From positions 5,262 to 69,261 of the forward strand of contig JBFHIG010000001.1 of assembly GCA_041596615.1 (NCBI GenBank): a stretch of DNA of 64,000 nt, written 5' to 3'. Position 1 is the first letter of the stretch; every line of letters starts with the position of its first letter. The position numbers and the translations under genes were made by a program. Positions 1 through 64,000 of this stretch are shown here, piece by piece. Source of the stretch: Candidatus Moraniibacteriota bacterium. Lineage in GTDB: Bacteria; Patescibacteriota; Minisyncoccia; Moranbacterales; DUUL01. The notes below the pieces were generated by a model, which did no database searches, had not been told where the DNA came from, and worked only from the letters and a program-made list of their open reading frames with translations.

Positions 1-1
1 T

Positions 2-1096
2 TCTGGAGCGGTTAGTGATATTGGTGGAGTAATCGAAACTTGTCGGGCTGCAATTGACGAAGCCGAGGAAATGGCTGGAGTAAAGGACGTTCCGAGAGCA
101 ATAATGGGAATCGCAGGGGAATTGGTAAAGGGAACAACAACAACTGTACATTATGAACGTGCAAAGCCCGAAATTAGAATTGATATGCCAGAGCTTAAGA
201 ATATAATTTCCAAAGTTCAATGGAAGGCCTTTGATCGGATTCGAAAACAATTATCCTGGGAAACTGGTCATAACGAGATTGATGTGGAGCTTATTAACGC
301 CGCGATTGTTAATGTTAAGATTGACGGTTATCGCATTTCTGATCCAATGGGATTTCAGGGACGTGATGTTTCAATTAGTGTTTTCAATGCCTATGCGCCA
401 ATGATGCATTTAGGAGCTCTGCATAAAATTGCGGATGAATTAAATCTGGACCTACTTTCTATTGCCGCAGAACCGTATGCAGTAGCTCAATCGATGGGTA
501 CTTACAACAATCCAGATTTTGGTGCAATTATTATTGACATTGGAGGGGGAACAACGGATGTTGCATTAGTTAGAAATGGTGGACTGGAGGGCACAGTTAT
601 GTATGCGCTTGGTGGAAGAGCTTTTACGAAAAGACTTGCTAGCTCTCTGAACTTGACATTTGAAGAAGCAGAAAAGCTTAAGATGAAATATTCCTTTGGA
701 ATGCTTTCTGTGGAGATGACCCAGCGGATTGATAAAATTTTTGAACCAGACTGTGAAGTTTGGGTTTCTGGGCTTGAGATTGCTCTGGATAGTTTTTCAA
801 ATTATGATCTTTTGCCACCAAGGATTTTGCTTTGTGGAGGCGGAAGTGGTTTGCCAGGAATTCAGAAAATTTTATCTAAGGGTGGGTGGATTGAGAATAT
901 GCCGATTTCTTCAGAGCCCAAAGTAAGTTTTATTCAGCCAAGGGATGTGGTTAATATTGTAGATCAAACGAAACAATTAAAGAGCCCTCAAATGGTTGCA
1001 CCAATGGGACTTGCAAACCTAGTTTTGGAACTTACAGGTGAGGAAAAAGTGCTTTCAAATGTGCTTGGAAAAGCTGTAAAAATAATACAAAATTAG
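2..1096 (+). CDS. ftsA: Cell division protein FtsA-like actin-fold ATPase, 5' end truncated by window edge
   Basis: Frame of ORF 71..1096 stays open back to nt 2. DIGGGTTDVALV and LCGGGSGLPG nucleotide-binding motifs. KIDGYRISDPMGFQGRDVSISV matches the FtsA pattern. Amphipathic C-terminal tail VLSNVLGKAVKIIQN. Confidence 0.7.
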   Translation, partial: SGAVSDIGGVIETCRAAIDEAEEMAGVKDVPRAIMGIAGELVKGTTTTVHYERAKPEIRIDMPELKNIISKVQWKAFDRIRKQLSWETGHNEIDVELINAAIVNVKIDGYRISDPMGFQGRDVSISVFNAYAPMMHLGALHKIADELNLDLLSIAAEPYAVAQSMGTYNNPDFGAIIIDIGGGTTDVALVRNGGLEGTVMYALGGRAFTKRLASSLNLTFEEAEKLKMKYSFGMLSVEMTQRIDKIFEPDCEVWVSGLEIALDSFSNYDLLPPRILLCGGGSGLPGIQKILSKGGWIENMPISSEPKVSFIQPRDVVNIVDQTKQLKSPQMVAPMGLANLVLELTGEEKVLSNVLGKAVKIIQN

Positions 1097-1126
1097 ATTT
1101 AAAATAATATAAAAGAAGGAAATTTT

Positions 1127-3427
1127 ATGCATAAGACAATTTACATTGATATAGATGAAGAAATAACCAGCATCCTCGATAAAATCAGAGATGAAGAATC
1201 TACTGAAATTTGTATTGTTGTTCCAAAAAATGCAGCATTGACACAAGGCATTATCAATCTTAAATTGTTGAAAAAAGAGGTGACTAAATATGGGAAAACA
1301 CTTCTTATCGCCACAAATGATCCTCAGGCAAGAAAGGTTATCAAGCGTCTTGAAATAAAAACCCAAGAAATTGCAGAGGCTGATTTGAAGAACAATAGGG
1401 CGTCTAAAATTGCTAAAACGAATGAAAACGAGGCAATATTAAAAAACATCAAAGAAGATGATGAAATTGTTGCAGAGAAAAAAAATATAGAAAATACAGA
1501 AGATAATCTCGAGGAAACAAAAGAAGTTACTAAAATAGAAAAGGAGGAGTTTGTAACAAGTGAAATTGGCTCAGAAAGCTTCTTTGATGGAGTTGCGCCT
1601 GCTTCAATTATGGAAGAAGAGAAGGGTGATGATGAGGGAGAAAATGAGTTTAGTGAAGGGCTTGATGAGAAAAATTTCATTTCACCAAGTGAACTTAGGA
1701 GTGAGTTATATAGCAAAAAAAAGACTGTTGTTGAAGGAGAAATTGCGAAAGGTGATTTTATTGGCACCAAATTTAGCCCTCTAAGAGAAATGCCCAACCC
1801 AGTTCCAAAAAATGAAATTGATGAAGGAGTTGTCTCAGTTGAAAAAGCCGCAATGATGGGTCGTCAAGCTAAAACAGTTAGGAAAATGAGTACTCCAGAA
1901 AAAGATGTTGCAAAAAATTTAGCAATTCCAACCTTGGCAACAACAGCGATTCCGAAAGGAGGAAAAACCGTTGTTTCTCGGCCAGTTGATTTTGGTTTAA
2001 ATCAGGAAATAAAGAAAAGAAATGTTGGCAGGAGTAACGGAAGCCAAAATTTTGATTTTGATATACAGAAAAAATCATCACAAGGAGAGGACTTTAAAGT
2101 AACAGAAGAGCTGAATCTAAAAGATTTTGATGAAGAAAGATCAAGAAAGGCCGAGGAATTTTTTGGAATAGAAAAAAGAGCGACAAAGGAAGTGGTTAGA
2201 GAAATGGAAAAAGAAGTAAAAAAAGTAGAAAAACAAATAGTAAATCATGGAGAAAGAGAAAGGGGGTTTTTTTCACGCTGGGGGTTTGTTATGTTTATAC
2301 TAATACTTTTCATTGGGGTTGGTGGTTTTGTTGCTTGGGGATATACTAACTATCCACAAGCTGAAATTGTTATTTATCCGCACAAGAAAGATTTCGATAA
2401 AGAAATTAAAGTAGTAGTGAAAGAGGGTGCGGATACGAGTGGTTTTGAACAGGGCATTATTCCGGGACAATATAAAGAAATGACAATCAAGAAGACCATG
2501 AAATTCAACGCGACAGGCGAGACGTATGCATCAGATGACGGAAAGGCAAAGGGCAAGGTGACAATATACAACAACTATTCAACAGAAGAGCAATCGTTAG
2601 TTGCAACTACAAGAATTCTTTCCAAAGAAGGAAAGCTATTCAGACTTGCCAAGAGCACTACTGTTCCAGGGATGGAGGGAGAGAAGGCCGGTACAGTAGA
2701 GGTTGCTGTAATTGCTGATCAGCCAGGGGAAGAATTTAATCTTGGATCTACGACCTTTACAATCGAAGGATTTAAGGGTAATCCTAAATATACAAAATTT
2801 GAAGTGAAATCTTTCGAGCCCATGGAGGACGGAGGTTCACCCGATTCAAATAAAAAGCTAGCAATGATTTCAGCAGATGATATAACCAGAGCTCGTGAGA
2901 AAACAATTATAGCACTAGATAAGGGCCTAGAAGAAGAGGTAAAGGCTCAGTTGGGCGGGGAAATGAGCGCAATGTTTGACTCTGTGGATAAAGAAATCGT
3001 AAATACCTCTTCAACAAATGAGGTTAATGATATTGCACAGAGCTTTTCTTATACTGTTGAGCAAAAAATAAAATTGGTTGCTTTTACAACAACCGATGTT
3101 AATTCAGTTGCTCTTTTGAAGGCAAAGGAAGATGTAGATGAGGATTACGAAATAGAAGAGTCGCAAAGCAAGATTACTTTCAAGAAAAGTATTACGGATT
3201 TTGAAAACAAAACAATGACCATGTACCTAGATGCCACATCAGTTGCTTGGCCAAAAATAGACACGAACCAAATTGCAGAAAGCATTGCCAAGAAGAAAGA
3301 GGAGGAGATTAAAACAGTTTTGCTTGGATATCCATCAATTGAGAAGATTGAGCTCTTGATAAAACCATCATGGTTAACAAGACTTCCAATTTCGAAGGAT
3401 AAAATAGCAGTGAAAGTCATCAAATAG
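1127..3427 (+). CDS. Hypothetical bitopic membrane protein: small N-terminal domain, long E/K-rich linker, one TM helix, about 370-aa outer domain
   Basis: 766-aa ORF starting 30 nt after the ftsA stop. Single hydrophobic span FVMFILILFIGVGGFVAWGY near the middle. No motif I can assign. Confidence 0.5.
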   Translation: MHKTIYIDIDEEITSILDKIRDEESTEICIVVPKNAALTQGIINLKLLKKEVTKYGKTLLIATNDPQARKVIKRLEIKTQEIAEADLKNNRASKIAKTNENEAILKNIKEDDEIVAEKKNIENTEDNLEETKEVTKIEKEEFVTSEIGSESFFDGVAPASIMEEEKGDDEGENEFSEGLDEKNFISPSELRSELYSKKKTVVEGEIAKGDFIGTKFSPLREMPNPVPKNEIDEGVVSVEKAAMMGRQAKTVRKMSTPEKDVAKNLAIPTLATTAIPKGGKTVVSRPVDFGLNQEIKKRNVGRSNGSQNFDFDIQKKSSQGEDFKVTEELNLKDFDEERSRKAEEFFGIEKRATKEVVREMEKEVKKVEKQIVNHGERERGFFSRWGFVMFILILFIGVGGFVAWGYTNYPQAEIVIYPHKKDFDKEIKVVVKEGADTSGFEQGIIPGQYKEMTIKKTMKFNATGETYASDDGKAKGKVTIYNNYSTEEQSLVATTRILSKEGKLFRLAKSTTVPGMEGEKAGTVEVAVIADQPGEEFNLGSTTFTIEGFKGNPKYTKFEVKSFEPMEDGGSPDSNKKLAMISADDITRAREKTIIALDKGLEEEVKAQLGGEMSAMFDSVDKEIVNTSSTNEVNDIAQSFSYTVEQKIKLVAFTTTDVNSVALLKAKEDVDEDYEIEESQSKITFKKSITDFENKTMTMYLDATSVAWPKIDTNQIAESIAKKKEEEIKTVLLGYPSIEKIELLIKPSWLTRLPISKDKIAVKVIK

Positions 3428-3456
3428 CTTAAATACAAAAGTTGTAACCTAAGAAT

Positions 3457-4482
3457 ATGGAGAATAAAAAAAAGCTAATCATTGAGCTGAATAAGAAGCA
3501 TTCGGAGATGTTTCAAGCACAGCGATTAGAAAGAGATTTGTACCTTTCAAATCATCCAACGAATGTAGTTGTTTTTAAATGCATGGATGGAAGAATCCAT
3601 ATGCCAACGGTAACGCGCACGCCACTTGGGATAATGAGTCCTTTTCGAAACATTGGAGGAAAGTTCAATTTAGGTTGGCCGTTATTAAATGAATCATTTG
3701 ACCAAAATATCAAGAAAGCTGTTAATAAAGGAAATCGTACTTTGGTTTTAGTTACCTATCACTATTCCGAAGGAGACCCGCACAGAGGGTGTGCTGGATT
3801 TGACTATAATTGTGAGGAGTCAAAAATATTTACAGAAAATTTTCGTAGACAGATTCTAAGAACCTATGGTGAAAACAATGGGGTTGTAATTCCTATTCTG
3901 GTGGGGCTGGAAACTGATAAAGACGCATTAATTTTTCACGGAGAAGACGGGAATATTGAAGATGTTTCAACCATAGCAGATGACTCAGAAAAAAACTTAT
4001 TCGCCATTTTTAGTAAACTTTATCCTTTGATGCCAGAGAGAATTTTAATGGACCTGATCCCTCTTGTGCAAGGGAATATTAAATGTATAGAGCAAAATAA
4101 AATCAAAGCAAAATCCCCTGATCAATTGGTGCATGGAGAGTGGGTTTTGGCTGTGGGCAAAGGATTTGACTGGTTGCACACTGCTAATATGGCATTAATC
4201 GTAGGTCCATATGACCCTAATATTGGTGAGCCAATAAAGACTGCTGCTGGGATAATCAAAACTAATTTAGAAGAAGGTAGGGCCGAGGGAGGAATGATTT
4301 TGCTTTCATCTGCTATTTATACCGATCCTGCCGAAAAGGTGAGAGCAAGGGAGAGAACTTTGTATATGAACGGCTTGACCCAGGAAATAATCAAAAAAAA
4401 CTACCCAGAAATGACCTCACAAATGCATTCCATGGCAGTTGTTTTGAATGCTTCTACAATGGAGATGCAAATTGTTGAATAG
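3457..4482 (+). CDS. Beta-carbonic-anhydrase-like protein, long divergent form
   Basis: N-terminal half shows the beta-CA zinc-site pattern: C-x-D-x-R (FKCMDGR), G..F.RN.GG (GIMSPFRNIGG) and H-x-x-C (HRGCAG). About 170 extra C-terminal residues have no recognisable motif. Confidence 0.45.
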   Translation: MENKKKLIIELNKKHSEMFQAQRLERDLYLSNHPTNVVVFKCMDGRIHMPTVTRTPLGIMSPFRNIGGKFNLGWPLLNESFDQNIKKAVNKGNRTLVLVTYHYSEGDPHRGCAGFDYNCEESKIFTENFRRQILRTYGENNGVVIPILVGLETDKDALIFHGEDGNIEDVSTIADDSEKNLFAIFSKLYPLMPERILMDLIPLVQGNIKCIEQNKIKAKSPDQLVHGEWVLAVGKGFDWLHTANMALIVGPYDPNIGEPIKTAAGIIKTNLEEGRAEGGMILLSSAIYTDPAEKVRARERTLYMNGLTQEIIKKNYPEMTSQMHSMAVVLNASTMEMQIVE

Positions 4483-4507
4483 AAAAAAGTCATCCAAAAA
4501 ACTAAAA

Positions 4508-4542
4508 AGGCGAAACCAAAAGTTAATTGGTTCGCCTTTTTT
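4508..4542. terminator. Bidirectional rho-independent terminator between convergent genes
   Basis: AGGCGAAACC / GGTTCGCCT stem with one bulge, A-run on the left and T-run on the right. Lies between the stops at 4482 (+) and 4569 (-). Confidence 0.7.
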
Positions 4543-4568
4543 CTTCACGTGGGAAGAGGTTTTTTATT

Positions 4569-5255
4569 TCACACAGCCCTTGGTGGCAACTCTCTGTTAA
4601 TAAGGTAAAAAAGGTTTCTTACATATTTACTGATAGAGTTGCCTTTCGGGCGAAAATCAGCTGATTGATTTTCAACTGACTTGTCAGCAATTTGCAAGAT
4701 ATTTTGAAATTGCTGATCATAGGGACCTATTAGACCAAGCCGGTAATTTAATCCAAGGATGAGAGCTAAATTTTCCCATCCATGTAAGCCAGCCATCCCA
4801 CTTATGTGGTTAATGATGCGAGTCTTACCAGACATAGGAATAATTTCAAAGATGAGTCGAGTTGAGACTCCGAATCGGTTATCGTTAAAACTGCAAAATT
4901 GATAAGAACAAACAAATTTAGTATAGATAATTTTCTGAGCCTCTTTCTCTGATAAAGCAAAGCATTTATTGGCAAAGGAAATGTTTGGAAAGCCCTTTCC
5001 AATTTTTTCATGAAAAGATCTGTAATGGGTGTATTGCTCATGGCGTTTCCAGAAATGCCAAACGGCTTGTTTTGTCAGATCCGTTGATGGTCTGTTGTTT
5101 AGAATTAATTGCAAGACCTCTTGTGTGGCAAGAAACCAAGCTAAATTAGAAACGGGTCTCCATTTTCTAAGTTTCTCGTACAATTCCGGTTCTTCCTCTT
5201 GTCTTATCTGAATCGGAGTAATTTTTGTTTTATTAATCGCAAATCTGCTTGGCAT
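4569..5255 (-). CDS. Hypothetical protein
   Basis: 228-aa ORF with no recognisable motif. Convergent with the upstream gene and followed by a shared terminator. Confidence 0.45.
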   Translation of the reverse strand: MPSRFAINKTKITPIQIRQEEEPELYEKLRKWRPVSNLAWFLATQEVLQLILNNRPSTDLTKQAVWHFWKRHEQYTHYRSFHEKIGKGFPNISFANKCFALSEKEAQKIIYTKFVCSYQFCSFNDNRFGVSTRLIFEIIPMSGKTRIINHISGMAGLHGWENLALILGLNYRLGLIGPYDQQFQNILQIADKSVENQSADFRPKGNSISKYVRNLFYLINRELPPRAV

Positions 5256-5379
5256 GATTTCCTCCGCCGAATGATTTTTAGTAAGTACTGTTTTTTGTTA
5301 TTTTACAATAAATGATTGCATTGGAATTTGATTTTGTCAATTAAATAGAGTCTATATATAGAATTATCACAGCAGTCTC

Positions 5380-5408
5380 TTGACATCTTAGTATATTTTA
5401 GCTATCAT
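5380..5408 (+). promoter_or_regulatory. Candidate sigma70-type promoter for the infA-rpmJ-rpsM... operon
   Basis: TTGACA (5380..5385), 17-bp spacer, TATCAT (5403..5408), about 160 nt upstream of infA. Confidence 0.5.
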
Positions 5409-5566
5409 AATAACTAGTAAAATTTTTTAGTTACAATTTAGTAGCTTTTGAGAACCAAAAGCGCATAAAGAAGGTGAAAGATGATGAATTCAAGACTTAG
5501 GATAGAGACGAAAAGAACCTTCGTTTTTTTGGTTGCTTAAATTTAATAAGTAAAATAATGGAATTT

Positions 5567-5779
5567 ATGGCGAAAGAGATAATCAAACTCGAGGGGGATG
5601 TTGTTGAGTTGCTTCCGAGTACAATGTTCCGAGTAAAACTTGAGAATGGTCATATCGTTCTAGCCCATATTTCCGGGAAAATGAGAATTCATTTCATCAA
5701 ATTAATGCCAGGGGATAAAGTCGAGATTGAAATGAGTCCATATGACCTAACTAAAGGCAGAATTACCAGAAGGCTTTAG
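5567..5779 (+). CDS. infA: Translation initiation factor IF-1
   Basis: [29 protein letters not shown]...LTKGRITRR is a typical S1-fold IF-1. An in-frame ATG at 5558 is an alternative start. Confidence 0.95.
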
Positions 5780-5826
5780 TATGAGAGTCAGAAAAGAGCA
5801 AATATAATTTATTTTATTGCAAAAAG

Positions 5827-5940
5827 ATGAAAGTTCAAGCTTCAGTGAAAAAAAGATGTGACAAATGTAAAATTGTCAGAAGAAAGGGGATAGTATTTGT
5901 TATTTGTGAAATTAAAAGACACAAACAACGACAAGGGTAA
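5827..5940 (+). CDS. rpmJ: 50S ribosomal protein L36
   Basis: Not in the ORF track (37 aa). Hand translation gives [37 protein letters not shown]. Canonical position between infA and rpsM. Confidence 0.9.
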
Positions 5941-5973
5941 ACTTAATAAATCATTTAAATTCTAAATAAAAGT

Positions 5974-6363
5974 ATGGCAGTAAGAATTGCTGGTGTTAAC
6001 ATTCCAGATGAAAAGAGGATTGAAATTGCACTAACTTATATCTACGGAATTGGGCAAACAAAGTCTAGTAAAATTCTTGAGAAAGTTGGAATTGACAAAG
6101 ACATTAGAGCTAACCAGATTCCAGCAGAAGATCTTAATAGACTTCGAACTGAAATCGAAGGCGGAGATGTTCTTGAGGGAGAGCTGAAACGGCAAGTGAT
6201 GATGAATGTGAAAAGGCTAAGAGAGGTTGGTAGCTATAGAGGCTCTCGACATGCAAAGGGCCTTCCGGTAAGGGGGCAAAGAACGAAGACCAACACCAGA
6301 ACTGTTCGAGGAAACAAGAGAGCAACAATGGGAAGTGGTCGAAGATCAGTTGAAAAGAAATAG
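5974..6363 (+). CDS. rpsM: 30S ribosomal protein S13
   Basis: MAVRIAGVNIPDEKRIEIALTYIYGIGQTKS... is canonical S13. Confidence 0.95.
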   Translation: MAVRIAGVNIPDEKRIEIALTYIYGIGQTKSSKILEKVGIDKDIRANQIPAEDLNRLRTEIEGGDVLEGELKRQVMMNVKRLREVGSYRGSRHAKGLPVRGQRTKTNTRTVRGNKRATMGSGRRSVEKK

Positions 6364-6401
6364 TTTTCTATAATATTAATTGAATTTTAATAAAGCTTAT
6401 T

Positions 6402-6983
6402 ATGGCCGAAGAGAAGGATACAAAAACTACTCAGAAAAAAGTTAGCGAAAAAGTTTCAGAAGCCAAGGAAACTGTTTCTAAGACTAAGTCAACAAAAAAA
6501 GTTGAAAAAACTGAGGAATCAAAAACTCCGTCTAAAGACGAAGTAATGGAAGTAAAAGAAGTTGTAACTAAAAAAGAATTAGTAGAGGAAGTTGATGTTA
6601 CAGCTCCACTTAAGAAAAAGAAGAAATTGCGACGACAGATTCAAAGGGGGCGTGCATACATAAGGTCTTCATACAATAACACGGTTGTGTCATTGACAGA
6701 TCTGCACGGAAATCTTCTTGCATGGTCATCTTCAGGATTACTTGGGTTTAAGGGGGCAAAAAAGGCAACTACATACGCTGCCACTCAAGTTGCTGCTGAT
6801 GTTGATGAGAAGGTCCAAAAATATGGCCTTCGAGATATTGAAGTTTATATCAAGGGAATTGGTTCTGGAAGAGAAGCTGCTCTTAGAGCGCTAGCTCAGA
6901 AAGGATATGGAATTACAAAGATTAAAGATATGACTCCAGTTCCACACAATGGTTGCAGACCAAAGAAACCAAGAAGAGTTTAA
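6402..6983 (+). CDS. rpsK: 30S ribosomal protein S11 with an N-terminal K/E-rich extension of about 65 aa
   Basis: C-terminal 125 aa (GRAYIRSSYNNTVVSLTDLHGN...PHNGCRPKKPRRV) are canonical S11. The first ~65 aa are low-complexity K/E/T-rich. Confidence 0.9.
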   Translation: MAEEKDTKTTQKKVSEKVSEAKETVSKTKSTKKVEKTEESKTPSKDEVMEVKEVVTKKELVEEVDVTAPLKKKKKLRRQIQRGRAYIRSSYNNTVVSLTDLHGNLLAWSSSGLLGFKGAKKATTYAATQVAADVDEKVQKYGLRDIEVYIKGIGSGREAALRALAQKGYGITKIKDMTPVPHNGCRPKKPRRV

Positions 6984-7019
6984 ACCAGTTTAAAGAATTA
7001 TTAAAGATTTTAAATATAT

Positions 7020-7661
7020 ATGGCAAATCAAGCAAAGTCAAAATGTAAATTGTGCCGAAGAGCAGGTGAAAAACTTTTTCTTAAAGGAGATCGCTGTCTT
7101 TCACCAAAATGTGCTATGGTCAGAAAACCTTATATTCCTGGAGCACATGGAAATGCAGGAGGAGGCAAAGGACGAGGTCTGTCTGACTTCGGAAAACAAT
7201 TAGCTGAAAAGCAAAAATTGAAAAGAATTTACAGAGTTACAGAAAAACAATTTAAAAAGCATCTAAAAGAAGCTGAATTGCAACCAGGAGTTGTTGGAGA
7301 TAATTTGATTATTCGTCTTGAGTCAAGACTTGATAATATAATTTATCGTCTTGGATTTGCTGTTTCAAGAGCACAGGCGAGACAACTAGTAAGTCACAGT
7401 ATGTTTACTGTTAATGGAAAGGTTTTAGATATTCCATCGGCAATTCTAAAGGTTGGTGATGATATAGTTCTTAAATCACAAAAGAAAGGAAAGACATTCT
7501 TTCAGGAGCTTCAAGCTGTTCTAAAAAAGAAACACGATGTTCCCGGTTGGCTCTCTTTTGATGTTAATAATATGAGTGCCAAAGTTTTAGCTGCTCCGAA
7601 TAAGGACGAGTTAGGAACAGGCGTGAACGTTTCCTTGGTGATTGAATTCTATTCTCGATAG
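7020..7661 (+). CDS. rpsD: 30S ribosomal protein S4
   Basis: N-terminal Cys cluster CKLCRR...CLSPKC, an S4 RNA-binding domain, and synteny. Confidence 0.95.
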   Translation: MANQAKSKCKLCRRAGEKLFLKGDRCLSPKCAMVRKPYIPGAHGNAGGGKGRGLSDFGKQLAEKQKLKRIYRVTEKQFKKHLKEAELQPGVVGDNLIIRLESRLDNIIYRLGFAVSRAQARQLVSHSMFTVNGKVLDIPSAILKVGDDIVLKSQKKGKTFFQELQAVLKKKHDVPGWLSFDVNNMSAKVLAAPNKDELGTGVNVSLVIEFYSR

Positions 7662-7704
7662 TCGTTTCAATTATCAAATACAAAATAACTATTAAGTTAA
7701 ATCA

Positions 7705-8667
7705 ATGCTCTCAGTATCATTACCACAAGCTCCGCTTCACGAAGAATTAGGTGAAAACGCTGGTAGATTTGTTATCAAAGGATGTTATCCTGGATTCGGA
7801 ACAACATTGGGAAATTCCATAAGAAGAGTTTTATTATCTTCTTTGCCAGGAAATGCTGCAGTTTCAGTTAAGATCAAAGGAATTACACATGAATTTGCGA
7901 CAATTGATGGCGTAATGGAAGATGCAGTTCAGATTATTTTAAATCTTAAGAAAGTTAGATTCAGACTTCACGGAGTTACGGAAGCCACTATCTTTCTAAG
8001 TGTTAAGGGTGAAAAGGAAGTTACAGCTGCTGATTTCAAGACAACTTCTGAGATTGAAGTTGTAAATGAAGACCAAGCGATTGCCAGAACAACTTCACCT
8101 TCAGCCGAGCTAGAGTTAGAAGTAAAGGTTCAAAAAGGCTTAGGCTATGTGCCAGTTGAACAACAAGAACGGGAAGAGAAAGAAATTGGATCAATTGCAA
8201 TAGACGCTGTTTATACACCAATTAAAAGAGTTAATTTTGTTGTTGATAATATGCGTGTTGGAAAAAGAACTGATTTTGATAAGATTACTTTAGAAGTTGT
8301 CACGGATGGCTCAATTGCACCAGAAGAAGCATATGCTCAAGCAACAGAAATTTTATTGGAACAAGTGACTGCCGTTGCTAAGCTCGGAGAAGAAGTTGAA
8401 GAAGTTGAAGTTGAAGAAATTTCAGAAGAAGTTGAGGAAGAAAAAGATGTGAAAATACAAGAGGTTAATCTTGAGGAAACGCCAATAACCGAACTCGGTG
8501 TTTCAACAAGGACAATGAATGTTTTGGAGGCTGCTGAATTTGTGACAGTTGGACAAATTGCTGAAAAAACCGAAGAAGAGATTCTAGAACTTGAGGGAAT
8601 GGGAGACAAAGGAATCAAGGAAATTAAAAAAGCAATCGGAACTTTAGGTATAACACTAAAGTCCTAA
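7705..8667 (+). CDS. rpoA: DNA-directed RNA polymerase subunit alpha
   Basis: GFGTTLGNSIRRVLLSSLPG N-terminal domain motif, acidic linker, C-terminal HhH domain (LGVSTRTMNVLEAAEFVTVGQI). Confidence 0.95.
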   Translation: MLSVSLPQAPLHEELGENAGRFVIKGCYPGFGTTLGNSIRRVLLSSLPGNAAVSVKIKGITHEFATIDGVMEDAVQIILNLKKVRFRLHGVTEATIFLSVKGEKEVTAADFKTTSEIEVVNEDQAIARTTSPSAELELEVKVQKGLGYVPVEQQEREEKEIGSIAIDAVYTPIKRVNFVVDNMRVGKRTDFDKITLEVVTDGSIAPEEAYAQATEILLEQVTAVAKLGEEVEEVEVEEISEEVEEEKDVKIQEVNLEETPITELGVSTRTMNVLEAAEFVTVGQIAEKTEEEILELEGMGDKGIKEIKKAIGTLGITLKS

Positions 8668-8696
8668 CGAATAATTTAGAATAAGACTAGACATCA

Positions 8697-9224
8697 ATGA
8701 ATAAGAGAAAGAAAGGAAGAACACTATCTAGGTCAAAATCTCAAAGAGAAGCGCTCCTAAGAACTCTTTTGGTTAGTTTGACTGAATACAAGAGAATCGA
8801 AACTTCCTTGGCAAAAGCCAAGGAGCTTAGACCTTTTGCTGAACGGATGGTTACAAAAGCTAAAAGGGCTTTGCAGGGCGAAGATAAAAAAATGGCTATG
8901 ATTAGAGAGCTAAAAAAAGATCTTCCAACCAAAACAGTGATGGAGCTTTTGAAATTTGGAGAGCAATTTTCAAAAAGAGACGGAGGGTATCTCCGAATTA
9001 TTAAGAAAATGCATAGAAGAAGTGATGCCTCAGACAGAGCATTGGTAGAATGGGTTGAAGAGTTTAAAGAAGAGAAAGGAGAGTCGGTTAAGGCTGAAAA
9101 AAAAGAAAAGACTAAAGTTGTTAAAAAAACTTCAGCCAAGAAAGAAGCTTCAGAAGTCAAAACAGTAGAAAAGAAGGTCGAAAAAACTGAAGATGGTAAA
9201 GATAAAGAGCAATCAGACAAATAA
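8697..9224 (+). CDS. rplQ: 50S ribosomal protein L17 with a C-terminal K/E-rich tail
   Basis: SKSQREALLRTLLVSL...ETSLAKAKELRPFAERMVTKAK...GGYLRI is an L17 core. The last ~55 aa are low-complexity K/E-rich. Confidence 0.9.
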   Translation: MNKRKKGRTLSRSKSQREALLRTLLVSLTEYKRIETSLAKAKELRPFAERMVTKAKRALQGEDKKMAMIRELKKDLPTKTVMELLKFGEQFSKRDGGYLRIIKKMHRRSDASDRALVEWVEEFKEEKGESVKAEKKEKTKVVKKTSAKKEASEVKTVEKKVEKTEDGKDKEQSDK

Positions 9225-9246
9225 TTTTTTGAATAAGGATAATTTT

Positions 9247-9648
9247 ATGAAACAGGAAAAACCAGAATACAAGTTGTTTGACGCAAAAGGTCAGATCCTT
9301 GGAAGATTTGCTGTCAAAGTTGCAAAATATCTTGCTGGAAAGAATGAGGTGGACTATACGCCAAATATTGGTGGGAAAGGTTGGGCTATTGTTATTAACT
9401 CAGATAAGGTTCGACTAAGCGCAGAGAAGGCTAAGAAAAAGATTTATTGGCATCACACAGGATTCCCTGGGGGAATTAAATCCGCTACTTTTGAGGAAAT
9501 GATGATAAAAGATTCAACAAAAGTTATAGAAAAAGCTGTTAAAGGAATGATGTCGAAGAATAAACTTTCTGCAGCTGCTCATAAGAGACTAAGAATTTTT
9601 AAAGATGAAAATCACTCTTATGCTAAACAACTTGAGCAAGCAGAGTAA
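9247..9648 (+). CDS. rplM: 50S ribosomal protein L13
   Basis: LFDAKGQILGRFAVKVAKYLAGK...YWHHTGFPGG is an L13 core. The ATG at 9247 is preferred over the track start at 9193, which overlaps rplQ. Confidence 0.9.
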   Translation: MKQEKPEYKLFDAKGQILGRFAVKVAKYLAGKNEVDYTPNIGGKGWAIVINSDKVRLSAEKAKKKIYWHHTGFPGGIKSATFEEMMIKDSTKVIEKAVKGMMSKNKLSAAAHKRLRIFKDENHSYAKQLEQAE

Positions 9649-9667
9649 ACAATAATTTAGAATATCT

Positions 9668-10075
9668 ATGGTAAAAAAAGCAGACCAATATTATGAAGGA
9701 ATCGGCAGACGAAAGTCGGCTGTAGCAAGAGTTCGAATTGTTGAAAGCACAAAAGGGAACGAATTCCTCGTAAATGAGAAAAAATATGAAGAATTTTTTA
9801 ATACAGAAGAGCTAACTGTTGCCGCTATAGCTCCTATGACTGCAACAGGAACAGAGAAGAAATTTTCAGTTTCAGTTTCAGTGAAAGGTGGAGGAATCAG
9901 AGGGCAAGCAGAGGCTACTCAACTTGGACTTTCGCGAGCTTTAATTAAGTTCAACGAGGAATTCCAAAAAACTCTTCGAGATCTCGACTACTTAAAAAGA
10001 GATCCAAGACAAAAAGAAAGAAAGAAGCCAGGATTGAAAAAGGCTAGAAAATCTCCACAATGGAGTAAGCGTTAG
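9668..10075 (+). CDS. rpsI: 30S ribosomal protein S9
   Basis: YEGIGRRKSAVARVRI...GGGIRGQAEATQLGLSRAL...KKPGLKKARKSPQWSKR is canonical S9. Confidence 0.95.
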   Translation: MVKKADQYYEGIGRRKSAVARVRIVESTKGNEFLVNEKKYEEFFNTEELTVAAIAPMTATGTEKKFSVSVSVKGGGIRGQAEATQLGLSRALIKFNEEFQKTLRDLDYLKRDPRQKERKKPGLKKARKSPQWSKR

Positions 10076-10109
10076 TTTGAGATTTCTAAGTGAATATTGA
10101 TGATGAAAA

Positions 10110-10132
10110 ATCGCCTTTAAAGGCGATTTTTT
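10110..10132 (+). terminator. Rho-independent terminator after rpsI
   Basis: ATCGCCT / AGGCGAT 7-bp stem, 4-nt loop, followed by TTTTTT. Confidence 0.7.
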
Positions 10133-10271
10133 GATTGATAAAATTGTTGCAAAAAAATTGTTGGAATAGTAAACTGTAAATACAAGAAATGTTGTTCAGT
10201 GATGAACTTTTAGCAATCCTAAAATAGTTTGCCCTGAGTTTTAATTAAGTTGCAAAATAAACAAATAATAA

Positions 10272-12797
10272 ATGTTAAGAATATTTAAAAAAATAATGCT
10301 AAACAGAGTCATTATTATTTTTTTAGTAATAATGACCTTGGGAATATTTTTGAGAGTAAATAAATTGGGAGAGCAATCCTTTTTTGCAGATGAGTTCTTG
10401 GGGATTAATATTGCTACAGGGTACAATAAAACGGGAGAATGGAAATATTGGGAATTTAATACAAATACGCTTAGTGACGAGGTTTACACAAGATCGAATG
10501 TTTATTATTGGCAAGTTGCAAAAGTGTTTGATTTTTTGCCGACATCTGAAGAGACTGCTAGACTTGTAAGTGTTGTTTGGGGAGTGATCGCAATGATTAC
10601 ACTATTTTTTGTGACTTTTTTTGTGACAAGAAACTGGACAATTGCACTTATAGCACTCTTTCTTTCTGCTGTTAGTATTTCAGAGCTTATATATGACAGA
10701 AAGTTGAGAATGTATTCTATGTTTGCCCCGGTTTATCTTTGGCTTTCCTACGCAGTTTATAATTTCCTAGAGTATAAAAAAAGTGCTATCAAGATTCCTT
10801 TTTTAAAAAAATTGTGCAAATATAAAAAAGATAAACAGCAAACTTGTTTCGTGGAGAGAATTTTCCAAAAAACGGGGTTGAACTGGGCTTGGTTCTTGCC
10901 GGCCCTACTTTTGGGATATTTGTCTTTGAAGGTACATCTTTTGACAGTGAATATTCTACCAACAATTTTAGCCTACTTAGTGGTCATGGGCATTTACTTA
11001 GCTATTAGCAAAAGGCAAATCAAGAATCGCTATTTAATTTACATAGGGATATTTTCTTTATCAGCAGTCCTCTTTTCTGCTGGTGCATCACTCCTGAAAA
11101 ATATTCCAATCATTGGTTACGTTATCGATAATGCTATCGGAGGATTGGCTGGTGTTAGCTGGGTGTTTCATTGGACATATTTGCAAAAAGTTACTCTTGA
11201 TTACAGCTATATTCTTCTGGGACTCTTTTTTATAGTTATTGGGGGGTATTTAATGATAAAAAAATATGATAAAATAGGTCTTTGGACGGTATTATCATTT
11301 TTAGTACCATTGTTGCTAGGGATTTTTTCCTGGAGACGAAATGTTGGGGATCAATATATATATTTTACACAACTTTTTAAAGTAATGATTGTGGCATGTG
11401 GAATATATTTTTTCTCAAAAAAAGTTTCTAGTTTATTCAGTGCAGATAAAAAAGTTTTTCCGGGAATTATTTCTTTAGTCTTACTGTTTATTATTAATAT
11501 ATCTTTCTTTTACTCCGGAGAAGGCTTTTATAAAAGTCCTAAGAGTTGGGAGTACACAAACTATAAAGAAGGTTTTAAATATTTTTTAAAAAACAAAGGA
11601 GAAGATGCTATCCTTATTACAAGACCGTTGTCTAACTATTACCTAGAGGGAAGTAATACCAACATTCTTACTTATAACGATGATAACGAAATAACGCCAA
11701 CAAAGATATTTCAAGCACAAAATAAACACGATGAAGTCTGGGTTATTTTTTCAAAAAACACGAATATTCAAGGAGACGCAAGAAGGTTGATGGAGAAAGA
11801 GTTTGAGCTTATCGAGACTCAATATACAAACCAAAAATTAAATATTTATGTTTGGAAAAAGAAACAGGGGAATATAAAAATAGGTTTTATTACAGATGCG
11901 CATTGTCTTGCTAAGCAAAACAAATTAACTTTAGATTGGGACTTAAGAAGAAGTTGTGAAGAACCATTGAACTATTTTGTAAATAAAATGAACAATGACT
12001 TTAAGCCGGACATAGTCATTAATGGTGGCGATTTCGTTGATGGTGGTGATGGCAATGCCGTTGGAGATTTTATCAAAGCAAAAAAGCTTCTAAACAAATC
12101 AACCGCACCTGTTTACGATGTTTTGGGAAATCACGAAGTGAATAAATTTACAAAAGAAGAATGGTTGAAACTGACCGGAAATGAAAAAACTTACTATAAA
12201 GTTGATACAAATGGTTTTAGAATAATAGTTCTGGACGGTAACTTTACCCCTACCGGAAAAGAAACCGGACCTGATAATTCCTCTTATCCTGGAAGTATAA
12301 ATCAAGAACAGTTCTTGTGGCTAGAGAAAACGCTGAAAAGTGCAGATGGCTTGCGTAGCATCGTATTTATTCATCAACCACCAATAGAAACTGACAATAG
12401 GGTGCAAAACAGACTTTTTGTTGATGCTGAAAAATTAAGAGCACTATTTTCAGAATATAACGTCGAGGCTGTTTTGGCGGGGCATATCGAAAGATATTGC
12501 AAAATGAATTTTGGGACTGATACCGACTATTATGTTTTACAAGGTTTCTGGAAATCCAACAAAGACTTGAAAGAGGAGTTTCAATACAAAAAAGGAGCTG
12601 TTTTCAGTGAGATAACAATAGGCGGGGAAATTGAAGTAAAGACTTATTATACAGACAAAAATGGGGTAGACTATAATTCTTTTGTGATGAACTTAGATAA
12701 CTCTAATTGTTTAAATGGCGGGACCGTTATTCCCGAGGAGCTTAGAGAGGATTTCAAGGAATATGAAGACGTGGACCAAATAGAAAGTATGGAATAG
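10272..12797 (+). CDS. Fusion protein: N-terminal polytopic GT-C-like (ArnT/PMT-type) membrane domain plus C-terminal calcineurin-like metallophosphoesterase
   Basis: About 12 hydrophobic spans, with a first-loop acidic motif FFADEFLG. The C-terminus has the full MPE motif set: ITDAHC, GGDFVDGGD, LGNHE, FIHQPP, AGHIE. Confidence 0.6.
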   Translation: MLRIFKKIMLNRVIIIFLVIMTLGIFLRVNKLGEQSFFADEFLGINIATGYNKTGEWKYWEFNTNTLSDEVYTRSNVYYWQVAKVFDFLPTSEETARLVSVVWGVIAMITLFFVTFFVTRNWTIALIALFLSAVSISELIYDRKLRMYSMFAPVYLWLSYAVYNFLEYKKSAIKIPFLKKLCKYKKDKQQTCFVERIFQKTGLNWAWFLPALLLGYLSLKVHLLTVNILPTILAYLVVMGIYLAISKRQIKNRYLIYIGIFSLSAVLFSAGASLLKNIPIIGYVIDNAIGGLAGVSWVFHWTYLQKVTLDYSYILLGLFFIVIGGYLMIKKYDKIGLWTVLSFLVPLLLGIFSWRRNVGDQYIYFTQLFKVMIVACGIYFFSKKVSSLFSADKKVFPGIISLVLLFIINISFFYSGEGFYKSPKSWEYTNYKEGFKYFLKNKGEDAILITRPLSNYYLEGSNTNILTYNDDNEITPTKIFQAQNKHDEVWVIFSKNTNIQGDARRLMEKEFELIETQYTNQKLNIYVWKKKQGNIKIGFITDAHCLAKQNKLTLDWDLRRSCEEPLNYFVNKMNNDFKPDIVINGGDFVDGGDGNAVGDFIKAKKLLNKSTAPVYDVLGNHEVNKFTKEEWLKLTGNEKTYYKVDTNGFRIIVLDGNFTPTGKETGPDNSSYPGSINQEQFLWLEKTLKSADGLRSIVFIHQPPIETDNRVQNRLFVDAEKLRALFSEYNVEAVLAGHIERYCKMNFGTDTDYYVLQGFWKSNKDLKEEFQYKKGAVFSEITIGGEIEVKTYYTDKNGVDYNSFVMNLDNSNCLNGGTVIPEELREDFKEYEDVDQIESME

Positions 12798-12825
12798 TGT
12801 TGTTACTGAAAATGAACTCAAAAAA

Positions 12826-12854
12826 ATCCTTACTCTGAAAAGAGTAAGGATTTT
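12826..12854. terminator. Bidirectional rho-independent terminator
   Basis: ATCCTTACTCT / AGAGTAAGGAT 11-bp stem, GAAA loop, A-run on the left and T-run on the right, between convergent genes. Confidence 0.75.
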
Positions 12855-12898
12855 CTGAATTAGTAGACCATCAAACAACAATTTAAGAATATTTATTT

Positions 12899-13504
12899 TC
12901 AGTTTATTTTTTTCACGACTTTCTTGAACACTTCTTCGGGCGAATCTTCTCCATTTATAACTTCAATTTCCCAGTGCTTTATGAATTTATCAAAAATATT
13001 TTGCTTGTCAATTAGAAATTGCTTTCCTTGTTCAATTTCCCTGTCACGAGAGATTGCAATCTCCGGGGATACTTTTATAAAAAGAGCAGTGTCCGGTCGT
13101 TTCATTAACCTTTGGGTAATTTTCTGCCAAAGAGGAACAGCTTCTTGCTCGACAGATTTCTCAAGGTAGCGAATATTTACAATCTGGTCATAAAAATATC
13201 TATCTGTTAGAACATAGTCATAAGCATCATTCATTTTAAGAACATGTATGAATTGAGAAAATCTGAAAGCGTCAATCATTAAGGCAAATTTTCTTAACAT
13301 AATAGCAAAGGGAGTGGCACTGGTGACTGCCTTGGCTGGCTTAGAGACTGAGCTTTTCTTAATTAGATATTTATTTGCGATAGAGAAATTGATGATGTGA
13401 AAGAAATACACTCGTTTCTTTTCCCCTTCCAAATATTTTTTGAGTTTCTCTAGTTGAGTTGTTTTTCCACTGCCATCCAATCCTGAAATAGTAATAAGTC
13501 TCAT
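12899..13504 (-). CDS. Thymidylate-kinase-like P-loop kinase
   Basis: ISGLDGSGKTTQ P-loop in Tmk-like context and a DRY motif (LTDRYFYDQ). The lid region is divergent, so the substrate is uncertain. Confidence 0.55.
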   Translation of the reverse strand: MRLITISGLDGSGKTTQLEKLKKYLEGEKKRVYFFHIINFSIANKYLIKKSSVSKPAKAVTSATPFAIMLRKFALMIDAFRFSQFIHVLKMNDAYDYVLTDRYFYDQIVNIRYLEKSVEQEAVPLWQKITQRLMKRPDTALFIKVSPEIAISRDREIEQGKQFLIDKQNIFDKFIKHWEIEVINGEDSPEEVFKKVVKKIN

Positions 13505-13515
13505 AGAATGAATTT

Positions 13516-15024
13516 TTAAGCCATTAATACTGCCACGGGCATCATTTTTACTACGGGTTTCATGATTTTATTTGCTTCCATACCAGAAATTGCTAAAGAA
13601 GGGTCTTTGTAATGTGAGGCATCTTGATTTTCGATACCTTTAGAAGTTGCATTATAGAGACGCACTTTTCGCGCCTTCATTTTCTTCATCAATGCTTCAC
13701 GATTTTCTGGTACCTCTGAGGTCTTTGTTTTTGACTTTCCTGTGCCGTGGGCAGCACTAAAGAACGTTTGTTCGTTTTCATCAGTTCCTACTCCAAAATA
13801 GGCCTCTGTGCTCATAGAGGAGGGCATGAAGATTGGCTCCCCGGTTTCCTCGAACAACTTGTGGCCTTTCATTCTTTCTGGGCCATATGCTCTTGTCGCA
13901 TTGCTTCGATGGACTATTAAATTTTCCCCAAAATGTTTCTCTTTGGTTGCTGAAACATGAGTCATGTCATAAACAAGCTTTAGGGCATTATCTTCCCCAA
14001 GGATTTTCTTGATTGCCATTTTTAAATTATGTTGTAAGAGGGTTCTATTTGCAAAACCATGGTTTGCGGCAGCCCGATGCGCGTTGAAATAGTTTTTTCC
14101 CAGTTCTGAATTTGCTTTTATCTTGAAAAAGTCATTCGAATTGCTGTATTTAGGGATGGCATTTTTTAGGGTTTTGTGCCATTCAGTCTTATTGTCTAAA
14201 AAAGTGAATCTCCCCAATTCAGAAACCATTTTTTGACTTAGATGTTCTTTCTTTTTAGGGGTGTAGAAGTAACTTGCGTATTGGCCAAAAAGTCCTGATC
14301 CGGTATGCATTAAAAATACGTATTGATCTTTATGCAAACCAAACTTAGAAGCTAAATTTTCATCAACAACCTCAGTGATTCTCATTAGATCCAAGAAATG
14401 ATTTCCAGCAGCACCCAAAATCCCTGTTCTTAGTTGGGCGATTCGAAAAAATATCTTTGGAATTGCTTTGTATAAATCTTTCTCGGTTATTTTTTCATTC
14501 TCGAACATATTTCCCTCATGCAAGATTCTATTAATCTCGCTGGTATCTTCTTTTAAATATTCCAACAGAGCGATACTCCCACGGATTGAGATGTCAACAA
14601 TGACTTTGTATGGGAGGTATGTCCCCATATAAGTTTTTGTAGGGATTACCTTGATGAGTTCTTTAAAAAGTTCATCTATTTTGTCCTCTGACAGGTCGTT
14701 TTTATCAAAAGGAGTTGATATTAAACGCATTCCACAGTTTGGAGCAGTATCTAGCAACTGTGGCATAAAGTAGTCTTTTGTTGCAACAACAGTCCCGGAA
14801 GGGTTTTTTCTTCCAGGTTTTTGGCAGACATCTGTTAGTGCTGAAACATGATGATATACCTCTTTGTTTTTTGCAACTTCTGCAAGTTGATCTATTGTTG
14901 CTTGGTCTGGCATTAGTTCATCAGAAACCCCGAAATCTACAGAGTTTTTTCTTTCGGCTGTTGGTTCTAATACTTGTTTGAAATTGGATATTTTTTTAAC
15001 TTTATTCATATATTCTTTATTCAT
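13516..15024 (-). CDS. RtcB-family RNA ligase-like protein (divergent)
   Basis: RtcB signature blocks present: PNCGMRL (canonical D-I-N-C-G-V-R), HTGSGLFG (HSGSRG), AANHGFANR, AAHGTGKS (HGAGR nucleophile His). The first metal motif reads TDVCQKPG, where I recall a PD.H.G-type motif (from memory, unverified). Confidence 0.7.
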   Translation of the reverse strand: MNKEYMNKVKKISNFKQVLEPTAERKNSVDFGVSDELMPDQATIDQLAEVAKNKEVYHHVSALTDVCQKPGRKNPSGTVVATKDYFMPQLLDTAPNCGMRLISTPFDKNDLSEDKIDELFKELIKVIPTKTYMGTYLPYKVIVDISIRGSIALLEYLKEDTSEINRILHEGNMFENEKITEKDLYKAIPKIFFRIAQLRTGILGAAGNHFLDLMRITEVVDENLASKFGLHKDQYVFLMHTGSGLFGQYASYFYTPKKKEHLSQKMVSELGRFTFLDNKTEWHKTLKNAIPKYSNSNDFFKIKANSELGKNYFNAHRAAANHGFANRTLLQHNLKMAIKKILGEDNALKLVYDMTHVSATKEKHFGENLIVHRSNATRAYGPERMKGHKLFEETGEPIFMPSSMSTEAYFGVGTDENEQTFFSAAHGTGKSKTKTSEVPENREALMKKMKARKVRLYNATSKGIENQDASHYKDPSLAISGMEANKIMKPVVKMMPVAVLMA

Positions 15025-15052
15025 TTTTAAGGTTGCTTATCTAAACAAACGG

Positions 15053-16237
15053 TTATTCCTTTTCTTTCAACAGTTCATTGTAGACTGTTTTATAGTTTTT
15101 CACAACATTTCTGATGTCGAAATTGTTCTGCACATATGTTTTAGCGCTTTTGGCTAATCTTTCACGTTCGTCTTTGTTTCTGACTAACCTTAGGATAGAG
15201 TCTCTTAATTGAATGGGCGCCCCCTTCGAAACAACAAGCCCAGTTTTTCCATTGTTGACAAATTCCGTAAGAACATCAATATCTGAAACAATTGTTGCTT
15301 TCTCACACGCCATAGCCTCGACAATGGCGAGTGGAATGTCAAATTTTCCAGCCATTTCTTGGGCAGGAAAAATATTGATATCGGAGATGTTAAAAAGCCT
15401 AGGCATGTTCTCAACAGTTGAAAGAAAAACAATTTTATTTAAATATCCTTCTTTTTTTGCATGTTCCTCAACAAGTGCTTGTTTTTTAAGATCTTCTTGC
15501 GATTTTATTCTGCAAGCTAAAATAAGTTTAAGTTTTTCAGCTTCTTTTTTGTAATCTTGGAATATTTGCTCAAATGCTGAGATAATATCATCAATTGCTT
15601 TAAGTCTTGTGTATTCTCCAGCGAAAAGAACAACAATCTCATCTTTTTTTATACCAAGTTCCTCAAGCAACTCCTTGTTTTTTGGTTGAGGAAAATACCT
15701 TTCAAGATTAATTCCCGGATAAATCACTTGAACATTATCAATGCCAGCATTTTTAAGTTTACTTTCAGTGACATATGATTGAGCGATAATTCGATCAGCG
15801 AATAAAACTTTCTTTAATAATTTAGTATTTTTAATGGTTTTATCATCGATAGTTGCCAATGTTTGAATGGTTTTGACTTTGGAAAAAAGCAATCTAAATC
15901 TAAACAAATAAGATGTTAGTGGGCGAGGAGTAAAAAGAAAATGAACAAGATCAGTGCCGAGTTCTTTTCTTAGCAATCTTCTTAAGAGAGATTTTTTCGC
16001 CTTTGATCCAAAAGAAGCTGAAGAAAAAATTGGTTCAGCTGTTAAAGAATTGTTTTTTGCCAAGTAGCTTTTTTTAATTGCAAGAGCATACTCCCTTGTG
16101 GTTAGAAGGTGAAAATTAAAAGTGCCATCAGAGTTTATGGCAATATCATAAGCAAGGCCCTTGGATGCTTCGTCCCAAGGTGGGGCTATTGGGCGAGTGT
16201 ACATTAGAATGTGTTTTTTGTTATTCTTTGCTTTCAT
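15053..16237 (-). CDS. Glycosyltransferase, GT-B fold, family 4-like
   Basis: C-terminal E-x7-E-type region: FPAQEMAGKFDIPLAIVEAMACEKATIVSDI...GKTGLVV. Confidence 0.8.
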   Translation of the reverse strand: MKAKNNKKHILMYTRPIAPPWDEASKGLAYDIAINSDGTFNFHLLTTREYALAIKKSYLAKNNSLTAEPIFSSASFGSKAKKSLLRRLLRKELGTDLVHFLFTPRPLTSYLFRFRLLFSKVKTIQTLATIDDKTIKNTKLLKKVLFADRIIAQSYVTESKLKNAGIDNVQVIYPGINLERYFPQPKNKELLEELGIKKDEIVVLFAGEYTRLKAIDDIISAFEQIFQDYKKEAEKLKLILACRIKSQEDLKKQALVEEHAKKEGYLNKIVFLSTVENMPRLFNISDINIFPAQEMAGKFDIPLAIVEAMACEKATIVSDIDVLTEFVNNGKTGLVVSKGAPIQLRDSILRLVRNKDERERLAKSAKTYVQNNFDIRNVVKNYKTVYNELLKEKE

Positions 16238-16652
16238 TTTGTAGTTTAATTTGTTTTTTTAGAATTTCTTTATTTTTTCCATCAGGACCCCACTTAATTG
16301 TGATTTTGTATATATTTAAATCATCTTCTGAAAGTTGTGTGAGGACCTCCTCACTGCTTTCAATTGTAAGTGATTCTTTGGATTTGATGAGATATTTTTT
16401 TGAAGTGACTTCTTTGTCATTTATGGAAGTTGAAACATTGTATTCAATGTCGTTTTTTTCTAAGTTTTCTATTTCAAAGGTTAAAGCAGAAGGATTACCT
16501 CCCCGGATGATATTAGAGGAATTTATGAAACTGAAAATGGAATATCCGACAGTGGCCTTGTTGTTGATTGTTGCTTCTCCATACCATAACAAAAACGTTG
16601 TTGATGCGAGAATAGCGATGAATATGTAAACCAAAAAAGAGTTAATTTTCAT
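16221..16652 (-). CDS. Signal-anchored small protein, unknown function
   Basis: 143 aa with an N-terminal TM (FLVYIFIAILASTTFLLWY). Overlaps both flanking genes by 11-17 nt, which suggests translational coupling. Confidence 0.5.
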   Translation of the reverse strand: MKINSFLVYIFIAILASTTFLLWYGEATINNKATVGYSIFSFINSSNIIRGGNPSALTFEIENLEKNDIEYNVSTSINDKEVTSKKYLIKSKESLTIESSEEVLTQLSEDDLNIYKITIKWGPDGKNKEILKKQIKLQNESKE

Positions 16653-18591
16653 TGTATTTTTTATAAATTACAACATTTGAAGAAGTGTATATTTTTGAGA
16701 ATGTTTCTGATTTATCAAATTGAGCAGTATCAAAGCCCTTTTTTAAAACTATATAACTAACACCAGTTTCTTTAAAACATTTTTCCCCTATCTCTGAATG
16801 CGGAATAGCAATCATGTCTCGTGTACAAGTCTCTCTCTGCTTCACTGAATCATCGTATCTCATTAGGTATGATCTGGAAAGGGGGTATGTATAATCTTTC
16901 ATGAAGAATAACTTCATCCAGGTGTCACCTTCAAGATAGATGTGATCCTTGAGAACATTCTCACTTTCGTTAGCAATGCCATTTAGGTATTCAGAGGCTT
17001 TGTATGTTTGAATAACGGCACGTTCTTTGGAGGTATCATTTTTTCTTACGGAGTCTGAAATATCAGCAAACCCAGAAATCATTCCCGTTCCCATAACTAA
17101 GAAAAAGATTATTTGTGCAATCATGGGGGAGCTTTTCCTGAAGAGTTGCTGAAAGGTGAACCCAACAAAAAAAGCGCTTAAAATCGTTAAGGGGAAAGTT
17201 ATATAGCTAACGATTCTGCTGGAGATGATATCGACTTTTAAAAGTTCTGGCTTTGCACTCATTAGTAATATAATAAAGAACCATGAAAGCGTAAATGAGG
17301 TTGAAACAAGGAAGGGTATTGTTCTCGATGAGATCTCTTTGGCAAAATTTTTAAAAGAAATAATGATTAAAGTGAAAGCGCCAAGAAGCCCGTAAAAAAA
17401 CTTCCAGGCACCAACACTAAGAATAATCGCTCCGAAAGGAAGACCGACACGAGTTGACTTGCTTGGCGCACCAACTGCTGTGTCTATAGCTGTTTTATTT
17501 AAGTATGAGGGCATGTGAACAAAGATCATGAATCCAATAATTAAAAACAAGGTAGCCAAGTTCCATTTCGTGAGGAAAATTTGTAGGTAGGGACTGAAAT
17601 CCTTTAATAGTTTTGAAAAATTAAACCGATAAGTGAGAGCTAGTAAAGACAGAAAAATGACAAAAAAACCAACAAATACATAAAGAAAAACAAAGGTTGA
17701 AAGGTGATGAGTAAAGCCAAGGCCTGCCAAGGAAATATAAAAAAGGGTTGCCACACGCGAGTCTTTGTTCTTAATTGCCAATAGAAATAAATAAATAGCA
17801 AAGGGTATAAATAGATTGCCAATTAGATTCCCAATAACACCGCCCGCTATAAATTTTGCCTGAGGTGATGACGTTGCATAGAATGTCCCAGCAACAAGAA
17901 GCGCAAAAATGGCTGAATTACTGGCAATCTTTTTGGTGGAAAATTGTAATGTTAAATAATAAGCGCATAAGGCAATCGCCAACAAGGATAAAACGTTGAC
18001 TAGAAACAGAATTGAAACGGATAATGCGCTAATATAAGAAAAGCCACTTAAGAGCTGGATTACCGCAAAAATAATATGTTCTCCAATGATAAAATCAGGC
18101 ATTCCGTAATCAGGTAATTCACCGTTTTGTGAGATTGTTTTTGACCAATAAGTGTGGTGACCAAGGTCTGTTGTTTGAGGGATAATCCCATCAGAAATAT
18201 AGAAAACTCTAATTATACAACCCAAGATTATTATTCCAAGAATAAGGGCGAATTTTTTTCTCTCGAAGCCTTTAAAAGAACTGAGGGTGTTCTCCACGGA
18301 AACTTCTTCTTTTCCTTTGGAGCGTTTGCTTTTTGACAATAAATAAAATGTAAATGAGAAGATTGACAAAGAGCCCAGTATCGATAAGGCAGTTATTTTT
18401 ATGGATAAAAAATCCATTAGAATAATTAGAAAGTCTGTAACAATAAGGCTAAACCCGAACGAAAGAAGTAACCACTCCATTATTGAAAATTGTTTGGAAT
18501 GTTGCTTCAAAAGCGCCTTTACAAAAAAATACCCTGGAATAAAAAGAGCTATTGCTGTGGCTATGTGAAATTTTATCAAAAGAAAAATCAT
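16642..18591 (-). CDS. Polytopic integral membrane protein with a C-terminal soluble domain (possible GT-C-type transferase or polymerase)
   Basis: 649 aa with at least 12 hydrophobic spans followed by a ~140-aa hydrophilic tail, sitting between two glycosyltransferase genes. The function is inferred from context only. Confidence 0.4.
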   Translation of the reverse strand: MIFLLIKFHIATAIALFIPGYFFVKALLKQHSKQFSIMEWLLLSFGFSLIVTDFLIILMDFLSIKITALSILGSLSIFSFTFYLLSKSKRSKGKEEVSVENTLSSFKGFERKKFALILGIIILGCIIRVFYISDGIIPQTTDLGHHTYWSKTISQNGELPDYGMPDFIIGEHIIFAVIQLLSGFSYISALSVSILFLVNVLSLLAIALCAYYLTLQFSTKKIASNSAIFALLVAGTFYATSSPQAKFIAGGVIGNLIGNLFIPFAIYLFLLAIKNKDSRVATLFYISLAGLGFTHHLSTFVFLYVFVGFFVIFLSLLALTYRFNFSKLLKDFSPYLQIFLTKWNLATLFLIIGFMIFVHMPSYLNKTAIDTAVGAPSKSTRVGLPFGAIILSVGAWKFFYGLLGAFTLIIISFKNFAKEISSRTIPFLVSTSFTLSWFFIILLMSAKPELLKVDIISSRIVSYITFPLTILSAFFVGFTFQQLFRKSSPMIAQIIFFLVMGTGMISGFADISDSVRKNDTSKERAVIQTYKASEYLNGIANESENVLKDHIYLEGDTWMKLFFMKDYTYPLSRSYLMRYDDSVKQRETCTRDMIAIPHSEIGEKCFKETGVSYIVLKKGFDTAQFDKSETFSKIYTSSNVVIYKKYNEN

Positions 18592-18600
18592 TGAAATTTT

Positions 18601-19710
18601 TTAATATTTTTGCATTTCCGTTAAATATTGTTTTCCTATCTTACCCCATGTGTTATTTTTTTCCACATACTCAGATGCTTTTTTTCCAAAATTCTTAATA
18701 AACAAATCATCTTTTTCTAAGAGGGAGTTTATTTTTTCTAACCACATAGAAACATTTTCTGGTTCAACCAAAAAGCCATTTTCACCATCTTTTATGGCAT
18801 CAGCTAGGCCCTCGAGATTTGAGGCGATAACTATGCGCTTACAAATAGCAGCTTCAATAACGTTGATACCGAAGCCCTCCATTGTTCCGGGGATTTTAAT
18901 GTTTGGAGAGACTACCAGGTCAGCAGTGTTAAAAAGGGTTTTGATATCATCCCATTTGCAAGAAGGGAAGAGCACCACTTTTTCTTCTAAGTGCTGCTTA
19001 GCGACAATCTCTTGGCAGGTAATAAAATCATCCTTATCACCAGCCGTGTTACTTCCAACCCTGTTGCCTGCTGCTACAAAAATGCAGTTTTCGGGTAATT
19101 TTGCCACTATATTATTCAAAAACCAGCTAGTTCCCTTATGTGGAACAAATCTCCCAATTCTTAAAATAACTTTTTTATTCTCCAGTTTTTGTCCCAGTAA
19201 TTTTTCTAAGTCACTTCTCGTTCCGTTGCTTACAACTTTTTCCTTAAAAACACCGTTTGGGATGAAGGTGCAAAGTAGGCGATTAATACCGACTTTTACA
19301 GCTTCTTCTATAGTGGCATTTCCTACCATAAAAAGCTGGTCTAGTTTTTTGAGTGAGTTTATGTTGATGATGCGATAAATCATCGGCAATACACCTTTTC
19401 TGTTTGCATAGGTTACATCAAGTCCATGGACAACGCAAAAGAATTTTTTGTTAGGGAATAATATTTTTAAAAAGGCCCCAACTGGAGCAAGAACGCCACT
19501 CCCCAATAGGCAGGCATCAATTTCACCCATTTTAAAAACAGCCCTAATTGTTGTTATAAAAACAAAAAAAGGAAGAAAAGCTTTTCCTTTTGTGTTTGCA
19601 ATAATCTCTACATTAGTTAGATCGGAAAGTGCTTTTGATAAATCAAAATTCTGATTTTCAACTCCTCCAATAATTGGGGGATAAGAATGTGAAATAAATA
19701 AAATCTTCAT
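18601..19710 (-). CDS. Glycosyltransferase, GT-B fold, family 4-like
   Basis: MKILFISHSYPPIIGGVENQ N-terminus and EGFGINVIEAAICKRIVIAS...GENGFLV C-terminal motif. Confidence 0.8.
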   Translation of the reverse strand: MKILFISHSYPPIIGGVENQNFDLSKALSDLTNVEIIANTKGKAFLPFFVFITTIRAVFKMGEIDACLLGSGVLAPVGAFLKILFPNKKFFCVVHGLDVTYANRKGVLPMIYRIININSLKKLDQLFMVGNATIEEAVKVGINRLLCTFIPNGVFKEKVVSNGTRSDLEKLLGQKLENKKVILRIGRFVPHKGTSWFLNNIVAKLPENCIFVAAGNRVGSNTAGDKDDFITCQEIVAKQHLEEKVVLFPSCKWDDIKTLFNTADLVVSPNIKIPGTMEGFGINVIEAAICKRIVIASNLEGLADAIKDGENGFLVEPENVSMWLEKINSLLEKDDLFIKNFGKKASEYVEKNNTWGKIGKQYLTEMQKY

Positions 19711-19782
19711 ATCGATTCAGTTCGGGCTTAGAGTTTGCTATTTTTGGATTCCTGCGGGGTTTTTATTCAGTGATAGAGGAGA

Positions 19783-20109
19783 CTAATTTTCTGAATAAAA
19801 AGAGCGATTTGTGACTATCCCAATTCCTAGGAGTAAAAAAATCATAGCTATCGGAAAAAGAAAGAAATCTTTTGTAAAACTGGAATTATTAGCACAGAAG
19901 CTAATACTGAGAAGTTCTACCATAATTGAGGCTCCAGTAATGATAACTAAAATTCCTAAGAAGAAGGAAAATTTTTCTTTCGATTGACTTTTCTTTGCTT
20001 GATAGAAAGTCTTAGTAAGTGTTTTTTTGGCAATCTTTTTTTTAGTACCTGTAACTTTTTTGACAGCTGCTTTTCTTTTTTTTGGAGCAACCTTGGTTGT
20101 TTTTGGCAT
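19783..20109 (-). CDS. Small membrane protein with a K-rich N-terminus
   Basis: 108 aa: a ~45-aa lysine-rich head followed by two hydrophobic spans. Confidence 0.4.
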   Translation of the reverse strand: MPKTTKVAPKKRKAAVKKVTGTKKKIAKKTLTKTFYQAKKSQSKEKFSFFLGILVIITGASIMVELLSISFCANNSSFTKDFFLFPIAMIFLLLGIGIVTNRSFYSEN

Positions 20110-20139
20110 TTTTATTTTTGTTTAAGTAATAAATTATTT

Positions 20140-21120
20140 TTATTTTGAGTAGCGATTTTTTTTGTTTTGATACATGGACTCTTCTGTCAATTGTCTATTC
20201 GACTTAATCATGTCAGCTATAAGAGCAAAGATTATAAGTTGAATCCCAAACATAATCGAGATAGAAGAAAATATAATATAATTTAGGAAAGGACTTATTT
20301 TGAATTCCTGTAGGTAGTGTGCTAGGAAGACAAAAAGGCCAATAATTCCAAGAAAAACCAAAAACATCCCTGGCCAACCAAAAAATTTCAATGGGCGAAC
20401 GTCTCTTATTGCTTTTAATATTATTTTACCTGAATTTGAAACAAATTGCCAGACTGATTTTACGATTCGAGACTCTCTGTCAGAAAAGTAGGCCACGCTT
20501 ACAGGCACCCATTTGATTTTAAGATTTTTACCAATTGCGTCAATGATTGTCTCTTGAGTGTAGGTAAAATGAACATTGGTTAGATTTAAACGCAAAAGAG
20601 TTTCTCTGTTGTGAGCTCTAAAGCCACAAGTAAGGTCATCAATCTCATGGTTTAAGAAAAAGCCAATCATTTTTGCAGCAATTCGATTGAGGAGGTTTTT
20701 GACGCGAGGCATGTTTTTTACTTTGTGTTTTCCAAAACGACTAGCAACGACCATATCAACCTTTCCTTCCAAAATTGGTTTCAAAAGATGGGGAATATCA
20801 TTTGGGTCAAACTGCCCATCCGCATCAATATTTACCATGATATCAGCCCCATTTTCCAAGGAACTTTCAACTGCTTGTTTGAATGAATAGGCAAGTCTAC
20901 GATTTGGTTTATATGAAATCAATATATCCGCAGTCTTTTTCGCAATTTCAGCTGTTTTGTCTGAGGAGCCATCATCAACAACTTGAATCAACCTTTCAGT
21001 TATTTTTGAACCGTCTCCTGTTTTATAGAAACCGTCTTTAAAACTATCTCTTATTCTTTCAATTGTTTGAGCAATTTTTTCTTCCTCGTTGTATGCCGGA
21101 ATGTTAACGATTAGCTTCAT
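20140..21120 (-). CDS. Glycosyltransferase family 2 (polyprenol-phosphate sugar transferase-like) with C-terminal TM helices
   Basis: NIPAYNEEEKI, VVDDGSSDKT and DADGQFDP GT-A motifs, plus two C-terminal TM spans as in DPM1/GtrB-like enzymes. The ATG at 21120 is preferred over the TTG at 21144. Confidence 0.8.
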   Translation of the reverse strand: MKLIVNIPAYNEEEKIAQTIERIRDSFKDGFYKTGDGSKITERLIQVVDDGSSDKTAEIAKKTADILISYKPNRRLAYSFKQAVESSLENGADIMVNIDADGQFDPNDIPHLLKPILEGKVDMVVASRFGKHKVKNMPRVKNLLNRIAAKMIGFFLNHEIDDLTCGFRAHNRETLLRLNLTNVHFTYTQETIIDAIGKNLKIKWVPVSVAYFSDRESRIVKSVWQFVSNSGKIILKAIRDVRPLKFFGWPGMFLVFLGIIGLFVFLAHYLQEFKISPFLNYIIFSSISIMFGIQLIIFALIADMIKSNRQLTEESMYQNKKNRYSK

Positions 21121-21312
21121 ATTTGAATTAAAATTTTTATGCAAATCACAACAATCCCTTGCGAGGATATTGCTTTAAATATGCTTTTTTTATTTAGTTG
21201 ATATAAGTATACTTTAATTTGAATTTTTTTTCAATGGAGTAATTTCAAACAATCAAAACAATATGCTTTTTTAATTTAGATCTTTTATGTTAAACTTACG
21301 GTAGTTAAAAAA

Positions 21313-21846
21313 ATGATAAAGACTAATATTATTATTTTAATAAAGAAAATAAAAACGATGAAAAACTTAAAAGAAATTCCTTTTTTGAATTTACCACAAG
21401 GCGTGGGATGGGGAACTAAATTTCAACAAATTTCTGATTTTTACAAGGGGCAGAAAAAACTTAAGAATATCAATGATATTAAACCAAATAGATTTATTGA
21501 AATCGAAGATGTTTGGAGCAACATTGAATTTAGAGCATGGCTGGAATTTAATGGTTTTTTTAAGAAGCTAAATAGAGTGGTTTTGGGAATACCCAGAAAA
21601 GATTCCTATAAAAATCAAACTGTGGATGATTTTATCAACAATTATAACTTGTTAGTGAGATGTTTTGGTGAGCCAACATTGATTGGTGGGCTCTCTCTCG
21701 AAGAATTGAAACAAATAGAGGACATTCAGGAGTTTGAAAGTTCGGAGCTTCCATTTTTTAAATGGGTTATTGGTGAAACTAAGGTAGTACTAAGATATTT
21801 TGACCACTGGGGGATAACATTTGAGATTTTTTTAGCTAAAAATTAA
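21313..21846 (+). CDS. Hypothetical protein
   Basis: 177-aa ORF with no motif recognised. Alternative start at 21358 (MKNLKEIPF). Confidence 0.4.
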   Translation: MIKTNIIILIKKIKTMKNLKEIPFLNLPQGVGWGTKFQQISDFYKGQKKLKNINDIKPNRFIEIEDVWSNIEFRAWLEFNGFFKKLNRVVLGIPRKDSYKNQTVDDFINNYNLLVRCFGEPTLIGGLSLEELKQIEDIQEFESSELPFFKWVIGETKVVLRYFDHWGITFEIFLAKN

Positions 21847-21859
21847 CATCTAGTTTTTA

Positions 21860-22279
21860 TTGAATGTGAATAGAGTTCATGCAGCCGTTAAGGCAATAAT
21901 AGAGAGGGGTAACAAATTTTTAATCATTAAAAAGGTTTTTGGTAATGACGTTGTTTGGGATTTTCCAGGTGGAAAGGTAAAATATAGTGAGTCGCCATAT
22001 GAAACTTTGCAAAGAGAAATAAAAGAGGAAGTGAATTTAGATGTCGATATTGTTAAAAGTCTTGGCGCTTGGTGTTTTTTTAGAAGACACAGTGACAATG
22101 ATCAAGTCGTTTGCCTTGCTTTTCTTTGTCGTACTAAAAATAAAAATGTAGATATCTATAAAAATCCTGCTGATGAAGATATCAAAGAGTTCAAATGGGT
22201 GACCAAAGAGGAATTTCTAAGCGACAAACATCCGGTAGATAATGAGAGTGTTAAGAAATTAGTCGCTGAAAATTTATAA
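21860..22279 (+). CDS. NUDIX hydrolase
   Basis: Nudix box GGKVKYSESPYETLQREIKEEVNL. TTG start according to the track. Confidence 0.8.
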   Translation: MNVNRVHAAVKAIIERGNKFLIIKKVFGNDVVWDFPGGKVKYSESPYETLQREIKEEVNLDVDIVKSLGAWCFFRRHSDNDQVVCLAFLCRTKNKNVDIYKNPADEDIKEFKWVTKEEFLSDKHPVDNESVKKLVAENL

Positions 22280-22300
22280 AATTAATAAAAATAATACAAA

Positions 22301-22344
22301 AACCGAGTTAGCACAAAATGCATATAACTCGGTTTTCGTTTTTT
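22301..22344 (+). terminator. Rho-independent terminator
   Basis: AACCGAGTTA / TAACTCGGTT perfect 10-bp stem, followed by TTCGTTTTTT. Confidence 0.7.
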
Positions 22345-22368
22345 AATAATAAAAAATATTGATATATC

Positions 22369-22400
22369 AAAAAGACTCACCCCTGTGTGAGTCTTTTTTT
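22369..22400. terminator. Bidirectional terminator hairpin
   Basis: AGACTCAC / GTGAGTCT 8-bp stem, 6-nt loop, A-run before and T7 after. Serves the minus-strand gene that ends at 22427. Confidence 0.65.
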
Positions 22401-22426
22401 ATAAACAAGGCCATATAAACCAAGGT

Positions 22427-23713
22427 CTATCTCCTTCCGATTCCGTGATATTCAATTCCTAATTCCTTGATTTTTTCTCCATCCAGTACATTCATTCCGT
22501 CCATAATTGCCACAATGCCATTTTCTTTGTATTGCTCCGGAGTCACTTTCATGAATTCATCGTGACCTGTGACCAAAATAACAGCAGTGACTTCTTTTAG
22601 AAATTCTTCTATTGTTTTAACATCTGACATTTCCAGAATATATGGGTCAAAGCGAACGATATCTGCCTCTTTTTTCTCAAGTTCTTTGATAATCTTAATA
22701 GCAGGTGATTCTCGCAGGTCGTCGATGTTGGCTTTATAAGAAAGTCCCATTACACCAACTTTTGTGCCTTTTACTGGAAGCTTTGCTTTATTTAAAAGAT
22801 CTTGCATCAGTTCTACAGTATAGCTTGGCATGCTGTTGTTGATTTCTCGGGCAACTCGGAGGAAATGATGATCAAATCCTTTTTTCTTTGCTTGTTCAAT
22901 TAAATAATATGGGTCAACAGGAATACAATGTCCGCCGACTCCACGTCCAGGGAAGTGTGGCATAAAAGCAAAAGGTTTTGTGGCTGCTCCTAAAATTACA
23001 TCTTTTACATCAATTCCCATCTGATCAAAACTTTTTGCAAGTTCATTCACAAAAGCAATGTTAATGTCTCGGAAAGAATTTTCAACAACTTTGGTGGCCT
23101 CAGCTTCACGAATTGATTTCATTGCACGAATTTCACCGTCAATAACTGAATCATAAAAAGCTTTTGCCATCTCTACTCCTTTTTGAGACATTGATCCAAC
23201 GACCCTAGGAATATTGGTTACATTCCATTTTTTGTTGCCAGGATCAATTCTTTCTGGGCAATGTGCTAAATAATAGTCTTTTCCTTCCTTTAAACCAACC
23301 TCTTGGAACATTGGCTCGACAACTTCTTCACAAACACCAGGATTGATAGTCGATTCGACTATGACCAATTGCCCAGGCTTTCTGTTTTCGATACACATTT
23401 TAATCGCTCCTTTGACAGGATTGAGGTCTGGATAAAACTGTTCATCAACGGGTGTAGGTACGCAAATAAGAATTATATCAACTTCTTTTAGTGCGGAAGC
23501 GTCATTGGTTGCAGATAATTTGCTTAATAAATCTAGTCGATCTTCAATAAACTCTTCCTTAAAAGGACTTTTTCCATTTGCGATTGCATCAAGCTTCCTT
23601 TGGTCTAGATCAACCCCAGTTACGTTATATCCTTTTTCAATACAGCGAATTGCAAGTGGAAGTCCAACGTATCCCAATCCAATAACAGCAACCTTGTTTT
23701 TCGTAGTTTCCAT
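22427..23713 (-). CDS. Nucleotide-sugar 6-dehydrogenase (UDP-glucose / UDP-ManNAc dehydrogenase family)
   Basis: VAVIGLGYVGLPLA Rossmann motif and the catalytic region GRGVGGHCIPVDP. Confidence 0.85.
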   Translation of the reverse strand: METTKNKVAVIGLGYVGLPLAIRCIEKGYNVTGVDLDQRKLDAIANGKSPFKEEFIEDRLDLLSKLSATNDASALKEVDIILICVPTPVDEQFYPDLNPVKGAIKMCIENRKPGQLVIVESTINPGVCEEVVEPMFQEVGLKEGKDYYLAHCPERIDPGNKKWNVTNIPRVVGSMSQKGVEMAKAFYDSVIDGEIRAMKSIREAEATKVVENSFRDINIAFVNELAKSFDQMGIDVKDVILGAATKPFAFMPHFPGRGVGGHCIPVDPYYLIEQAKKKGFDHHFLRVAREINNSMPSYTVELMQDLLNKAKLPVKGTKVGVMGLSYKANIDDLRESPAIKIIKELEKKEADIVRFDPYILEMSDVKTIEEFLKEVTAVILVTGHDEFMKVTPEQYKENGIVAIMDGMNVLDGEKIKELGIEYHGIGRR

Positions 23714-23874
23714 AGCCTTTATCTTTATTTTATAGATTTAGTAATTCTGTTACACAACCGAAATGTGAACAGTAGGTACTTTTTTATGTTAGTACAATTT
23801 TGTATAAATGCAAGAAGGTGAAACTCAGAATGTCTTATTTGAAGCACTTTTTGTAATTTTTGATTCACAAACCT

Positions 23875-23903
23875 TTGACAAAGTTGTTTTCTCTGCCTAT
23901 GAT
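23875..23903 (+). promoter_or_regulatory. Candidate promoter for pyk
   Basis: TTGACA (23875..23880), 17-bp spacer, TATGAT (23898..23903), 46 nt before the pyk ATG. Confidence 0.5.
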
Positions 23904-23949
23904 TAAAAGATGTTTGTTGTTAGTCATTAGAACTGAGTAAAAAAATATT

Positions 23950-25374
23950 ATGCTTAAAGAGATTATAAAAAAGACAAGAATTGTAGCAACTATTGGACCA
24001 GCGTCTGAAAGTGTATTAATGCTTGAAGAGCTTATAAATTCGGGATTGAATGTTGCTAGAATGAATTTTTCACACGGTGATCATAAGGAGCATACAGCCA
24101 GGCTTGAAAATATTCGAATGGCAATGAAAAATACCGGAAAAGACATTGCTATTCTACAGGACTTAGGTGGTGTGAAGATTCGAATTGGGGATTTCGCTAA
24201 CAAGCAAATTGTGCTCAAAAAGGGAGTAAAATTTAACATCAGCACGAAATTATGCGAAGGAAGTGAAAGCTGTGTTTTTATTAACTATGAAAAGCTTCCA
24301 AAAGAGGTTGAGATTGGGCAAGAAATTTTAATTGATGACGGAACAAAGAAATTGATTGTTACGAATACAACAGAAACTGAAATTGAAACGGAAGTTATTG
24401 TTGGTGGAATGATTCGTTCAAGAAGGGGAGTGAACGTGCCAGGAGCAAGGCTGAGCTGTAGCGCGCTCACATCAAAGGATAAAAACGATGCAATTGAATT
24501 TGGAATCAAAAACGATGTTGATTTTATTGCACTTTCTTTTGTGCGAAGTGCTAAGGATATTGAAGATTTGAGAGAAATTTTGGTCGAAAAGAAGTCGACT
24601 GCAAAAATTGTGGCAAAAATTGAAACCCCAGAGGCGATTGAGAACCTGGACAAAATTATCGCCGCAACCGATGTTGTTATGGTGGCTCGTGGAGATTTGG
24701 CAGTGGAAATGCCAGCCGAAGATGTTCCACATTTACAAAAAATGATAATTAAAAAATGTAACATCGTGGGAAAGCCAGTGATTGTAGCGACTCAAATGTT
24801 GGAATCAATGATCAAAGTGCCGACGCCGACAAGAGCTGAGGTGACAGATGTTACTAATGCGATTCTGGATGGTGCAGATGCCGTGATGCTTTCTGCAGAG
24901 ACGGCAGTGGGGGATAATCCCATTGAAGTGATTCAAACAATGGCGAATATAGCAAGGCGCACTGAGAAAGATATGCTCGGACGTGAAATAGACGATGATG
25001 AAGAACATGCAAGACGTACAGTGAACGCTATTTCTCATAGTGCAATCCAGATTGCCAGAGAGATTGATGCTGTGGCGATTGTGACTTTGACAGAGTCGGG
25101 TTATTCAGCAAGAAAGATTGCCAGATATCAACCAACACAACCAATCATTACATTAACTCCGCATGAAAAAACTCATTTGCAATTACAACTTTCGTTTGGA
25201 TGCAATTCATATATTTTCAAAAATTCCAAAACTGTAGAAGAAACAGTTTCTAGAGCAACCGAATTTATCAGAAAAGAAAAACTTGCGAAAAAAGGTGAGA
25301 GGATTGTGATTGTTGCTGGAGTGCCATTTGGGAAATCCGGCTCAACGAATATGATTATTGTAGAGAGAGTATAA
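23950..25374 (+). CDS. pyk: Pyruvate kinase
   Basis: KTRIVATIGPAS...LNVARMNFSHGDH, MVARGDLAVEMP and VIVATQMLESM motifs. Confidence 0.95.
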   Translation: MLKEIIKKTRIVATIGPASESVLMLEELINSGLNVARMNFSHGDHKEHTARLENIRMAMKNTGKDIAILQDLGGVKIRIGDFANKQIVLKKGVKFNISTKLCEGSESCVFINYEKLPKEVEIGQEILIDDGTKKLIVTNTTETEIETEVIVGGMIRSRRGVNVPGARLSCSALTSKDKNDAIEFGIKNDVDFIALSFVRSAKDIEDLREILVEKKSTAKIVAKIETPEAIENLDKIIAATDVVMVARGDLAVEMPAEDVPHLQKMIIKKCNIVGKPVIVATQMLESMIKVPTPTRAEVTDVTNAILDGADAVMLSAETAVGDNPIEVIQTMANIARRTEKDMLGREIDDDEEHARRTVNAISHSAIQIAREIDAVAIVTLTESGYSARKIARYQPTQPIITLTPHEKTHLQLQLSFGCNSYIFKNSKTVEETVSRATEFIRKEKLAKKGERIVIVAGVPFGKSGSTNMIIVERV

Positions 25375-25430
25375 GTTGCGCGGAAATTTCGAACTTCGAA
25401 TTTCGAACTTTGAATTTTTAATGAAAGAGC

Positions 25431-25466
25431 GAAAACAAACTACAAATTCAGGCGTGGTTTGTTTTC
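25431..25466 (+). terminator. Hairpin downstream of pyk (possible terminator)
   Basis: GAAAACAAAC / GTTTGTTTTC perfect 10-bp stem with a 16-nt loop. The 3' flank is only moderately T-rich. Confidence 0.4.
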
Positions 25467-25594
25467 TGTTTGAGGAATTGTTATCCATCCGTGTGAATGT
25501 TAACTAATTCACCGACAGTTTTGTGAAAATTGAAAGGGTGTCATTCCCACCTCAGCATTTGCGGGGCAAACCCGCTCCAGTTTGAAAAAATAAA

Positions 25595-25632
25595 ATAGAT
25601 GCATCTGTAGGTGTATCTATAGATGCATCTAT
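25595..25632. promoter_or_regulatory. Pair of palindromic sites ATAGATGCATCT / TATAGATGCATCTAT (candidate operator)
   Basis: The 10-bp palindrome AGATGCATCT occurs at 25597..25606 and 25621..25630, centres 24 bp apart. The same pair with the same spacing recurs at 50285..50318. Confidence 0.4.
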
Positions 25633-25779
25633 TTTGGTTTGTGAAAAGTCCAATAAGAAGTCGTGAATTTGTTTGACATAGAATCTTTTTTGTGTCAAAA
25701 TATAAAGTTGCTAGAGGTTTGAAATAACTTTAAGAGCAGTATTTTAAAAACTTTTTTCAAAAAAGAAAGGGAGATGGAG

Positions 25780-26622
25780 ATGAAAAACTCATTGTTTAGT
25801 ATTTTTGTAAATCAAGGCAAAGGGGCAATTTTAATGATAGTTTTCGTAAGCGCAATTAATTTTTGTTTGTCTGCGCAGCTGCAAGGTGACGAGAGATTTC
25901 TTTTTGTTGTAGTCTTGGTGATTTTTGTAATTGTTTTTATCTCGATTCTCATTAATTTTATTCTTCTGGTCCTTGCTCTTAGGGGAAACAAGTATATTGA
26001 CGGAGTTGGATTGGAAAATGCACAATCGGATCTACTCCTTATCCCTATCGTCGGAATCTGGCTTGCCAAGAATTCCAAAACAATCAAGAAATCAAAAGAA
26101 ATCCTTATTAAAAAGAGAGCGGAATATCTTTTTGATAAGGCAATCGAAAGTGCGGAAGAGGGAAAAATTTCTGATGCCACAAGGAGCATTGCTCTTGCCA
26201 AAAGATATTTCGACCATAATGATTCATCGGAGGGTTTGTCTTGGAAGACAAGATTTGGCAAAGTAGTTGAATCTATTCATCAGAGGCAGGTTGCAACTGA
26301 GATAGTTTTTTCCAAAAGATTTCTTTGTGAAGCTGCTCTGATTGTTTTTAAGAAAGATAATGAGCTGTGGCAAAGTCTTTTAAAAAAAATCGTTGTCAAT
26401 GCGCCGAAGATTGAATTGGCGAAAATTCCAGAGATTTCAACGGTAGCGCTGAAAGAAAGTTCGGAAGAACTGTTGTACCTTCAGCATAGAAAAAATTCCA
26501 CGAAGCTTATCAGGGAGTATGCTGAAGCAGGAAATTATGCCGCAGCATTAAATCATCTGCGTGAGCAGTATAGTCTTGCTCTCGACTGGCGTGAAGAAGA
26601 GAATGATTTTCTTTTTACATAA
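25780..26622 (+). CDS. Hypothetical membrane protein (two N-terminal TM spans, helical C-terminal region)
   Basis: ORF 25774..26622. The ATG at 25780 has better spacing to the AAGGGAG Shine-Dalgarno. No assignable motif. Confidence 0.5.
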   Translation: MKNSLFSIFVNQGKGAILMIVFVSAINFCLSAQLQGDERFLFVVVLVIFVIVFISILINFILLVLALRGNKYIDGVGLENAQSDLLLIPIVGIWLAKNSKTIKKSKEILIKKRAEYLFDKAIESAEEGKISDATRSIALAKRYFDHNDSSEGLSWKTRFGKVVESIHQRQVATEIVFSKRFLCEAALIVFKKDNELWQSLLKKIVVNAPKIELAKIPEISTVALKESSEELLYLQHRKNSTKLIREYAEAGNYAAALNHLREQYSLALDWREEENDFLFT

Positions 26623-26834
26623 ATTGATCGCTCTTAACACCAACAATGAACGAAAAATTGAAACGACCCCCGAGGAATCCTCCTTGGTGGTCGTTTTTAA
26701 TTACTCGTCAGAACAGATCATGATAAAAATAAATAACGTTAAAGTGCTAAAAAATAATTTTGAATATAAAAAGAATGTGTTATAATAGTACCAACGTTCA
26801 AAATAAAAGTTAACAATTGAAAATAAAAATAAAA

Positions 26835-28727
26835 ATGAGAAGCAAAAGAATCTTCACGGGAACATTTCTTGGCCTTTTTTTATGTATACTAGTATTGGTC
26901 TCAATTGCCAAGGCAGATGGCATGGTTGTTTCTCCTTCAAGCGCAGAAGCTTATGAGACAGATCAGAAAGCTGTTATTTTTTATGAAGATGGGATTGAAG
27001 ATCTGTTTCTTTCGATTACTTTCAATGGGACAGCGGATAGTTTTGGTTGGATAGTGCCAACTCCAGCTGAGCCAGAAGTTACAAAATCAACAGATATGCT
27101 TTTCGAAAGACTGGATGAAATGACCCGTCCTGAATATCCAGTTCCAACCTCTTATGATAAATTTCAATTCATGGGAACATTAGAAGATAATGCATCCGGA
27201 GTTCAGGTTTTACAGACCAAAAAAATAGAATATTATGACATTTCAGTTTTGAAAGCTGAGAATAAAGACGGTTTGTATAATTGGCTAAATGATAATGGGT
27301 ATAGTTTCCCTCAGGCAGGAAAGTATATCATTGATGAATATATTCACAATAACTGGACTTTTACTGCCATTAAAATAGATAAAGAACAAATTGGGAGTTC
27401 AAGAGTTCAAAATCAATTCAGTAGCGGTCATGCCACGCCGCTTAGATTGACTTTTGCGACAGACAAAGCTGTTTTTCCTTTGAAAATTTCATCAATAGGT
27501 GGCATGGAAGATGATGCTCCAGCAGGAGAAATTTCTTTTATTACAGGAGCAGAAGGAAAAGGTGCTTTGCTTGATTCAAATAAGGTCATCGCTTCGGACG
27601 AGGTTATCGATGGCTTTAATCCAAATGATGGGAGTATCAGTTTCCAGTTGAAAAAAAGAATAAATGCTAGTTTGGGAGAAATTGTCAGACTCGAACAGGC
27701 TAAGGCTTACTTGGGACAACACCAAGGTTTTAATATTAGAAATATTCGAAACAATATTTACACTTTTGAGATTTGGAGGAACGAGGGACAACATCAAACC
27801 GCTCAAGTAGACTTGGGCAGTGATTTTAAGCAAAATGAATGGCAAAAGTTTGAGTTTAGTTGGAGAGAAAATGAAAATGATTTTAAAATAGTAGATATTA
27901 AATTTTTTATAGATGGAGTTGAGAGGACTCTAGATACTAGTGCGTATGGCTTTAACTCTCTTAGGGAAAATGAGATAAATCAAAAATCAAAACTAATCAT
28001 CGGCGGACAAGAGCAATATCGTGATTTAAATGGTGAAATTTCAACTTACAGGATTCAAAGAGATGAGTCATTGGAGGAAGTTGAGTATGTTCCACCGGCG
28101 CCAAGCCTTGACTATATAGCTGTCAGAAGCGCAGACATTCTTATTGACGAGCTGAAGTTAAATGCAAGTAAGGAAGGAATTTTTGAAGCTAAATTTGAAG
28201 ATTCTCTGGATGTAAATTTAGCTAATGAGAAAATTGATATTCTAAGGGTTTTTGAAAATCGAACCAGTTCCCATAATAAAACCAACTTAAGACCAGATTC
28301 AGTTGGAGTTTTGATTTACATCTTTTCTGATAAGAAGTATGAAATTTCAGGATTTGATCTTCAATATGCTGGACAAATCAGCAAGGGAGAAATTGAAAAC
28401 ATCGCCAAAGTTGATGGAAAAACATCCTGGATTGATCCAAAAAAAGATAATTACTTTTTAACGCGAATGTATAAACAGGTCGAGGTGGCTCAGATGAATG
28501 AAGATATTTATCCGCAGGAGAGTGCTGACCAGTCTCAGTTCAACAGCGTCTCTGGGGATGGCAAGAGAATGACTCTACTAACATTGTTGTTGATTGCGAG
28601 TTTCGGTTCTATTGGTATCATGTTATTTGCAATCGCAAGAAATGAAAAAAATGAAAGAAAAGTAAATAAGGAAGTTAAAGACGATAAGGCGGCCGATAAA
28701 AATAAAGATTTGTTAAAAATTAAGTAA
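26835..28727 (+). CDS. Secreted, C-terminally anchored protein with a DUF2330-like N-terminal region and a possible lectin/LamG-like insert
   Basis: Signal peptide, then GMVVSP...ETDQKAVIFYEDGIEDLFLSITFNG....FGWIVPTPAEPEV, which resembles the DUF2330 signature as I recall it. C-terminal TM LTLLLIASFGSIGIMLFAI. The ATG at 26835 is preferred over the TTG at 26817. Confidence 0.45.
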   Translation: MRSKRIFTGTFLGLFLCILVLVSIAKADGMVVSPSSAEAYETDQKAVIFYEDGIEDLFLSITFNGTADSFGWIVPTPAEPEVTKSTDMLFERLDEMTRPEYPVPTSYDKFQFMGTLEDNASGVQVLQTKKIEYYDISVLKAENKDGLYNWLNDNGYSFPQAGKYIIDEYIHNNWTFTAIKIDKEQIGSSRVQNQFSSGHATPLRLTFATDKAVFPLKISSIGGMEDDAPAGEISFITGAEGKGALLDSNKVIASDEVIDGFNPNDGSISFQLKKRINASLGEIVRLEQAKAYLGQHQGFNIRNIRNNIYTFEIWRNEGQHQTAQVDLGSDFKQNEWQKFEFSWRENENDFKIVDIKFFIDGVERTLDTSAYGFNSLRENEINQKSKLIIGGQEQYRDLNGEISTYRIQRDESLEEVEYVPPAPSLDYIAVRSADILIDELKLNASKEGIFEAKFEDSLDVNLANEKIDILRVFENRTSSHNKTNLRPDSVGVLIYIFSDKKYEISGFDLQYAGQISKGEIENIAKVDGKTSWIDPKKDNYFLTRMYKQVEVAQMNEDIYPQESADQSQFNSVSGDGKRMTLLTLLLIASFGSIGIMLFAIARNEKNERKVNKEVKDDKAADKNKDLLKIK

Positions 28728-28734
28728 AAAATAT

Positions 28735-29529
28735 ATGTTTTTCCCAGGAGCAAACGACGGAGGAATATTCGCTTGGTTACTTCTAGTAGCTATTGGAGTT
28801 ATAATATACATAATAAATAAAAATAAAAATAAAAACATGAATAATGATACGACTGGAAGTGCTGAGCAATCAACTCAACCAGCGCCAGGAAAGGGACGTA
28901 GCAATTTTTCTGTTCCACCGGTTATTACTCAGCAAAACATTTCTCAGAGGAAAAAATTAAAATATTCACCTTTGAGTATTTTTATGGCAGTTATTTTATT
29001 TGGAATTTTAGTAATGTTCGGAGAGAGACTGATCTTTGATTTGAATAGATACATTAATCCCGTGATTGATAATGAATATACGCAATGGAAAAATCAACGC
29101 GATCTTGATGTGCGTAGAGGAGTCGATTATGATTCCCCAAAAACACCAGCGCGTCGTTCATTTGAAATGACGCAAGATTCGGTTAGTGCTGTTAGTCAAA
29201 CAGAGATTTATTATCCAGCTCAGGAAAAGGGACGTTATTTAATGTACAAACTAATTATTCATGCAGCGATAATAATCCCATTGTTTGTTTTGGCTTTTGT
29301 ATTGTTTTATTACAAGAGAAAGAATTTGCAACTAAAACCTTTATTAGTTAGTTTTTTGATTTTTGGCTTTTGGATGGTATTCCATCTTCTTGGCGAAACA
29401 ATAGCCTTTGTAATGAATGAATATCGTAATATTGCAATTTATGTAATTCTGATAGTGTTGGGAGCTATTTTTGCTGGCGTAACTTATTTTTCTCAAGCAA
29501 AATTGCATAAAGAAAACGAGGAAAAGTAA
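28735..29529 (+). CDS. Hypothetical polytopic membrane protein
   Basis: 264 aa with an N-terminal TM, a central TM and three C-terminal TM spans. Starts 8 nt after the previous stop. Confidence 0.5.
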   Translation: MFFPGANDGGIFAWLLLVAIGVIIYIINKNKNKNMNNDTTGSAEQSTQPAPGKGRSNFSVPPVITQQNISQRKKLKYSPLSIFMAVILFGILVMFGERLIFDLNRYINPVIDNEYTQWKNQRDLDVRRGVDYDSPKTPARRSFEMTQDSVSAVSQTEIYYPAQEKGRYLMYKLIIHAAIIIPLFVLAFVLFYYKRKNLQLKPLLVSFLIFGFWMVFHLLGETIAFVMNEYRNIAIYVILIVLGAIFAGVTYFSQAKLHKENEEK

Positions 29530-29612
29530 AAAAGAAGCATTGGCGGCAAAAGACAACGCTTTAGCTAAAAATATATTAAATTTTGATTTATCAAAGATAA
29601 AAATAAAAAAGA

Positions 29613-32117
29613 ATGCAACTTAAAAAAAGAGAAACAATCGAAAATGTTAATTTTAATAAAAAAGGTGAAAAAATAGAAAATTCTTTTTTTGATGAAAACG
29701 AAAAGAAAGAGGAAAACGAATCTGCTGAAAATACAAAACCTGTTGAAAAAATTGAGGTTAAAGCACAGACGCTTGATAAAAAAAATGAATCAGAGAGACC
29801 TGTTCTTGCAAAACCAGACGAGAACTTACAAAAAGGTGTTTCTGTTTCTAGCAAGCCAGATTCAACTATTGCGATTGCAAATGGAAGTCCAGTGGAGGAC
29901 AATAAACGAAACAAGAAGAATAAGATTTTGAAGAGCGTATTGATGTTTAGCGCGATTTTTTCATCAATTTTGTTGCTAGCGGGAGTTTATTTTGCAATAG
30001 AAGCAAAAGATGTTTATTTGACAAATATCCCATTGGAGAAAATCATAAAGGGTGATGCCCAGGCTGTTTTTAGTATTAATTCAAACGTTGATTTTGAGCA
30101 GTATAAATATCTTGATGATAATTTAAGGAAATTCCCAGGTTATAAATTGATAGAGAAGGAGCTAGACGACGCTGGAGAAGGCAAAAGCATTTCAGAAGCA
30201 TTTCAGGAAGAGCTGGCTGCTAAAAACTTAAGTTTCAATGATGATATAAAGCCTGTTATTGGAGATGAAACACTAGTTGTCATTCCAAGGTTAACGCCAT
30301 TGACCAATGAATTTAAGAAGATGGTTTTCGAGGGCAGTAAAAAAGCTAAAAATGCATTAAGAAAGATGGAATTGGAAGGAAAAGTTGCTGATGCAGGAAA
30401 AGCTTTGATGGATGGTGATATAGCTAATGCTGGAAAAATAAAAGTACTTGGGGTTACTAGCGACTTTTATGCAGATGGAATCGGTATCGATGAAAGAAAA
30501 TCAGAGCCTGTAGACTTGATAATCGGAGCAAATATCAAGAGTCTGAAAGATGCAAAGAGAGTCTTGGAGAAATTAAAGAGTGACAGAAATAAATATGAGG
30601 TTTCGGAGATAAAATTCGAAGGATATACTTATTATAAAATTACGCAAAAAAGTCAAGAACAGGAAGAATATAGCCAACTTTTGACCAGTATAAAAGATAC
30701 GTACCATGCTCTTATTGGGCAGAATTGGATTATGGCAACCAATGAAAATGATTTAAAAGAAATGATTTCTGCTAGGAAAGCAGATCATGTTATGTCAAAA
30801 ATAGCTTTTTGGAAAAAAAATAAAGGAAGTATGACTAAATTAAGTGATGACAGGAGTTATGAATTTATTAGTGAGAATCTTTCAGTTCAGAATCAAGATG
30901 GCTTTGCTTCTTTTTATCTCAAAGCCAATCTAAATGACCTAGATCCTTCTGAATATTCAGGAGGGCAAAGTAAAAAAATCTTTAAATTACAAGAGAATGA
31001 TTTGGTCATGGGCTTTCTTGTGAGGGCTACTCCAGAAGGTATCGTTCTGAGGACTTCTTCAAATCAAATTGATTTTAGTGGTGTCGAAAATACACCAGTC
31101 GAGGCTGGTTTGATTGAGCAGATGCCGACAAAGGCTGATGGGAGATGGAGCGACCTTTATTCTGAAACATCAAGTTTGAAAAATTTTTACTACAACATCA
31201 AGAAAAATAATTTTACGGATGAAGGGCTTAAGTTGTTTAATGAGGCGAGAGGTGAAATTCGACAACAATTAGGTTTTGACCCAGAGACGGATTTAATAGA
31301 TCATTTTAATGGTAATGTTGCAGTCGCTGCTTTTACCTCAGCAGGAATGTCTCCGCAAGGAGCGGTTATTGTTGAAATTGACAACGAAGAGGCGTTGCTT
31401 GAATCAATGAGAAAAATAGTTGAAATGATTAGGGAAGTTGAAATGATGCCATATCAGTATGCTATTAATCTAAATGCGGTAGGGAACAATAATACTCAAA
31501 TAGATGCAGAGGGTGCGCAGAATGATTTACAGATGAATTATCGTCTACATGATTCAGGGAGACAGAAAGAAATAGAGGAAAAAATTAGATTAATCAAGGA
31601 ATCTCAATTTTCTCAAGTTGAAACAGACGCAGGCTCTGTTTATACTTATCAAATTCCAAGCATAGACGAAATTTCTTTTAATGTGGCTTTTTCTGAGAAC
31701 AAGATGATATGGGGGACCAGTCAAAATGTAGTTGTTGATTTAATTGAAGGTTTTAGAGATGCAAATGCCCCAAAACTTGTAGATTCAGATAATTTTCAAA
31801 ATGTAGTGAGAAATATTTATCCCCAAGGATACTCAAAGGCGTTTATCACTCCTATGGGAGTCTGGAATGGTATAAATTATTATGTAGGTAAAATGGAAGA
31901 TAGTCATATAATTCGCAGAGGGGAAGATAGAGAAATGATTTCAGCCATAGGAACAATTTTCAGAACCATAAACTCGGTTTCTGTCATTCAAGCTTCGTCA
32001 CCATTCACAGACACAAAGTCAATAAATAAATCAGCCATATTTATAGAAGTTAAAGAAGTTGAAGCAGCAGAAAAAGAAAATGCAGAACGAATTTTTGAGA
32101 AATATCAAACTTTTTAA
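29613..32117 (+). CDS. Large membrane-anchored hypothetical protein (K/E-rich cytoplasmic head, one TM, about 700-aa outer domain)
   Basis: 834-aa ORF with a single TM, VLMFSAIFSSILLLAGVYFAI, near aa 110. No catalytic motif recognised. Confidence 0.5.
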   Translation: MQLKKRETIENVNFNKKGEKIENSFFDENEKKEENESAENTKPVEKIEVKAQTLDKKNESERPVLAKPDENLQKGVSVSSKPDSTIAIANGSPVEDNKRNKKNKILKSVLMFSAIFSSILLLAGVYFAIEAKDVYLTNIPLEKIIKGDAQAVFSINSNVDFEQYKYLDDNLRKFPGYKLIEKELDDAGEGKSISEAFQEELAAKNLSFNDDIKPVIGDETLVVIPRLTPLTNEFKKMVFEGSKKAKNALRKMELEGKVADAGKALMDGDIANAGKIKVLGVTSDFYADGIGIDERKSEPVDLIIGANIKSLKDAKRVLEKLKSDRNKYEVSEIKFEGYTYYKITQKSQEQEEYSQLLTSIKDTYHALIGQNWIMATNENDLKEMISARKADHVMSKIAFWKKNKGSMTKLSDDRSYEFISENLSVQNQDGFASFYLKANLNDLDPSEYSGGQSKKIFKLQENDLVMGFLVRATPEGIVLRTSSNQIDFSGVENTPVEAGLIEQMPTKADGRWSDLYSETSSLKNFYYNIKKNNFTDEGLKLFNEARGEIRQQLGFDPETDLIDHFNGNVAVAAFTSAGMSPQGAVIVEIDNEEALLESMRKIVEMIREVEMMPYQYAINLNAVGNNNTQIDAEGAQNDLQMNYRLHDSGRQKEIEEKIRLIKESQFSQVETDAGSVYTYQIPSIDEISFNVAFSENKMIWGTSQNVVVDLIEGFRDANAPKLVDSDNFQNVVRNIYPQGYSKAFITPMGVWNGINYYVGKMEDSHIIRRGEDREMISAIGTIFRTINSVSVIQASSPFTDTKSINKSAIFIEVKEVEAAEKENAERIFEKYQTF

Positions 32118-32198
32118 AAAAGTTTGATATATTATATTTTTTGGGGTAGAATCAATCGGTAAGGAAGACTCTATTAAAAGCTTATTTAGAAAGGATTT

Positions 32199-32999
32199 AT
32201 GGATATTTTACAGGCAATTATTTTGGGTTTGGTTCAGGGGTTTGGTGAGTTTCTGCCGATATCTTCTTCTGGTCATTTAGTGCTCATCCCTTGGATTTTT
32301 GGGTGGGAGGATCAAGGCTTGTCGTTTGACGTAGCGCTTCATTTCGGAACATTAGTCGCAGTAGTTGGTTTTTTTTGGAAAGAATGGATTGCTATTTTCT
32401 GTGCTTTTTTCGGAATAAAAAGTAAATTTTCTGAAGGCAAAACGTATCCAACAAACTTTTTATTGCTTTTGATTGCAGGTACAATTCCTGGTGCTTTTTT
32501 TGGTTTTTTATTTGAGGATAAGGTAGGGACTCTTTTGAGAAGTCCTTGGGTAATTGTAATAACATTAATAGTGTTTGGGGGGTTGCTATATTTAGCAGAC
32601 CTAAAAGCAAAACTCCTAAAAGAAGCAAATTCAATTACCTTCAAAGAAATGCTCTTAATTGGTTGTGCGCAAGCTGTAGCACTCATTCCAGGAACATCAA
32701 GATCTGGAATCACAATCACAGCTGGCTTGGCACTTGGTTTCACTCGTAAGGATGCTGCTAAACTTTCCTTTTTATTATCAACCCCAATTATTTTTGGAGC
32801 AACAATTTTTAAGTTAGATGATTTTTTGGAGGTCGGAATTGGAATACCAGAAATTGTGGGAATTTTAGTTTCTGCAGTGAGTGGTTTTGTGGCAATTGCT
32901 GGTCTGTTGAAATTTGTTGAAAAAGTTAGTTACAAAGTATTTTTTTGGTATAGATTTGTGTTGGCAATAGGGATTGTCTTATTAATTTTTGGACGTTAA
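32199..32999 (+). CDS. uppP: Undecaprenyl-diphosphate phosphatase
   Basis: GLVQGFGEFLPISSSGHLVL and PGTSRSGITI are signature motifs of BacA/UppP. Confidence 0.9.
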   Translation: MDILQAIILGLVQGFGEFLPISSSGHLVLIPWIFGWEDQGLSFDVALHFGTLVAVVGFFWKEWIAIFCAFFGIKSKFSEGKTYPTNFLLLLIAGTIPGAFFGFLFEDKVGTLLRSPWVIVITLIVFGGLLYLADLKAKLLKEANSITFKEMLLIGCAQAVALIPGTSRSGITITAGLALGFTRKDAAKLSFLLSTPIIFGATIFKLDDFLEVGIGIPEIVGILVSAVSGFVAIAGLLKFVEKVSYKVFFWYRFVLAIGIVLLIFGR

Positions 33000-33942
33000 G
33001 AAGTTGAAAGCATTATTACTTTTTTCTGGGGGATTAGATTCGATGTTGGCAGTCAAGATACTTAAACGTCAAAATATTGAAGTTGTTGGATTGGTTTTTA
33101 ACAGCTATTTTTTTGATGATAATAAAGCAAAAGAATCTGCAAAAGAGATCGGAATAGAGCTTATTTCTAGGGATTTTTCAAAGAAGCATTTGGAAATTGT
33201 AAAGACACCAAAATTCGGTCATGGGAATTCTGTGAATCCTTGTATCGATTGTCATGCGCTGATGTTTTCTTGTGCTAAGGAGATATTTTTAAAAGATAGC
33301 TTTGATATTCTTGCTTCAGGAGAAGTTTTAGGGCAACGGCCATTTTCTCAGAACATCAGGGCACTAGAGTTAATTGAGAAAGTTACTGGACTAGAAGGGC
33401 AGATCCTAAGACCAGTAAGCGCCAAAGAACTCCCTGAGACAGTCTATGAGAAGGATGGCAAGGTAAAGAGAGAGCTTTTGGGTGGTATTGTTGGCAAAAG
33501 CAGAAAGCCCCAAATGGAACTAGTTTTGGAATATCAAATTAAAGATTTTCCGTCCCCAGGAGGAGGCTGTCGTCTGACAGAGAAAGAGTTTGGGTTAAAG
33601 GTTAGGAAGATATTGCCCTTTAGTGACTTTACAGACCAATCAGACTTTGAGCTTCTTAGAATAGGCAGACACTCTTGGTTTAGTGAAATAAATAAAACCA
33701 TGTATCATATAGTTTTAGGGAGAAATCATGAAGAAAACTTGCAAATAAAAAAGTTAAAAAAAGAAAGCGATATTATAGTTGAGATAAAAGATGGCAAGGG
33801 ACCAACAGGACTCATTAGATGCTATGGAGAAGAAAATGAAAAAATGAAAAAGGATGCATTTTTAGAAACCAAAAAACAAATCTGGAAATTTGCAAAAAAG
33901 AAGGAGAAATTTAGTGAAGAAGAATTTATGTTAATCAATTAA
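32989..33942 (+). CDS. PP-loop ATP pyrophosphatase (ThiI/MnmA-like tRNA sulfurtransferase family)
   Basis: LLFSGGLDSMLA PP-loop and an NPCIDCH cysteine motif. Start uncertain (TTG at 32989 overlaps uppP; no early ATG). Confidence 0.6.
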   Translation: MDVKKLKALLLFSGGLDSMLAVKILKRQNIEVVGLVFNSYFFDDNKAKESAKEIGIELISRDFSKKHLEIVKTPKFGHGNSVNPCIDCHALMFSCAKEIFLKDSFDILASGEVLGQRPFSQNIRALELIEKVTGLEGQILRPVSAKELPETVYEKDGKVKRELLGGIVGKSRKPQMELVLEYQIKDFPSPGGGCRLTEKEFGLKVRKILPFSDFTDQSDFELLRIGRHSWFSEINKTMYHIVLGRNHEENLQIKKLKKESDIIVEIKDGKGPTGLIRCYGEENEKMKKDAFLETKKQIWKFAKKKEKFSEEEFMLIN

Positions 33943-33951
33943 CACAATTTT

Positions 33952-34467
33952 ATGAGCTCAAAGGCACTAATTCTTGTGGATTTTGAAAAAGAATGGCTGT
34001 CGGAGGAATCAGATTATTTTGTTGGTGACATAACAAATGTCATCGAGAGGGTTAATCAACTCATTGGTTTTTGTAGAAAGGACGGTTACAAGATAATTTT
34101 TGTAGTTCATATTGAAAAAGATTCAAATCAAGAATTCGCAGAAAATTCTGAAAATGTTAAGATTATGGATGAAATAAACACGAGAGATGAGGATATCGTT
34201 ATCAAGAAATACAAAATTAGTCCATTTCTAAATACTTCATTAGAGGAAAACCTTTTTGAAAGTAAAGAAATTGTAGTTTGTGGAATTCTTACAAATTTAT
34301 GCGTTAGAAGCACGATTCAAGATGCGTATGACCGAGATTTTAAAATCAAGGTAATTAAAGATTGTTGCGTTGCCTTTGACAATAAGACGCAAGAATTTAC
34401 ATTCGAAGATTTAAAAGCGACTAGAGAGGAAATCGAATTTTTAGATGTAGATGAATTTATAGAATGA
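33952..34467 (+). CDS. Isochorismatase-family cysteine hydrolase
   Basis: ALILVDFEKEW N-terminus and VVCGILTNLCVRSTIQDA catalytic-Cys motif. Confidence 0.8.
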   Translation: MSSKALILVDFEKEWLSEESDYFVGDITNVIERVNQLIGFCRKDGYKIIFVVHIEKDSNQEFAENSENVKIMDEINTRDEDIVIKKYKISPFLNTSLEENLFESKEIVVCGILTNLCVRSTIQDAYDRDFKIKVIKDCCVAFDNKTQEFTFEDLKATREEIEFLDVDEFIE

Positions 34468-34766
34468 AAAAATTTACAAGAACAATTGAAGATTTCGAAT
34501 GTGAAAATTGTGGACATCAAGTTAAAGGAAGCGGCTACACAAATCACTGCTCAGAGTGTCTTTGGTCAAAACATGTAGACATTAATCCAGGTGATCGCCA
34601 AAATACCTGCGAGGGCATGATGGAGCCTGCAGAAGCATTTTTTCAGAATGGGCATTGGTTTGTGATACAAAAATGTCACAAGTGTGGAGAGCAGAAAAAG
34701 ATAAAATTAAAAGAAAACGATAATTTAAAGGCAGTAGAGGAAATAATCTCGAAAAAAATTCACTAG
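34464..34766 (+). CDS. RNHCP-domain zinc-finger protein
   Basis: CENCGHQV...YTNHCSECLWSKHVD...CHKCGEQ matches the RNHCP domain pattern. 4-nt overlap with the upstream gene. Confidence 0.7.
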   Translation: MKKFTRTIEDFECENCGHQVKGSGYTNHCSECLWSKHVDINPGDRQNTCEGMMEPAEAFFQNGHWFVIQKCHKCGEQKKIKLKENDNLKAVEEIISKKIH

Positions 34767-34798
34767 AATGTTTAGTTTAATAATCTAAAGCGCGGGTT

Positions 34799-35272
34799 AT
34801 GAAACAAAATCTTGAGCAAAAAAAAGGAGAACAAAAAAAAGAAAATGTTGTTGGAAAGGTTGTGGGTACTTTTTTCTGTGGTAACTATAAAGAATTTAAA
34901 CGTAGAGTTAGGGCTTCTTTGGAAAATAATGAATTTATTCCTGGTTCAGCTGCTTTTCTAAGGAGTGTTTTTGAACAGACTCATTTAAGTGCAATGGAAT
35001 TTAATGAATGTCAAAGAGCTATTAGAATGGAAATAGGAGCCCTTAAAAAAGAAGAGAAAAAAAGAGCAGAAGCCGAGACAGAAGAGAGTTCTATAATTAA
35101 AAATAAGGCAGGTGAAGAAACTAGTATGATAGAAAGCATCACAAAGGCCAAAAAGCAGGATAAAATTATAACAGATGAAATAAGGGAGCGAATAATGCGA
35201 GGCGCTATTGAGAAGGAGAAGGAAGAAAGTGACTACATTGAAACAAACAACCTAGATAATCCAAATTTTTAG
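34799..35272 (+). CDS. Hypothetical protein (charged, helical)
   Basis: 157-aa ORF with no motif. Confidence 0.4.
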   Translation: MKQNLEQKKGEQKKENVVGKVVGTFFCGNYKEFKRRVRASLENNEFIPGSAAFLRSVFEQTHLSAMEFNECQRAIRMEIGALKKEEKKRAEAETEESSIIKNKAGEETSMIESITKAKKQDKIITDEIRERIMRGAIEKEKEESDYIETNNLDNPNF

Positions 35273-35304
35273 CGATTCCTAATCTCACTTTAATCATAAA
35301 GAAT

Positions 35305-35339
35305 AAAAAACCACTAACTTAAAGTCAGTGGTTTTTTTG
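35305..35339. terminator. Bidirectional terminator between convergent genes
   Basis: ACCACTAA / TCAGTGGT stem with one mismatch, flanked by A6 on the left and T7 on the right. Confidence 0.65.
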
Positions 35340-35358
35340 TATCAAAGTAGGCTGGAGC

Positions 35359-35703
35359 CTATTTCATTTTTTCGACAAATTTTTTGAAAGTAGCAGGATT
35401 TTCAACCGCCATTTGTGACAAAACTTTTCGGTCAAGATCAATTTTTTTATCTGACATCGTTTTGATGAATGTTGAATATTTCAATCCCAGTTCTCGTAAA
35501 GCATTGTTTAATCTTAAAATCCAAAGTCTTCGGAAAGTTCTTTTCTTATTTCTTCTGTCTCGATAAGCATATTTCCCGGCTTTCATTACAGCTTGTTTTG
35601 CTGCTACATATGTCGATTTTCTTCTCCATTTAAACCCCTTCGCTGCTTTCAGAACTTTATTTCGTCTCTTGGATGCAGTAACTCCTCTTTTTACTCTTGG
35701 CAT
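35359..35703 (-). CDS. rplT: 50S ribosomal protein L20
   Basis: MPRVKRGVTASKRRNKVLKAAKGF... is canonical L20. Confidence 0.95.
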   Translation of the reverse strand: MPRVKRGVTASKRRNKVLKAAKGFKWRRKSTYVAAKQAVMKAGKYAYRDRRNKKRTFRRLWILRLNNALRELGLKYSTFIKTMSDKKIDLDRKVLSQMAVENPATFKKFVEKMK

Positions 35704-35747
35704 ATTATTAACTTAAACTATCTAATTAGTGTTGTTTTTTTATGTGC

Positions 35748-35945
35748 TTACCCCTTGCACATGTCTGTAAGAATGTTCTTTGCAAGTTTCCCACTTACAA
35801 GTTTATCTTTTCTTTTGTCTCGAGTTTGATCTGAAGTTGCACGAGCATTGAAATGGTTTTGTCCAGAAGCTCGTTTTGAGATCTTCTTTTTTGCTGTAAG
35901 TTTAAAGCGTTTTGAAACCGCTTTTCTGGTTTTCATTTTTGGCAT
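35748..35945 (-). CDS. rpmI: 50S ribosomal protein L35
   Basis: MPKMKTRKAVSKRFKLTAKKK is canonical L35. infC-rpmI-rplT synteny. Confidence 0.95.
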   Translation of the reverse strand: MPKMKTRKAVSKRFKLTAKKKISKRASGQNHFNARATSDQTRDKRKDKLVSGKLAKNILTDMCKG

Positions 35946-36006
35946 AATATAAAAAACTCTAAATATTAATATTTTTTAAGAAAAAGATTAATATCCAGAA
36001 TTCTAA

Positions 36007-36504
36007 TTAATCGGTTTTATTAGAAGATATAAGAACGTTAAACCCATTAAACTGGCGTTTGATACCTTGTTCTATTTTAATGGGAATTTTAATTTTGTCA
36101 ATAAAAATTTGTAATTTTTCTCTGGATTGGTTTGCAAAGGCTTTTTCTCGTCCACGTAACACGATTTCAACTTTCACTTTGTTGCCCTTTGAAAGGAATT
36201 TCTCAGTTTGTTTTAACTTGAAATTTAGATCATTTTCATCAGTCGTTGGACGGAAGCGAACGCCCTTAATGTCAATCTTTTTTTGCTTGCCTTTTGCATC
36301 TTGCTGTTTTTTAGCCTCTTGATATTGGAACTTCCCCCAATCAATGATTTTGCAAACAGGAGGTTTTGCGGTAGGCGAAATTTCAACTAAATCCAAACCT
36401 TTGCTTTGAGCTAGCTGAAGAGCTTTAAAAGTCTCAACAATTCCTAATTGTTCCCCAGTCTCATCGATTAGACGAATGGGGGTAACCCTGATTGTTTCGT
36501 TCAT
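36007..36504 (-). CDS. infC: Translation initiation factor IF-3
   Basis: IRLIDETGEQLGIV...AQSKGLDLVEISPTAKPPVCKIIDWGKFQY is an IF-3 N-domain. ATG start here. Confidence 0.9.
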   Translation of the reverse strand: MNETIRVTPIRLIDETGEQLGIVETFKALQLAQSKGLDLVEISPTAKPPVCKIIDWGKFQYQEAKKQQDAKGKQKKIDIKGVRFRPTTDENDLNFKLKQTEKFLSKGNKVKVEIVLRGREKAFANQSREKLQIFIDKIKIPIKIEQGIKRQFNGFNVLISSNKTD

Positions 36505-36575
36505 TCTTGTTTGGTTTTTGACTTCAAAAGCCTTATTCTTTCTCGGTTTTATTGTTTTATACTTTAAGTGTTAAT

Positions 36576-36972
36576 TGGTGTGGAGGTGATGGGAGTTGAA
36601 CCCATGTCCAAAATTGATTCTCTGAAACCTTCTACAAGCTTAGTCCGCTTATTTTTACGCATTGCTAATTAAAGCAGACAAAAAATAACATTACGTTTTT
36701 TCCTTCTGTGCGCTTGTTCCATTTCAAAGGAAGAAAATGGCTGCATCTCAAAAAGTGACGCTAGATCCAAAATATTGAGAATTATTTGGCTAACGGGCTG
36801 TTACCTGTTTAGGCTACAGCGGCAGCGAAAGATGGTGCAAAAGCTTGCGCAATTGCGTTCTTTGCTTTAGTAAATGTGTTTGCATTTAAACTTTTTGCCA
36901 TAGTTTTACAAGAATATGGCAGCTTGACTTGCTAGTTAAAAAGTACACAACCTGTCGAAGCCTAGCACCCCC
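36576..36972 (-). ncRNA. ssrA: tmRNA (SsrA), one-piece, CCA encoded
   Basis: On the minus strand the 5' end is GGGGGTGCTAGGCTTCGACAGG and the 3' end is GGACATGGGTTCAACTCCCATCACCTCCACACCA. The acceptor stem has a G3:U pair and there is a T-arm. Tag ORF ...ANTFTKAKNAIAQAFAPSFAAAVA-TAA lies at 36883..36809. Confidence 0.9.
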
Positions 36973-36975
36973 AAA

Positions 36976-37422
36976 CTAATGGCGCTGCTTCATAATTCGT
37001 CCGATTCGGACATCATCTTCGCGTCGCTTGATGACCTGGCGCTTATCAAACTTTTTCTTTCCTCTCGCTAGAGCAAATTTAAGTTTGATCTTACCATGAT
37101 TATTATACACCGAAAGTGGTACCAATGTCAATCCTTCCGTGCGAACTTTCTCTATAAGTCTGTCTATTTGCTTCCTTTTTACCAAAAGTTTTCTAGAGGA
37201 AGTTGGATTATAATCAGAAACAGTTGCATGTTTGTATAACGGAACGGATGAATTTGTTAGAAATAGTTCCTCCTTGTGTACCGAAACAAAAGCTCCCTTA
37301 AGAGACATGTGGCCTTGTTTTATTGTTTTTACTTCATATCCCTTTAACACCAAGCCAGCCTCGATTTCTTCCAGGATTTCATAGTCAAAAAATGCTTTTC
37401 TGTTTCTAGCTAGCGTGCTCAT
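36976..37422 (-). CDS. smpB: SsrA-binding protein SmpB
   Basis: RKAFFDYEILEEIEAGLVLKGYEVK...LLVKRKQIDRL... is canonical SmpB. Confidence 0.95.
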   Translation of the reverse strand: MSTLARNRKAFFDYEILEEIEAGLVLKGYEVKTIKQGHMSLKGAFVSVHKEELFLTNSSVPLYKHATVSDYNPTSSRKLLVKRKQIDRLIEKVRTEGLTLVPLSVYNNHGKIKLKFALARGKKKFDKRQVIKRREDDVRIGRIMKQRH

Positions 37423-37599
37423 TGATAAGTTGATTCAAACATAAAACAAGGCAAAAGGCCTATGTTTAATATGATATATCAAAAAGGATAAATTTGCAAT
37501 TATAAAAATGCTCAGCAATCTGTATTTTTACGCTTAAAAATAGAGATATTGAAGTAAAAATTCCAATACAAAAAATGCGGAATAATTAAAAGTGTTTAC

Positions 37600-37735
37600 G
37601 CGCTGATCTGAGTTTGCCTGCCCGTACTGGTTCAGGCGGGTAAGTCGGACTTTTATTCCAAGAAACAACAAAGAAAACACCCTTTCAAAATACAAGCTAC
37701 AAACTTTGAACCGGGTTGTAAACCCGCTCCAGCGC
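37600..37735. repeat. Composite REP/BIME-like element: expanded type-B hairpin plus type-A hairpin
   Basis: Begins GCGCTGATCTGAGTTT[GCCTGCCCGTACTGGTTCAGGCGGG]TAAGTCGGAC and ends GAACCGGGTTGTAAACCCGCTCCAGCGC. Homologous to the copies at 49168..49345 and 51960..52176. Confidence 0.8.
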
Positions 37736-37778
37736 AAAATAATCTTCAAAAGGATATTTCCAAAATAAGCAGGTGCCA

Positions 37779-38993
37779 TTATTTATATCTCAATGCATCT
37801 AGCGGATCAAGAGAGCTGGCTCTTTTTGCAGGGACAAGCCCCGTTGCGAAGCCAACCATAGTTGCTGCTATTACGATTGTTACGATAAACCAAAGTGGTG
37901 AATAAAAGAGGTCTATTGGTTCTCCACCAAATCGCCCAGAAACAAAATTCAAAAGTAGATTAAAAGCCTCACCCTCGAGCATACCCATTAAAATTCCTGC
38001 AAGTCCGCCAAAAAATCCCATTACAGAGGATTCTGCCACAAAGGTGAGCAAGATATCTTGATTTGAAACCCCGATTGATTTCATGATTCCAATTTCCTGA
38101 GTTCTTTCCATGAGAGTCACGGTCATAGTGTTGAACATTCCAATGGCAGAAACAAACAAGGCGATGATTCCAAACATTCCGAGCACGATTTGAATTACAC
38201 GAAAAACTTTATTGGCTTGATCCACCGTTTCTGAGAGTGATGAAACCATAAAGCCTTTTTCTGTTAACACGTCTCTTAGTCTGTTTACATCTCCGGAATT
38301 TTTTGCCTTTACTTTTGCTTTTGAAAAGCGTGGAATTGTCGTATATTCAAGGACATCTTTGATGTTTACATATACAAGTGGCTCATCTTTTTCAATTACA
38401 CCAACGATTTCAAATGGCTCAGGGATTTCCACTTTTTTAAAAGATTCATTCGCAACGCTATTCTCAGTATCACCGGTGTTTTCAGGAACTCTAATCTCGA
38501 TTCCAATTTTTTGACCGATTATTTGATCGGCTTCTTGTTTGAATATTTTTGTGAAGGCAGAGGTCACAATTACACCATTCTTTTTTTCATCACTAAGTTC
38601 CTCTCCTTCATCAACTGCAATTCCATCCAATTTCAAGAAAGAGGAAGTGACAATATACGTGGAGATCGAAGATGTTAATTCGTTGAAATTGATTTGAGAA
38701 GTGATTTGTAGCAAGGGGCTCACCTCGGTTACGTTGTCTATGCTTGAGAGCTCTGTTACAACTTGAGGAGTAATCACTGCTTGCCCTTCGCTTGAAGGAC
38801 TTACATCAAGTGCAAGCAAGGAGTCGGAAGTGGTGATTTTTTCTAAAAGGACATTTTGTAAACCATACCCAAGTGACACCAGAAACAGAATTGCAGAGAT
38901 TCCAACGCCCATCCCAAGAATTGTCAAAAGAGTACGCGTGGTACGCGCCTTAAACATTCTTGTTGATAATTTTAAGATATCCAGTAATCTCAT
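37779..38993 (-). CDS. ABC transporter permease, MacB/FtsX family
   Basis: N-terminal TM, large periplasmic domain and a C-terminal FtsX 3-TM module (IGIMKSIGVSNQDIL...). Paired with the upstream ATPase. Confidence 0.8.
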   Translation of the reverse strand: MRLLDILKLSTRMFKARTTRTLLTILGMGVGISAILFLVSLGYGLQNVLLEKITTSDSLLALDVSPSSEGQAVITPQVVTELSSIDNVTEVSPLLQITSQINFNELTSSISTYIVTSSFLKLDGIAVDEGEELSDEKKNGVIVTSAFTKIFKQEADQIIGQKIGIEIRVPENTGDTENSVANESFKKVEIPEPFEIVGVIEKDEPLVYVNIKDVLEYTTIPRFSKAKVKAKNSGDVNRLRDVLTEKGFMVSSLSETVDQANKVFRVIQIVLGMFGIIALFVSAIGMFNTMTVTLMERTQEIGIMKSIGVSNQDILLTFVAESSVMGFFGGLAGILMGMLEGEAFNLLLNFVSGRFGGEPIDLFYSPLWFIVTIVIAATMVGFATGLVPAKRASSLDPLDALRYK

Positions 38994-39017
38994 TTTAAGA
39001 TAATAATGCTAAGTTTT

Positions 39018-40340
39018 TTACCCGTAGTTCAAGAGCATGATAATTTCAACTTCACGCGCCATTTTTTCCGCAGTTCTTTTGTCCATGCCAACTCCTCCAT
39101 CGCGTAGTGGAAGATCAAATCCTTTTTGAATTTCAATAATAGAAATTTTGTTTTTAAGTCGCAATGAAAGCAACAGTATCGAGCGCTTTTTCTGTTCTTC
39201 GGATAAAGTCAGTTCGAAAATATTAACTAAATAATCTAAAAATATTTTTGCTGATTCCGCTGGATTTTTCAGATCAATTTTTCTTCGAGTTGAGATTATT
39301 CCCAACGCTCTTTTGGCAAAATTTTCTGCGTTTCTTTTGTCCCAACCTGCGCCACCTTCGCTCATGTCTATATCTAATTTTTCTATGAATTCATCCAAGG
39401 AGAGCTTTGCTAAAAGGAAATCTTCCAAACTTTTACTGGACCTGTCAATCTGCTCATAGGTCTTTGAAAGCATAATATGTGAAAAAAGTTGTTGAGCCTT
39501 GAATGGTGCCAACAAGACACCAATTTGAGAAAGCGATAAATCTTGAAAGGCTCGCATAAGCATTTTGAGATCAGGTGCAATTTTCTCACTTGTCTCAATT
39601 TCCTCCGGCATCGGTTCTTCAGGAGATATTTTATTTTTTACAATTTCTTCCTTGATTATTTTGCCATCACGCATGTACAGAATGCGATCCCCGTATCGTA
39701 GATGACTAGCATCATGAGTAACGAGGATAATCATTTTCTTATCTTTTTTATTCAAGTCGTCTAGAATTTTCATTACATTGTGCTTTGAAATAGAGTCTAG
39801 ATTTCCAACAGGTTCATCGGCAAGGATGATGTCAGGGTTGTTTGAGAGAGAGCGTGCAATTGAAACACGTTGTTTTTGTCCACCAGAAAGTTCACCAGGC
39901 ATCTTGGTTGCTTGATTTGCGATTCCAAAACGGTTCAAAAGTGTTTGCGCCTCCTCGTTTCTTTTTTTGATGCTCGCTCCACCAGCAGTTTTTGGCAAAC
40001 AAACATTATCCAAGACATTTAAAGAGGGAATTAAGTAGAAAGCTTGGAAAATCAAACCAATTTTTCTTCTATGAAATTCAACCTTATCTTTTTTATTCAA
40101 ATCATAAACCGACTGATCTCCAATAATTACTTTTCCCGCAGAAGGCTTCTGAAGCCCTGCTATTGTATAGAGTAGCGTTGATTTTCCGCAACCAGAAGGC
40201 CCAAAAATTATTACGTATTCTTCGGGGTATAATTTTAGGTTTGCATCAACAAGAGAGCGAACCTCATTTGATTCGCCTTGATTATAGGTAACATCAACTT
40301 TCTCCACCCTAATTAAAGGTCCCTTGGTTTTGTTTATCAT
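39018..40340 (-). CDS. ABC transporter ATP-binding protein with a C-terminal extension of about 210 aa carrying an internal duplication
   Basis: Walker A GPSGCGKST, signature LSGGQKQRVSIAR, Walker B ILADEPVGNLD. The tail has two copies of a (L/F)D..(M/L)..GG.G.DKR.AE..A motif. Confidence 0.85.
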   Translation of the reverse strand: MINKTKGPLIRVEKVDVTYNQGESNEVRSLVDANLKLYPEEYVIIFGPSGCGKSTLLYTIAGLQKPSAGKVIIGDQSVYDLNKKDKVEFHRRKIGLIFQAFYLIPSLNVLDNVCLPKTAGGASIKKRNEEAQTLLNRFGIANQATKMPGELSGGQKQRVSIARSLSNNPDIILADEPVGNLDSISKHNVMKILDDLNKKDKKMIILVTHDASHLRYGDRILYMRDGKIIKEEIVKNKISPEEPMPEEIETSEKIAPDLKMLMRAFQDLSLSQIGVLLAPFKAQQLFSHIMLSKTYEQIDRSSKSLEDFLLAKLSLDEFIEKLDIDMSEGGAGWDKRNAENFAKRALGIISTRRKIDLKNPAESAKIFLDYLVNIFELTLSEEQKKRSILLLSLRLKNKISIIEIQKGFDLPLRDGGVGMDKRTAEKMAREVEIIMLLNYG

Positions 40341-40443
40341 TTAGCGTTTTTGTTTTGTTTGTGAAACTAAAAAATACGCAAGAAGCAATTTTTAGTCTTT
40401 CAGAAACAATTATACCACCAAAAGTAGTCTTTTGAAAGTTGTC

Positions 40444-41358
40444 TTATTTAATCTCAATTTTAGCCAAGCGCCACTTTCCGGCAAGGTCTAAAAAGAAGTC
40501 CATTTTAGTTTTTTTTGAGTCAAAATTTTGGGTAACGAAAGTCGAAAGCGATTCTTTTTGTTCAGGTGAAATCTCAAGAAGTGCAAAAATTTCAAGGTCA
40601 GAATTGTTTTTTTTAATCTCTAAAAGTTGGCCAAGCATTTTCTTATAATGGAAAAGTCCATCTTCTGGTGAATAAAGAGCTGATTTTGGCTCAAATTCCT
40701 GCACTGTTTTCGGTGTGGCAAGATAGATTTCTTCTGAAAGATAGGGGAGGTTGGCAAGAGTAACCAAAACCTCTTTACTATCAAGCAAATTATTTTTGGT
40801 TATTGGCGCTAAGAGGTCGCCACTAAAAGTAGAGATATTTTTTTTAAGAGAGTGTCTGATAATATTTTGTTTGCAAATTTCAAGAGCTGAACCTGAAAAA
40901 TCACAGGCCACAATTGAGGCTTCCGGGGAGAGGAGATTTTCTTTTTGCAAAAAAACAGCAGTGCTGATTGCGATGCAACCAGAGCCCGTGCCAATATCAG
41001 CAATCAGAATCTTCTTTTCCCCAATATCCCTAACTGTTTTGACGGCTTCTTCAATTATTTGTTCTGTTTCTGGACGAGGGATGAGAGTATCGGGTGTGAC
41101 AGTAAAGGAAAGTCCCATAAACTCTTTTTCGCCTGAAATATGTGAAAAAGGCTCATCTTTTGCACGACGAGCAACAAATCCTTTGAATTTTTGCAGTTCA
41201 GTATCAGAAAGTTCGGTTTCGGGATGAGCAAGAATTTCCTCGCGAGATTTCCCAGTCGCCAAAGAAAGCAAAAGTTCCGCCTCAAAGTGGGGGAGCGGGA
41301 TGGAACAACTTTCGAGTTTTGTAGTTGCTGCTTTTAGTTGTTGAGAGATTTCATTCAT
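40444..41358 (-). CDS. prmC: Release-factor glutamine N5-methyltransferase PrmC/HemK-like
   Basis: SAM motif ILIADIGTGSGCIA. The catalytic tetrapeptide reads NLPY instead of NPPY. The ATG at 41358 is preferred; the track start is 41418. Confidence 0.75.
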   Translation of the reverse strand: MNEISQQLKAATTKLESCSIPLPHFEAELLLSLATGKSREEILAHPETELSDTELQKFKGFVARRAKDEPFSHISGEKEFMGLSFTVTPDTLIPRPETEQIIEEAVKTVRDIGEKKILIADIGTGSGCIAISTAVFLQKENLLSPEASIVACDFSGSALEICKQNIIRHSLKKNISTFSGDLLAPITKNNLLDSKEVLVTLANLPYLSEEIYLATPKTVQEFEPKSALYSPEDGLFHYKKMLGQLLEIKKNNSDLEIFALLEISPEQKESLSTFVTQNFDSKKTKMDFFLDLAGKWRLAKIEIK

Positions 41359-41488
41359 GGCTAAAATTGTTTTATTTTGTTGACGAGGGCTTTTTTGGAT
41401 GCTATTCTGATGAATCAATTTGGAAGAGGTGATTTGCTTGGCGGAAGAAAGTAATATAAGTACCTAAAAATCTACGTTTGGTGGCAAA

Positions 41489-42001
41489 ATGAAGAAAAAT
41501 TCTGGTGTTGTGCCCGTTGGCAACTTTGTTTTTATCGAAAATTCAGGAGTTGCAATGCATGGGTATGGAGTCGTGGTGGATGTTGATTTCTGGAAAAAGA
41601 GAGTCCAAGAAGATGATCTTGGGATGCTCGAAAGTTTCGACAAGTACGCCAAGGAAGGAGTATTCCAACCGACATCCATAATGCTTCTCTCAGAAAGAAT
41701 TGATTGTCGAAATGTGCCAAAAGATCAAGGAAATTTTTGGTCCAGAGAAAAGTATGTACAGAAGTTTGTTTGGGTGGCTGCAACTTATCTTGTTCGTTTT
41801 AATGACGCAGAAGAGTTCTTTGAAGCTATGGAGCAGGTGAAATGTTTTGCTGGGGGATTATCGACTAAATATATCGAATCTGTGATCTTTAATGCAGGTG
41901 AAATCAGAAAATATCTTGAAAAACCAAGCTACTCTTCTGAACTCTGCGAGCTCTATGAGCAGGCATTCCCTGGCATGAAAGCAGTCGAGCATTCCCTCTA
42001 A
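41489..42001 (+). CDS. Hypothetical protein, on the opposite strand between prmC and prfA
   Basis: 170-aa ORF with protein-like composition and no motif. Followed by a strong hairpin. Confidence 0.45.
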   Translation: MKKNSGVVPVGNFVFIENSGVAMHGYGVVVDVDFWKKRVQEDDLGMLESFDKYAKEGVFQPTSIMLLSERIDCRNVPKDQGNFWSREKYVQKFVWVAATYLVRFNDAEEFFEAMEQVKCFAGGLSTKYIESVIFNAGEIRKYLEKPSYSSELCELYEQAFPGMKAVEHSL

Positions 42002-42056
42002 CATTTCCCTGTATGAAAGGGGCGCAAGTAAAAAAGATCTATCAAGGTCCACCAAA

Positions 42057-42091
42057 AGGACTATTGCAATTAAATCAATTGCAATGGTCCT
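42057..42091. terminator. Bidirectional terminator (serves ORF 41489..42001 and prfA)
   Basis: AGGACTATTGCAATT / AATTGCAATGGTCCT 15-bp stem with one mismatch, 5-nt loop, A4 on the left and T5 on the right. Ends 4 nt before the prfA stop codon. Confidence 0.7.
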
Positions 42092-42095
42092 TTTT

Positions 42096-43163
42096 CTATT
42101 CTTCTTTTCCCAGGATTCTCTTTTGATCTTCCGCGACAATTGCTTCAATGATTTTTCCAACGTCTCCGTTCAAGATTCCTTCCATATTTGACCAACTTTG
42201 TTTGATGCGATGGTCGGTGATGCGGTCTTGAGGAAAGTTGTATGTTCGAATTTTTTCACTTCGGTCTCCAGTCCCGATTTGACTCAAACGAGCTTCTCCA
42301 GCTTCTTTCATTTCCTTCTCTTCTTTGATTGCCAAGATTCGACTTCGCAAAACTTTCATCGCTTTGTCTTTATTTTTGTGTTGGGATTTCTGATCCTGAC
42401 AAGAGGCAACTGCGCCAGTTGGAATGTGTGTGATTCGCACAGCGCTGTTTGTGGTGTTTACACTCTGTCCTCCAGGTCCAGAAGATGCATAGGTATCAAT
42501 TCGAAGGTCACTAGCTTCAATTTCAAGTTCCACATCCTCAACTTGAGGCAAAACAGCAACTGTTGCAGTCGAAGTGTGAATCCGTCCTTGTTTTTCAGTT
42601 TCAGGGATTCGCTGAACACGATGAACTCCAGATTCATACTTCATGTTGCTATAGACATTTTCTCCTGTGATTTCAAAGTTGACTTCTTTGAACCCACCAA
42701 CTTCATTTTGGTGTGAATCCAAGAGTGAAAGTTTCCAGCCATTTTTTTCAGCAAAACGAGAATACATACGAAACAATGTTCCCGCAAACAAAGAAGCTTC
42801 ATCACCACCAGCACCAGCACGAATTTCAACGATGATATCCTTTTCATCATTTGGGTCTTTGGGGATCAAAAGCAGATTCAAAGTTTGCTCTGTTTTTGCG
42901 ATTTCACTTTGGATGCGAACATTTTCTTCACGAGCCATTTCTGCCATTTCTTCATCTTCTTCCATCGCAGCCATTTCTTCATTTTCAACGAATTCTTTTT
43001 GTAGAATTGAGATTTTTTCGCTATTTTCAATCACTTCCAAAAGATAGCTTCGGCGATTTGCCAAAGTTTTCATCTTTGAGGAGTTGGTAAAGTTGCTAGG
43101 ATCGTTTAGTTCCTTTTCAATTTTGGCAAGTTCTTCTTTAAAGGATTCGGTTTTCGGATTCAT
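42096..43163 (-). CDS. prfA: Peptide chain release factor 1
   Basis: GGQ motif ([11 protein letters not shown]) and RF1-type P-x-T tripeptide ([14 protein letters not shown]). Confidence 0.95.
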
Positions 43164-43294
43164 AAATATATTTAGAAAGTCTTTAATTTAGTCTATTTGC
43201 ACCCAATTCAAAACAAAAACAAGGCGCAAGTCCTATCAATAGTTAAATATAGCTTATTTGGAGGGGATTTTCAAGAGGGAGCCTAGAACGCTAG

Positions 43295-43402
43295 TTGCCA
43301 TTGACAAATTACTTAAAATGTGCTATGGTGTCTATAATTTCATTTTAATATGCAATTAACGTAGAGGCTTGAATTCTCAAGCAAAAAGGACGGGGGAATG
43401 AA
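43295..43402 (+). promoter_or_regulatory. Conserved promoter plus 5' leader module, copy 1
   Basis: TTGACA (43301..43306), 17 bp, extended -10 TGCTATGGT (43321..43329). Leader hairpin GCTTGA-ATTC-TCAAGC (43367..43382), then ACGGGGGAA Shine-Dalgarno. Homologous to 54646..54758 and 54086..54193. Confidence 0.6.
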
Positions 43403-43738
43403 ATGCAAATTTATAAAAATGTTGGTTGGATATTGTTTGGAATGATGTTGGCAGTTGGACTTATCGAAGGTAAAAATTATTTCTTTCCACAAAAAGTGGA
43501 ATTTAAAAATGTATACCTTACTACTTTTTCTGCAAAGAAGGGTTCACCAAGAATCCTTTATGCATCCTATGCGGGGATAAACTCAGTTATCACAATTGCC
43601 AGTGACAAAAAAGAGGCGCAGGAATTTGTGATGGAAGATATGAAAAAAATGTATAGCCCAGAAGATGGATGGGGAGACTATACAATCGTTACGGACAAAG
43701 TAAGGAAAGAGCTCTTGGCCAATATCCGCAAAGAGTAA
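43403..43738 (+). CDS. Small signal-anchored protein, cassette family member 1
   Basis: 111 aa with an N-terminal TM. The C-terminal KKMYSPEDGW resembles KDLYPEKDGW in the 54194 paralog. Confidence 0.55.
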   Translation: MQIYKNVGWILFGMMLAVGLIEGKNYFFPQKVEFKNVYLTTFSAKKGSPRILYASYAGINSVITIASDKKEAQEFVMEDMKKMYSPEDGWGDYTIVTDKVRKELLANIRKE

Positions 43739-43777
43739 AGACTCAAATTAGGGTCAAAACAGAGCAAACGCTCGAAA

Positions 43778-43812
43778 AACCGCTGTATGCAATTTGCACC
43801 CAGTGGTTTTTT
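43778..43812 (+). terminator. Cassette-family terminator, copy a
   Basis: AACCGCTG / CAGTGGTT stem (one G:U), loop containing GCAATTTGC, then TTTTTT. Homologous to 53992, 54576 and 55133. Confidence 0.6.
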
Positions 43813-44036
43813 ACGTGGGGGATTTGTTGAATGGGTTGGGGATGGTTTTTGTTTTTGGTAGAGAGGGGAAGACGGAAATAATACAGTTGAAATACTGGTC
43901 AAACACAAAGAGAGATTGTATAATAAAAGTAGGTTCCTTGTGAGTATAGGAGCTTTAAGAAGAATTAATAAATCTAGAGGAAACCCAGCTTCAATGTGAA
44001 GTATTCATAGAACTTCTAATTATTGACAAAAATACA

Positions 44037-44630
44037 ATGAGAAAAATAATTGTCATAGAATTTATTACATTAGATGGGGTCATACAAGCGCCTGGTGGAC
44101 CCAAAGAAGACACTTCGGGTGGTTTCAAATACGGAGGTTGGGTTACACCATATTTTGACGAAGCCGCTGGTAAGATTATGGAAAAACAAATGAGCCCCGC
44201 GGATCTTCTTTTGGGCAGAAAAACATTTGAAATTTTTGCCTCCTATTGGCCCGAACATGCAGACAATTGGCCAGGCATCAATGATGTCACTAAATATGTC
44301 ATGTCCAAGACCATGAAAAAGTCAGATTGGAAAAATACGGTATTTCTAAAAAGTTTGGAGGATATAAAAAAACTCAAAAACGGGGAAGGCTCTGATATCA
44401 AAGTTTGGGGCAGTAGCAAGCTCGCGCAACTGTTATTCGAGCATGATTTAGTGGATGAACTTTGGCTCAAAATTTTTCCGTTGACACTTGGCAAGGGAAA
44501 AAAGTTATTTGGAGACGGCACAATTTCAGCAGCTTTAAAATTAGCAGAGAGTTCCGTTACACCAAGTGGTGTGATTATTGCTAATTACAAACGAGCAGGA
44601 GAGATTAAAACGGGCACTGTTGAGGCTTAA
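44037..44630 (+). CDS. Dihydrofolate-reductase-family protein (RibD C-terminal domain type)
   Basis: IEFITLDGVIQAPGGP...GRKTFEIFASYWP...VWGSSKLAQLL...LVDELWLKIFPLTLGKGKKLF. Confidence 0.75.
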   Translation: MRKIIVIEFITLDGVIQAPGGPKEDTSGGFKYGGWVTPYFDEAAGKIMEKQMSPADLLLGRKTFEIFASYWPEHADNWPGINDVTKYVMSKTMKKSDWKNTVFLKSLEDIKKLKNGEGSDIKVWGSSKLAQLLFEHDLVDELWLKIFPLTLGKGKKLFGDGTISAALKLAESSVTPSGVIIANYKRAGEIKTGTVEA

Positions 44631-44691
44631 GTGGCCAATTAATTAGCAATAAATGTATCAAAGAAGATAATAACTAATTAATAAAAATATT

Positions 44692-45129
44692 ATGTCAAAA
44701 ACAAGCATATACTTAAATTTTAATGGAAATACCGAAGAGGCATTTAGCTTTTACAAAACTGTTTTTGGGACGGACTTTATTGGTAATCTCGTGCGTAACG
44801 GTGATATGCCAAAAACAGCTGGATTCCCTGAGCTTTCAGATCAAGAGAAAGATCTCATTATGCATGTGGCTTTACCAATTCTTGGTGGAATCCAATTAAT
44901 GGGCACTGATGTTTTAGAGTCAATGGGTATGAAAGTGACATTTGGTAATAATGTCTTTATAAATCTTGAACCAGACACTCGAGAAGAAACATACCGTCTA
45001 TTCAAGGCGTTATCAGAGGGTGGAAAAGTTGATATGGAACTCCAGGAAATGTTTTGGGGTGACTACTTCGGTTCATGCCAAGATAAATTTGGTGTGCGAT
45101 GGATGTTTAATTGTGCGAGTAAGGAATAA
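44692..45129 (+). CDS. VOC-superfamily protein, PhnB-like
   Basis: YLNFNGNTEEAFSFYKTVFG...MHVAL...GGIQLMGTD...FGVRWMFN. Confidence 0.8.
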   Translation: MSKTSIYLNFNGNTEEAFSFYKTVFGTDFIGNLVRNGDMPKTAGFPELSDQEKDLIMHVALPILGGIQLMGTDVLESMGMKVTFGNNVFINLEPDTREETYRLFKALSEGGKVDMELQEMFWGDYFGSCQDKFGVRWMFNCASKE

Positions 45130-45150
45130 AATAATAATTATTCAAAATAT

Positions 45151-45615
45151 ATGAAAATGAAAAATAAAATCACCGCTTGCTTGTGGTTTGAGAAAGACCT
45201 GCCTCAAGTGATCGAATATTACAAGAATATATTTAAAGATAATTTCAAAGTAGTCTATCTAGGAGATAAAGAAACTGGCCCGGGTGGTGAGTATCAATTT
45301 GGCACAGTTGAGATTTTTGGCAAAAATTATGACTTACTGGCAGCTGGACCAATGTTTAAGTTTACTGAGGCTGTTTCCTTGACTATAAATTGTGAGGATC
45401 AAAAGGAGACCGACTATTATTGGGAGGCACTAACCAAGAACGGTGGAGAAGAGAATGTGTGTGGTTGGTGCAAAGACAAGTATGGTTTGTCTTGGCAAGT
45501 GATACCAACAAGATTAACGGAATTGTCCACAGGAACCAATAAAAAAAAGAAAGATTATGCGATGAAGCAGATGTTTAGCATGAAAAAAATTATAATCAAA
45601 AATCTAGAGAAATAG
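45151..45615 (+). CDS. VOC-superfamily protein (3-demethylubiquinone-9 methyltransferase-like domain)
   Basis: ITACLWFEKD...VIEYYKNIF and the highly conserved CGWCKDKYGLSWQVIP block. Confidence 0.85.
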   Translation: MKMKNKITACLWFEKDLPQVIEYYKNIFKDNFKVVYLGDKETGPGGEYQFGTVEIFGKNYDLLAAGPMFKFTEAVSLTINCEDQKETDYYWEALTKNGGEENVCGWCKDKYGLSWQVIPTRLTELSTGTNKKKKDYAMKQMFSMKKIIIKNLEK

Positions 45616-45712
45616 TTCACGTGTGAACGTTATCATCGCACGGGCTTAGGCATATAAAGCAAGTGACAAGCTTCAATGTAAGTTAAAGTATGTTTAAAAT
45701 TGAACACCAAAT

Positions 45713-46141
45713 ATGAAAAAAACTAACAACAAAAAGATGGATCCCGTAGTGCATTTTGAAATGCCCTATGAAGACAAAGAGAGAATGATTACTTTTTATG
45801 AAACTGTTTTTGGTTGGGAGATGACCAAGCTTGGATCTGATATGATGGACTATGTGCTGGCAAAAACAGCTGTAGCAAATGAGAAGCAAGATACGATGCT
45901 TAAAGATGTAGCCAGGGGGACAATCGGAGGTGGCTTTTTTTCAAAGAAACCTGACTGGCCAGCACAATATCCATCCGTAGTTATTGCGGTTGATGATATC
46001 AAAGAATCAATGGAACTTATCAACAAGAACGGTGGCAATGTTTTGGGCGAGCCGATGGATATTCCAGGAACTGGTGCATTTGTTTCCTTTATGGATACTG
46101 AAGGAAATCGTGTAAGCATCATTCAACCATTGCCAATGTAG
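45713..46141 (+). CDS. Glyoxalase/bleomycin-resistance (VOC) family protein
   Basis: VVHFEMPYEDKERMITFYETVFGW...DIPGTGAFVSFMDTEGNRVSIIQ. Confidence 0.75.
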   Translation: MKKTNNKKMDPVVHFEMPYEDKERMITFYETVFGWEMTKLGSDMMDYVLAKTAVANEKQDTMLKDVARGTIGGGFFSKKPDWPAQYPSVVIAVDDIKESMELINKNGGNVLGEPMDIPGTGAFVSFMDTEGNRVSIIQPLPM

Positions 46142-46163
46142 TAATTTTTTAAGAGGAGTCAAT

Positions 46164-46463
46164 ATGAATGCGAATCAATCACTGACAAAAAAAGAAATTG
46201 CAACTGGTGTAGTTCATAAAATACCTGCTGATATGAGGGAGTCTTTAATTTCCAGCCGGAATATATTAGAAAGATGGAACAGTCTCACACCGCTAGCACG
46301 TAATGAATGGATATGCTGGGTTACAATCGTCAAGAAGCCAGAAACAAGGAAAGATCATCTGGCTCGTTTATGCGCGGAGCTTCTTAGCGGAAAACGTAGA
46401 CCTTGTTGCTGGTCAGGTTGTCCTCATCGCAAAACCAATGTAAAAAATATCCCAAATAAATAA
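46164..46463 (+). CDS. YdeI/OmpD-associated family protein
   Basis: LTPLARNEWICWVTIVKKPETRKDHLARL...GKRRPCCWSGCPHR. Confidence 0.7.
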   Translation: MNANQSLTKKEIATGVVHKIPADMRESLISSRNILERWNSLTPLARNEWICWVTIVKKPETRKDHLARLCAELLSGKRRPCCWSGCPHRKTNVKNIPNK

Positions 46464-46536
46464 GCCAGAGTTAGACAGTGAAGTTCAAAACGGTGGTGAA
46501 CAATTTTATAAACTTTTAATTTTTAAAAATAATATT

Positions 46537-46776
46537 ATGAAAACAATGATATGTAATCAGCTAGATGGTGCTTGCGATAAAGAATTTCATGCGAACTCTT
46601 TTGAAGAGATTGCAGAAATGAGTAAAAAGCATGGAACCGAGATGTTTTAAAAAGGTGATAAGTATAATCTTGAAGCAATGAGTAGGATGAAAGATATGAT
46701 GCAAAAACCCGAAGCCGCGCAAGAATGGTTTGAAAGTAAAAGAAAAGAGTTTGAGGCATTACCAGAAGAAGAATAA
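46537..46776 (+). pseudogene. DUF1059-like gene interrupted by an in-frame TAA
   Basis: Hand translation gives MKTMICNQLDGACDKEFHANSFEEIAEMSKKHGTEMF*KGDKYNLEAMSRMKDMMQKPEAAQEWFESKRKEFEALPEEE*. The TAA is at 46648..46650, where homologs as I recall them have Gln (CAA). Confidence 0.6.
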
Positions 46777-46818
46777 GGTGTCTTGAAAAATAAATTTTTG
46801 GATAGGGAAAAATTTCTT

Positions 46819-46845
46819 CGCTGGAGCGGGCTTGTAGCCCGCTCC
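46819..46845. repeat. Type-A REP hairpin
   Basis: CGCTGGAGCGGGCTTGTAGCCCGCTCC: GGAGCGGGC / GCCCGCTCC perfect 9-bp stem with a CGCT tail. Confidence 0.75.
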
Positions 46846-46897
46846 CATGGTTGGAGCTTCTGTCTAAAAAACAAAAAATGCCTTTAATCAAAATGAA

Positions 46898-47104
46898 CAA
46901 TAAAAGTTATAAGTTTAAAATAAATTCTTTGTGAGAATTAAAACCTTAACACGAACCAATGAACCAGGCTACCCGCCTGAACCAGTACGGGCAGGCAAGC
47001 CCGCTCCAGCGCGAAGGCACAATAAAGTCTGCAATATGCTAAAATAAAAACAAAGCATTTCCCGGGCAAGTGCTGATAAAAGTTGTAAACTGAAAACAAA
47101 TGAA
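46898..47104. repeat. BIME-like mosaic (degenerate module D, module F, expanded type-A end CCCGCTCCAGCGC, module C, module D)
   Basis: Segment-by-segment identity to 48130..48230, 52054..52132 and 52719..52755 (see findings). Confidence 0.75.
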
Positions 47105-47213
47105 CTAGCAAAAAGAATGGAACAGTTTCTCTCGATAAGCCATGTTGCTCATGAATAACCTTATAAATAAGCAAGAGACAGGCAAGTTAGCACTAACGTA
47201 AATAATAAAAAAA

Positions 47214-47981
47214 ATGCAGGAAAAACAAAAACAAGCAAAAAACATATCCAAACTTTTCAGAGGGGCCAAGATGGTTGTTCTGATTTCATTTATGCTCATT
47301 GTTGCAGCTGGAATAGCTTTATGCTTTTTTGTAGCAAGAGAGACATCTCCGGCCGCTGTCACTAGCCAAATAATTGACCAACAAGAAACGCCAATCGCCC
47401 CAGTTCAAAAAAAAGTCGAAATCTCGTCAACAGTTCTTAATCCAAAGGTTGATGGACTGGAATGGAAAGAAATTACACATGCTAACTTTTGGAAAAATCC
47501 TGAGCTTTTTGCTACTCCAGATTATAAATTTGCGAACATAAAATTCTCCTATCCTTCGAGCTGGAAATTTGATTGTTGTGGTGATACGGATCGGGGCAGT
47601 GCTCATTTTATATTTTCTTCAGAAGAGAAAAAGGGTGATTCGCCATATATTTCAATTATGGACTATAGTTTGAGGGGATGTCCTTCTGGAGAAACAACAT
47701 GTGCCATGGATAAGCAAGTTACAAAGATGCCAAAGGAGAAATACGATGATTTGGTTGAGGCAATTCAAGCTGATGCAAAAGTAAAACCAAAAAAGAGCTT
47801 GAAAGGTTTGGGAGTTGAAGCTTTTAACTATGAATATGCCGATGAAAAAGGAATGAAAACTGATTCTTATATATTTAAAACAGGCGAAGACGTTGTTATA
47901 ATTTCATTTGGTCATTACGATGAATTTGAGTCCGGATTTATAGATGATTTTTTAGGAAAGATAGAAAAGGATATAAACTAA
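47214..47981 (+). CDS. Signal-anchored hypothetical protein
   Basis: 255 aa with an N-terminal TM (MVVLISFMLIVAAGIALCFFV). The outer domain has a Cys pair, FDCCGD. Confidence 0.5.
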   Translation: MQEKQKQAKNISKLFRGAKMVVLISFMLIVAAGIALCFFVARETSPAAVTSQIIDQQETPIAPVQKKVEISSTVLNPKVDGLEWKEITHANFWKNPELFATPDYKFANIKFSYPSSWKFDCCGDTDRGSAHFIFSSEEKKGDSPYISIMDYSLRGCPSGETTCAMDKQVTKMPKEKYDDLVEAIQADAKVKPKKSLKGLGVEAFNYEYADEKGMKTDSYIFKTGEDVVIISFGHYDEFESGFIDDFLGKIEKDIN

Positions 47982-48004
47982 CTTTTTGAAGGAATCACAT
48001 CTTT

Positions 48005-48109
48005 GTGCTGGAGCGGGTTTGCAACCCGGTTCTATACTTCAAAGCAACATTATAATATTTTCACCGCGTCTTAAAACAAAAGGTCCGAGTTGCAAACTCG
48101 GACCAGCGC
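48005..48109. repeat. Two-hairpin REP doublet (type A left end, type B right end)
   Basis: GTGCTGGAGCGGGTTTGCAACCCGGTTC ... GGTCCGAGTTGCAAACTCGGACCAGCGC. The ends are imperfect inverted repeats of each other. Confidence 0.8.
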
Positions 48110-48129
48110 AAAGCCAGACGATTGGTATT

Positions 48130-48230
48130 GGTCAAGTGCAAATGAAAGTTGTAGACTAAAAGTAAATTATTTGTGGGAATAGGAACTTTAACACAAACTA
48201 ATGAACCGGGCTACAAGCCCGCTCCAGCGC
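48130..48230. repeat. Mosaic: module D, module F, type-A REP end
   Basis: GGTCAAGTGCAAATGAAAGTTGTAGACTAAAAGTAAATTATTTGTGGGAAT...AATGAACCGGGCTACAAGCCCGCTCCAGCGC parallels 46898..47012. Confidence 0.75.
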
Positions 48231-48381
48231 GAAAATGGAAAGTCATCTTGGTAGCGTCAGGCTTATTTTTATTATACAGTCCACTATTTTTCCTGGGAGT
48301 AGGTTTAATCTCTTATATGCTTTTGGATTATTGTGACAGCAAAATACGTGAATCGAGGCGTTCTAAAGAAAATATTCTCTA

Positions 48382-48460
48382 GGCAAGTATTGATAAAAGT
48401 TGTAAACTGAAAATAAGTGAATTAATAAGAAGAAGAGCGAGTTGCAAACTTGGACTAGTG
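48382..48460. repeat. Module D plus a degenerate type-B hairpin
   Basis: GGCAAGTATTGATAAAAGTTGTAAACTGAAAA, then GAGCGAGTTGCAAACTTGGACTAGTG (a decayed form of GGTCCGAGTTGCAAACTCGGACCAGCG). Confidence 0.65.
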
Positions 48461-48490
48461 TGGAATTTATTAATAATTATTTAGCTTATT

Positions 48491-49153
48491 ATGTTTATAG
48501 AAGAAATAATCCCTCAGCTTGAACAGGAAATCAAAATTCTTTTTCATGAAGAAAGTAGTGGTCATGACATTCATCATTTGAAGCGTGTTTTGAATATCGC
48601 GTTAACACTTCAAAAAAAGGAAGGAGGAGACAGATTAATTATTGCTGTTTCCGCATTTCTACATGACATCCACAGGATTATTCAAAAGGATACTGGAAAA
48701 TTTTGTTCTCCAAAAGATTCACTGCCAAAAGTCAAAGACATGCTTGATAAAACTGAATTAACTGATGAACAAAAGGAAGGAATTCTTCATTGTATCGAAT
48801 ACCATGAGGAATATAATTTCTCTGATAACGGAAAAACCGTAAATGATATTGAAACTTTAGTTTTACAAGATGCTGACAATCTTGATGCAATTGGAGCAAT
48901 TGGCATCGGAAGAACTTTTTCATTCGGAGGAGCAAATAAATTAGTTATGTGGATTCCAGAGAAACCTTTTAATAGAAAAACCTTTGACGAATCCGAGAAA
49001 GATCCTTCAACGATACATCATTTTTATAGTAAGCTCCTAAAACTAAAGGAAAACATGAACACAGAAACAGCGAAGAAAATGGCTGATGTGAGACATGAAT
49101 TTATGGAATTATTTCTCCAAGAATTCTTTGACGAATGGAACGGCAAAAAATAA
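48491..49153 (+). CDS. HD-domain phosphohydrolase
   Basis: GHDIHHLKRV and AFLHDIHR (H...HD metal site) plus LQDADNLDAIGAIGI. Confidence 0.75.
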   Translation: MFIEEIIPQLEQEIKILFHEESSGHDIHHLKRVLNIALTLQKKEGGDRLIIAVSAFLHDIHRIIQKDTGKFCSPKDSLPKVKDMLDKTELTDEQKEGILHCIEYHEEYNFSDNGKTVNDIETLVLQDADNLDAIGAIGIGRTFSFGGANKLVMWIPEKPFNRKTFDESEKDPSTIHHFYSKLLKLKENMNTETAKKMADVRHEFMELFLQEFFDEWNGKK

Positions 49154-49167
49154 CAGTCTAAATTTTT

Positions 49168-49345
49168 GCGCTGGAGCAACTCAGTTCGCGCTGGAGCGGG
49201 TTTCCAACCCGGTCCTATATTTCAAACCAACATTATAATATTTACACCGTGTCTTAAAATAAACAGTCCGAGTTACCCGCCTTTGCAAGCCATAGCGAGA
49301 CAGGCCCGCCTGAACCAGTACGGGCAGGCAAACTTGGAGCAGTGC
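49168..49345. repeat. BIME-like mosaic in inverted orientation relative to 51960..52176
   Basis: GCGCTGGAGCAACTCAGTTCGCGCTGGAGCGGGTTTCCAACCCGGTCC ... AGTCCGAGTTACCCGCCTTTGCAAGCCATAGCGAGACAGGCCCGCCTGAACCAGTACGGGCAGGCAAACTTGGAGCAGTGC. The second part is nearly the reverse complement of 51960..52040. Confidence 0.8.
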
Positions 49346-49380
49346 AAAAAACAAGTAAATTAACCCCTAGTCTAAAATAA

Positions 49381-49770
49381 ATGAAAACAACTTTGCACCA
49401 CTTCGCTTACAATATAAGACCCAATCAATTAGAGTTGGTTTTGGAATTGTTTGAAATACTTGGTTGTACTATTGCATATAGAGAAGGAAACAGTAGATGG
49501 TGCCAAATTGAACAAAAGCCAATCCCAGTTGATATACAAATTATTGAAACTGAAGATGAAGAAATACCATTGGATATAAAAACCAATACGCACATTGCTT
49601 TTTTATCAGACTCCCCAAAAATGGACATTGATAATATAGAAAAATGGGCAAAGAATAAAGATATTCAAATCGTAAGAGGCGGCTGGTCAGACAAAGAACT
49701 TTGGTTTGACTTACCTAACATATTTACCAACTTTGTCGTTGAGATTATGCATATTTCAATTGTAGAATGA
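49381..49770 (+). CDS. Hypothetical protein, possibly VOC-fold
   Basis: 129 aa. HHFAY near the N-terminus and THIAF mid-protein resemble VOC metal ligand positions. Weak evidence. Confidence 0.35.
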   Translation: MKTTLHHFAYNIRPNQLELVLELFEILGCTIAYREGNSRWCQIEQKPIPVDIQIIETEDEEIPLDIKTNTHIAFLSDSPKMDIDNIEKWAKNKDIQIVRGGWSDKELWFDLPNIFTNFVVEIMHISIVE

Positions 49771-49773
49771 AAA

Positions 49774-50193
49774 ATGATAGCCAAATTAGCCACCAAAAAA
49801 CACGAAGACGAAATAAATATTTTCTTTGAAACTCATTTAAACAAAAACAATGAGGCTATCACCTGTGAAGAATTTTTTTGTCCATTTGGAGTGAAAGCTG
49901 CTATAAAAAGAAAACAGGTAATCATTATTCTAGATGATGACAAAAAAATAGTAGCAGCGACCAGATTCTATCCCAGGAAGAGAGACGGCGTTGTGTCAGT
50001 TTATCAATTTGCTATTGATGAACAAAATAGAGGGGAAAACTTTCTAAAGAAAATGCTATTTGTGACAGGATACAAAAACTTTGAAGTTCTCTGCCCATTG
50101 AATTCAAAATTTAACAATTATTATGAAAAGACTGGTTGGATTTTGAAGACCGAAAATAAAAAATATAATTATTGGAATTTATCTCTAAGCTAG
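49774..50193 (+). CDS. Possible GNAT-family N-acetyltransferase
   Basis: 139 aa. VYQFAIDEQNRGENFLKKML resembles GNAT motif A. Starts 4 nt after the previous stop. Confidence 0.4.
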   Translation: MIAKLATKKHEDEINIFFETHLNKNNEAITCEEFFCPFGVKAAIKRKQVIIILDDDKKIVAATRFYPRKRDGVVSVYQFAIDEQNRGENFLKKMLFVTGYKNFEVLCPLNSKFNNYYEKTGWILKTENKKYNYWNLSLS

Positions 50194-50282
50194 TGATGGT
50201 TTGTTTCCTTGTACTGATTTGAATCTGTGGTCAGGTTTTGTAATTCAAGTCAATATGGGCACAAACAAAGCAGTTATTCTAA

Positions 50283-50320
50283 ATAGATGCATCTATAAAG
50301 TACTCTATAGATGCATCTAA
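50283..50320. promoter_or_regulatory. Second pair of TAGATGCATCTA palindromes
   Basis: AGATGCATCT at 50285..50294 and 50309..50318, centres 24 bp apart, as at 25597..25630. The spacer sequence differs between loci (8/14 identical). Confidence 0.4.
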
Positions 50321-50557
50321 AAACAAAAAGGGAAAAATCACACGAAGGTTGATTAAAAAAGGGGAGTGCAACTTCCTGACAATCTCTTGCAATAAAAAAT
50401 CGGAGTTGGCAGTCTGAATCAACGCTGGTGGATAAACTAGAACCAGAGCGAATCCAAGATATTTTTTTGAGTTCATATTTATTAAAACTTAAATTTTCTG
50501 GTATACTAAAGAAGCGAATCTAGGAACTTTAATTTAAAATAAAATTATTATAACTAC

Positions 50558-51457
50558 ATGAGCAAAAGACTAATCATCATCGCAAGTGGCACAACCATAT
50601 TAATCCTGAGTTTTGTATTATTTTTTATCTTGAAGCCTACTAAACCAGATGATAAAATTTCAGCTATGAATGTCGAAGGAGAGATCTTTCAAGGAAGCGA
50701 CAAAATTTTAGACACAAACACCAAAGAAGAAGTTACCCTGAAAGGTTCTGTCTACGAATATTCATGGATAAAATCATTCGACAACTATGATTATGCACAT
50801 TGTCATACAGGTGGTTATGTTTTCAATAAAGAAAACAGCTCAAATATGTTTGAATACAATATCCAGTTCAAAGATAATGTAAATATCAATGAATACAAAG
50901 ATAAACTGATTACCATAAAAGGCGATGAAGTCATTGAAACAAAAGAAATTGATATGAATTGTGACGAAATAAGTCAAAGACCCGCAGGGGAGTGTGAAAA
51001 GAGCGAAACATCTACTTTTTTGTGTAAGAAAATAATCAACGCCACAATAATTGAAAAGGTAAGTGAAATACACGATAAATTTACTGCTAGTATTTCGCCG
51101 AAACAAGATATACTTCAATATTCAATCGGAGATGAAAACCCTACGCTGAATATCCATGATGATTTGATAATTCAAGACACAAAAACCGGGGAAAAAAAGA
51201 TATTTGATCTATATAAAGATCTTTCTAATGAAAATATAAAAAAATATTTACAAAATATTTTTGTGCCTACGCAATATTCTTTATATACAGAAATAATTAA
51301 GTGGTCAGATGATAAAAAAATGTTATATGGCAGGATAGATTTACTTTCCTCGGCTGATCCACCTATGCAAGCAGAGAGTTCATATTTTAAAATCGATACT
51401 GATGCTTGGGGAATAAGCACATCCCCCTTATCTTTTGCTGAAGTAAATGGTAAATAA
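50558..51457 (+). CDS. Signal-anchored hypothetical protein
   Basis: 299 aa with an N-terminal TM (LIIIASGTTILILSFVLFFIL). No motif. Confidence 0.5.
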   Translation: MSKRLIIIASGTTILILSFVLFFILKPTKPDDKISAMNVEGEIFQGSDKILDTNTKEEVTLKGSVYEYSWIKSFDNYDYAHCHTGGYVFNKENSSNMFEYNIQFKDNVNINEYKDKLITIKGDEVIETKEIDMNCDEISQRPAGECEKSETSTFLCKKIINATIIEKVSEIHDKFTASISPKQDILQYSIGDENPTLNIHDDLIIQDTKTGEKKIFDLYKDLSNENIKKYLQNIFVPTQYSLYTEIIKWSDDKKMLYGRIDLLSSADPPMQAESSYFKIDTDAWGISTSPLSFAEVNGK

Positions 51458-51559
51458 ATCTTTATTTACCAATCCGCTCCAGCCAGAATAGATGTTTTTC
51501 CCGTCGAGGCTACGAAAAAGAAGTTATCATAAAAAACCATAAATATAAAATAAAAAAAT

Positions 51560-51928
51560 ATGCATTATATCGATATCAAAAAAAGATGGGAGAAAGTGAG
51601 GATATTTATTTTAATTTACGCTGTTTTTCCTTCGGTAATAATAATAGCGCTTTCCAAATCCAAATCCATATTCTTGGCTGAAATTTTATTTTTTGTCTTA
51701 ACATTTACTCTGGTTTCAGGCTTACTAGCGTTCTTTTATAAGAAATATGATTTCAATAAAAGAATGATTACTGCAGCAAAAAATGAGGGGATTGAAAATG
51801 TTTATTATGATGATTTGAGGGAAAATTTTGTTGCTAGGTTTATTAAGTGGGTTGTGCTGATTTTATTTTTAGTGCTTGTTTTGAAAGTTATAGAGGGCAT
51901 GATAAAAGGTGAAATAATAATTGGTTAA
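51560..51928 (+). CDS. Small membrane protein (3 TM)
   Basis: 122 aa with three hydrophobic spans. Confidence 0.45.
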   Translation: MHYIDIKKRWEKVRIFILIYAVFPSVIIIALSKSKSIFLAEILFFVLTFTLVSGLLAFFYKKYDFNKRMITAAKNEGIENVYYDDLRENFVARFIKWVVLILFLVLVLKVIEGMIKGEIIIG

Positions 51929-51959
51929 AATTATGGCAAATTCGTTATGATTAAAATAT

Positions 51960-52176
51960 TGCGCTGGTCCGAGTTTGCCTGCCCGCACTGGTTCAGGCGG
52001 GCCTGTCTCGCTATGGCTTGCCAAGGCGGGTAACTCGGACCTTTTATTTTAAAACACAACAAAATCTGCAATATGCTAAAATAAAAGCAAAATATTTTAT
52101 AGGCAAGCGCCAATAAAAGTTGTAAACTAAAAAGAAATTAATAAAAAGATAGACCAGGCCAAAAGCCCGCTCCAGT
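51960..52176. repeat. BIME-like mosaic: expanded type-B hairpin, module C, module D, type-A end
   Basis: GCGCTGGTCCGAGTTT[53-nt insert]TAACTCGGACC, then ...AATCTGCAATATGCTAAAATAAAAGCAAA, GGCAAGCGCCAATAAAAGTTGTAAACTAAAAA, ...GCCCGCTCCAGTAC. Confidence 0.8.
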
Positions 52177-52201
52177 ACAAAAACTTCTTAAAAATATCTA
52201 C

Positions 52202-52666
52202 GTGAACCAAACAAATATAATTAATCTTGTTGCCGATATTGTTGAAAAAGCATGTGAGTTAAAAAACAAATTTACCGACGCTACAAACGCCCCAGTTAAC
52301 TATGCTTGTGTGTTTTGTCAAAACGATGAAGAATACAGAGAATTCAAAAAACTCGCAGGTAAAATTGGCAAAGTCATAGAGAATACACCGTCTGGTCCGC
52401 TTTATCACATCAGGCCGATAGACACTGTTTCCGGTCAGCTTAAACTATTAAAAATAAGACGCCCCGACGAGACCAAGCCGGAACGTGGAGACGCGGACTT
52501 TACGGTTAGCGACTATCAAGGTTTTAAAAATAAATATCTACAGCAAAATAGATTTAAATTGATAACACGGCCAGAATTTGAAATGATTGAACTTATGGAT
52601 CCTGGCTTCAATGTTCGCGTTTATTTTTCTTATCCGCCATTGGATGAACAGCTTGGTATTAGCTGA
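52202..52666 (+). CDS. Hypothetical protein
   Basis: 154 aa with a GTG start. No motif recognised. Confidence 0.45.
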   Translation: MNQTNIINLVADIVEKACELKNKFTDATNAPVNYACVFCQNDEEYREFKKLAGKIGKVIENTPSGPLYHIRPIDTVSGQLKLLKIRRPDETKPERGDADFTVSDYQGFKNKYLQQNRFKLITRPEFEMIELMDPGFNVRVYFSYPPLDEQLGIS

Positions 52667-52678
52667 GCCGATATTTTT

Positions 52679-53338
52679 GCGCTGGTCCGAGTTTGTAACT
52701 CGGACCTTTGTTTCAAGACACAATAGAATCTGCAGTATGCTAAAATAAAAACAAATCATTGATACATACACAAAATGCCTTCCGTAAAGTTTGATAAGAA
52801 AATGTCTTCTGGTAGTTTCTTTATTACGCTGACTGTCAAAAATTGGTATTATATTTTTGATAGACATAATCGTTGGGAGATTATAGCCGATTCTTTGGAA
52901 TATTGTCAAAAGAAAAAAGGATTAAAGCTGTTTGGATTTGTTTTTATGTTGAATCATATTCATTTAGTGATAATGTCTGATGATGCACTAGGATTTGTTC
53001 GAGATTTCAAAAAGTTCACTTCTAAGAAATTGCGTGAAAATATTGAATTGAATGAACCCTCCATTATTGAATTATTTTCGAAAGAAGATGGCTCATACAA
53101 ATTTTGGAAATCTAGCAATATGCCAAAAGTTATTAATTCTGAAAAATTTTTATTACAAAAACTTGACTATATTCACAATAATCCCGTTAGAAAAAGATAT
53201 GTGGGAAAAGCAGAAGATTGGTACTGGTCTAGTGCTAATCCAAATTGTAGATTGAGGGTTGATGCTTTGTGGAATTAGTTTTATTTTTGTTTTCGTTGGA
53301 TTTAAACAAAGGTCCGAGTTACAAACTCGGACCAGCGC
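52679..53338 (+). mobile_element. RAYT unit: REP-associated tyrosine transposase gene flanked by inverted REP hairpins
   Basis: 52679..52706 (GCGCTGGTCCGAGTTTGTAACTCGGACC) is the exact reverse complement of 53311..53338. Each forms a hairpin with a 10-bp stem. Confidence 0.8.
52775..53278 (+). CDS. REP-associated tyrosine transposase (IS200/IS605-type Y1 HUH transposase, RAYT-like)
   Basis: HUH motif in FVFMLNHIHLVIMS. Catalytic-Tyr helix LDYIHNNPVRKRYVGKAEDWYWSS. 167 aa, single gene with no tnpB. Confidence 0.8.
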   Translation: MPSVKFDKKMSSGSFFITLTVKNWYYIFDRHNRWEIIADSLEYCQKKKGLKLFGFVFMLNHIHLVIMSDDALGFVRDFKKFTSKKLRENIELNEPSIIELFSKEDGSYKFWKSSNMPKVINSEKFLLQKLDYIHNNPVRKRYVGKAEDWYWSSANPNCRLRVDALWN

Positions 53339-53354
53339 AGAAGAAAATAAGTCT

Positions 53355-53387
53355 AGTCAAATGAGAGCAAAAATTGTAAACTGAAAG
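53355..53387 (+). repeat. Module D copy just outside the right REP
   Basis: AGTCAAATGAGAGCAAAAATTGTAAACTGAAAG aligns with the module D copies at 47065, 48130, 48382 and 52101. Confidence 0.6.
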
Positions 53388-53440
53388 TAAATTCTCTCAT
53401 CAATTGAATAGCGTTGGAAATAAATTTTAAACTGACCTCT

Positions 53441-53974
53441 ATGAAAATTGGAATAATTTCAGATGTGCACGACAACTTGAGACACTTAAATAAGGCAATC
53501 AATTTTTTCAATAAAGAGAATATTGAGCTTTTGATTCACTGTGGTGATTGGGATATGCCATTTACCATGAGGACATATATACCGCTTGAATGTCCAATCA
53601 AAGGCGTTTTGGGAAACGGAGACCCAGATATCCAAAAATTTAAATATCAACTACAAAACCTAGAGATTTTGAAAGAAGTAAATCTAGATTTAGCGCCTCA
53701 CCTTCAAGATTTTACTATTGATAACGTACGTTTTGGAGTATTTCATGGTGACGATGAGAATCTAAACAAATGTTTGGTAGAATCACAGTTGTTTGATGTT
53801 CTATGTCTTGGGCATACACACAAACCCCTGATTGAAAAAAGTGGCAAAACAACAATTATCAATCCCGGTTCGTTAGTCGGCTATATGTTTGAAACAGGCG
53901 ATGTACCCGTAACCGTTGCCCTGTTTGACACTCAAACAAAGGAAGCAGAAATCATTGATTTGGAAATTGAATAA
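53441..53974 (+). CDS. Metallophosphoesterase, YfcE/MJ0936 family
   Basis: MKIGIISDVHDN, HCGDW, GNGD and GHTHKP motifs. The ATG at 53441 is preferred over the TTG at 53414. Confidence 0.8.
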   Translation: MKIGIISDVHDNLRHLNKAINFFNKENIELLIHCGDWDMPFTMRTYIPLECPIKGVLGNGDPDIQKFKYQLQNLEILKEVNLDLAPHLQDFTIDNVRFGVFHGDDENLNKCLVESQLFDVLCLGHTHKPLIEKSGKTTIINPGSLVGYMFETGDVPVTVALFDTQTKEAEIIDLEIE

Positions 53975-53991
53975 AGTTGAAATTTTTTCAT

Positions 53992-54026
53992 AAATCTGCC
54001 AAACGCAATTTGCATTTGGCAGATTT
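53992..54026 (+). terminator. Cassette-family terminator, copy b
   Basis: AAATCTGCCAAA / TTTGGCAGATTT perfect 12-bp stem with loop CGCAATTTGCA. Confidence 0.6.
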
Positions 54027-54085
54027 ATGTGCAAGGAGAGTTTCAAATAGCGTGTGCTGGAACGGGTTTACTTACAGAGGTTATT

Positions 54086-54193
54086 TTTGTTGACGAATTG
54101 CTTGAGATGTGCCATTTTATGTATGGTATTGTTTCCATAAATAATTAGTAGGATGGCTTGAATCTTCAAGCAAAAAAAACGGGGGAAATTGCA
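54086..54193 (+). promoter_or_regulatory. Promoter plus 5' leader module, copy 2 (more diverged)
   Basis: TTGACG at 54090..54095. Leader hairpin GCTTGA-ATCT-TCAAGC (54156..54171), then AAAAAAAACGGGGGAAATTGCA-ATG. Confidence 0.5.
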
Positions 54194-54553
54194 ATGAGGA
54201 AGTGTAGGAAAACAAGAATAGGGAAGAGAATGTTTTTTCTTTGCAAAACAATTTTGACAATCTTGGTCATTACAGTCATAGCAGGAAGACCTGCTGTAGC
54301 TTATTGTGATGAAGCTGACCAAGCAGAAAAGAAATTTATAGTCTCTTACAGTGCTGAAAAAAGCAGTGATGCCGAAAGTGACCAAGGGAAAATGAAAATA
54401 CCCATGAGCACTCCTGTGCCAGCACAGAGTAGTGAAATATATGCTCTTGAAAGTGAGATTGCTGTCAAAAAGGTTGCTGAAACAAGGGTGAAGGATCTTT
54501 ACCCTGAAAAAGATGGATGGATCAATCAAAAGATTGAGATTAAACCATATTAG
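54194..54553 (+). CDS. Small signal-anchored protein, cassette family member 2
   Basis: MRKCRKTRIGKRMFF...VIAGRPAVAYCDE...DQGKMK...KKVAETRVKDLYPEKDGW...IKPY is paralogous to 54759..55112. The start is set by the conserved Shine-Dalgarno (track start 54158). Confidence 0.6.
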   Translation: MRKCRKTRIGKRMFFLCKTILTILVITVIAGRPAVAYCDEADQAEKKFIVSYSAEKSSDAESDQGKMKIPMSTPVPAQSSEIYALESEIAVKKVAETRVKDLYPEKDGWINQKIEIKPY

Positions 54554-54575
54554 GAAGCAGAAGAATAGTTCTGGG

Positions 54576-54610
54576 AACTCGCTGAATACAAATTGTGTTC
54601 AGTGGGTTTT
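54576..54610 (+). terminator. Cassette-family terminator, copy c
   Basis: CGCTGAATAC / GTGTTCAGTG imperfect stem, loop AAATT, then GGTTTTT. Confidence 0.5.
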
Positions 54611-54645
54611 TACTTTGGGGTCCATGAAAAAGCACATACAAAGTT

Positions 54646-54758
54646 GCTGCCATTGACAAATTGCATAAAATGTGCTATGTTATATGAAGCATCATTTTAT
54701 TGATAGGCAATTAATGAGGTAGCCTGAATTTTCAGGCAAAAAAACGGGGGAATCCGAA
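54646..54758 (+). promoter_or_regulatory. Promoter plus 5' leader module, copy 3
   Basis: TTGACA (54653..54658), 17 bp, extended -10 TGCTATGTT (54673..54681). Leader hairpin GCCTGA-ATTT-TCAGGC (54722..54737), then ACGGGGGAA Shine-Dalgarno. Confidence 0.6.
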
Positions 54759-55112
54759 ATGAGAAAGGCTAAAGAAACGACGATAGGAAACGGAATGGCA
54801 ATTTTTCTTTACATCATGATTTTGGTCATTGCAATTGTTGCAGGAAGACCAGTTTTGGGTCATTGTGAAGAAACCAATCAGGGGCAGCGGTTTATCATCC
54901 GCTACCACGTCGAGAAAACCCAGGAGGTTAAAATTGACCAAGGGAATGTGAAAATGTCCTCCAGTTCTCGTATTGAGAATAAGTGGGCGGAGATAGGCTT
55001 TTATAAAGACAAGGCCACTGCCAAAAAAGTTGGAGAAGAAAGAATGAAAAAGTTACATCCCAAAGACGGATCAACAAAAACATCTGTAACAGTAATTCCT
55101 TATGGGGAATAA
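54759..55112 (+). CDS. Small signal-anchored protein, cassette family member 3
   Basis: MRKAKETTIGNGMAIF...IVAGRPVLGHCEE...DQGNVKM...KKVGEERMKKLHPKDG...VIPYGE. Confidence 0.6.
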   Translation: MRKAKETTIGNGMAIFLYIMILVIAIVAGRPVLGHCEETNQGQRFIIRYHVEKTQEVKIDQGNVKMSSSSRIENKWAEIGFYKDKATAKKVGEERMKKLHPKDGSTKTSVTVIPYGE

Positions 55113-55132
55113 CTGTAGAGCAAATGCTCTGG

Positions 55133-55169
55133 AAATCTGCCAAATGCAAATTGTGTTTGGCGGATTTTT
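55133..55169 (+). terminator. Cassette-family terminator, copy d
   Basis: AAATCTGCCAAA / TTTGGCGGATTT stem (one G:U), loop TGCAAATTGTG, then TTTTT. Confidence 0.65.
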
Positions 55170-55265
55170 ACGTGTGGAGGCTTTCTAATAACTCTTATCT
55201 GGCTAGTAATAATGCTCAAAAATTGCTATAATATAAGTAGATTTAAGCATTAAAAACCAAACATT

Positions 55266-55475
55266 ATGAAAAAGAACATGGGCTCAGCCGACAGAGCCAT
55301 TCGAACGGTGCTGGCAATCATTTTCGTGATACTTTATTTTGCTGGAGTTGTTTCTGGAGCTTTCGGAATCGTTTTACTCATATTGGCCATGGTATTTGTT
55401 TTGACAAGCATGGTTAGTTTCTGTCCGTTATATACACTTTTGGGCATCTCGACATGTCCAGTTGAAAAGAAATAG
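55266..55475 (+). CDS. DUF2892 (YgaP-like) small membrane protein
   Basis: GSADRAIRTVLAI..., two TM spans and a C-terminal FCPLYTLLGISTC motif. Confidence 0.7.
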   Translation: MKKNMGSADRAIRTVLAIIFVILYFAGVVSGAFGIVLLILAMVFVLTSMVSFCPLYTLLGISTCPVEKK

Positions 55476-55511
55476 TCAGAAGATATTGGGTAATATCGCC
55501 GAAATATTTTG

Positions 55512-55527
55512 GCGCTGGAGCGGGCTT
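55512..55527. repeat. Solo type-A REP half-site
   Basis: GCGCTGGAGCGGGCTT is identical to the left half of the type-A hairpins, with no matching right arm. Confidence 0.5.
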
Positions 55528-55584
55528 GACCACCAGTGTTGGCTCAAGGAGATGGTAGTTTTAAATTAATAGGAAATTTTATTT

Positions 55585-56334
55585 ATGAGTAGAGTTATTG
55601 CTATCTCAATTGTGGTATTTTGCATTCTAATTTTATGGGAGTTGATTTTCCCTAAAAGGAAATTTTCAACAAGCGTAAAAATTAAGTCATATTTGACTGA
55701 CGGGCTTATTATTGTTAGCAATAATTTCTTGTTTTTTATTTTTTCGATAGGAAGCTTATATTATATTCTGGAAAAATTTTTCAGCTTGCATATACTTTCC
55801 GGTCTTGATTTTAGTAATATTTTTATTTTTCTCGGAATGATAGTGTTTCTGGATCTTTTGGTTTATTTCTGGCACTTACTCAACCATAAAATTTCTTTTC
55901 TTTGGATGTTTCACAAGGCACATCACACTGAGGTTTATTTAAACGCGATGAGTGGTTTGAGGTTTCATGTTGGTGAGTTATTGTTATCAGTCATATTCAA
56001 ATCTTTATTACTAGTGGTTGTCTTTGGAATACCAATTGATATAATATTAATCAGTGAGAGTTTGGTGATTTTGTTTTCAATGTTTCATCACACGAACATT
56101 GCCTTTAGAGGAGAAGAGATGCTTTCAAAGCTGATAATTGTTCCGTATTTACACCAGACACATCATTCCATCGACAGGGCAGACCACGACAATAACTACG
56201 GAGTGGTTTTCTCTTTTTGGGACAGAATGTTTGGAACGCTTCTCGATAAGGAGAACAAACAAATTGGTCTTGGAAATATTAAATTTCAAAATTTCATTAA
56301 ATTCCTAAAGTTCGGTTTTAAATATAAATATTAA
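55585..56334 (+). CDS. Fatty-acid hydroxylase / sterol desaturase family membrane protein
   Basis: Histidine boxes HLLNHK, HKAHHT and HQTHHS, with 4 or more TM spans. Confidence 0.75.
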   Translation: MSRVIAISIVVFCILILWELIFPKRKFSTSVKIKSYLTDGLIIVSNNFLFFIFSIGSLYYILEKFFSLHILSGLDFSNIFIFLGMIVFLDLLVYFWHLLNHKISFLWMFHKAHHTEVYLNAMSGLRFHVGELLLSVIFKSLLLVVVFGIPIDIILISESLVILFSMFHHTNIAFRGEEMLSKLIIVPYLHQTHHSIDRADHDNNYGVVFSFWDRMFGTLLDKENKQIGLGNIKFQNFIKFLKFGFKYKY

Positions 56335-56344
56335 AATTACTGTT

Positions 56345-56608
56345 ATGAAAAATAATAAAGTTTGCCAAAGCTGTGGAATGCCCATAAGTAAGGATCCTCA
56401 AAAAGGAGGGACCGAAATCGATGGAACAAAAAATATTAAGTATTGTTCATATTGCTACCAGGAAGGCGAGTTCACTAGTCCAGAAATTGATACGCCACAA
56501 AAGATGCAAACATTTTGCATTGAGAAAATGAAAGAGCAAAAAATACCAAAATTTGTGGCATGGATATTGACACGTAGGATCCCAACGCTGGAGCGGTGGA
56601 GGAAATAA
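56345..56608 (+). CDS. Zinc-ribbon domain protein
   Basis: CQSCGMP...YCSYCY Cys4 pattern, as in the putative zinc ribbon family. Confidence 0.6.
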   Translation: MKNNKVCQSCGMPISKDPQKGGTEIDGTKNIKYCSYCYQEGEFTSPEIDTPQKMQTFCIEKMKEQKIPKFVAWILTRRIPTLERWRK

Positions 56609-56696
56609 AGTGGCCGTTCAAGAGAAATGCAAAAAAGTTAATTTTTTAAGAATTTTTCCTGAGGCCATATAAATTTTAATAGTAATCTAAAAAAAT

Positions 56697-57695
56697 ATGA
56701 AAATAGCCATAGAAGAGGCTAAAAAAATATCAAATGATATACTCAAAGCAGCCGGTCTTTCTTTGGATGAGGCAATGTTAACGACGGAAAATTTGATAGA
56801 AGCAGAATTGGCTGGAAAAAAGACACATGGACTACTGAGACTCATTAGCTTTAAAAATCAAACTGATGATTATACTATAAATAGTGATAATCAAGGTCTT
56901 GATATAATAAGTCAAACTGCCAATTCCCTTTATATAAATGGTCATCGAAAACTTGGTACACCTATTATATATAAATCACTTGAAATAGCTTTTGATAAAA
57001 TCAAAGAATCGAAAGTTGTTTGTGTGGGATTAAAGGATATTCAAGTTTCAGGTTATATAGGTGATTACGCTAGAAAAGCTACTGAGAAAAACTTGATATT
57101 TATTGGTTTTCATAATTCGCCGGGTGGACTTGTACCTTACGGGACAATTCAAGAGATGTGGGGAACAAATCCTTTTACAGTCGGTATTCCGACGGAAGGC
57201 GCTCCTGTAATTTTGGATATGGCCTCATCCCAGATTACATGGGGGGATCTTTTAATTTCAAAAAACGAAGGGAAGCAAATCAAGCCAGGTATGGCCATAG
57301 ACAGCTCTGGAGAGATAACAACTGATCCTTCTGAAGTAATGGACGGGGGTGGTCTATTGCCGTTCTTCGGGCATAAAGGCTCAGGGCTTGCATTTGTTAT
57401 TGAACTTTTGGGAGGAGCGCTTACAGGTTCGGGGGTGGGTAATAGTATTCCTGGAGGCTGGGGATCTTTTTATATCATCATTGACCCAACAATGTTCAGG
57501 CCTCTGAATGATTTTAAGAATGATATCGGCACTGCAATTAAGGAGCTTAAAAATGCTCCTAGGGAGAATGGTTTTAAGGAAATATTTTTTGCAGGGGAGC
57601 AATCTAACAACTCCAGAGAAAGACATTTGTCCGAGGAATCACTTGAGATAACTGAAAATTTATATAAAGCATTGATGGAAATTGAACAGTCTTAA
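56697..57695 (+). CDS. Ldh_2 family malate / L-lactate / sulfolactate dehydrogenase
   Basis: GKKTHGLLRL, WGTNPFTVGIP and FGHKGSGLAFVIELLGGALTG. Confidence 0.8.
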   Translation: MKIAIEEAKKISNDILKAAGLSLDEAMLTTENLIEAELAGKKTHGLLRLISFKNQTDDYTINSDNQGLDIISQTANSLYINGHRKLGTPIIYKSLEIAFDKIKESKVVCVGLKDIQVSGYIGDYARKATEKNLIFIGFHNSPGGLVPYGTIQEMWGTNPFTVGIPTEGAPVILDMASSQITWGDLLISKNEGKQIKPGMAIDSSGEITTDPSEVMDGGGLLPFFGHKGSGLAFVIELLGGALTGSGVGNSIPGGWGSFYIIIDPTMFRPLNDFKNDIGTAIKELKNAPRENGFKEIFFAGEQSNNSRERHLSEESLEITENLYKALMEIEQS

Positions 57696-57815
57696 TGGTA
57701 AAAGCACTTTGCTTAATAGAGGGTGTGTAATAAGAAACTCAAAAATCTTCTGCCAGAGTTTTTATTTCTTTCTAAAATATAAAAACACCAACAAAGAAAT
57801 TTCTTCTCGGTGCTT

Positions 57816-58214
57816 TCATTCAACAACTTCATAATGTATGATGGCATCTTCTTTTATAGTTCGATATCCCAAAAGTATAAAAGGACTTTTTTTGGCAACC
57901 AATTCCAATTCATCCAAAGAAATAGCACATTTTGGAGATGTTTCTCGTGCCTTATCGCAAAGCCATAATTTGCAAGCTAGGGATTTTTCTTTGCAACCCT
58001 TTTTTCTTGAGAGAAATTCGCAGTCATTGCAACAGTGCCAGCCTCGCAAACATATTCCGTTTTTAAAATTACAAGGATTGTACTTTTTAAGTATCTCATC
58101 AGCTCGTTTGCATAGTTGGTTGTAAGTTGTCAACATTTCTTCCAATTCGCGGAGTGTTATTTTTGGTCGCAAAGGATTGTGAAAATAACGCTTTCTCTTA
58201 TTTTTTAGCTTCAT
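57816..58214 (-). CDS. Cysteine-rich hypothetical protein
   Basis: 132 aa with 11 Cys, eight of them clustered in CNFKNGICLRGWHCCNDCEFLSRKKGCKEKSLACKLWLC. Confidence 0.45.
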   Translation of the reverse strand: MKLKNKRKRYFHNPLRPKITLRELEEMLTTYNQLCKRADEILKKYNPCNFKNGICLRGWHCCNDCEFLSRKKGCKEKSLACKLWLCDKARETSPKCAISLDELELVAKKSPFILLGYRTIKEDAIIHYEVVE

Positions 58215-58335
58215 AACATAGCTCCCAAGGATGATTTTGAAATAATTGGTTTAATGTGCTAGCTATTTCTTAACATAGATTGTTGAGAAATTCAAGTTCT
58301 TGTATCTCGAATCCATTTTGGCGCAAAAAAGAAAG

Positions 58336-58365
58336 AACTCTGTGATAAAAATTAATCACAGAGTT
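58336..58365 (-). terminator. Terminator after ORF 58391..58972
   Basis: AACTCTGTGAT / ATCACAGAGTT perfect 11-bp stem with an 8-nt loop. A T-rich run follows on the minus strand. Confidence 0.6.
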
Positions 58366-58390
58366 CCTGTTTTTTTGTGAGAGAGGGGGA

Positions 58391-58972
58391 TTATCCCTCG
58401 TTATTTTTAGTATCTTTCTCGAGATTTTCTTCTGGTGGGTAGAGTCTTGCACGGACCGATGCCAAAGCATTGGAGCAGGCAATAAGTCTTCTGCCTACGC
58501 CATCAACATCAATGGATAATTGACGGAAGCTTTGGTAGCTCCTTTTGCAAGAAGTATATTTCTTTAGAAGAATTTCAACATCTGCCAGTACGCTTTTTGC
58601 TGATGTATATGCACCGTTCAAATTTTTTCCGTTATACGCAACCTTTATTTCTTGTATTATCACCAGAAGTTCCTCGTGAAAAATTAAGGAACGCTTTTTA
58701 GCTAAAGCTCTAGTGTGAATACAACCCAAGGCATAGCCCTCATCATCATCGGGGAATCTTGCAATTGCAATCATGTTGTCGACAATCTCGACCCCTAAAG
58801 AATCGATATCGTCAATGAGAGAAGAAAGAGTTTCTTCCCAAGCTTTTTTAAATCCAAAATACTGATAGGCTATGCACAGCAGCAAAAAGATGACCAAAAA
58901 CCCAAGCACCATCAGCAGTCCGCTGGAACTATCAGCACCAGTAAGCAACTCTATTAATTTATCCATAACCAT
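58391..58972 (-). CDS. Signal-anchored hypothetical protein
   Basis: Start moved to the ATG at 58972, which is preceded by GGAGGAG. One TM (LLMVLGFLVIFLLLCIAY) and a helical C-terminal region. Confidence 0.5.
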   Translation of the reverse strand: MVMDKLIELLTGADSSSGLLMVLGFLVIFLLLCIAYQYFGFKKAWEETLSSLIDDIDSLGVEIVDNMIAIARFPDDDEGYALGCIHTRALAKKRSLIFHEELLVIIQEIKVAYNGKNLNGAYTSAKSVLADVEILLKKYTSCKRSYQSFRQLSIDVDGVGRRLIACSNALASVRARLYPPEENLEKDTKNNEG

Positions 58973-59111
58973 AATTTTCTCCTCCCTGGAGTGTAAGATG
59001 ATAAGAAAAGCCACTAGTTATTATCCCTTCGTAAATAAAAGTACTATATCGCTTCGGGTTAATATACCTTAAAAAACAAATGATGTCAACTGGAAAATTT
59101 GAATTGGGTCC

Positions 59112-59140
59112 AAAAAAGCCATCAATTTTCTTGATGGCTT
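59112..59140 (-). terminator. Terminator after the exonuclease gene
   Basis: AAGCCATCAA / TTGATGGCTT perfect 10-bp stem with a 5-nt loop, followed by TTTTTT on the minus strand. Confidence 0.7.
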
Positions 59141-59164
59141 TCTCATATAGAACTAATTTTATTT

Positions 59165-59878
59165 TTATCCCAAATAATGTTTTAAAGTGTAAAGCCAATC
59201 CTCATCCGTGCCCTCATCTTCTTTGGTTTTTTTGAGCCAGTTCAAATATTGACGATCTTTTTGAACAATGTCTTCGACTTTCACTCCCACATATTTGCCA
59301 AAAGTGAATTTTTTAATCAAAACTGGGTTGTTTGAGATGTCGATCATACGCTGGATGATTTCTTCTTCTGAAGCTTGTGGTGCTTTCTCCTGAGCACTTT
59401 TCAAAAGGTGATTGAAGATTGCCTCCAAGACAATCACATCGCCGTCAGCGCTGTGTGGAGCGACCTCGACTTCAATTTCATAATAATATCTCAAGAATTG
59501 TAGATTGTATTCAGGGATTTCTTGTTCATCATCTAAATAGCGAGCCAAACGCAAGGTACAAATCGATTCTGGAACTTTTATCCCTTCGCTTTGCAACATT
59601 GCAATGTCGAATTTGGCATTGTGGGCGACTAGAATGTTTTTATCCAGAACCTTTTCTAGCTCTTTGGCAAATTTAGTGCCAGCGAAGAGTTCTTCATTTT
59701 CCACCATTTTGTTGGTGATATGGGTGACGCTCATTGCTTTGACTGAAATCGGAACAGTCGGCTTGAAATTTTTCACCTTCATCTTCGCACCTTTTTTATA
59801 GGCCACTTGGCAAAGTCTGTCTTTTTCCAAATCATTTCCAGTAGTTTCAGTATCCAAAAAAATTAATTGTTTTTTCAT
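59165..59878 (-). CDS. DEDD-family 3'-5' exonuclease (DnaQ/ExoX-like) with a C-terminal DUF3820-like tail
   Basis: Exo I FLDTETTG, Exo II VAHNAKFDIAML, Exo III HSADGDV. The tail FGKYVGVKVEDIVQKDRQYLNWL resembles the FGKYKG...YL.WL motif. Confidence 0.75.
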   Translation of the reverse strand: MKKQLIFLDTETTGNDLEKDRLCQVAYKKGAKMKVKNFKPTVPISVKAMSVTHITNKMVENEELFAGTKFAKELEKVLDKNILVAHNAKFDIAMLQSEGIKVPESICTLRLARYLDDEQEIPEYNLQFLRYYYEIEVEVAPHSADGDVIVLEAIFNHLLKSAQEKAPQASEEEIIQRMIDISNNPVLIKKFTFGKYVGVKVEDIVQKDRQYLNWLKKTKEDEGTDEDWLYTLKHYLG

Positions 59879-60049
59879 CTTGAGATTTTATTTTTTAATA
59901 CGGTTGATTTAAGTATACAACAAAAGATGCTTTGACTAAAGTGGAGAAGCTTAATCTATTCGAAAGAGAAGCTTTTTTTGAAAAAATTGACTCAAAATTC
60001 AAATATATGCTAAGATAATCTACTGATAAGATAATCCTATCAAAAAAAT

Positions 60050-61126
60050 ATGATTAAGAAGAAGGAAAATATCGATAAGGCTATGAAAAAATATTATAAA
60101 AAAATTGGTTCAACCTTAAAGAGATGGAATAATATTTTTTGTACAGGGATATCTTGCAAGACAAATGCTAAAAGAGACATTGTTATAATTATTTTTGCCA
60201 TAGGCTTATCCATAATTGCTTTGGGCGCAAATTGGTATTTTTCGAAACAAACAAAATTTGAGAATATGCAGAAGATCGAGGCGGCAAAAAAAATGATTCA
60301 AGAAGCAGTCCGTCAAGACGCATTGGAAAAGTTTGAAGAAGAAAACGCAGGCAGAGTCTTAGCAATTCAAGAAAGATTTGACCCAACTACATGGAAAGAA
60401 TATAAGAGCAACTGGTATGGTTTCAAAATAAAATATCCTCAAGATTGGAAATATCCATTGGTAAACAAAGTAAGGCAGGGCTCTCGAGCAGATTACAGAG
60501 TTTCTTTTCTAAGTAATAGGCAAGACAAGAATTTTATTGGTTTTGATGTGGCAGTTTATGATATAAACAAAATTAAGGAGCTTTCTGCGACCGATGAATT
60601 TCCGAAAATAAAGACCGAGCAATTAAAGGATTCAGAACAGTGCAAGATTATAGAAGGGCACATTATTGAAACGGGAGATTATCCGGCAGAAGAGATCTAT
60701 ATACCTTTGGCAGACGATTGCTATGAAAAAACTTTCTTTTTTAGTGTAGTAAATGGGCAATATATATATAACCTTGCTCCTGTTCTAAGAGCAGGGACTG
60801 AATTTAACGGGGATCCGATGATTGGAGTCAGCGATGATTTGCCTGAATTTTTCTCGGCGATTTCTCAGTTTGAGAATATTGAAATAGTACGACCAAAACC
60901 AAAACCAAAAGCTCCAGCACCACCAAAAATAACAGCTCCTTACCCAGTCTCTTATAAGAAAGATAGTATTGGTAGGTTGATTTGCGCTAAGAAAAACGAC
61001 AAGCCCAGCAAGAGCAAGAAAAACAAAAATAAGCATTTGGATATGGAGTGTTGCTTGGACCCAGATGAATATCCAAACCCACATTGTTACTACCCGGTTG
61101 AAAAATATGGGAAATACTTAAAATAG
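60050..61126 (+). CDS. Signal-anchored hypothetical protein with a Pro/Lys-rich, Cys-containing C-terminus
   Basis: 358 aa with one TM (IVIIIFAIGLSIIALGANWYF). F.IKYPQDW motif. C-terminal KPKPKPKAPAPPK and CCLDPDEYPNPHCYY. Confidence 0.5.
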   Translation: MIKKKENIDKAMKKYYKKIGSTLKRWNNIFCTGISCKTNAKRDIVIIIFAIGLSIIALGANWYFSKQTKFENMQKIEAAKKMIQEAVRQDALEKFEEENAGRVLAIQERFDPTTWKEYKSNWYGFKIKYPQDWKYPLVNKVRQGSRADYRVSFLSNRQDKNFIGFDVAVYDINKIKELSATDEFPKIKTEQLKDSEQCKIIEGHIIETGDYPAEEIYIPLADDCYEKTFFFSVVNGQYIYNLAPVLRAGTEFNGDPMIGVSDDLPEFFSAISQFENIEIVRPKPKPKAPAPPKITAPYPVSYKKDSIGRLICAKKNDKPSKSKKNKNKHLDMECCLDPDEYPNPHCYYPVEKYGKYLK

Positions 61127-61273
61127 GGTTTTGATGAAAATATCTAAAAGTAAAATATGACACAACACTCAAAGAATAATCAGAAACCCTGGTTTGATTT
61201 TTTGCACTCAAAAATGCTATAATACAACATTGCAAAAGCATGAAAACTAAAAAGATAATTCAGAAATATTTAC

Positions 61274-62068
61274 ATGAATATGAAAAAAACTATCATTAGT
61301 TTTAAAAATATCTTCAATTGGAACACCCCAATACTAATTGTGCTTTCAAGTGTTGCGACATATATATGTATAATTTTTTCTTGGGAAATAAATCTTCCAA
61401 TGACCATTATTGGTGTCGCGGTTGTTTTTCCAATTGTATTTTCAATAAGTGGAGCATATAAACGCAGGGAAGTAGCATTGGTTTATTATGGAAACATTAA
61501 GGCACTTTCAAGGATGATGTACTTTGCTTCTCGCGATTGGTTGCGTGATGGTGGGGAAGCCGCAGAAAAGAATAAGGAGGATTTTAAATTCTTTTTGACT
61601 GAAACCTTACGTTGTATCCGAGAACTTTTTTTATCAGAAACGAAAGAAGATCAGAACAAGAAAGAAGAGGAGCTTTATGGAATTTTTTCAAACCTTTCAA
61701 AGACAGTGGAAGGTTTAAGAAACAGGGGTCTTTCCGGGAGCGAGGTATCACGTGTTCATTCTTTTCTTTCCAAGTTGATAATCTCTTTCGAAAGTTTAAA
61801 GCACATATTTCAGTATAGAACCCCAAGAACGCTAAGGACCTATAGTCGTGTTTTTATTTACGTTATTCCGATAATATACGCACCATACTTTGCGTTTATT
61901 GCCGAAGGAAAAGAGCTATCTTTTGCTTTTATTTTGCCTGTTTTGTTCTCCTTGATTTTCACGAGTCTCGATAATATTCAAGAGCATCTTGAAAATCCCT
62001 TTGATCAATTTGGGGAGGACGATATTAAGATTAACGTAAGTAAATTCAAAAAAAACCTTGATTTATAG
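61274..62068 (+). CDS. Bestrophin/UPF0187-like membrane protein (putative ion channel)
   Basis: Four hydrophobic spans, YRTPRTLRTY and C-terminal IQEHLENPFDQFGEDDI resembling R.TP.P..Y and E.PFG..D. From memory of the family, not searched. Confidence 0.5.
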   Translation: MNMKKTIISFKNIFNWNTPILIVLSSVATYICIIFSWEINLPMTIIGVAVVFPIVFSISGAYKRREVALVYYGNIKALSRMMYFASRDWLRDGGEAAEKNKEDFKFFLTETLRCIRELFLSETKEDQNKKEEELYGIFSNLSKTVEGLRNRGLSGSEVSRVHSFLSKLIISFESLKHIFQYRTPRTLRTYSRVFIYVIPIIYAPYFAFIAEGKELSFAFILPVLFSLIFTSLDNIQEHLENPFDQFGEDDIKINVSKFKKNLDL

Positions 62069-62128
62069 AACATATATTTTTCCATGCTATAATTAAGAGG
62101 GGTAAGAATTAAACATTAATAAAATTAT

Positions 62129-62443
62129 ATGATAATCACAACAGGGGAGCAAATTCCTGGAAAGAAAATAACTAAAATATTAGGAATTTCACGTGGTAGC
62201 ACTGTTCGAGCTCGTAATATTGGATTGGATATTTTTGCTGGACTCAAAAACATGGTTGGCGGAGAAATTAGCGAATATACCAAGCTTCAGGCCGATGCTC
62301 GCGAAGAGGCGATGCAGCGCATGGAAAAAGATGCAGAAAAGATGGGTGCTGACGCTGTCATAAACATGAGAATAACAACCTCGATGATTATGCAAGGAGC
62401 ATCTGAGATATTGGTATATGGTACAGCTGTAAAAATAGATTAA
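62129..62443 (+). CDS. YbjQ/UPF0145 family protein
   Basis: ITTGEQIPGKKI...GSTVRARNIGLDIFAGLKNMVGGEISEY...AREEAMQRM...GADAVINMR is typical of YbjQ. Confidence 0.85.
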   Translation: MIITTGEQIPGKKITKILGISRGSTVRARNIGLDIFAGLKNMVGGEISEYTKLQADAREEAMQRMEKDAEKMGADAVINMRITTSMIMQGASEILVYGTAVKID

Positions 62444-62455
62444 TCAATTAATTGT

Positions 62456-62575
62456 ATGTTAGAGCACAGTATTAATTTCTTGTTTTGGATTTTGATTATT
62501 GGAAGTGTTATATATTTGATTTTCAAGAGAATTGAGGACAAGAAGAAGGAAGATTTTGAAGACAGAGATAACTAG
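62456..62575 (+). CDS. Possible 39-aa single-TM peptide
   Basis: Hand translation gives MLEHSINFLFWILIIGSVIYLIFKRIEDKKKEDFEDRDN. Below the ORF-track cutoff and 12 nt after the ybjQ-like stop. Confidence 0.35.
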   Translation: MLEHSINFLFWILIIGSVIYLIFKRIEDKKKEDFEDRDN

Positions 62576-62617
62576 GGTATTTAATCGTGTATGTTTAATT
62601 AAAAAATAAAAATTTTT

Positions 62618-62869
62618 ATGAAGGAAGTAGGGGCACAAATTTTCGATACATTCTCTGAGAAAGAAAAAAAGAAAATGAAAGAAATAGAAGACAAAATTCA
62701 AGAAACTCTTGAAAAGTACGATAAGGAGTATAGCGCATTAGCGAAGGAGTCAGAGAAGCTTTATGAAAAAGAAGCCAAATTAAAAGAAAAATATTCGAAA
62801 CTAAACAAAAAGACTGGTTTAGATGATTTGTATCTTCAGCTTGAAAATTATTTTAATTCTAGACAATAA
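62618..62869 (+). CDS. Coiled-coil hypothetical protein
   Basis: 83 aa, K/E-rich with a heptad-like pattern. Confidence 0.4.
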   Translation: MKEVGAQIFDTFSEKEKKKMKEIEDKIQETLEKYDKEYSALAKESEKLYEKEAKLKEKYSKLNKKTGLDDLYLQLENYFNSRQ

Positions 62870-62899
62870 TTATAGCTATTGAGCATCTTTAGATATTTT

Positions 62900-62931
62900 A
62901 AAAAGCATGTGCCCAGGGCACATGCTTTTTT
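62900..62931. terminator. Bidirectional terminator between convergent genes
   Basis: AGCATGTGC / GCACATGCT 9-bp stem, loop CCAGG, A5 on the left and T6 on the right. Confidence 0.75.
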
Positions 62932-62945
62932 GTTTTGTACAATAG

Positions 62946-63647
62946 TTATTTCTTTGGTACGGAAATCTCCAACGTAAGTCCAACGATATCATCGATTAAA
63001 TTATCTCCCAGATTTTCAAAGAATTTGCCAGAGCCAAAACGAATATCCCAAAGAGTCCTATCAATTTCAAGATCTGCTTTTAGAAAAAGATTTTCATCAT
63101 TTGTTATAGTGGCTGGAAAGTCGATTTCATTCGTGATGCCTTTGATGGTTAAATCTCCAACAATCATGAATTGAGAATTCTCCAAGGGAGTTATCTTCGT
63201 AATAACAAACTCTGAAGTTGGGAATTCCTCTGCTGCAAAGAAATCAGCACTTTTTAAGTGTTTCTCAAGTCGTTCTTTTGATGCCCCGGTCAGATCATCA
63301 TTGACAATAGACTGCATATCAATGGTAAACTCACCACCATGGATTGTTCCTTCCTCCATATTTACAAAACCGTTTACAAACTGGACAGTCCCAATGTGGT
63401 TATTTGTCGTGACTAATGTTTTTTTGGCTGCCCATCTGACTACTGAGTTTGTAAGATCAATCCCAACTTGAGGGACATTCATGCCCTCAACAGGCTCTTT
63501 TTTTTCTATAGGTGTTAGATTTTGCGGGGTAGGTAATTCCCTTTTAAGAACAGCTGCTTCTTGAGTTTTGCTGGTTGTCATAATTCCATAACCAATAAGG
63601 GCTATTACTATGATGGCTATAAGGCCGTAGATAATGTTTTTATTCAT
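62946..63647 (-). CDS. YceI-family (polyisoprenoid-binding) protein, signal-anchored
   Basis: HIGTVQFVNGFV...FTIDMQSIVND...LEKHLKSADFFAAEEFPTSEF...GDLTIKGITNEIDFP. Start set to the ATG at 63647 (MNKNIIYGLIAI), rather than the track start at 63755. Confidence 0.8.
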   Translation of the reverse strand: MNKNIIYGLIAIIVIALIGYGIMTTSKTQEAAVLKRELPTPQNLTPIEKKEPVEGMNVPQVGIDLTNSVVRWAAKKTLVTTNNHIGTVQFVNGFVNMEEGTIHGGEFTIDMQSIVNDDLTGASKERLEKHLKSADFFAAEEFPTSEFVITKITPLENSQFMIVGDLTIKGITNEIDFPATITNDENLFLKADLEIDRTLWDIRFGSGKFFENLGDNLIDDIVGLTLEISVPKK

Positions 63648-63858
63648 TTTTTTTGGAATCTTTCCTTGGGTCAATAAATGACCAGAGGTGAGAAATATTA
63701 ATTTTATTGTGGCTATATTATATACCAAAAAGCTATAATTAGCAACAAAAAACAAATTGTCTTTTGCGAAACCATGATAAGTAGCAAACTATTTATGCTA
63801 TAATACTAACAATCTTTAAAATGAGAACTGGAAAAAATAAAAATTTAAAACTAACCCA

Positions 63859-64000
63859 ATGTGCATTAAATGTGAAAAATTTGATAATATTAAAATCAGT
63901 AGCTCCGAAGAAATATATGCAGTTTCGGATAGTTTGAAAGAGGCCTTGGAAAAAGGAGATCTTGTTGAGATTGAAAAAGGGGTTGACGAATTTCACCCAA
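63859..64000 (+). CDS. Possible 5' end of a gene running off the window
   Basis: The frame is open from the ATG at 63859 to the window end (MCIKCEKFDNIKISSSEEIYAVSDSLKEALEKGDLVEIEKGVDEFHP). No motif. Confidence 0.25.
   Translation, partial: MCIKCEKFDNIKISSSEEIYAVSDSLKEALEKGDLVEIEKGVDEFHP

Follow-up and report, generated by a model that had tools for sequence, protein, structure and literature searches.

From 46.8 to 53.4 kb in this 64-kb window (the whole stretch of DNA that was analysed), what packs the intergenic gaps with so dense a mosaic of short repeats? In six of these gaps, repeats made up about 68% of the sequence. The mosaic is a REP element family clustered about a gene for a REP-associated tyrosine transposase (RAYT), which is predicted to mobilise the REPs. 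This gene, located at 52775-53278 between inverted type-B hairpins, explains the entire array. It lies inside the region and had been overlooked in the initial annotation.

Two kindred 10-bp hairpin types with a common GCGCTGG head, as initially described, recurred in about 20 copies, far above chance, and a copy was present at all 13 positions originally listed. The chance baseline for the counts was taken from 100 dinucleotide shuffles. The type A head GCGCTGGAGCGGG, allowing up to two mismatches, was observed 10 times (0.14 expected), the type B head 9 times (0.40 expected), the loop insert 4 times (0 expected) and the AAAGTTGTAAACTGAAAA module 6 times (0.55 expected). Type A heads were found on the + strand at 46818, 48005 and 49188, with a truncated head at 49168, and on the - strand at 47012, 48230 and 52178. 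Type B heads were found at 51961 and 52679 (+) and at 48109, 49345 and 53338 (-), together with a degenerate - strand copy at 48431-48462. By our own tally on the repeat map, six of the eight sizeable gaps held clear copies and the other two held decayed remnants (decayed copies lay at 50400-50449 and 51473-51485). Extra copies beyond 46819-53395 occurred at 37600-37735, 25556-25583, 54054 and 55512.

Each REP consists of an unpaired 5' foot, GCGCT, followed by a 10-bp stem and a 3-nt loop. CTGG was invariant in the foot, and there was no GTAG or CGTC tag. The type B stem is GGTCCGAGTT/AACTCGGACC, and a pair of this type in inverted orientation borders the intact RAYT gene. The type A stem is GGAGCGGGYT/ARCCCGGTYC, with a conserved G.G mismatch. 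Folding as single-stranded DNA was strong, with type B reaching -11 kcal/mol (z = -6.8). Stem covariation across aligned copies, which the initial annotation had proposed to look for, was present: in a set of 20 distinct hairpins, six of the ten pairs had both partners altered, and pairing was kept in 91.5% of cells. None of 500 shuffles scored as high, and slid controls collapsed. Like canonical REPs (PMC3733652), the hairpins are short imperfect palindromes, intergenic, multi-copy and kept via compensatory change; the canonical GT[AG]G foot was absent, its place being taken by GCGCT with CTGG. The base 5' of the head was a pyrimidine in 41 of 44 heads (p = 8e-10), and no target-site duplication was seen by eye in the doublet flanks. 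Three intact type-B copies scored as terminator-like, with a GC-rich 10-bp stem and then a T-run, as did one degenerate type-A copy. Type-B hairpins followed by a T-run may work as terminators.

The intact RAYT unit comprises four features.

52679-52706, + strand: type-B REP, left end of the unit, GCGCTGGTCCGAGTTTGTAACTCGGACC; a T-run follows the hairpin, terminator-like.
52707-52774, + strand: RAYT 5' leader ("module C"); an extended -10-like motif, TGCTAAAAT, is conserved at 52738-52746.
52775-53278, + strand: intact RAYT gene, 167 aa; the HUH motif is NHIH and the catalytic Tyr lies in DYIHNNPV.
53311-53338, - strand: type-B REP, right end of the unit, inverted relative to the copy at 52679.

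The inverted type-B flanks are the classic REPtron layout, and the same hairpin type recurs at 48109, 49345, 51961 and 37600. The leader may contain a promoter. The protein passed the NCBIfam equivalog model NF047646 (REP_Tyr_transpos) at 85.0 bits (cut-off 80), stayed far under the cut-off of the IS200 model (15.4 bits, cut-off 55) and fell just below that of Pfam Y1_Tnp (22.2, cut-off 23). A Foldseek search with its AF2 model (pLDDT 90.7) returned 4er8_A as the best PDB match (E = 1.3e-7, TM 0.65), the E. coli RAYT bound to a REP. Structures of IS200/IS605 TnpA, including those of IS608 and ISDra2, ranked behind it. At the sequence level the similarity to 4ER8 was weak (E = 0.23). H61 and H63 of NHIH and Y132 of DYIHNNPV were invariant in 32 homologues, and Y132 paired with Y115 of 4ER8 by our own count on the alignment. 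This RAYT is predicted to be the active enzyme; its substrate would be single-stranded DNA, and it would cleave and rejoin REP hairpins. The 64-kb window held one intact RAYT copy, plus relics of a second lineage.

The linear modules of the mosaic are fragments of RAYT units: some derive from the intact RAYT's 5' leader, others from the second lineage's 3' coding end. Modules C to F had been described as independent and shuffled; instead, they matched the leader and 3' coding end of longer RAYT units. This origin comes close to the outcome, fragments of one longer IS, that the initial annotation itself had named as speaking against its reading. The relics and the mini-elements built from them are as follows.

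46961-47012, - strand: type-A REP with a 24-nt insert in its loop (46972-46996); a D7-like relic and the A tail come before it (46890-46960).
47018-47104, + strand: leader copy fused to a D7 relic, a mini-element interior; junction as in 52042-52141.
48108-48182, + strand: relic of the second RAYT lineage, the last 24 codons plus stop, reading AKPDDWYWSSANESCRLKVNYLWE and then the stop.
48203-48230, - strand: type-A REP, right end of a decayed type-A RAYT unit; layout as in relative L132.
48380-48462, + strand: D7 relic (48380-48421), then a degenerate type-B REP (48431-48462, - strand).
51961-52041, + strand: type-B REP with a 53-nt loop insert (insS at 51977-52001 plus 29 nt at 52002-52030).
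52042-52141, + strand: mini-element interior, leader copy plus RAYT 3'-end relic (D7); junction as in 47018-47104.
52151-52178, - strand: degenerate type-A REP, closing the 51961-52178 mini-element.
53354-53395, + strand: D7-type RAYT 3'-end relic, just beyond the right end of the intact unit.

A tblastn search with the RAYT gave a match at 48090-48176 (E = 8e-7). The relic at 48108-48182 agreed with the type-A-flanked RAYT of L132 at 61 of 71 nt (86%), versus 55 of 72 nt for the window's own RAYT. Type A belongs, as cognate hairpin, to this second and related RAYT lineage, of which only 3'-end relics are left in the window. Leader copies were found at 47018-47059 and 52042-52096, and also in relatives L001, L119 and L128. 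The mini-elements at 47018 and 52042 had one leader-to-relic junction in common, and a shorter copy at 48366 appeared likewise. Three mini-elements in L001 also shared a single junction, which differed from that of the window. One deletion junction is common to several copies, so the non-autonomous derivatives probably multiplied after the deletion.

The remaining hairpins were solitary, paired or decayed.

37600-37735, + strand: B(+, 24-nt insert)-spacer-A(-) doublet in the FtsX-SmpB spacer.
46818-46845, + strand: solitary type-A REP whose 10-bp stem is perfect.
48005-48109, + strand: A(+)-49-nt spacer-B(-) heterodimer, 105 nt, family D9; two separate hairpins when folded.
49168-49187, + strand: REP head, internally collapsed or truncated, abutting the next copy.
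49188-49345, + strand: A(+)-spacer-B(-) heterodimer, family D9; the B copy has a 53-nt loop insert and a degenerate head.
50400-50449, - strand: a weak call, probably a type-B REP in decay that carries the loop insert; 3 mismatches to the B head, otherwise assigned by eye.
55512-55528, + strand: truncated type-A head beyond the repeat region; a similar head lies at 54054-54066.

The A-spacer-B doublet was present in two to three copies in the window. The inverted doublets combined type A with type B, and folding gave no single long REPIN hairpin. The recurrent doublet and the shared mini-element junctions suggest that doublets and mini-elements were copied as units. The nested loop insert reported initially was real, and its 24- and 53-nt forms were always located exactly at TT^GTA. 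The two forms need not reflect an insertion event, as the short one could have arisen from the long one by slippage deletion between AGGCGGG direct repeats; more speculatively, the loop sequence might be a separate tiny element parasitising REP loops. Three ORFs indeed translated to ARLNQYGQAN, ARLNQCGQAN and TRLNQYGQAN, as had been pointed out. We treated them as artefacts, since their reading frames run across REP copies and continue through the loop insert.

The association of RAYT with these hairpins was found in five genomes. RAYT homologues with 63-93% identity adjoined the same hairpins, whose stems showed compensatory changes, and the surrounding genes were unrelated. The L001 RAYT (93% identical) had the same hairpins beside it in a gene context different from that of the window. 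The L128 RAYT (70%) was accompanied by type B, a compensatory variant and an A/B hybrid, and those of L132 (63%) and L126 (65%) by type A. The repeat region at 46.8-53.4 kb itself had no synteny with relatives. As for orthologous loci, whose comparison the initial annotation had suggested, the syntenic relatives were without repeats: no REP heads were found in 5.7-21 kb of each of L120-L125, and the 37600-37735 doublet was missing from the orthologous FtsX-SmpB spacer of four of the syntenic relatives. The intergenic alignment in this empty-site comparison was loose because the RF1 proteins are only about 86% identical.

The region is very probably a REPtron, consisting of RAYT and its REP hairpins, in which deletion derivatives of RAYT units built the mosaic. 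The RAYT, an HUH/Y1 single-strand DNA transposase, would cut and rejoin its REP hairpins. RAYT units would lose their interior, giving short non-autonomous REP-leader-relic-REP elements. These mini-elements, solo REPs and A-B heterodimers would then be copied into T/C-rich sites of nearby intergenic gaps, and new copies would often land beside or within older ones, producing the mosaic. Transposition need not account for all of the clustering near RAYT, part of which could reflect local duplication or recombination. The anatomy, the identity of the RAYT and the hairpin covariation are established here, as are the five-genome RAYT-hairpin link, the common deletion junctions and the absence from syntenic relatives.

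The same hairpins might instead be host terminators or mRNA stabilisers, spread by local duplication and gene conversion without transposition. The terminator-like scores of three intact type-B copies and one degenerate type-A copy fit this, + strand copies begin, by reading, 13-41 nt past the stop codons of + strand genes, and the copies seen are concentrated in a single variable region. However, termination does not need an invariant unpaired CTGG foot, type A lacks a T-run and keeps a G.G mismatch, and both orientations occur even where no gene is terminable. Moreover, copies border RAYT genes in unrelated contexts, and mini-elements at separate loci have identical deletion junctions. We consider this explanation unlikely; co-option of hairpins as terminators is compatible with the REPtron as well.

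It is very unlikely that the doublets are MITEs with terminal inverted repeats GCGCTGG...CCAGCGC, moved by an unlinked DDE transposase with RAYT as a bystander. Inverted heads do bound 48005-48109, 51961-52178 and 37600-37735, but no direct target-site duplications were seen, T/C-rich sequence lies 5' of each head on its own strand, and solo hairpins and stacked truncated heads are frequent. The mini-element interiors are RAYT fragments, RAYT homologues in five independent genomes are bordered by the same hairpins, and no DDE transposase was seen among the part of the window's ORFs that was scanned. An integron-like or other cassette array, with the repeats as recombination sites, is hardly conceivable, even though small same-strand genes, mainly accessory (glyoxalase-like, HD, phosphoesterase), alternate with imperfect palindromes in a region without synteny to relatives. 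The sites known as attC have an R''/L''-L'/R' layout and a GTTRRRY core, both of which the repeats lack. The linked enzyme is an HUH/Y1 protein, and a scan of ORFs around the region revealed no integrase. Repeats also occur beyond the array, at 37600 and 25556, and comparison of neighbouring genes gave no sign of reshuffling.

The REPtron described here resembles the REP-RAYT systems of Proteobacteria (E. coli TnpAREP 4ER8, Pseudomonas REPINs) in its HUH/Y1 gene between inverted imperfect palindromes, its conserved unpaired 5' foot and its more than one related hairpin subtype. Intergenic singlets, inverted doublets and clusters are also shared, and 4ER8 is the best match in protein fold. In contrast, GCGCT/CTGG takes the place of GT[AG]G as the foot, the host is of Patescibacteria type and low in GC (36%), many units keep recognisable RAYT fragments, and the copies seen cluster beside RAYT. 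GTAG-superfamily REPs have GT[AG]G at the 5' foot and a 5-13 bp stem (Di Nocera 2013, PMC3733652), and RAYTs occur as one copy per REP type with vertical inheritance (Bertels 2017, PMC5581495). A REPIN is formed by two inverted REPs with a short spacer, foldable as one long hairpin (PMC3116915), whereas the doublets here are A-B heterodimers without such a hairpin. By motif signature only, our RAYT (NHIH, YIHNNP) resembles TnpAREP subclasses 2.6 (Bertels group 5; NH[LIV]H, YIH[QN]NP) and 2.4 (NH[IFV]H, YIxNNP) (Quentin et al. 2018, PMC6006769, Table 1), with WK in place of the tabulated "WQ" motif. Subclass 2.6 genes, mostly from Bacteroidetes, have atypical flanking structures without GT[AG]G and with weak secondary structure (PMC6006769), unlike the strong hairpins here.

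IS200/IS605 elements and their derivatives (PATEs) share with the locus a Y1 HUH enzyme, subterminal hairpins, insertion beside a short specific sequence, no target-site duplication seen, and deletion derivatives that retain only the ends. Their ends, however, are not inverted copies of one hairpin, and the protein here passes the RAYT model rather than the IS200 model and is nearest to 4ER8 in fold. Enterobacterial BIMEs are clusters of REP hairpins in which Y and Z REPs alternate with fixed linker motifs; binding of IHF, DNA gyrase or Pol I is a further BIME trait. The comparison with them made in the initial annotation was upheld in that REPs of two hairpin types cluster here in alternating orientation, with recurrent linkers and dense packing in intergenic gaps. 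The array is not an enterobacterial BIME: the head is (G)CGCTGG instead of GTAG and the host is Patescibacteria-type. The hairpins have no sequence relationship to enterobacterial REPs, and in place of short S/L/l/r/s motifs the linkers consist of decayed pieces of the RAYT leader and coding sequence.

To our knowledge, work on REP/RAYT systems has been confined almost entirely to Proteobacteria and a few other phyla. An enrichment of these systems in large genomes is reported (PMC6006769), and no paper tying them to Patescibacteria/CPR was found in the literature searched. Databases already call many such proteins RayT. The locus is a REP/RAYT, BIME-like system, a known kind of element, here with a non-GTAG head and in a Patescibacteria (CPR) bacterium of small genome size. 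It provides a compact, clean case in which the foot is non-GTAG and two REP types each have their own RAYT lineage. The deletion derivatives carrying pieces of the RAYT gene document how a transposon gives rise to a REP doublet, a path that was mostly inferred before. The system also accounts for spurious ORFs and for assembly and annotation noise in CPR metagenome-assembled genomes, and it points to GC-rich hairpins that, in an AT-rich genome, may terminate transcription or carry promoters. Somewhat doubtfully, the RAYT units of Patescibacteria might still be autonomous and IS-like, with B-RAYT-B or A-RAYT-A moving whole and spawning REP doublets through deletion. If so, they would stand, as a living intermediate in a reduced genome of roughly 1 Mb, between IS200/IS605 elements and the single-copy, "domesticated" RAYTs known from Proteobacteria.

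An open reading frame of 167 aa at 52775-53278 (+) was identified as a REP-associated tyrosine transposase (RAYT). The initial annotation of this region as a BIME-like mosaic overlooked the gene, although the repeats it described proved real. The protein scored 85 bits against the NCBIfam equivalog model (cut-off 80), 15 bits against the IS200 model, and slightly under the cut-off of Pfam Y1_Tnp. Its AlphaFold model, built on 32 homologues, reached a pLDDT of 90.7. The top solved-structure match was 4er8_A (TM 0.65), the E. coli RAYT in complex with a REP hairpin, followed by the IS608, ISDra2 and IS200 transposases. H61 and H63 of the NHIH motif and Y132 of DYIHNNPV were invariant across the 32 homologues. 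The gene is bracketed by inverted type-B hairpins at 52679-52706 (+) and 53311-53338 (-), the layout by which REPtrons are defined (PMC6006769). More than 1000 homologues were found, many of them in Patescibacteria, Nitrospirota and anammox bacteria, and the RayT label is already in use for them in several sources; an exhaustive HMMER search returned 3586 representatives at E <= 0.001.

The same hairpin family, with types A and B sharing a GCGCTGG head, was found beside a RAYT at five independent loci whose gene neighbourhoods are unrelated. These were the window and four compared contigs:
L001: RAYT 93% identical; arranged B(+)-leader-RAYT-B(-); 27 heads counted over 15 kb
L128: RAYT 70%; type-B copy, type-B variant and A/B hybrid
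L126 (Moranbacteria GCA_034522495.1): RAYT 65%; type-A-like hairpins
L132: RAYT 63%; type-A hairpins on both sides of the gene
Window: the fifth RAYT-hairpin locus
The type-B variant in L128 carries a compensatory change, GAGTT/AACTC to GATTT/AAATC. When metagenome contigs were queried with the full type-B hairpin, a lone contig (L119) matched, bearing a solo type-B hairpin and leader without a RAYT. The 15-mer GCGCTGGTCCGAGTT gave at least 114 chance matches among contigs of GC-rich genomes; the one CPR match (L030) was a coding coincidence. At 11241-13987 of L001, the RAYT cluster adjoins bAvd (PF05635/PF22296) and a reverse transcriptase (RVT_1), a pair resembling a diversity-generating retroelement, with REP copies between them.

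Reading of 46.5-53.7 kb, together with head scans, confirmed repeat copies at all 13 positions reported initially. Against dinucleotide-preserving shuffles, the type-A head GCGCTGGAGCGGG gave 10 matches (0.14 expected), the type-B head GCGCTGGTCCGAGTT 9 (0.40), a 25-nt loop insert 4 (0) and the AAAGTTGTAAACTGAAAA module 6 (0.55). By our own tally from the repeat map, the six gaps with clear occupancy are about 68% REP-derived sequence. Additional copies and decayed remnants were located as follows, the first three entries lying outside the range first proposed (46819-53395):
25556-25583: degenerate type-A copy
37600-37735: B-A doublet
54054 and 55512: type-A heads
50400-50449 and 51473-51485: decayed remnants
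The RLNQ(Y/C)GQAN reading across the insert was borne out in the three ORFs initially called spurious, which we took as artefacts because they are positioned over REP copies. An Rfam search gave no match in the repeat region, the sole match in the window being the tmRNA gene at 36578-36972 (-; 152 bits), which adjoins smpB. The B-A doublet lies just upstream of smpB.

As single-stranded DNA, type B folded into a fully paired 10-bp stem capped by a 3-nt loop (-11 kcal/mol, z = -6.8), and type A formed the same stem but with one internal G.G mismatch. Across 20 distinct hairpins, 91.5% of cells were paired, and two-sided changes occurred in 6 of the 10 stem pairs (28 cells). None of 500 shuffles reached the observed covariation, and a one-column shift of the partner lowered the pairing to 47-61%. 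Because the pairing covaries beyond both controls, either selection or the copying mechanism maintains the stem. The invariant positions were CTGG, C10 and G11. By analogy with 4ER8, the unpaired CTGG-containing foot would be the counterpart of GTAG in E. coli.

The mosaic had been described as at least five independent modules, the two hairpins and several linear elements. This did not hold: because the linear modules are fragments of the RAYT leader and 3' end, the mosaic consists of two REP types and pieces of two RAYT lineages. The leader module (three copies) is the untranslated leader 5' of the intact RAYT. A second tblastn match of the RAYT was found in the window at 48090-48176 (E = 8e-7), and 48108-48182 reads in frame as AKPDDWYWSSANESCRLKVNYLWE followed by a stop, which is a RAYT C-terminus. 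The relic matched the RAYT 3' end of L132, where type A flanks the gene, at 61 of 71 nt, but the window's own gene at just 55 of 72 nt. A type-A hairpin lies on the - strand 3' of the relic, as in L132. The D7 module, with six copies, all on the + strand, aligned to the relic and to RAYT 3' ends. These comparisons point to two RAYT lineages in the window, a type-B-linked one that is intact and a type-A-linked one that has decayed.

An identical leader-relic join, ...CAAA(G/A)(C/T)ATT to ..GGCAAG(T/C)GC, was present at 47018-47104 and 52042-52141, and a shorter copy (48366-48421) apparently has the same junction. The common junction therefore implies that copying followed a single deletion. Three short REP-leader-relic-REP units in L001 have a different common junction (...GCAG to CTAATCC...) and retain the last 44 nt of the ORF. 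The codons for the conserved WSSAN motif of the RAYT (window 53223-53240; L001 10440-10470) read TGGTCCAGCGCTAAT in L001. Within this sequence lies CCAGCGC, the REP head in reverse complement, and the CTAATCC side of the L001 junction follows directly after it. It may be that a pseudo-REP head inside the RAYT gene serves as a break point.

The loop insert lies exactly between TT and GTA of the hairpin loop, in type A and type B alike. It occurs in L001 and at these positions in the window:
46972-46996: in a type-A hairpin
37616, 49305 and 51977: in type-B hairpins
In the DNA examined, including the window and L001, the insert was never seen outside REP loops. The 53-nt form consists of the 24/25-nt form and a further 29 nt, and both end in AGGCGGG, so slippage could yield the short form. 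The insert by itself folded weakly (z = -1.4 to -1.7), and the idea that it is a REP-like hairpin in its own right was rejected. It may be an ancestral long-loop variant, a nested-insertion scar or an independent tiny element.

At five loci, the base 5' of the heads was T or C in 41 of 44 cases (p = 8e-10 against 50%), with TTT, TTC, TCT and TCC the commonest sequences. Doublets had a T-rich left flank and an A-rich right flank; therefore, each head has a like flank on its own strand. No direct repeats were seen in the doublet flanks, which were read by eye. The flank pattern fits an HUH/Y1 mechanism rather than a DDE transposase. In the window at 49168, and repeatedly in L001, truncated heads were stacked right against complete copies, which would fit insertion into or beside older copies. 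The leader and relic modules were all on the + strand, which has positive GC skew and carries most genes. Replication-coupled insertion of ssDNA would give this bias, and local duplication predicts it likewise.

The window is syntenic with L120-L125, contigs of related genomes, over 29.6-43.2 kb. Synteny stops past 43.2 kb, where small accessory genes follow (glyoxalase-like, RibD_C, OmdA, HD, phosphoesterase). No REP heads were found in the 5.7-21 kb scanned in each of these contigs, and their FtsX-SmpB spacers were without the doublet found at 37600-37735 in the window. RF1 of the nearest relatives was 86% identical to that of the window, while its named matches at 61-67% were from Patescibacteria, Parcubacteria and Moranbacteria. 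In one sample series (JGI 3300077323-326, 3300077572), the RAYT of L001-L004 was 93% identical to the window's, against 86% for RF1 of L120-L122. If both come from one organism, the stronger conservation of RAYT than of the housekeeping RF1 hints at horizontal transfer or strong constraint. We also considered the small genes between REP clusters as cassettes shuffled relative to L129, a contig of a relative. This was rejected: a 154-aa gene alone was orthologous (79%), and the other neighbours were unrelated.

Intrinsic-terminator-like scores were obtained for three intact type-B copies and a degenerate type-A copy at 52155-52169, and + strand copies, read by eye, start 13-41 nt past stop codons. 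An extended -10-like motif, TGnTAAAAT, is kept in the leaders of the window, L119 and L128 (conserved motif sequence TGCTAAAAT), and solo leader copies sit upstream of + strand genes. A sigma-70 consensus scan showed no promoter enrichment (30 found, 27.7 expected). Type-B copies might act as terminators and the leader as a promoter, as side functions, the one basis for the promoter role being the conserved TGnTAAAAT motif.

Several other small features were observed. The small ORF at 46537-46777 (+), MKTMICNQLDGACDKEFHANSFEEIAEMSKKHGTEMF and a stop, is broken by an in-frame TAA (46648-46650), beyond which the same frame stays open to 46777; a pseudogene, a sequencing error and read-through are all possible. 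A resemblance to DUF1059 had no Pfam support. A 69-aa ORF at 48173-48382 (+) lies between two REP clusters. Its 5' part overlaps a type-A REP, so the true start of this putative gene is uncertain; the C-terminal end, ..VILVASGLFLLYSPLFFLGVGLISYMLLDYCDSKIRESRRSKENIL and a stop, is a plausible membrane peptide. Two intergenic gaps hold an AT-rich palindromic repeat, TAGATGCATCT(A/G)TA...TATAGATGCATCTA (copies at 25597-25630 and 50287-50320); it is unrelated to the REPs, and each copy is near a decayed REP copy. Three paralogous small-gene units encode proteins of 111-131 aa without a Pfam match:
43296-43738: small-gene unit
54085-54553: small-gene unit
54648-55112: small-gene unit
Upstream, the units have a block in common with TTGACAAATT and TAAAATGTGCTATG, after which come a GGCTTGAAT..TCAAGC hairpin, an A-run and ACGGGGGAA. 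A hairpin of the AAATCTGCCAAA(C/T)GCAA family lies after each unit. These repeats correspond to repeat families D6, D10, D12 and D14-D16.

By sequence model, HUH and Tyr motifs, fold and flanking hairpins, the locus behaved like known REP/RAYT systems. The GT[AG]G tag of canonical REPs (PMC3733652), however, is absent here. In contrast to REPINs, the long-hairpin test was negative, and the A-B doublet folds as two hairpins. Two TnpAREP subclasses, 2.6 and 2.4, are listed with signatures that the NHIH and YIHNNP motifs fit (PMC6006769), a match at the level of the motifs. Subclass 2.6 has atypical non-GTAG flanking structures (PMC6006769). Our literature search found no papers linking RAYT or REP to Patescibacteria/CPR. 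Overall, the locus is a well-supported mobile-repeat system, ordinary in kind. Its interest lies in the CPR host with its small genome, in the non-GTAG foot and two REP types, each tied to its own RAYT lineage, and in derivatives that still carry RAYT fragments with common deletion junctions.

Follow-up and report, generated by a model that had tools for sequence, protein, structure and literature searches.

In a 64,000-nt stretch of DNA from a Candidatus Moraniibacteriota genome (the window), a single gene for a 167-residue protein lies between two inverted copies of one short hairpin. The question raised by this arrangement is whether the gene and its hairpins form a RAYT with its cognate REP sequences, an ordinary insertion sequence, or a gene that merely sits among regulatory stem-loops of the host. 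The evidence presented here makes it very probable that this Moraniibacteriota (CPR) genome carries a REPtron at the locus, composed of a class-2 Y1 HUH RAYT/TnpA-REP and the REP hairpins cognate to it. The host assignment itself is secure. A preliminary description of the locus had taken the contig to be CPR-like, and this was right because the pyruvate kinase of the window and its relatives belong to this group: all named relatives are Moraniibacteriota or Patescibacteria, and the enzyme, which matches at 100% identity an NCBI protein encoded on a 149-kb contig, shares 82% identity with its counterpart in Candidatus Moraniibacteriota GCA_041583775.1, where the upstream neighbor is the same. 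The occurrence of pyruvate kinase, DnaG and GIY-YIG genes near the RAYT in two homologous loci (L005 and L008) is not true synteny, as gene order differs.

The RAYT locus is made up of the following features.

52675–52716, plus strand: left arm of a 42-nt inverted repeat, from repeat search and folding.
52679–52683, plus strand: foot GCGCT, inside the left repeat arm.
52684–52706, plus strand: type-1 REP hairpin GGTCCGAGTT-TGT-AACTCGGACC, followed by the T-rich tail TTTGTTT.
52707–52774, plus strand: RAYT leader (5' UTR), containing TGCTAAAAT (52738–52746), a conserved sequence resembling an extended -10.
52775–53278, plus strand: RAYT gene, 167 aa, ATG start, with the HUH motif H61-I62-H63 and catalytic Y132.
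53301–53342, minus strand: right arm of the inverted repeat, with a type-1 hairpin at 53311–53333 and its foot at 53334–53338 (minus strand).

The 28-mer GCGCTGGTCCGAGTTTGTAACTCGGACC at 52679–52706 is, as originally noted, the exact reverse complement of 53311–53338. The inverted repeat is longer than this 28-mer, extending over 42 nt at 95% complementarity (52675–52716 and 53301–53342). Folding of the arms as single-stranded DNA agreed with the 10-bp stem, 3-nt loop and outward tail first proposed for each copy (-11 kcal/mol, z = -5.9 and -6.7), placing the GCGCT foot outward at both ends; none of 200 shuffles folded as well. With up to three mismatches allowed, the hairpin core was found at three sites in the window against 0.00 expected by chance at 35% GC. 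The gene stands alone, also in keeping with the first account: its flanking ORFs encode a 154-aa protein with no family match and a YfcE/Metallophos_2 phosphodiesterase, and neither is tnpB-like. Rfam gave no match in the RAYT region, its sole match in the window being tmRNA. A promoter scan of the window returned 34 promoters where 33 were expected, which is background, and so no promoter is claimed beyond the conservation of TGCTAAAAT.

The product of ORF 52775..53278 had been read as a RAYT from its HUH motif and catalytic tyrosine, and this identification holds. H61, H63, and Y132 are invariant in the query and 27 homologs of 54–93% identity, as are P137 and W111. The NCBIfam profile NF047646 (REP_Tyr_transpos) gave 85 bits against a cutoff of 80 and covered positions 8–146 of 146, and the NCBIfam profile transpos_IS200 (NF033573) failed with 15.4 bits against a cutoff of 55. 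In the suggested check against PF01797, Y1_Tnp scored 22.2, narrowly under its cutoff of 23. An AlphaFold (AF2) model of the RAYT with a pLDDT of 90.4 had as its top PDB match 4ER8 (E 4.8e-8, TM 0.66–0.67, rmsd 3.1 Å over 148 columns), the structure of E. coli TnpA-REP (the RAYT YafM) in complex with a REP hairpin. The IS608, ISDra2 and IS200 transposases matched the model at E ~4e-5 and TM ~0.5, and the predicted fold is closer to E. coli TnpA-REP than to the IS200/IS605 transposases. By sequence only, the match to 4ER8 is marginal (E 0.23, 18% identity).

The tyrosine signature of the protein, Y132-I-H-N-N136-P137, is the Y---NP of class 2 (TnpA-REP) TnpA-Y1 proteins rather than Y----Q, the class 3 motif described as related to that of class 1 (Quentin 2018). 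Of the five residues listed as contacting the GTAG guide in E. coli TnpA-REP (Quentin 2018), four are replaced in the alignment with the present protein and the tryptophan alone is kept. The hairpin foot lacks the GT[AG]G of canonical REPs; it is GCGCT(G), and CTGG is invariant among RAYT-flanking hairpins. Not all RAYTs are defined by GT[AG]G, because it is missing from subclass 2.6 and class 3 of Quentin as well.

Searches with the protein gave 1127 matches by word index, the best 120 of the 1127 being 53–93% identical to the query. Among clusters at 50% identity, 3586 were matched at E ≤ 1e-3 and only 22 at E ≤ 1e-30, showing that the ~167-aa subfamily is tight. Source names among the matches listed include Moranbacteria, Patescibacteria, Paceibacterota, Nitrospirota, Brocadiaceae and Thermodesulfobacteriota, and many of the matches listed, CPR homologs among them, are already named "RayT" by JGI/NCBI pipelines. 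The subfamily is thus present in several phyla, at 54–60% identity.

Inverted hairpins of this design flank the RAYT at every homologous locus examined (n = 7). The closest, L001 (93% amino acid identity), has identical type-1 hairpins and several doublets of the kind described below. L008 and L029 (70%) show compensatory stem changes (GATT/AATC and GCAT/ATGC), and L005 and L010 (63–65%) have a second stem type, type 2. The Jettenia (Planctomycetota) and Nitrospirota members (56–58%) have hairpins of the form …GC followed by GGGTTCAGGTT-TGT-AACCTGAACCC, and share with the others a TGY loop, closing pairs TT/AA, and, at -13/-12 from the loop, a GC dinucleotide. A second 167-aa ORF in L008 is not a RAYT. 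Covariation was assessed using only hairpins picked by their position next to RAYT genes, pattern-selected hairpins being excluded because their use would be circular. In the eleven hairpins of this set 94.5% of cells were paired and double changes occurred at 5 of 10 pairs, a result reached by 0 of 500 shuffles. Among relatives, compensatory changes keep the stem intact. In the foot, GCGCTGG, positions C4–G7 are invariant among RAYT-flanking hairpins.

Comparison with L001 gave a dN/dS of 0.043 for the RAYT gene at a dS of 0.73, indicating strongly purifying selection. The non-coding hairpin and leader are 84–87% identical between the two loci (leader 87%), as against ~53% at synonymous sites. 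Purifying selection acts on the hairpins and the leader as well as on the gene. Beyond these loci, the exact 28-mer was recovered in a metagenome scan from one 1.2-kb contig only (L035). A degenerate hairpin pattern returned 26 stretches in a genome scan; ten high-GC stretches (L014–L017, L020, L022, L023, L027, L031, and L034; GC 0.58–0.71) look like chance matches and were ignored. A strict hairpin pattern occurs six times in the window; the species-representative genome of the nearest named relative (L011), scanned in full, has a single occurrence.

The preliminary description had asked for variants of the 28-mer to be counted, and within the window the hairpin does recur away from the RAYT gene. 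Two stem types share the common foot GCGCTGG: type 1 is GGTCCGAGTT/AACTCGGACC, and type 2 is GGAGCGGGYT/ARCCCGSTYC, in which pair 4 is usually a G·G mismatch. The foot plus left arm, with up to two mismatches, occurs in 13 copies (five type 1 and eight type 2) compared with 0 in shuffles, and the most repeated 16-mers of the whole window are REP-derived. All 13 copies fall between 37.6 and 55.5 kb (within 18 kb), with one further decayed copy at 25.56 kb, so that dispersal is real but local within this window. The copies sit in intergenic gaps, mostly 10–35 nt past the stop codons of co-directional genes. A similarity at 43893–44000 (69%) was unconvincing and was left out of the count. The elements away from the RAYT gene are listed in order of position.

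25560–25585, plus strand: decayed type-2 right end (…CAAACCCGCTCCAG), ~185 bp 3' of the pyruvate kinase stop (25374).
37600–37735, unstranded: 136-bp inverted doublet in the gap between ORFs 36976..37422 and 37779..38993, with a type-1-like hairpin carrying a 24-nt loop insertion at 37600–37650 (plus strand) and a type-2 hairpin at 37705–37735 (minus strand).
46818–47059, unstranded: type-2 doublet, with a perfect type-2 left hairpin at 46818–46845, then a RAYT 3' remnant, a right hairpin with a 24-nt loop insertion at 46960–47012, and a type-1 leader copy at 47014–47059.
48005–48230, unstranded: composite remnant, with a type-2 left hairpin at 48005–48032, then a type-2 leader, a type-1 hairpin at 48082–48109 (minus strand) abutting a RAYT 3' remnant at 48111–48182, and a type-2 right hairpin at 48203–48230.
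48434–48460, minus strand: degenerate hairpin, preceded by a 3'-remnant-like stretch at 48365–48433.
49168–49347, unstranded: inverted doublet, beginning with a partial foot/arm duplication at 49168–49187, then a type-2 left hairpin at 49188–49215, a type-2 leader, and a type-1-like hairpin with a two-unit loop insertion at 49264–49347 (minus strand).
51961–52178, plus strand: ORF-less mini-element (hairpin, leader copy, RAYT 3' remnant, hairpin), with a type-1 left hairpin carrying a 24+29-nt loop insertion at 51961–52042 (plus strand), the leader copy at 52043–52096, the RAYT 3'-end remnant at 52098–52150, and a degenerate type-2 right hairpin at 52152–52178.
55512–55530, plus strand: half type-2 REP (foot and left arm only), upstream of gene 55585...

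Four of these elements contain REPIN-like inverted doublets (37600–37735, 46818–47012, 49188–49347, and 51961–52178), and similar doublets are present in L012 (1550–1717), in L024 and L028, and several times in L001. The doublet at 49168–49347 is 92% identical to 51959–52057 in reverse. Alignments showed that the doublets retain the RAYT leader, ~55 nt after the left hairpin and with the conserved TGCTAAAAT, and also, ahead of the right hairpin, the final 30–70 nt of RAYT coding sequence. Because the leader and the 3' coding end are both kept, these doublets represent RAYT modules with internal deletions. The L024 and L028 doublets correspond to the L029 module minus its ORF, which was removed between two AAACCAAAACA direct repeats. 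The RAYT remnants in the window are ~75% identical, and one RAYT gene is intact in the 64 kb. The remnant at 48111–48182 translates to KPDDWYWSSANESCRLKVNYLWE followed by a stop (tblastn match) and resembles the C-terminus of the type-2-flanked RAYT of L010. The cognate RAYT of the type-2 hairpins is without an intact copy in the window and survives there as 3'-end remnants only.

The most unusual detail of the analysis is a 24-nt unit restricted to REP loops. It was seen only there, always inserted between TG and T, and in both stem types.

The placement of the copies just past stop codons is also what would be seen if the hairpins were primarily host regulatory elements, that is, terminators or mRNA-stabilizing stem-loops with a leader promoter, on which the Y1 enzyme no longer acts. 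All three copies of the type-1 hairpin, taken with the TTTGTTT tail, score as intrinsic terminators pointing inward, and upstream of genes 47214.. and 52202.. there are leader remnants containing TGCTAAAAT. However, the inward polarity at both RAYT ends leaves plus-strand genes unserved at half the sites, and the conserved unpaired foot with its invariant C4–G7 has no termination role. Moreover, across phyla the design of foot and hairpin changes together with the RAYT lineage, and an enzyme under purifying selection has kept all its catalytic residues. We consider a primarily regulatory role of the hairpins highly improbable. The inward terminator-like hairpins could shield the RAYT against read-through, though at best as a side effect.

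The RAYT module must also be weighed as an ordinary autonomous IS200-type insertion sequence (tnpA only, ~665 bp), in which case the doublets would be MITEs, the remnants dead copies, and nothing domesticated. Its discreteness is in line with such an element. Homology to L001 amounts to 88% over exactly 52675–53339, ending at the inverted-repeat boundaries, and the 93%-identical module of L001 has unrelated flanks and different neighboring genes; homology that stops at these boundaries amid different genes is the pattern expected of a mobile unit. The ORF-less derivatives are MITE-like in keeping both ends, remnants of a second RAYT lineage occur within 5 kb, and the subfamily is found in several phyla. 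In L008 the RAYT is 70% identical and the pyruvate kinase 42% identical to those of the window, a contrast in sequence identity that suggests horizontal spread.

Several properties of the module are nevertheless at odds with an ordinary insertion sequence. The IS200 profile fails badly, the predicted fold is nearer that of TnpA-REP, and the tyrosine motif is that of class 2. At its two ends the module has inverted copies of one hairpin, unlike IS200/IS605 elements, which lack inverted-repeat ends and have distinct left and right subterminal hairpins on one strand. Neither a tnpB partner nor near-identical full copies, as expected of IS200/IS605 elements, are present in the 64-kb window, where a single copy is intact, and on a 1.3-Mb contig P0006 has one recorded position. 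The copies in the window and in L001 diverged long ago (dS 0.73) and show strongly purifying selection, unlike short-lived IS copies. The family is almost missing from plasmids, with homologs in 5 of 72,556 plasmid records, all at ≤ 40% identity, and none of the phage records has a homolog. IS200 itself carries tnpA only, and the lack of tnpB does not therefore exclude an insertion sequence. The case against an insertion sequence is made by the inverted ends, the failure of the IS200 model, and the 4ER8-like fold; the missing tnpB, on which the preliminary description relied, is no discriminator. Overall, an ordinary IS200-type element is an unlikely explanation.

Preference for a REPtron does not settle whether the system is domesticated, as had been proposed. 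Purifying selection, conserved flanks, a single intact copy in the window, near absence from plasmids, and absence from phages favor a maintained, functional unit. Mobility of the whole module is favored by its discrete boundary, the nearby ORF-less remnants, the spread of the subfamily across phyla, the identity contrast in L008, and the uneven pattern counts, and a 93%-identical copy amid other neighbors likewise speaks against domestication. As the evidence points both ways, we accept the term RAYT/REP system and do not accept "domesticated."

A mechanism for the REPtron can be proposed by analogy with E. coli TnpA-REP/4ER8 and IS608. The RAYT would bind the hairpin on single-stranded DNA and would read the unpaired 5' foot, here GCGCT with the conserved GC at -13/-12 from the loop instead of GTAG. 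Cleavage would proceed through Tyr132, and the non-autonomous doublets may be mobilized or amplified in trans by the RAYT. A bolder proposal is that REPIN formation has been caught in progress at these loci, and that the 24-nt loop unit is a second-order parasite of REPs or a footprint of joining by the RAYT within the loop; we regard this as doubtful. Were the unit a footprint of RAYT-catalyzed joining, the cleavage site would differ from that of E. coli TnpA-REP.

To our knowledge, work on RAYT/REP systems has been confined almost entirely to Proteobacteria with large genomes. The statement that they are described mainly in Proteobacteria nonetheless needs correction, as RAYT/TnpA-REP classes are documented in many phyla, including Cyanobacteria, Bacteroidetes, Chlorobia and Planctomycetes (Bertels 2017; Quentin 2018), and the CPR homologs already bear the label "RayT." The narrower statement that such a system had not been characterized in this setting agrees with our literature search, in which none of the papers covered linked RAYT, REPIN or REP with CPR/Patescibacteria. 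The original claim of novelty is overstated, given the homologs already named RayT, the RAYTs of many phyla, and the same design in Planctomycetota and Nitrospirota. What is new is a member with a non-GTAG foot, a CPR host, and doublets that bear gene ends, and this novelty is modest.

Non-IS Y1 genes are enriched in large genomes (Quentin 2018), and only Group 2 and 3 RAYTs associate with REPINs (Bertels & Rainey). A REPtron with doublets in a ~1-Mb genome runs mildly against both trends. The similarity of its protein to the Group 2 E. coli enzyme is marginal (E 0.23). If the REPtron works in an episymbiont-type genome of ~1 Mb, such elements persist despite extreme streamlining. The doublets with their RAYT gene ends provide a readable record of the origin of REPINs from full modules, and the short perfect non-GTAG hairpin, found from CPR to Planctomycetota and Nitrospirota, offers a compact substrate for the study of guide reading by Y1 enzymes. 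On the practical side, the repeats are concentrated in variable regions and will cause breaks or false joins in metagenome assemblies of CPR.

Among known systems, the E. coli REPtron of TnpA-REP and its REP/BIME elements, reportedly the subject of work by Nunvar in 2010, Ton-Hoang in 2012 and Messing in 2012 (PDB 4ER8), gives the best structural match (TM 0.66). Both systems have a single ~165-aa Y1 HUH enzyme with the Y---NP motif and a tryptophan equivalent to W94, and both have inverted flanking REP hairpins with an unpaired 5' foot. They differ in that sequence similarity is marginal, with Q95, E100, H101, and R104 replaced in the present protein. The foot is GCGCT instead of GTAG, the long, bulged stems of E. 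coli are replaced by short, perfect ones bearing a 3-nt loop, and the number of REPs is tiny compared with the hundreds in E. coli.

Elements of the IS200/IS605 family (IS200, IS608, and ISDra2) and their MITEs share the HUH/Tyr chemistry, presumably the recognition of single-stranded DNA hairpins, and the existence of ORF-deleted derivatives; the module size of ~0.7 kb is that of a tnpA-only IS200. The present system departs from them in its profile scores, inverted ends, class-2 tyrosine motif, and more distant fold, and, within the 64-kb window, in having no tnpB and no multiple identical copies. TIRYT/TIRtrons (Di Nocera 2013; Quentin subclass 2.1) likewise have a Y1 gene between terminal inverted repeats, which are 42 nt long here. 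The TIRYT repeats, however, are not hairpins and have the consensus GGGG[AT][CG]A[CG], and the proteins have C-terminal HTH domains (Quentin 2018), whereas each repeat arm of the present locus is a hairpin and the RAYT has no HTH domain.

With the REPIN-RAYT systems known from Pseudomonas and Enterobacteria (Bertels & Rainey 2011, Groups 2 and 3) the window shares intergenic inverted REP doublets of ~115–220 bp, a RAYT (one intact copy in the 64 kb) amid its own REP type, and two REP types belonging to separate RAYT lineages. Here there are about ten clustered copies in the window as opposed to hundreds, the doublets still bear recognizable RAYT leader and 3' coding sequence, and inheritance is not evidently vertical, since the subfamily is shared across phyla.

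In hairpin design the nearest relatives are found in subclass 2.6 of TnpA-Y1, which occurs mostly in Bacteroidetes with "atypical" REPs lacking GT[AG]G (Quentin 2018). These REPs have feet of GCTG, CTGG or GCTA, 9–10-bp stems, and TGT or TCT loops (Quentin 2018 Table S1), examples being GCTG-CCGCGCGGC-TGT-… in Owenweeksia and GCTA-GCGCTCGTT-TGT-AACGAGTGC in Zobellia. The best homologs from cultured organisms are those of Bernardetia (Bacteroidota), with 37–40% identity and the same YIHNNPV motif. The distance from HUH to Tyr is ~70 aa in the present protein, compared with a median of 82 in subclass 2.6. A plasmid homolog from Bernardetia is 184 aa long, carries an insertion, and is flanked by TGT-loop hairpins with a different foot; because of this foot, the link to subclass 2.6 drawn from design and motif is suggestive only. 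The hairpin GC-GCTG-GTCCGAGTT-TGT-… described here nevertheless has the same design as the subclass 2.6 REPs, which is the closest among published REPs.

Inside the REP loops we found a 24-nt unit, CCTGCCCG[T/C]ACTGGTTCAGGCGGG, with an insertion point that was always between the TG and the T of the TGT loop. Hairpins of the two REP stem types, type 1 and type 2, carry it. No copy was detected outside REP loops in the window or in 37 comparison loci (L001-L037). In two cases a second unit of 29 nt follows the 24-nt unit. The unit lengthens the hairpin, and the fold of the type-1 left hairpin of an ORF-less mini-element (51961-52042) was calculated at -22.6 kcal/mol.

Copies of the 24-nt unit in REP loops
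Window 37617-37640
Window 46972-46995, minus strand
Window 49305-49328, minus strand
Window 51978-52001
L001 (the locus with the 93%-identical RAYT) 12566-12589

In the window, L001, L029, and L040, complete hairpins adjoin partial duplications, in tandem, of the foot and half a hairpin; these duplications could be products of slippage or of abortive strand transfer.

Partial foot/half-hairpin duplications
Window 49168-49187, GCGCTGGAGCAACTCAGTTC ahead of the hairpin at 49188
L001 9886-9903
L029 about 1650-1665
L040 flanks, a unit of 24 nt in three repeats

ORF-less copies of the RAYT leader occupy window positions 47014-47059 and 52043-52096, upstream of plus strand genes starting at 47214 and 52202, respectively, and both retain the extended -10-like TGCTAAAAT. 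These copies may be promoters donated to the downstream genes. A generic promoter scan of the window gave no excess over the background level.

The REP-rich stretch (window 46.1-55.6 kb) is a series of small co-directional genes, most of which have no Pfam or NCBIfam match, and possibly corresponds to a variable genomic region. Two adjacent ORFs (54158-54553 and 54759-55112) encode small, mutually paralogous proteins that have an N-terminal hydrophobic segment and an AGRP…C motif in common; neither gave a family match. At L001 (11241-13987) the RAYT adjoins a DGR-like bAvd gene and a reverse transcriptase, and a type-1 hairpin pair (11646/12707) encloses a 175-aa gene.

Exact copies of the type-1 28-mer, or type-2 hairpins, occur in MAGs labeled as Bdellovibrionales and Micavibrio, namely CAZKWX01 (L024, L028, and L029) and CAYRUU01 (L010 and L025), with RAYTs 63-70% identical to that of the window. 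Either the hairpins and RAYTs were transferred across phyla or these are CPR contigs that were mis-binned or mislabeled.

Elsewhere, the window holds a full-length tmRNA gene and, at two sites, 12-bp palindromes TAGATGCATCTA in pairs spaced by ∼13 nt.

Other window features
36578-36972, minus strand, tmRNA gene (152 bits)
25595-25632, paired palindromes upstream of the plus strand gene starting at 25774
50281-50319, paired palindromes upstream of the plus strand gene starting at 50558

The paired palindromes look like operators of a dimeric regulator.

What the first reader, a model, noticed from the sequence alone, without database searches (positions are those of the whole stretch)
54722..54737. 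Conserved 5'-leader hairpin with a compensatory base-pair change across the three cassette copies
About 20 nt upstream of each cassette start codon is a hairpin with a 6-bp stem and a 4-nt loop: GCTTGA-ATTC-TCAAGC (43367..43382), GCTTGA-ATCT-TCAAGC (54156..54171) and GCCTGA-ATTT-TCAGGC (54722..54737). In copy 3 the third stem position changed on both arms (T:A to C:G), which preserves pairing, while the loop varies freely. Each hairpin is followed by an A-run and the GGGGGA Shine-Dalgarno. Covariation supports selection for RNA (or cruciform) structure. Possible roles are a 5' stabiliser, a binding site for a translational regulator, or a processing signal.
Basis: seen in the sequence. Interest (0 to 1): 0.55.

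Follow-up and report, generated by a model that had tools for sequence, protein, structure and literature searches.

The report
Small conserved hairpin in mRNA leader
Three copies of a small membrane-protein gene in a tiny-genome bacterium share a real six-base-pair hairpin in their mRNA leaders that probably helps expression, but only four examples exist anywhere, so its function cannot be proven from sequence.

Summary
Three 6-bp/4-nt-loop hairpins sit at the stated coordinates, each 20-22 nt before the start codon and followed by an A-run and GGGGGA. They are the only copies in the 1.3-Mb genome.

Each lies at about +32 to +35 of a roughly 70-nt 5' UTR behind a consensus promoter. It belongs to a self-contained unit of promoter, leader, 111-119-aa membrane-anchored ORF and long terminator.

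I found one further copy, the orthologue in a sister species. It keeps all six pairs, two of them as G.U wobbles, so it folds only on the coding strand.

The stem is a conserved island (identity 0.92/0.81) next to a near-neutral spacer (0.57). All four stem substitutions preserve pairing.

The formal covariation test has no power with four sequences (255/500 shuffles). No other copies turned up in 319 order genomes, 5.8 billion proteins or the promoter-anchored contig scans.

Most likely this is a cis-acting RNA stem-loop that keeps the ribosome-binding site open and may block RNase J decay. It looks like an ordinary kind of element, newly seen in a genus-restricted gene family. Interest is low to moderate.

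The parts
43301..43329 (+). Copy 1 promoter: TTGACA, 17-nt spacer, TATGGT, with TG before the -10 box.
   Evidence: The scan tool scores it 10 of 12 with an extended -10.
43367..43382 (+). Copy 1 leader hairpin GCTTGA-ATTC-TCAAGC, at about +32..+47 of the predicted transcript.
   Evidence: Stability in isolation is -7.2 kcal/mol.
43383..43397 (+). Copy 1 A-run (43383-43387) and Shine-Dalgarno GGGGGA (43392-43397).
   Evidence: Coordinates. The unpaired probability of the A-run is 0.99.
43403..43738 (+). Copy 1 ORF of 111 aa: an N-terminal hydrophobic helix followed by a small beta-beta-alpha-beta-alpha domain. No known family.
   Evidence: ORF. No Pfam hit. AlphaFold pLDDT 72. Foldseek against PDB gave 0 hits at E<=0.001.
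43762..43812 (+). Copy 1 3' end: a small hairpin (43762-43773) and a long terminator stem flanked by A- and T-tracts (43774-43812).
53977..54046 (+). An extra copy of the cassette-type terminator (T0) upstream of copy 2.
   Evidence: Repeat family D12, alignment and fold.
54090..54118 (+). Copy 2 promoter-like element: TTGACG, 17-nt spacer, CATTTT. This is a weaker -10 box.
   Evidence: Aligned with the other promoters. It did not pass the scan tool's threshold.
54156..54171 (+). Copy 2 leader hairpin GCTTGA-ATCT-TCAAGC.
   Evidence: Stability is -7.2 kcal/mol.
54172..54186 (+). Copy 2 A-run (54172-54179) and SD GGGGGA (54181-54186).
54194..54553 (+). Copy 2 ORF of 119 aa, counted from the SD-preceded ATG. 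It has a basic N-terminus, a hydrophobic segment and a small domain.
54558..54610 (+). Copy 2 3' small hairpin and terminator stem.
54653..54681 (+). Copy 3 promoter: TTGACA, 17-nt spacer, TATGTT, with TG before the -10 box.
   Evidence: The scan tool scores it 10 of 12 with an extended -10.
54722..54737 (+). Copy 3 leader hairpin GCCTGA-ATTT-TCAGGC. This is the finding's own coordinates; the third pair is C:G.
   Evidence: Stability is -9.7 kcal/mol. Pair probability is 0.99 in the full leader.
54738..54751 (+). Copy 3 A-run (54738-54744) and SD GGGGGA (54746-54751).
54759..55112 (+). Copy 3 ORF of 117 aa.
   Evidence: The atlas search gave no usable hit.
55116..55168 (+). Copy 3 3' small hairpin and terminator stem.

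Best explanation
The hairpin is a cis-acting RNA stem-loop inside the 5' UTR of the cassette mRNAs. It belongs to a conserved 'expression chassis' made of a consensus sigma-70-type promoter, a roughly 70-nt leader, the stem-loop, an 8-10-nt A-rich single-stranded tract, a strong SD and a long terminator. This chassis drives a small, fast-evolving, membrane-anchored protein.

Proposed mechanism (inferred, not shown):
- By pairing with itself, the pyrimidine-rich loop and 3' arm (AUYYUCARG) are kept away from the purine-rich SD/start region. The A-tract plus SD then stay open as a ribosome standby/landing site.
- This organism has RNase Y and RNase J. In such an organism, the stem-loop together with the ribosome bound just downstream could also stop 5'-to-3' decay after a cut in the AU-rich upstream leader.
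- On this reading it is a constitutive structural module and not a switch.

Shown: the structure exists, it is conserved above background, all its substitutions preserve pairing, and it is strand-specific. Inferred: that it is transcribed, and what it does.
For: Position:
- A predicted promoter lies upstream in all copies. The hairpin sits at +32..+35 of a 67-71-nt UTR.

Conservation:
- Pooled pairwise identity is 0.92 (5' arm) and 0.81 (3' arm). That is like the promoter (0.83) and well above the adjacent spacer (0.57) and the SD-ATG gap (0.50).
- Neutral identity between G000 and G001 is 64/112 four-fold sites in the neighbouring prfA gene.

Pairing:
- 24 of 24 cells are paired across the 4 sequences, with 1 compensatory pair and 2 G.U pairs.
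- In a simulation of 4 substitutions, all preserve pairing in 0.75% of runs at the measured ts:tv of 22:26.

Strand:
- G001's copy folds at -5.2 kcal/mol on the + strand and 0 on the - strand.

Internal control:
- The terminators of the same cassettes show 9 of 23 pairs with compensatory change. So these copies are diverged enough to reveal selection on structure.

Accessibility:
- The SD..AUG+12 window is more open with the hairpin allowed than penalised in 4 of 4 leaders: 0.63/0.55, 0.62/0.55, 0.65/0.37 and 0.56/0.49. The A-tract is 0.86-1.00 unpaired.
- The geometry fits an accessible standby-site module under As = 15+P+D-H (PMC3936740; abstract and passages read).

Decay machinery:
- RNase J (571 bits) and RNase Y (631 bits) are both above their curated cut-offs in this genome.
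Against: - There are only four sequences, and three of them were used to make the observation.
- 4 of 6 pairs never vary, so conservation of sequence (rather than of structure) is not excluded.
- The shuffle control has no power: 255 of 500 shuffles reach the observed value.
- If only transitions are allowed, the all-pairing outcome has P = 0.10.
- The accessibility gain is small in 3 of 4 leaders (0.07-0.08). In copy 1 the hairpin has only about 0.53 probability in the full-leader ensemble.
- By the E. coli standby model, a short hairpin with a long proximal tract is neutral and does not enhance.
- The hairpin is not at the predicted 5' end, so any protection from 5' decay needs an unproven processing step.
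- The TSS is predicted, not measured.
- Copy 2's -10 box is poor and failed the scan threshold.
Confidence: 0.45

Rival explanations
1. The RNA hairpin is a binding site (operator) for a trans-acting factor, either an RNA-binding protein or a small RNA. That factor would co-regulate the paralogous cassettes after transcription.
For: - Four of six pairs and the first two loop bases are invariant in sequence, not only in pairing, and the loop is restricted to AUYY. This is what a sequence-specific reader would impose.
- The same element sits in front of three paralogues whose coding regions have otherwise diverged to 19% identity.
- Strand specificity favours RNA.
Against: - No candidate regulator gene lies next to any copy.
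- No CsrA gene was found, though the genome is only 77% complete, and the loop has no GGA.
- Rfam has no match.
- With four closely related sequences, invariance may simply reflect shared descent.
Confidence: 0.15
2. The palindrome acts at the DNA level, as an operator for a dimeric transcription factor sitting as a roadblock downstream of the promoter.
For: - A 6-N4-6 perfect inverted repeat is the typical form of a dimeric HTH operator.
- All observed changes are transitions at half-site positions 1 and 3, which a tolerant reader could accept. Under a transitions-only model, the all-pairing outcome has P = 0.10.
Against: - In G001 the two half-sites differ at 2 of 6 positions, so the symmetry is lost while RNA pairing is kept.
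- The palindrome occurs nowhere else in the genome above chance: 21 sites with up to 1 mismatch against 22-31 in shuffles, and the only perfect sites are the three leaders.
- It lies at +32..+47, not over the -35/-10 boxes.
- No regulator gene is adjacent.
Confidence: 0.1
3. The hairpin has no function of its own. It was present by chance in the ancestral cassette and persists through shared descent or hitch-hiking with the conserved promoter and SD.
For: - Perfect 6-bp hairpins occur in 89 of 779 leaders of this genome. They also occur in 4 of 18 non-cassette leaders behind look-alike promoters.
- There are only four related sequences and the formal test is non-significant.
- Between the orthologues alone, the stem (10/12 identical) is not clearly better kept than the spacer (26/37).
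Against: - The spacer immediately upstream has decayed to 0.57 identity while the stem holds 0.81-0.92.
- All four stem substitutions keep pairing, P about 0.0075 at the measured ts:tv.
- The coding regions of the same units are saturated: third-position identity 0.39, pS 0.78. There has therefore been ample time for decay.
Confidence: 0.2

Closest known systems
Ribosome standby-site modules: a hairpin flanked by single-stranded tracts upstream of the SD. Source: Espah Borujeni, Channarasappa and Salis, NAR 2014, PMC3936740 (abstract and passages read).
   Same: - A short hairpin upstream of the SD that does not overlap it.
- It is followed by an 8-10-nt unstructured A-rich proximal tract.
- The geometry (H about 8, P 8-10) predicts high accessibility.
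   Different: - That model was measured on synthetic E. coli leaders.
- It predicts that such a short hairpin is tolerated, not beneficial.
- Nothing has been measured in this organism.
5'-terminal stabiliser stem-loops and SD-dependent stabilisers: ompA, papA, aprE leaders and STAB-SD. These were seen as cited references in PMC3997798 and PMC5737220 (passages and reference lists read). The primary papers were not read.
   Same: - A leader stem-loop next to a strong SD in an organism that has RNase J and RNase Y.
- A plausible barrier to 5'-to-3' decay.
   Different: - Those elements act at or within a few nucleotides of the 5' end. RppH needs 2 or more unpaired 5' nucleotides (PMC3997798, passage read).
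- This hairpin begins about 31-34 nt inside the predicted transcript, so an extra processing step would be needed.
Palindromic operators of dimeric transcription factors (general knowledge, recalled).
   Same: A perfect 6-N4-6 inverted repeat in three copies.
   Different: - Symmetry is broken in the fourth copy while RNA pairing is kept.
- It is located well downstream of the promoter.
- There are no further sites in the genome.

Membership tests
Ribosome standby-site module (PMC3936740) | The hairpin lies upstream of the 16S-binding site and is mutually exclusive with it. | tested here: met
   The hairpin ends 8-10 nt before the SD in 4 of 4 leaders.
Ribosome standby-site module (PMC3936740) | A single-stranded proximal tract lies between the hairpin and the SD. 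| tested here: met
   The mean unpaired probability of the 6 nt after the hairpin is 0.86-1.00 in 4 of 4 leaders.
Ribosome standby-site module (PMC3936740) | The module changes the translation initiation rate. | not testable with these tools
   This needs reporter measurements. The only available data are in-silico accessibility shifts of 0.07-0.28.
5'-terminal mRNA stabiliser stem-loop (ompA/aprE type) | The stem-loop lies at or within a few nucleotides of the transcript's 5' end. | tested here: not met
   The hairpin starts at +32 to +35 of the TSS predicted from the promoter. The TSS is predicted, not mapped, and a processed 5' end is not excluded.
5'-terminal mRNA stabiliser stem-loop (ompA/aprE type) | It prolongs mRNA half-life. 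| not testable with these tools
   No RNA data are available (no RNA run listed).
Intrinsic terminator / transcription attenuator | A GC-rich hairpin followed immediately by a U-run on the transcribed strand. | tested here: not met
   An A-run follows on the + strand, and on the - strand the T-run precedes the hairpin. The scan tool does not list these sites as terminators.
SD-sequestering riboswitch or RNA thermometer | The structure includes the SD or start codon, or there is a conserved alternative fold. | tested here: not met
   The hairpin excludes the SD and AUG. When it is penalised, the alternative pairings differ between copies. Rfam shows no relevant match at E<=1.
Palindromic DNA operator of a dimeric regulator | Two-fold symmetric half-sites kept across copies, usually with further sites forming a regulon. 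| tested here: not met
   G001's half-sites differ at 2 of 6 positions. There is no excess of sites in the genome: 21 against 22-31 in shuffles.
CsrA-type binding hairpin | A GGA motif in the loop, and a CsrA gene in the genome. | tested here: not met
   The loops read AUYY. PF02599 was not found in the genome, which is 77% complete.

The most novel reading that the evidence does not exclude
The stem-loop is the shared operator of a dedicated post-transcriptional regulator. That regulator would coordinate, or make mutually exclusive, expression of a genus-specific family of rapidly diversifying surface-anchored proteins in an ultra-small bacterium.

On this reading, the conserved promoter-leader-terminator chassis serves as a plug-in frame. 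Coding alleles older than the species split would be swapped within it by recombination in the conserved flanks.
Probability: 0.07. Interest if true: 0.55.

Novelty: new member of a known kind. Interest (0 to 1): 0.25.

Why it matters
Taken alone, the hairpin is a small, ordinary type of leader element.

Its value is as a marker of an unusual gene unit. The expression signals are kept: promoter 26/29, hairpin 13/16, and terminator about 89% identical between species. The coding region they serve has diverged past saturation.

If the element could be shown to work, it would be one of very few cis-regulatory RNA elements defined in small-genome uncultivated bacteria. No transcription-start data turned up for them in my one literature search (3 papers held the terms, 2 were listed, neither relevant).

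Tried and rejected
Searches for more copies all led nowhere:
- BLASTN of the leader in 61 relatives found only G001; the other hits were promoter-only or short A-run matches.
- Full cassette DNA against 27 family genomes and 319 order genomes found 2 genomes in each case, G000 and G001. The order search scored only 2 candidates per genome.
- The protein profile against 5.8 billion proteins returned the 4 proteins themselves among 403 candidates.
- The protein profile in six frames against 319 order genomes returned the 4 real copies plus 2 weak hits (16-20 bits) over the hydrophobic segment of 205- and 328-aa ORFs, which I judged spurious.
- Promoter-anchored pattern scans gave 10 metagenome loci and 4 genome loci. 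All are generic consensus promoters of unrelated organisms without the leader.
- A hairpin-motif scan of viral contigs gave 10 loci, all chance matches with no shared flanks.
- The syntenic prfA loci of G002 and G003 have no cassette.

Other negative or unavailable results:
- RNA evidence: no RNA holder was listed for window 53950-55250, so no reads were laid.
- Rfam gave no relevant family.
- Protein function: no Pfam hit, no atlas hit, and no significant fold match (0 at E<=0.001, best TM about 0.4).

Readings considered and rejected:
- Minus-strand terminator: the T-run is on the wrong side of the hairpin.
- Leader peptide: the TTG ORF through the hairpin exists only in copy 2.
- Recombination or cassette boundary site: the hairpin is internal to the repeated unit.
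- Conserved alternative fold or switch: the alternative pairings differ between copies.

Supplementary files of the papers were not consulted.

Full report
**1. Observation**

- GCTTGA-ATTC-TCAAGC at 43367-43382
- GCTTGA-ATCT-TCAAGC at 54156-54171
- GCCTGA-ATTT-TCAGGC at 54722-54737

Each is followed by an A-run of 5-8 bases and GGGGGA. The ATG lies 20-22 nt after the stem.

The degenerate motif occurs 3 times in the window against 0.04 expected. It occurs 3 times in the whole genome, which is 1.30 Mb in 31 contigs at 35% GC and 77% complete. These are paralogous copies, so the excess reflects descent.

A perfect 6-bp hairpin in a leader is not rare in this genome: 89 of 779 SD-bearing leaders have one, against 46 in shuffles. 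The loop is not free. It reads A-U-Y-Y in every copy.

**2. What surrounds it**

Each hairpin sits inside a self-contained unit:
- a consensus promoter (TTGACA, 17 nt, TGnTATGNT; 10 of 12 matches with an extended -10 in copies 1 and 3; a weaker CATTTT -10 in copy 2, which failed the scan threshold)
- a leader of 67-71 nt
- the hairpin at +32 to +35 of the predicted start
- the A-tract and the SD
- an ORF of 111-119 aa
- a small 3' hairpin
- a long terminator stem flanked by A- and T-tracts

A fourth terminator copy precedes copy 2 (53977-54046). So copies 2 and 3 form a tandem array whose repeat unit is terminator-promoter-leader-ORF.

The promoter type is generic. Look-alikes stand in front of unrelated genes in many relatives and in unrelated phyla, and none of them carries this leader. 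Among leaders behind such look-alike promoters, 4 of 18 non-cassette leaders have some perfect 6-bp hairpin before the SD.

The encoded proteins have an N-terminal hydrophobic helix and a small beta-beta-alpha-beta-alpha domain (pLDDT 72). They have no Pfam family, no significant fold match and no atlas look-alike.

**3. Relatives**

The family is confined to two of the four species of one genus.
- The protein profile finds only the four proteins themselves in 5.8 billion. It finds nothing credible in 319 genomes of the order searched in six frames.
- Cassette DNA is found in 2 of 27 family genomes and 2 of 319 order genomes.
- The genus-mates G002 and G003 have other sequence at the syntenic prfA locus.

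The one extra copy, in G001, is the syntenic orthologue of copy 1. Its hairpin is GCTTGA-ATTT-TCAGGT. All six pairs are kept, with pair 1 as G.U and pair 3 as U.G. The U.G at pair 3 is the expected intermediate between the U:A of copies 1/2 and the C:G of copy 3.

This copy folds at -5.2 kcal/mol on the + strand and not at all on the - strand. That favours RNA on the coding strand over a cruciform or a symmetric DNA site.

**4. Is it selected?**

Neutral divergence between G000 and G001 is high. The adjacent prfA gene has 64 of 112 four-fold sites identical, with pS 0.56.

Pooled pairwise identities across the four copies:

| Segment | Identity |
|---|---|
| Promoter | 0.83 |
| -10-to-hairpin spacer | 0.57 |
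| 5' arm | 0.92 |
| Loop | 0.75 |
| 3' arm | 0.81 |
| A-tract | 0.68 |
| SD | 0.67 |
| SD-ATG gap | 0.50 |

The stem is therefore an island of conservation next to a spacer at about the neutral level.

All four stem substitutions preserve pairing. In a simulation with two substitutions in each of two lineages, this happens in 0.75% of runs at the measured ts:tv of 22:26. It happens in 10% of runs if only transitions occur.

The terminators of the same units give an internal positive control: 9 of 23 pairs show compensatory changes.

Against this:
- The formal count is 24/24 cells paired, but 4 of 6 pairs never vary and 255 of 500 shuffles reach the observed score.
- Three of the four sequences were used to make the observation.
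- The independent sequence alone is worth roughly p = 0.09 (my estimate).
- Between the orthologues alone, the stem (10/12) is not clearly better kept than the spacer (26/37).

The covariation claim is therefore consistent with the data but not demonstrable.

**5. Mechanism**

I favour a constitutive structural RNA element.

When the six pairs are penalised in silico on the native sequences, the pyrimidine-rich loop and 3' arm pair instead with the purine-rich SD/AUG region. With the hairpin allowed, the SD..AUG+12 window is more open in 4 of 4 leaders: 0.63/0.55, 0.62/0.55, 0.65/0.37 and 0.56/0.49. The A-tract is 0.86-1.00 unpaired.

The geometry matches an accessible standby-site module in the sense of PMC3936740. 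That E. coli model, however, predicts tolerance of such a short hairpin and not enhancement.

The genome encodes RNase J and RNase Y above curated cut-offs. A stem-loop adjacent to a ribosome-occupied strong SD could therefore act as a barrier to 5'-to-3' decay. The hairpin is not at the predicted 5' end, and classical stabilisers act at the terminus (PMC3997798, passages read). This role would therefore need an upstream cleavage that I cannot show.

Rival readings:
- An operator for an RNA-binding regulator. The invariant stem sequence and the AUYY loop fit this, but no candidate partner was found. No CsrA gene was found in the 77%-complete genome.
- A DNA operator. This is weakened by G001's broken symmetry, the position at +32..+47, and the absence of other sites (21 against 22-31 in shuffles).
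- No function.

**6. A wider pattern**

The orthologous pair is a mosaic:

| Segment | G000 copy 1 vs G001 |
|---|---|
| prfA-to-promoter spacer | 130/137 identical |
| Promoter | 26/29 identical |
| Hairpin | 13/16 identical |
| Terminator core | 89% identical |
| CDS, protein | 37/106 residues identical |
| CDS, third codon positions | 0.39 identity |
| CDS, pS and dN | 0.78 and 0.53 (prfA: 0.56 and 0.09) |

The coding region thus looks more diverged than the species split, while its expression signals are held. Possible explanations are strong constraint on the flanks combined with diversifying or relaxed evolution of the protein, or replacement of coding alleles by recombination in the conserved flanks. 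I could not test these without population data.

**7. Verdict**

The element is real, probably transcribed, probably selected and probably RNA. It is a new, genus-restricted example of a familiar kind of leader stem-loop. The sample of four sequences is exhaustive for the collections I could search, so the question can only be settled by experiment or by new sequence.

Noticed in passing
window 44000-53400: Between cassette copy 1 and copies 2/3 lies an array of about a dozen small same-strand ORFs: RibD_C, three glyoxalase/VOC-like proteins, YdeI/OmdA, an HD domain and several with no family. They are separated by families of palindromic repeats (D1-D5, D8, D10). There is also a weak IS200/Y1-transposase-like ORF at 52775-53278, scoring 22.2 bits against a cut-off of 23. 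It looks like a REP/RAYT-type or integron-like accessory island.
   Followed up: partly
window 43164-43300: The 137-nt spacer between the prfA start and the cassette -35 box is 130/137 identical between G000 and G001, although prfA four-fold sites are only 64/112 identical. It holds a divergent prfA promoter. That level of conservation suggests more than a promoter.
   Followed up: partly
window 43403-43738 vs L002 1611-1970: The cassette coding region is saturated between the two species (third-position identity 0.39, pS 0.78, dN 0.53) while prfA next door has pS 0.56 and dN 0.09. The cassette's non-coding flanks are conserved. This could reflect diversifying selection or allele replacement within a conserved frame.
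   Followed up: partly
window 43774-43812, 54574-54610, 55132-55168, 53977-54046: The cassette terminators are long stems flanked by an A-tract and a T-tract (bidirectional type). 9 of 23 predicted pairs show compensatory changes across five copies. This is much stronger covariation than in the leader hairpin.
   Followed up: yes
L002 (G001:C3) end, about 270 nt after the cassette terminator: The G001 contig ends shortly after its single cassette. Further copies or a repeat array may therefore be unassembled there.
   Followed up: no
G000 contig C10, near 8411 (- strand): An unrelated gene leader has the same layout with a different sequence: a 6-bp hairpin (ACCTTG-5-CAAGGT), then an A-rich tract, then GGAG. 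It was the only other such case among the 779 leaders scanned.
   Followed up: no
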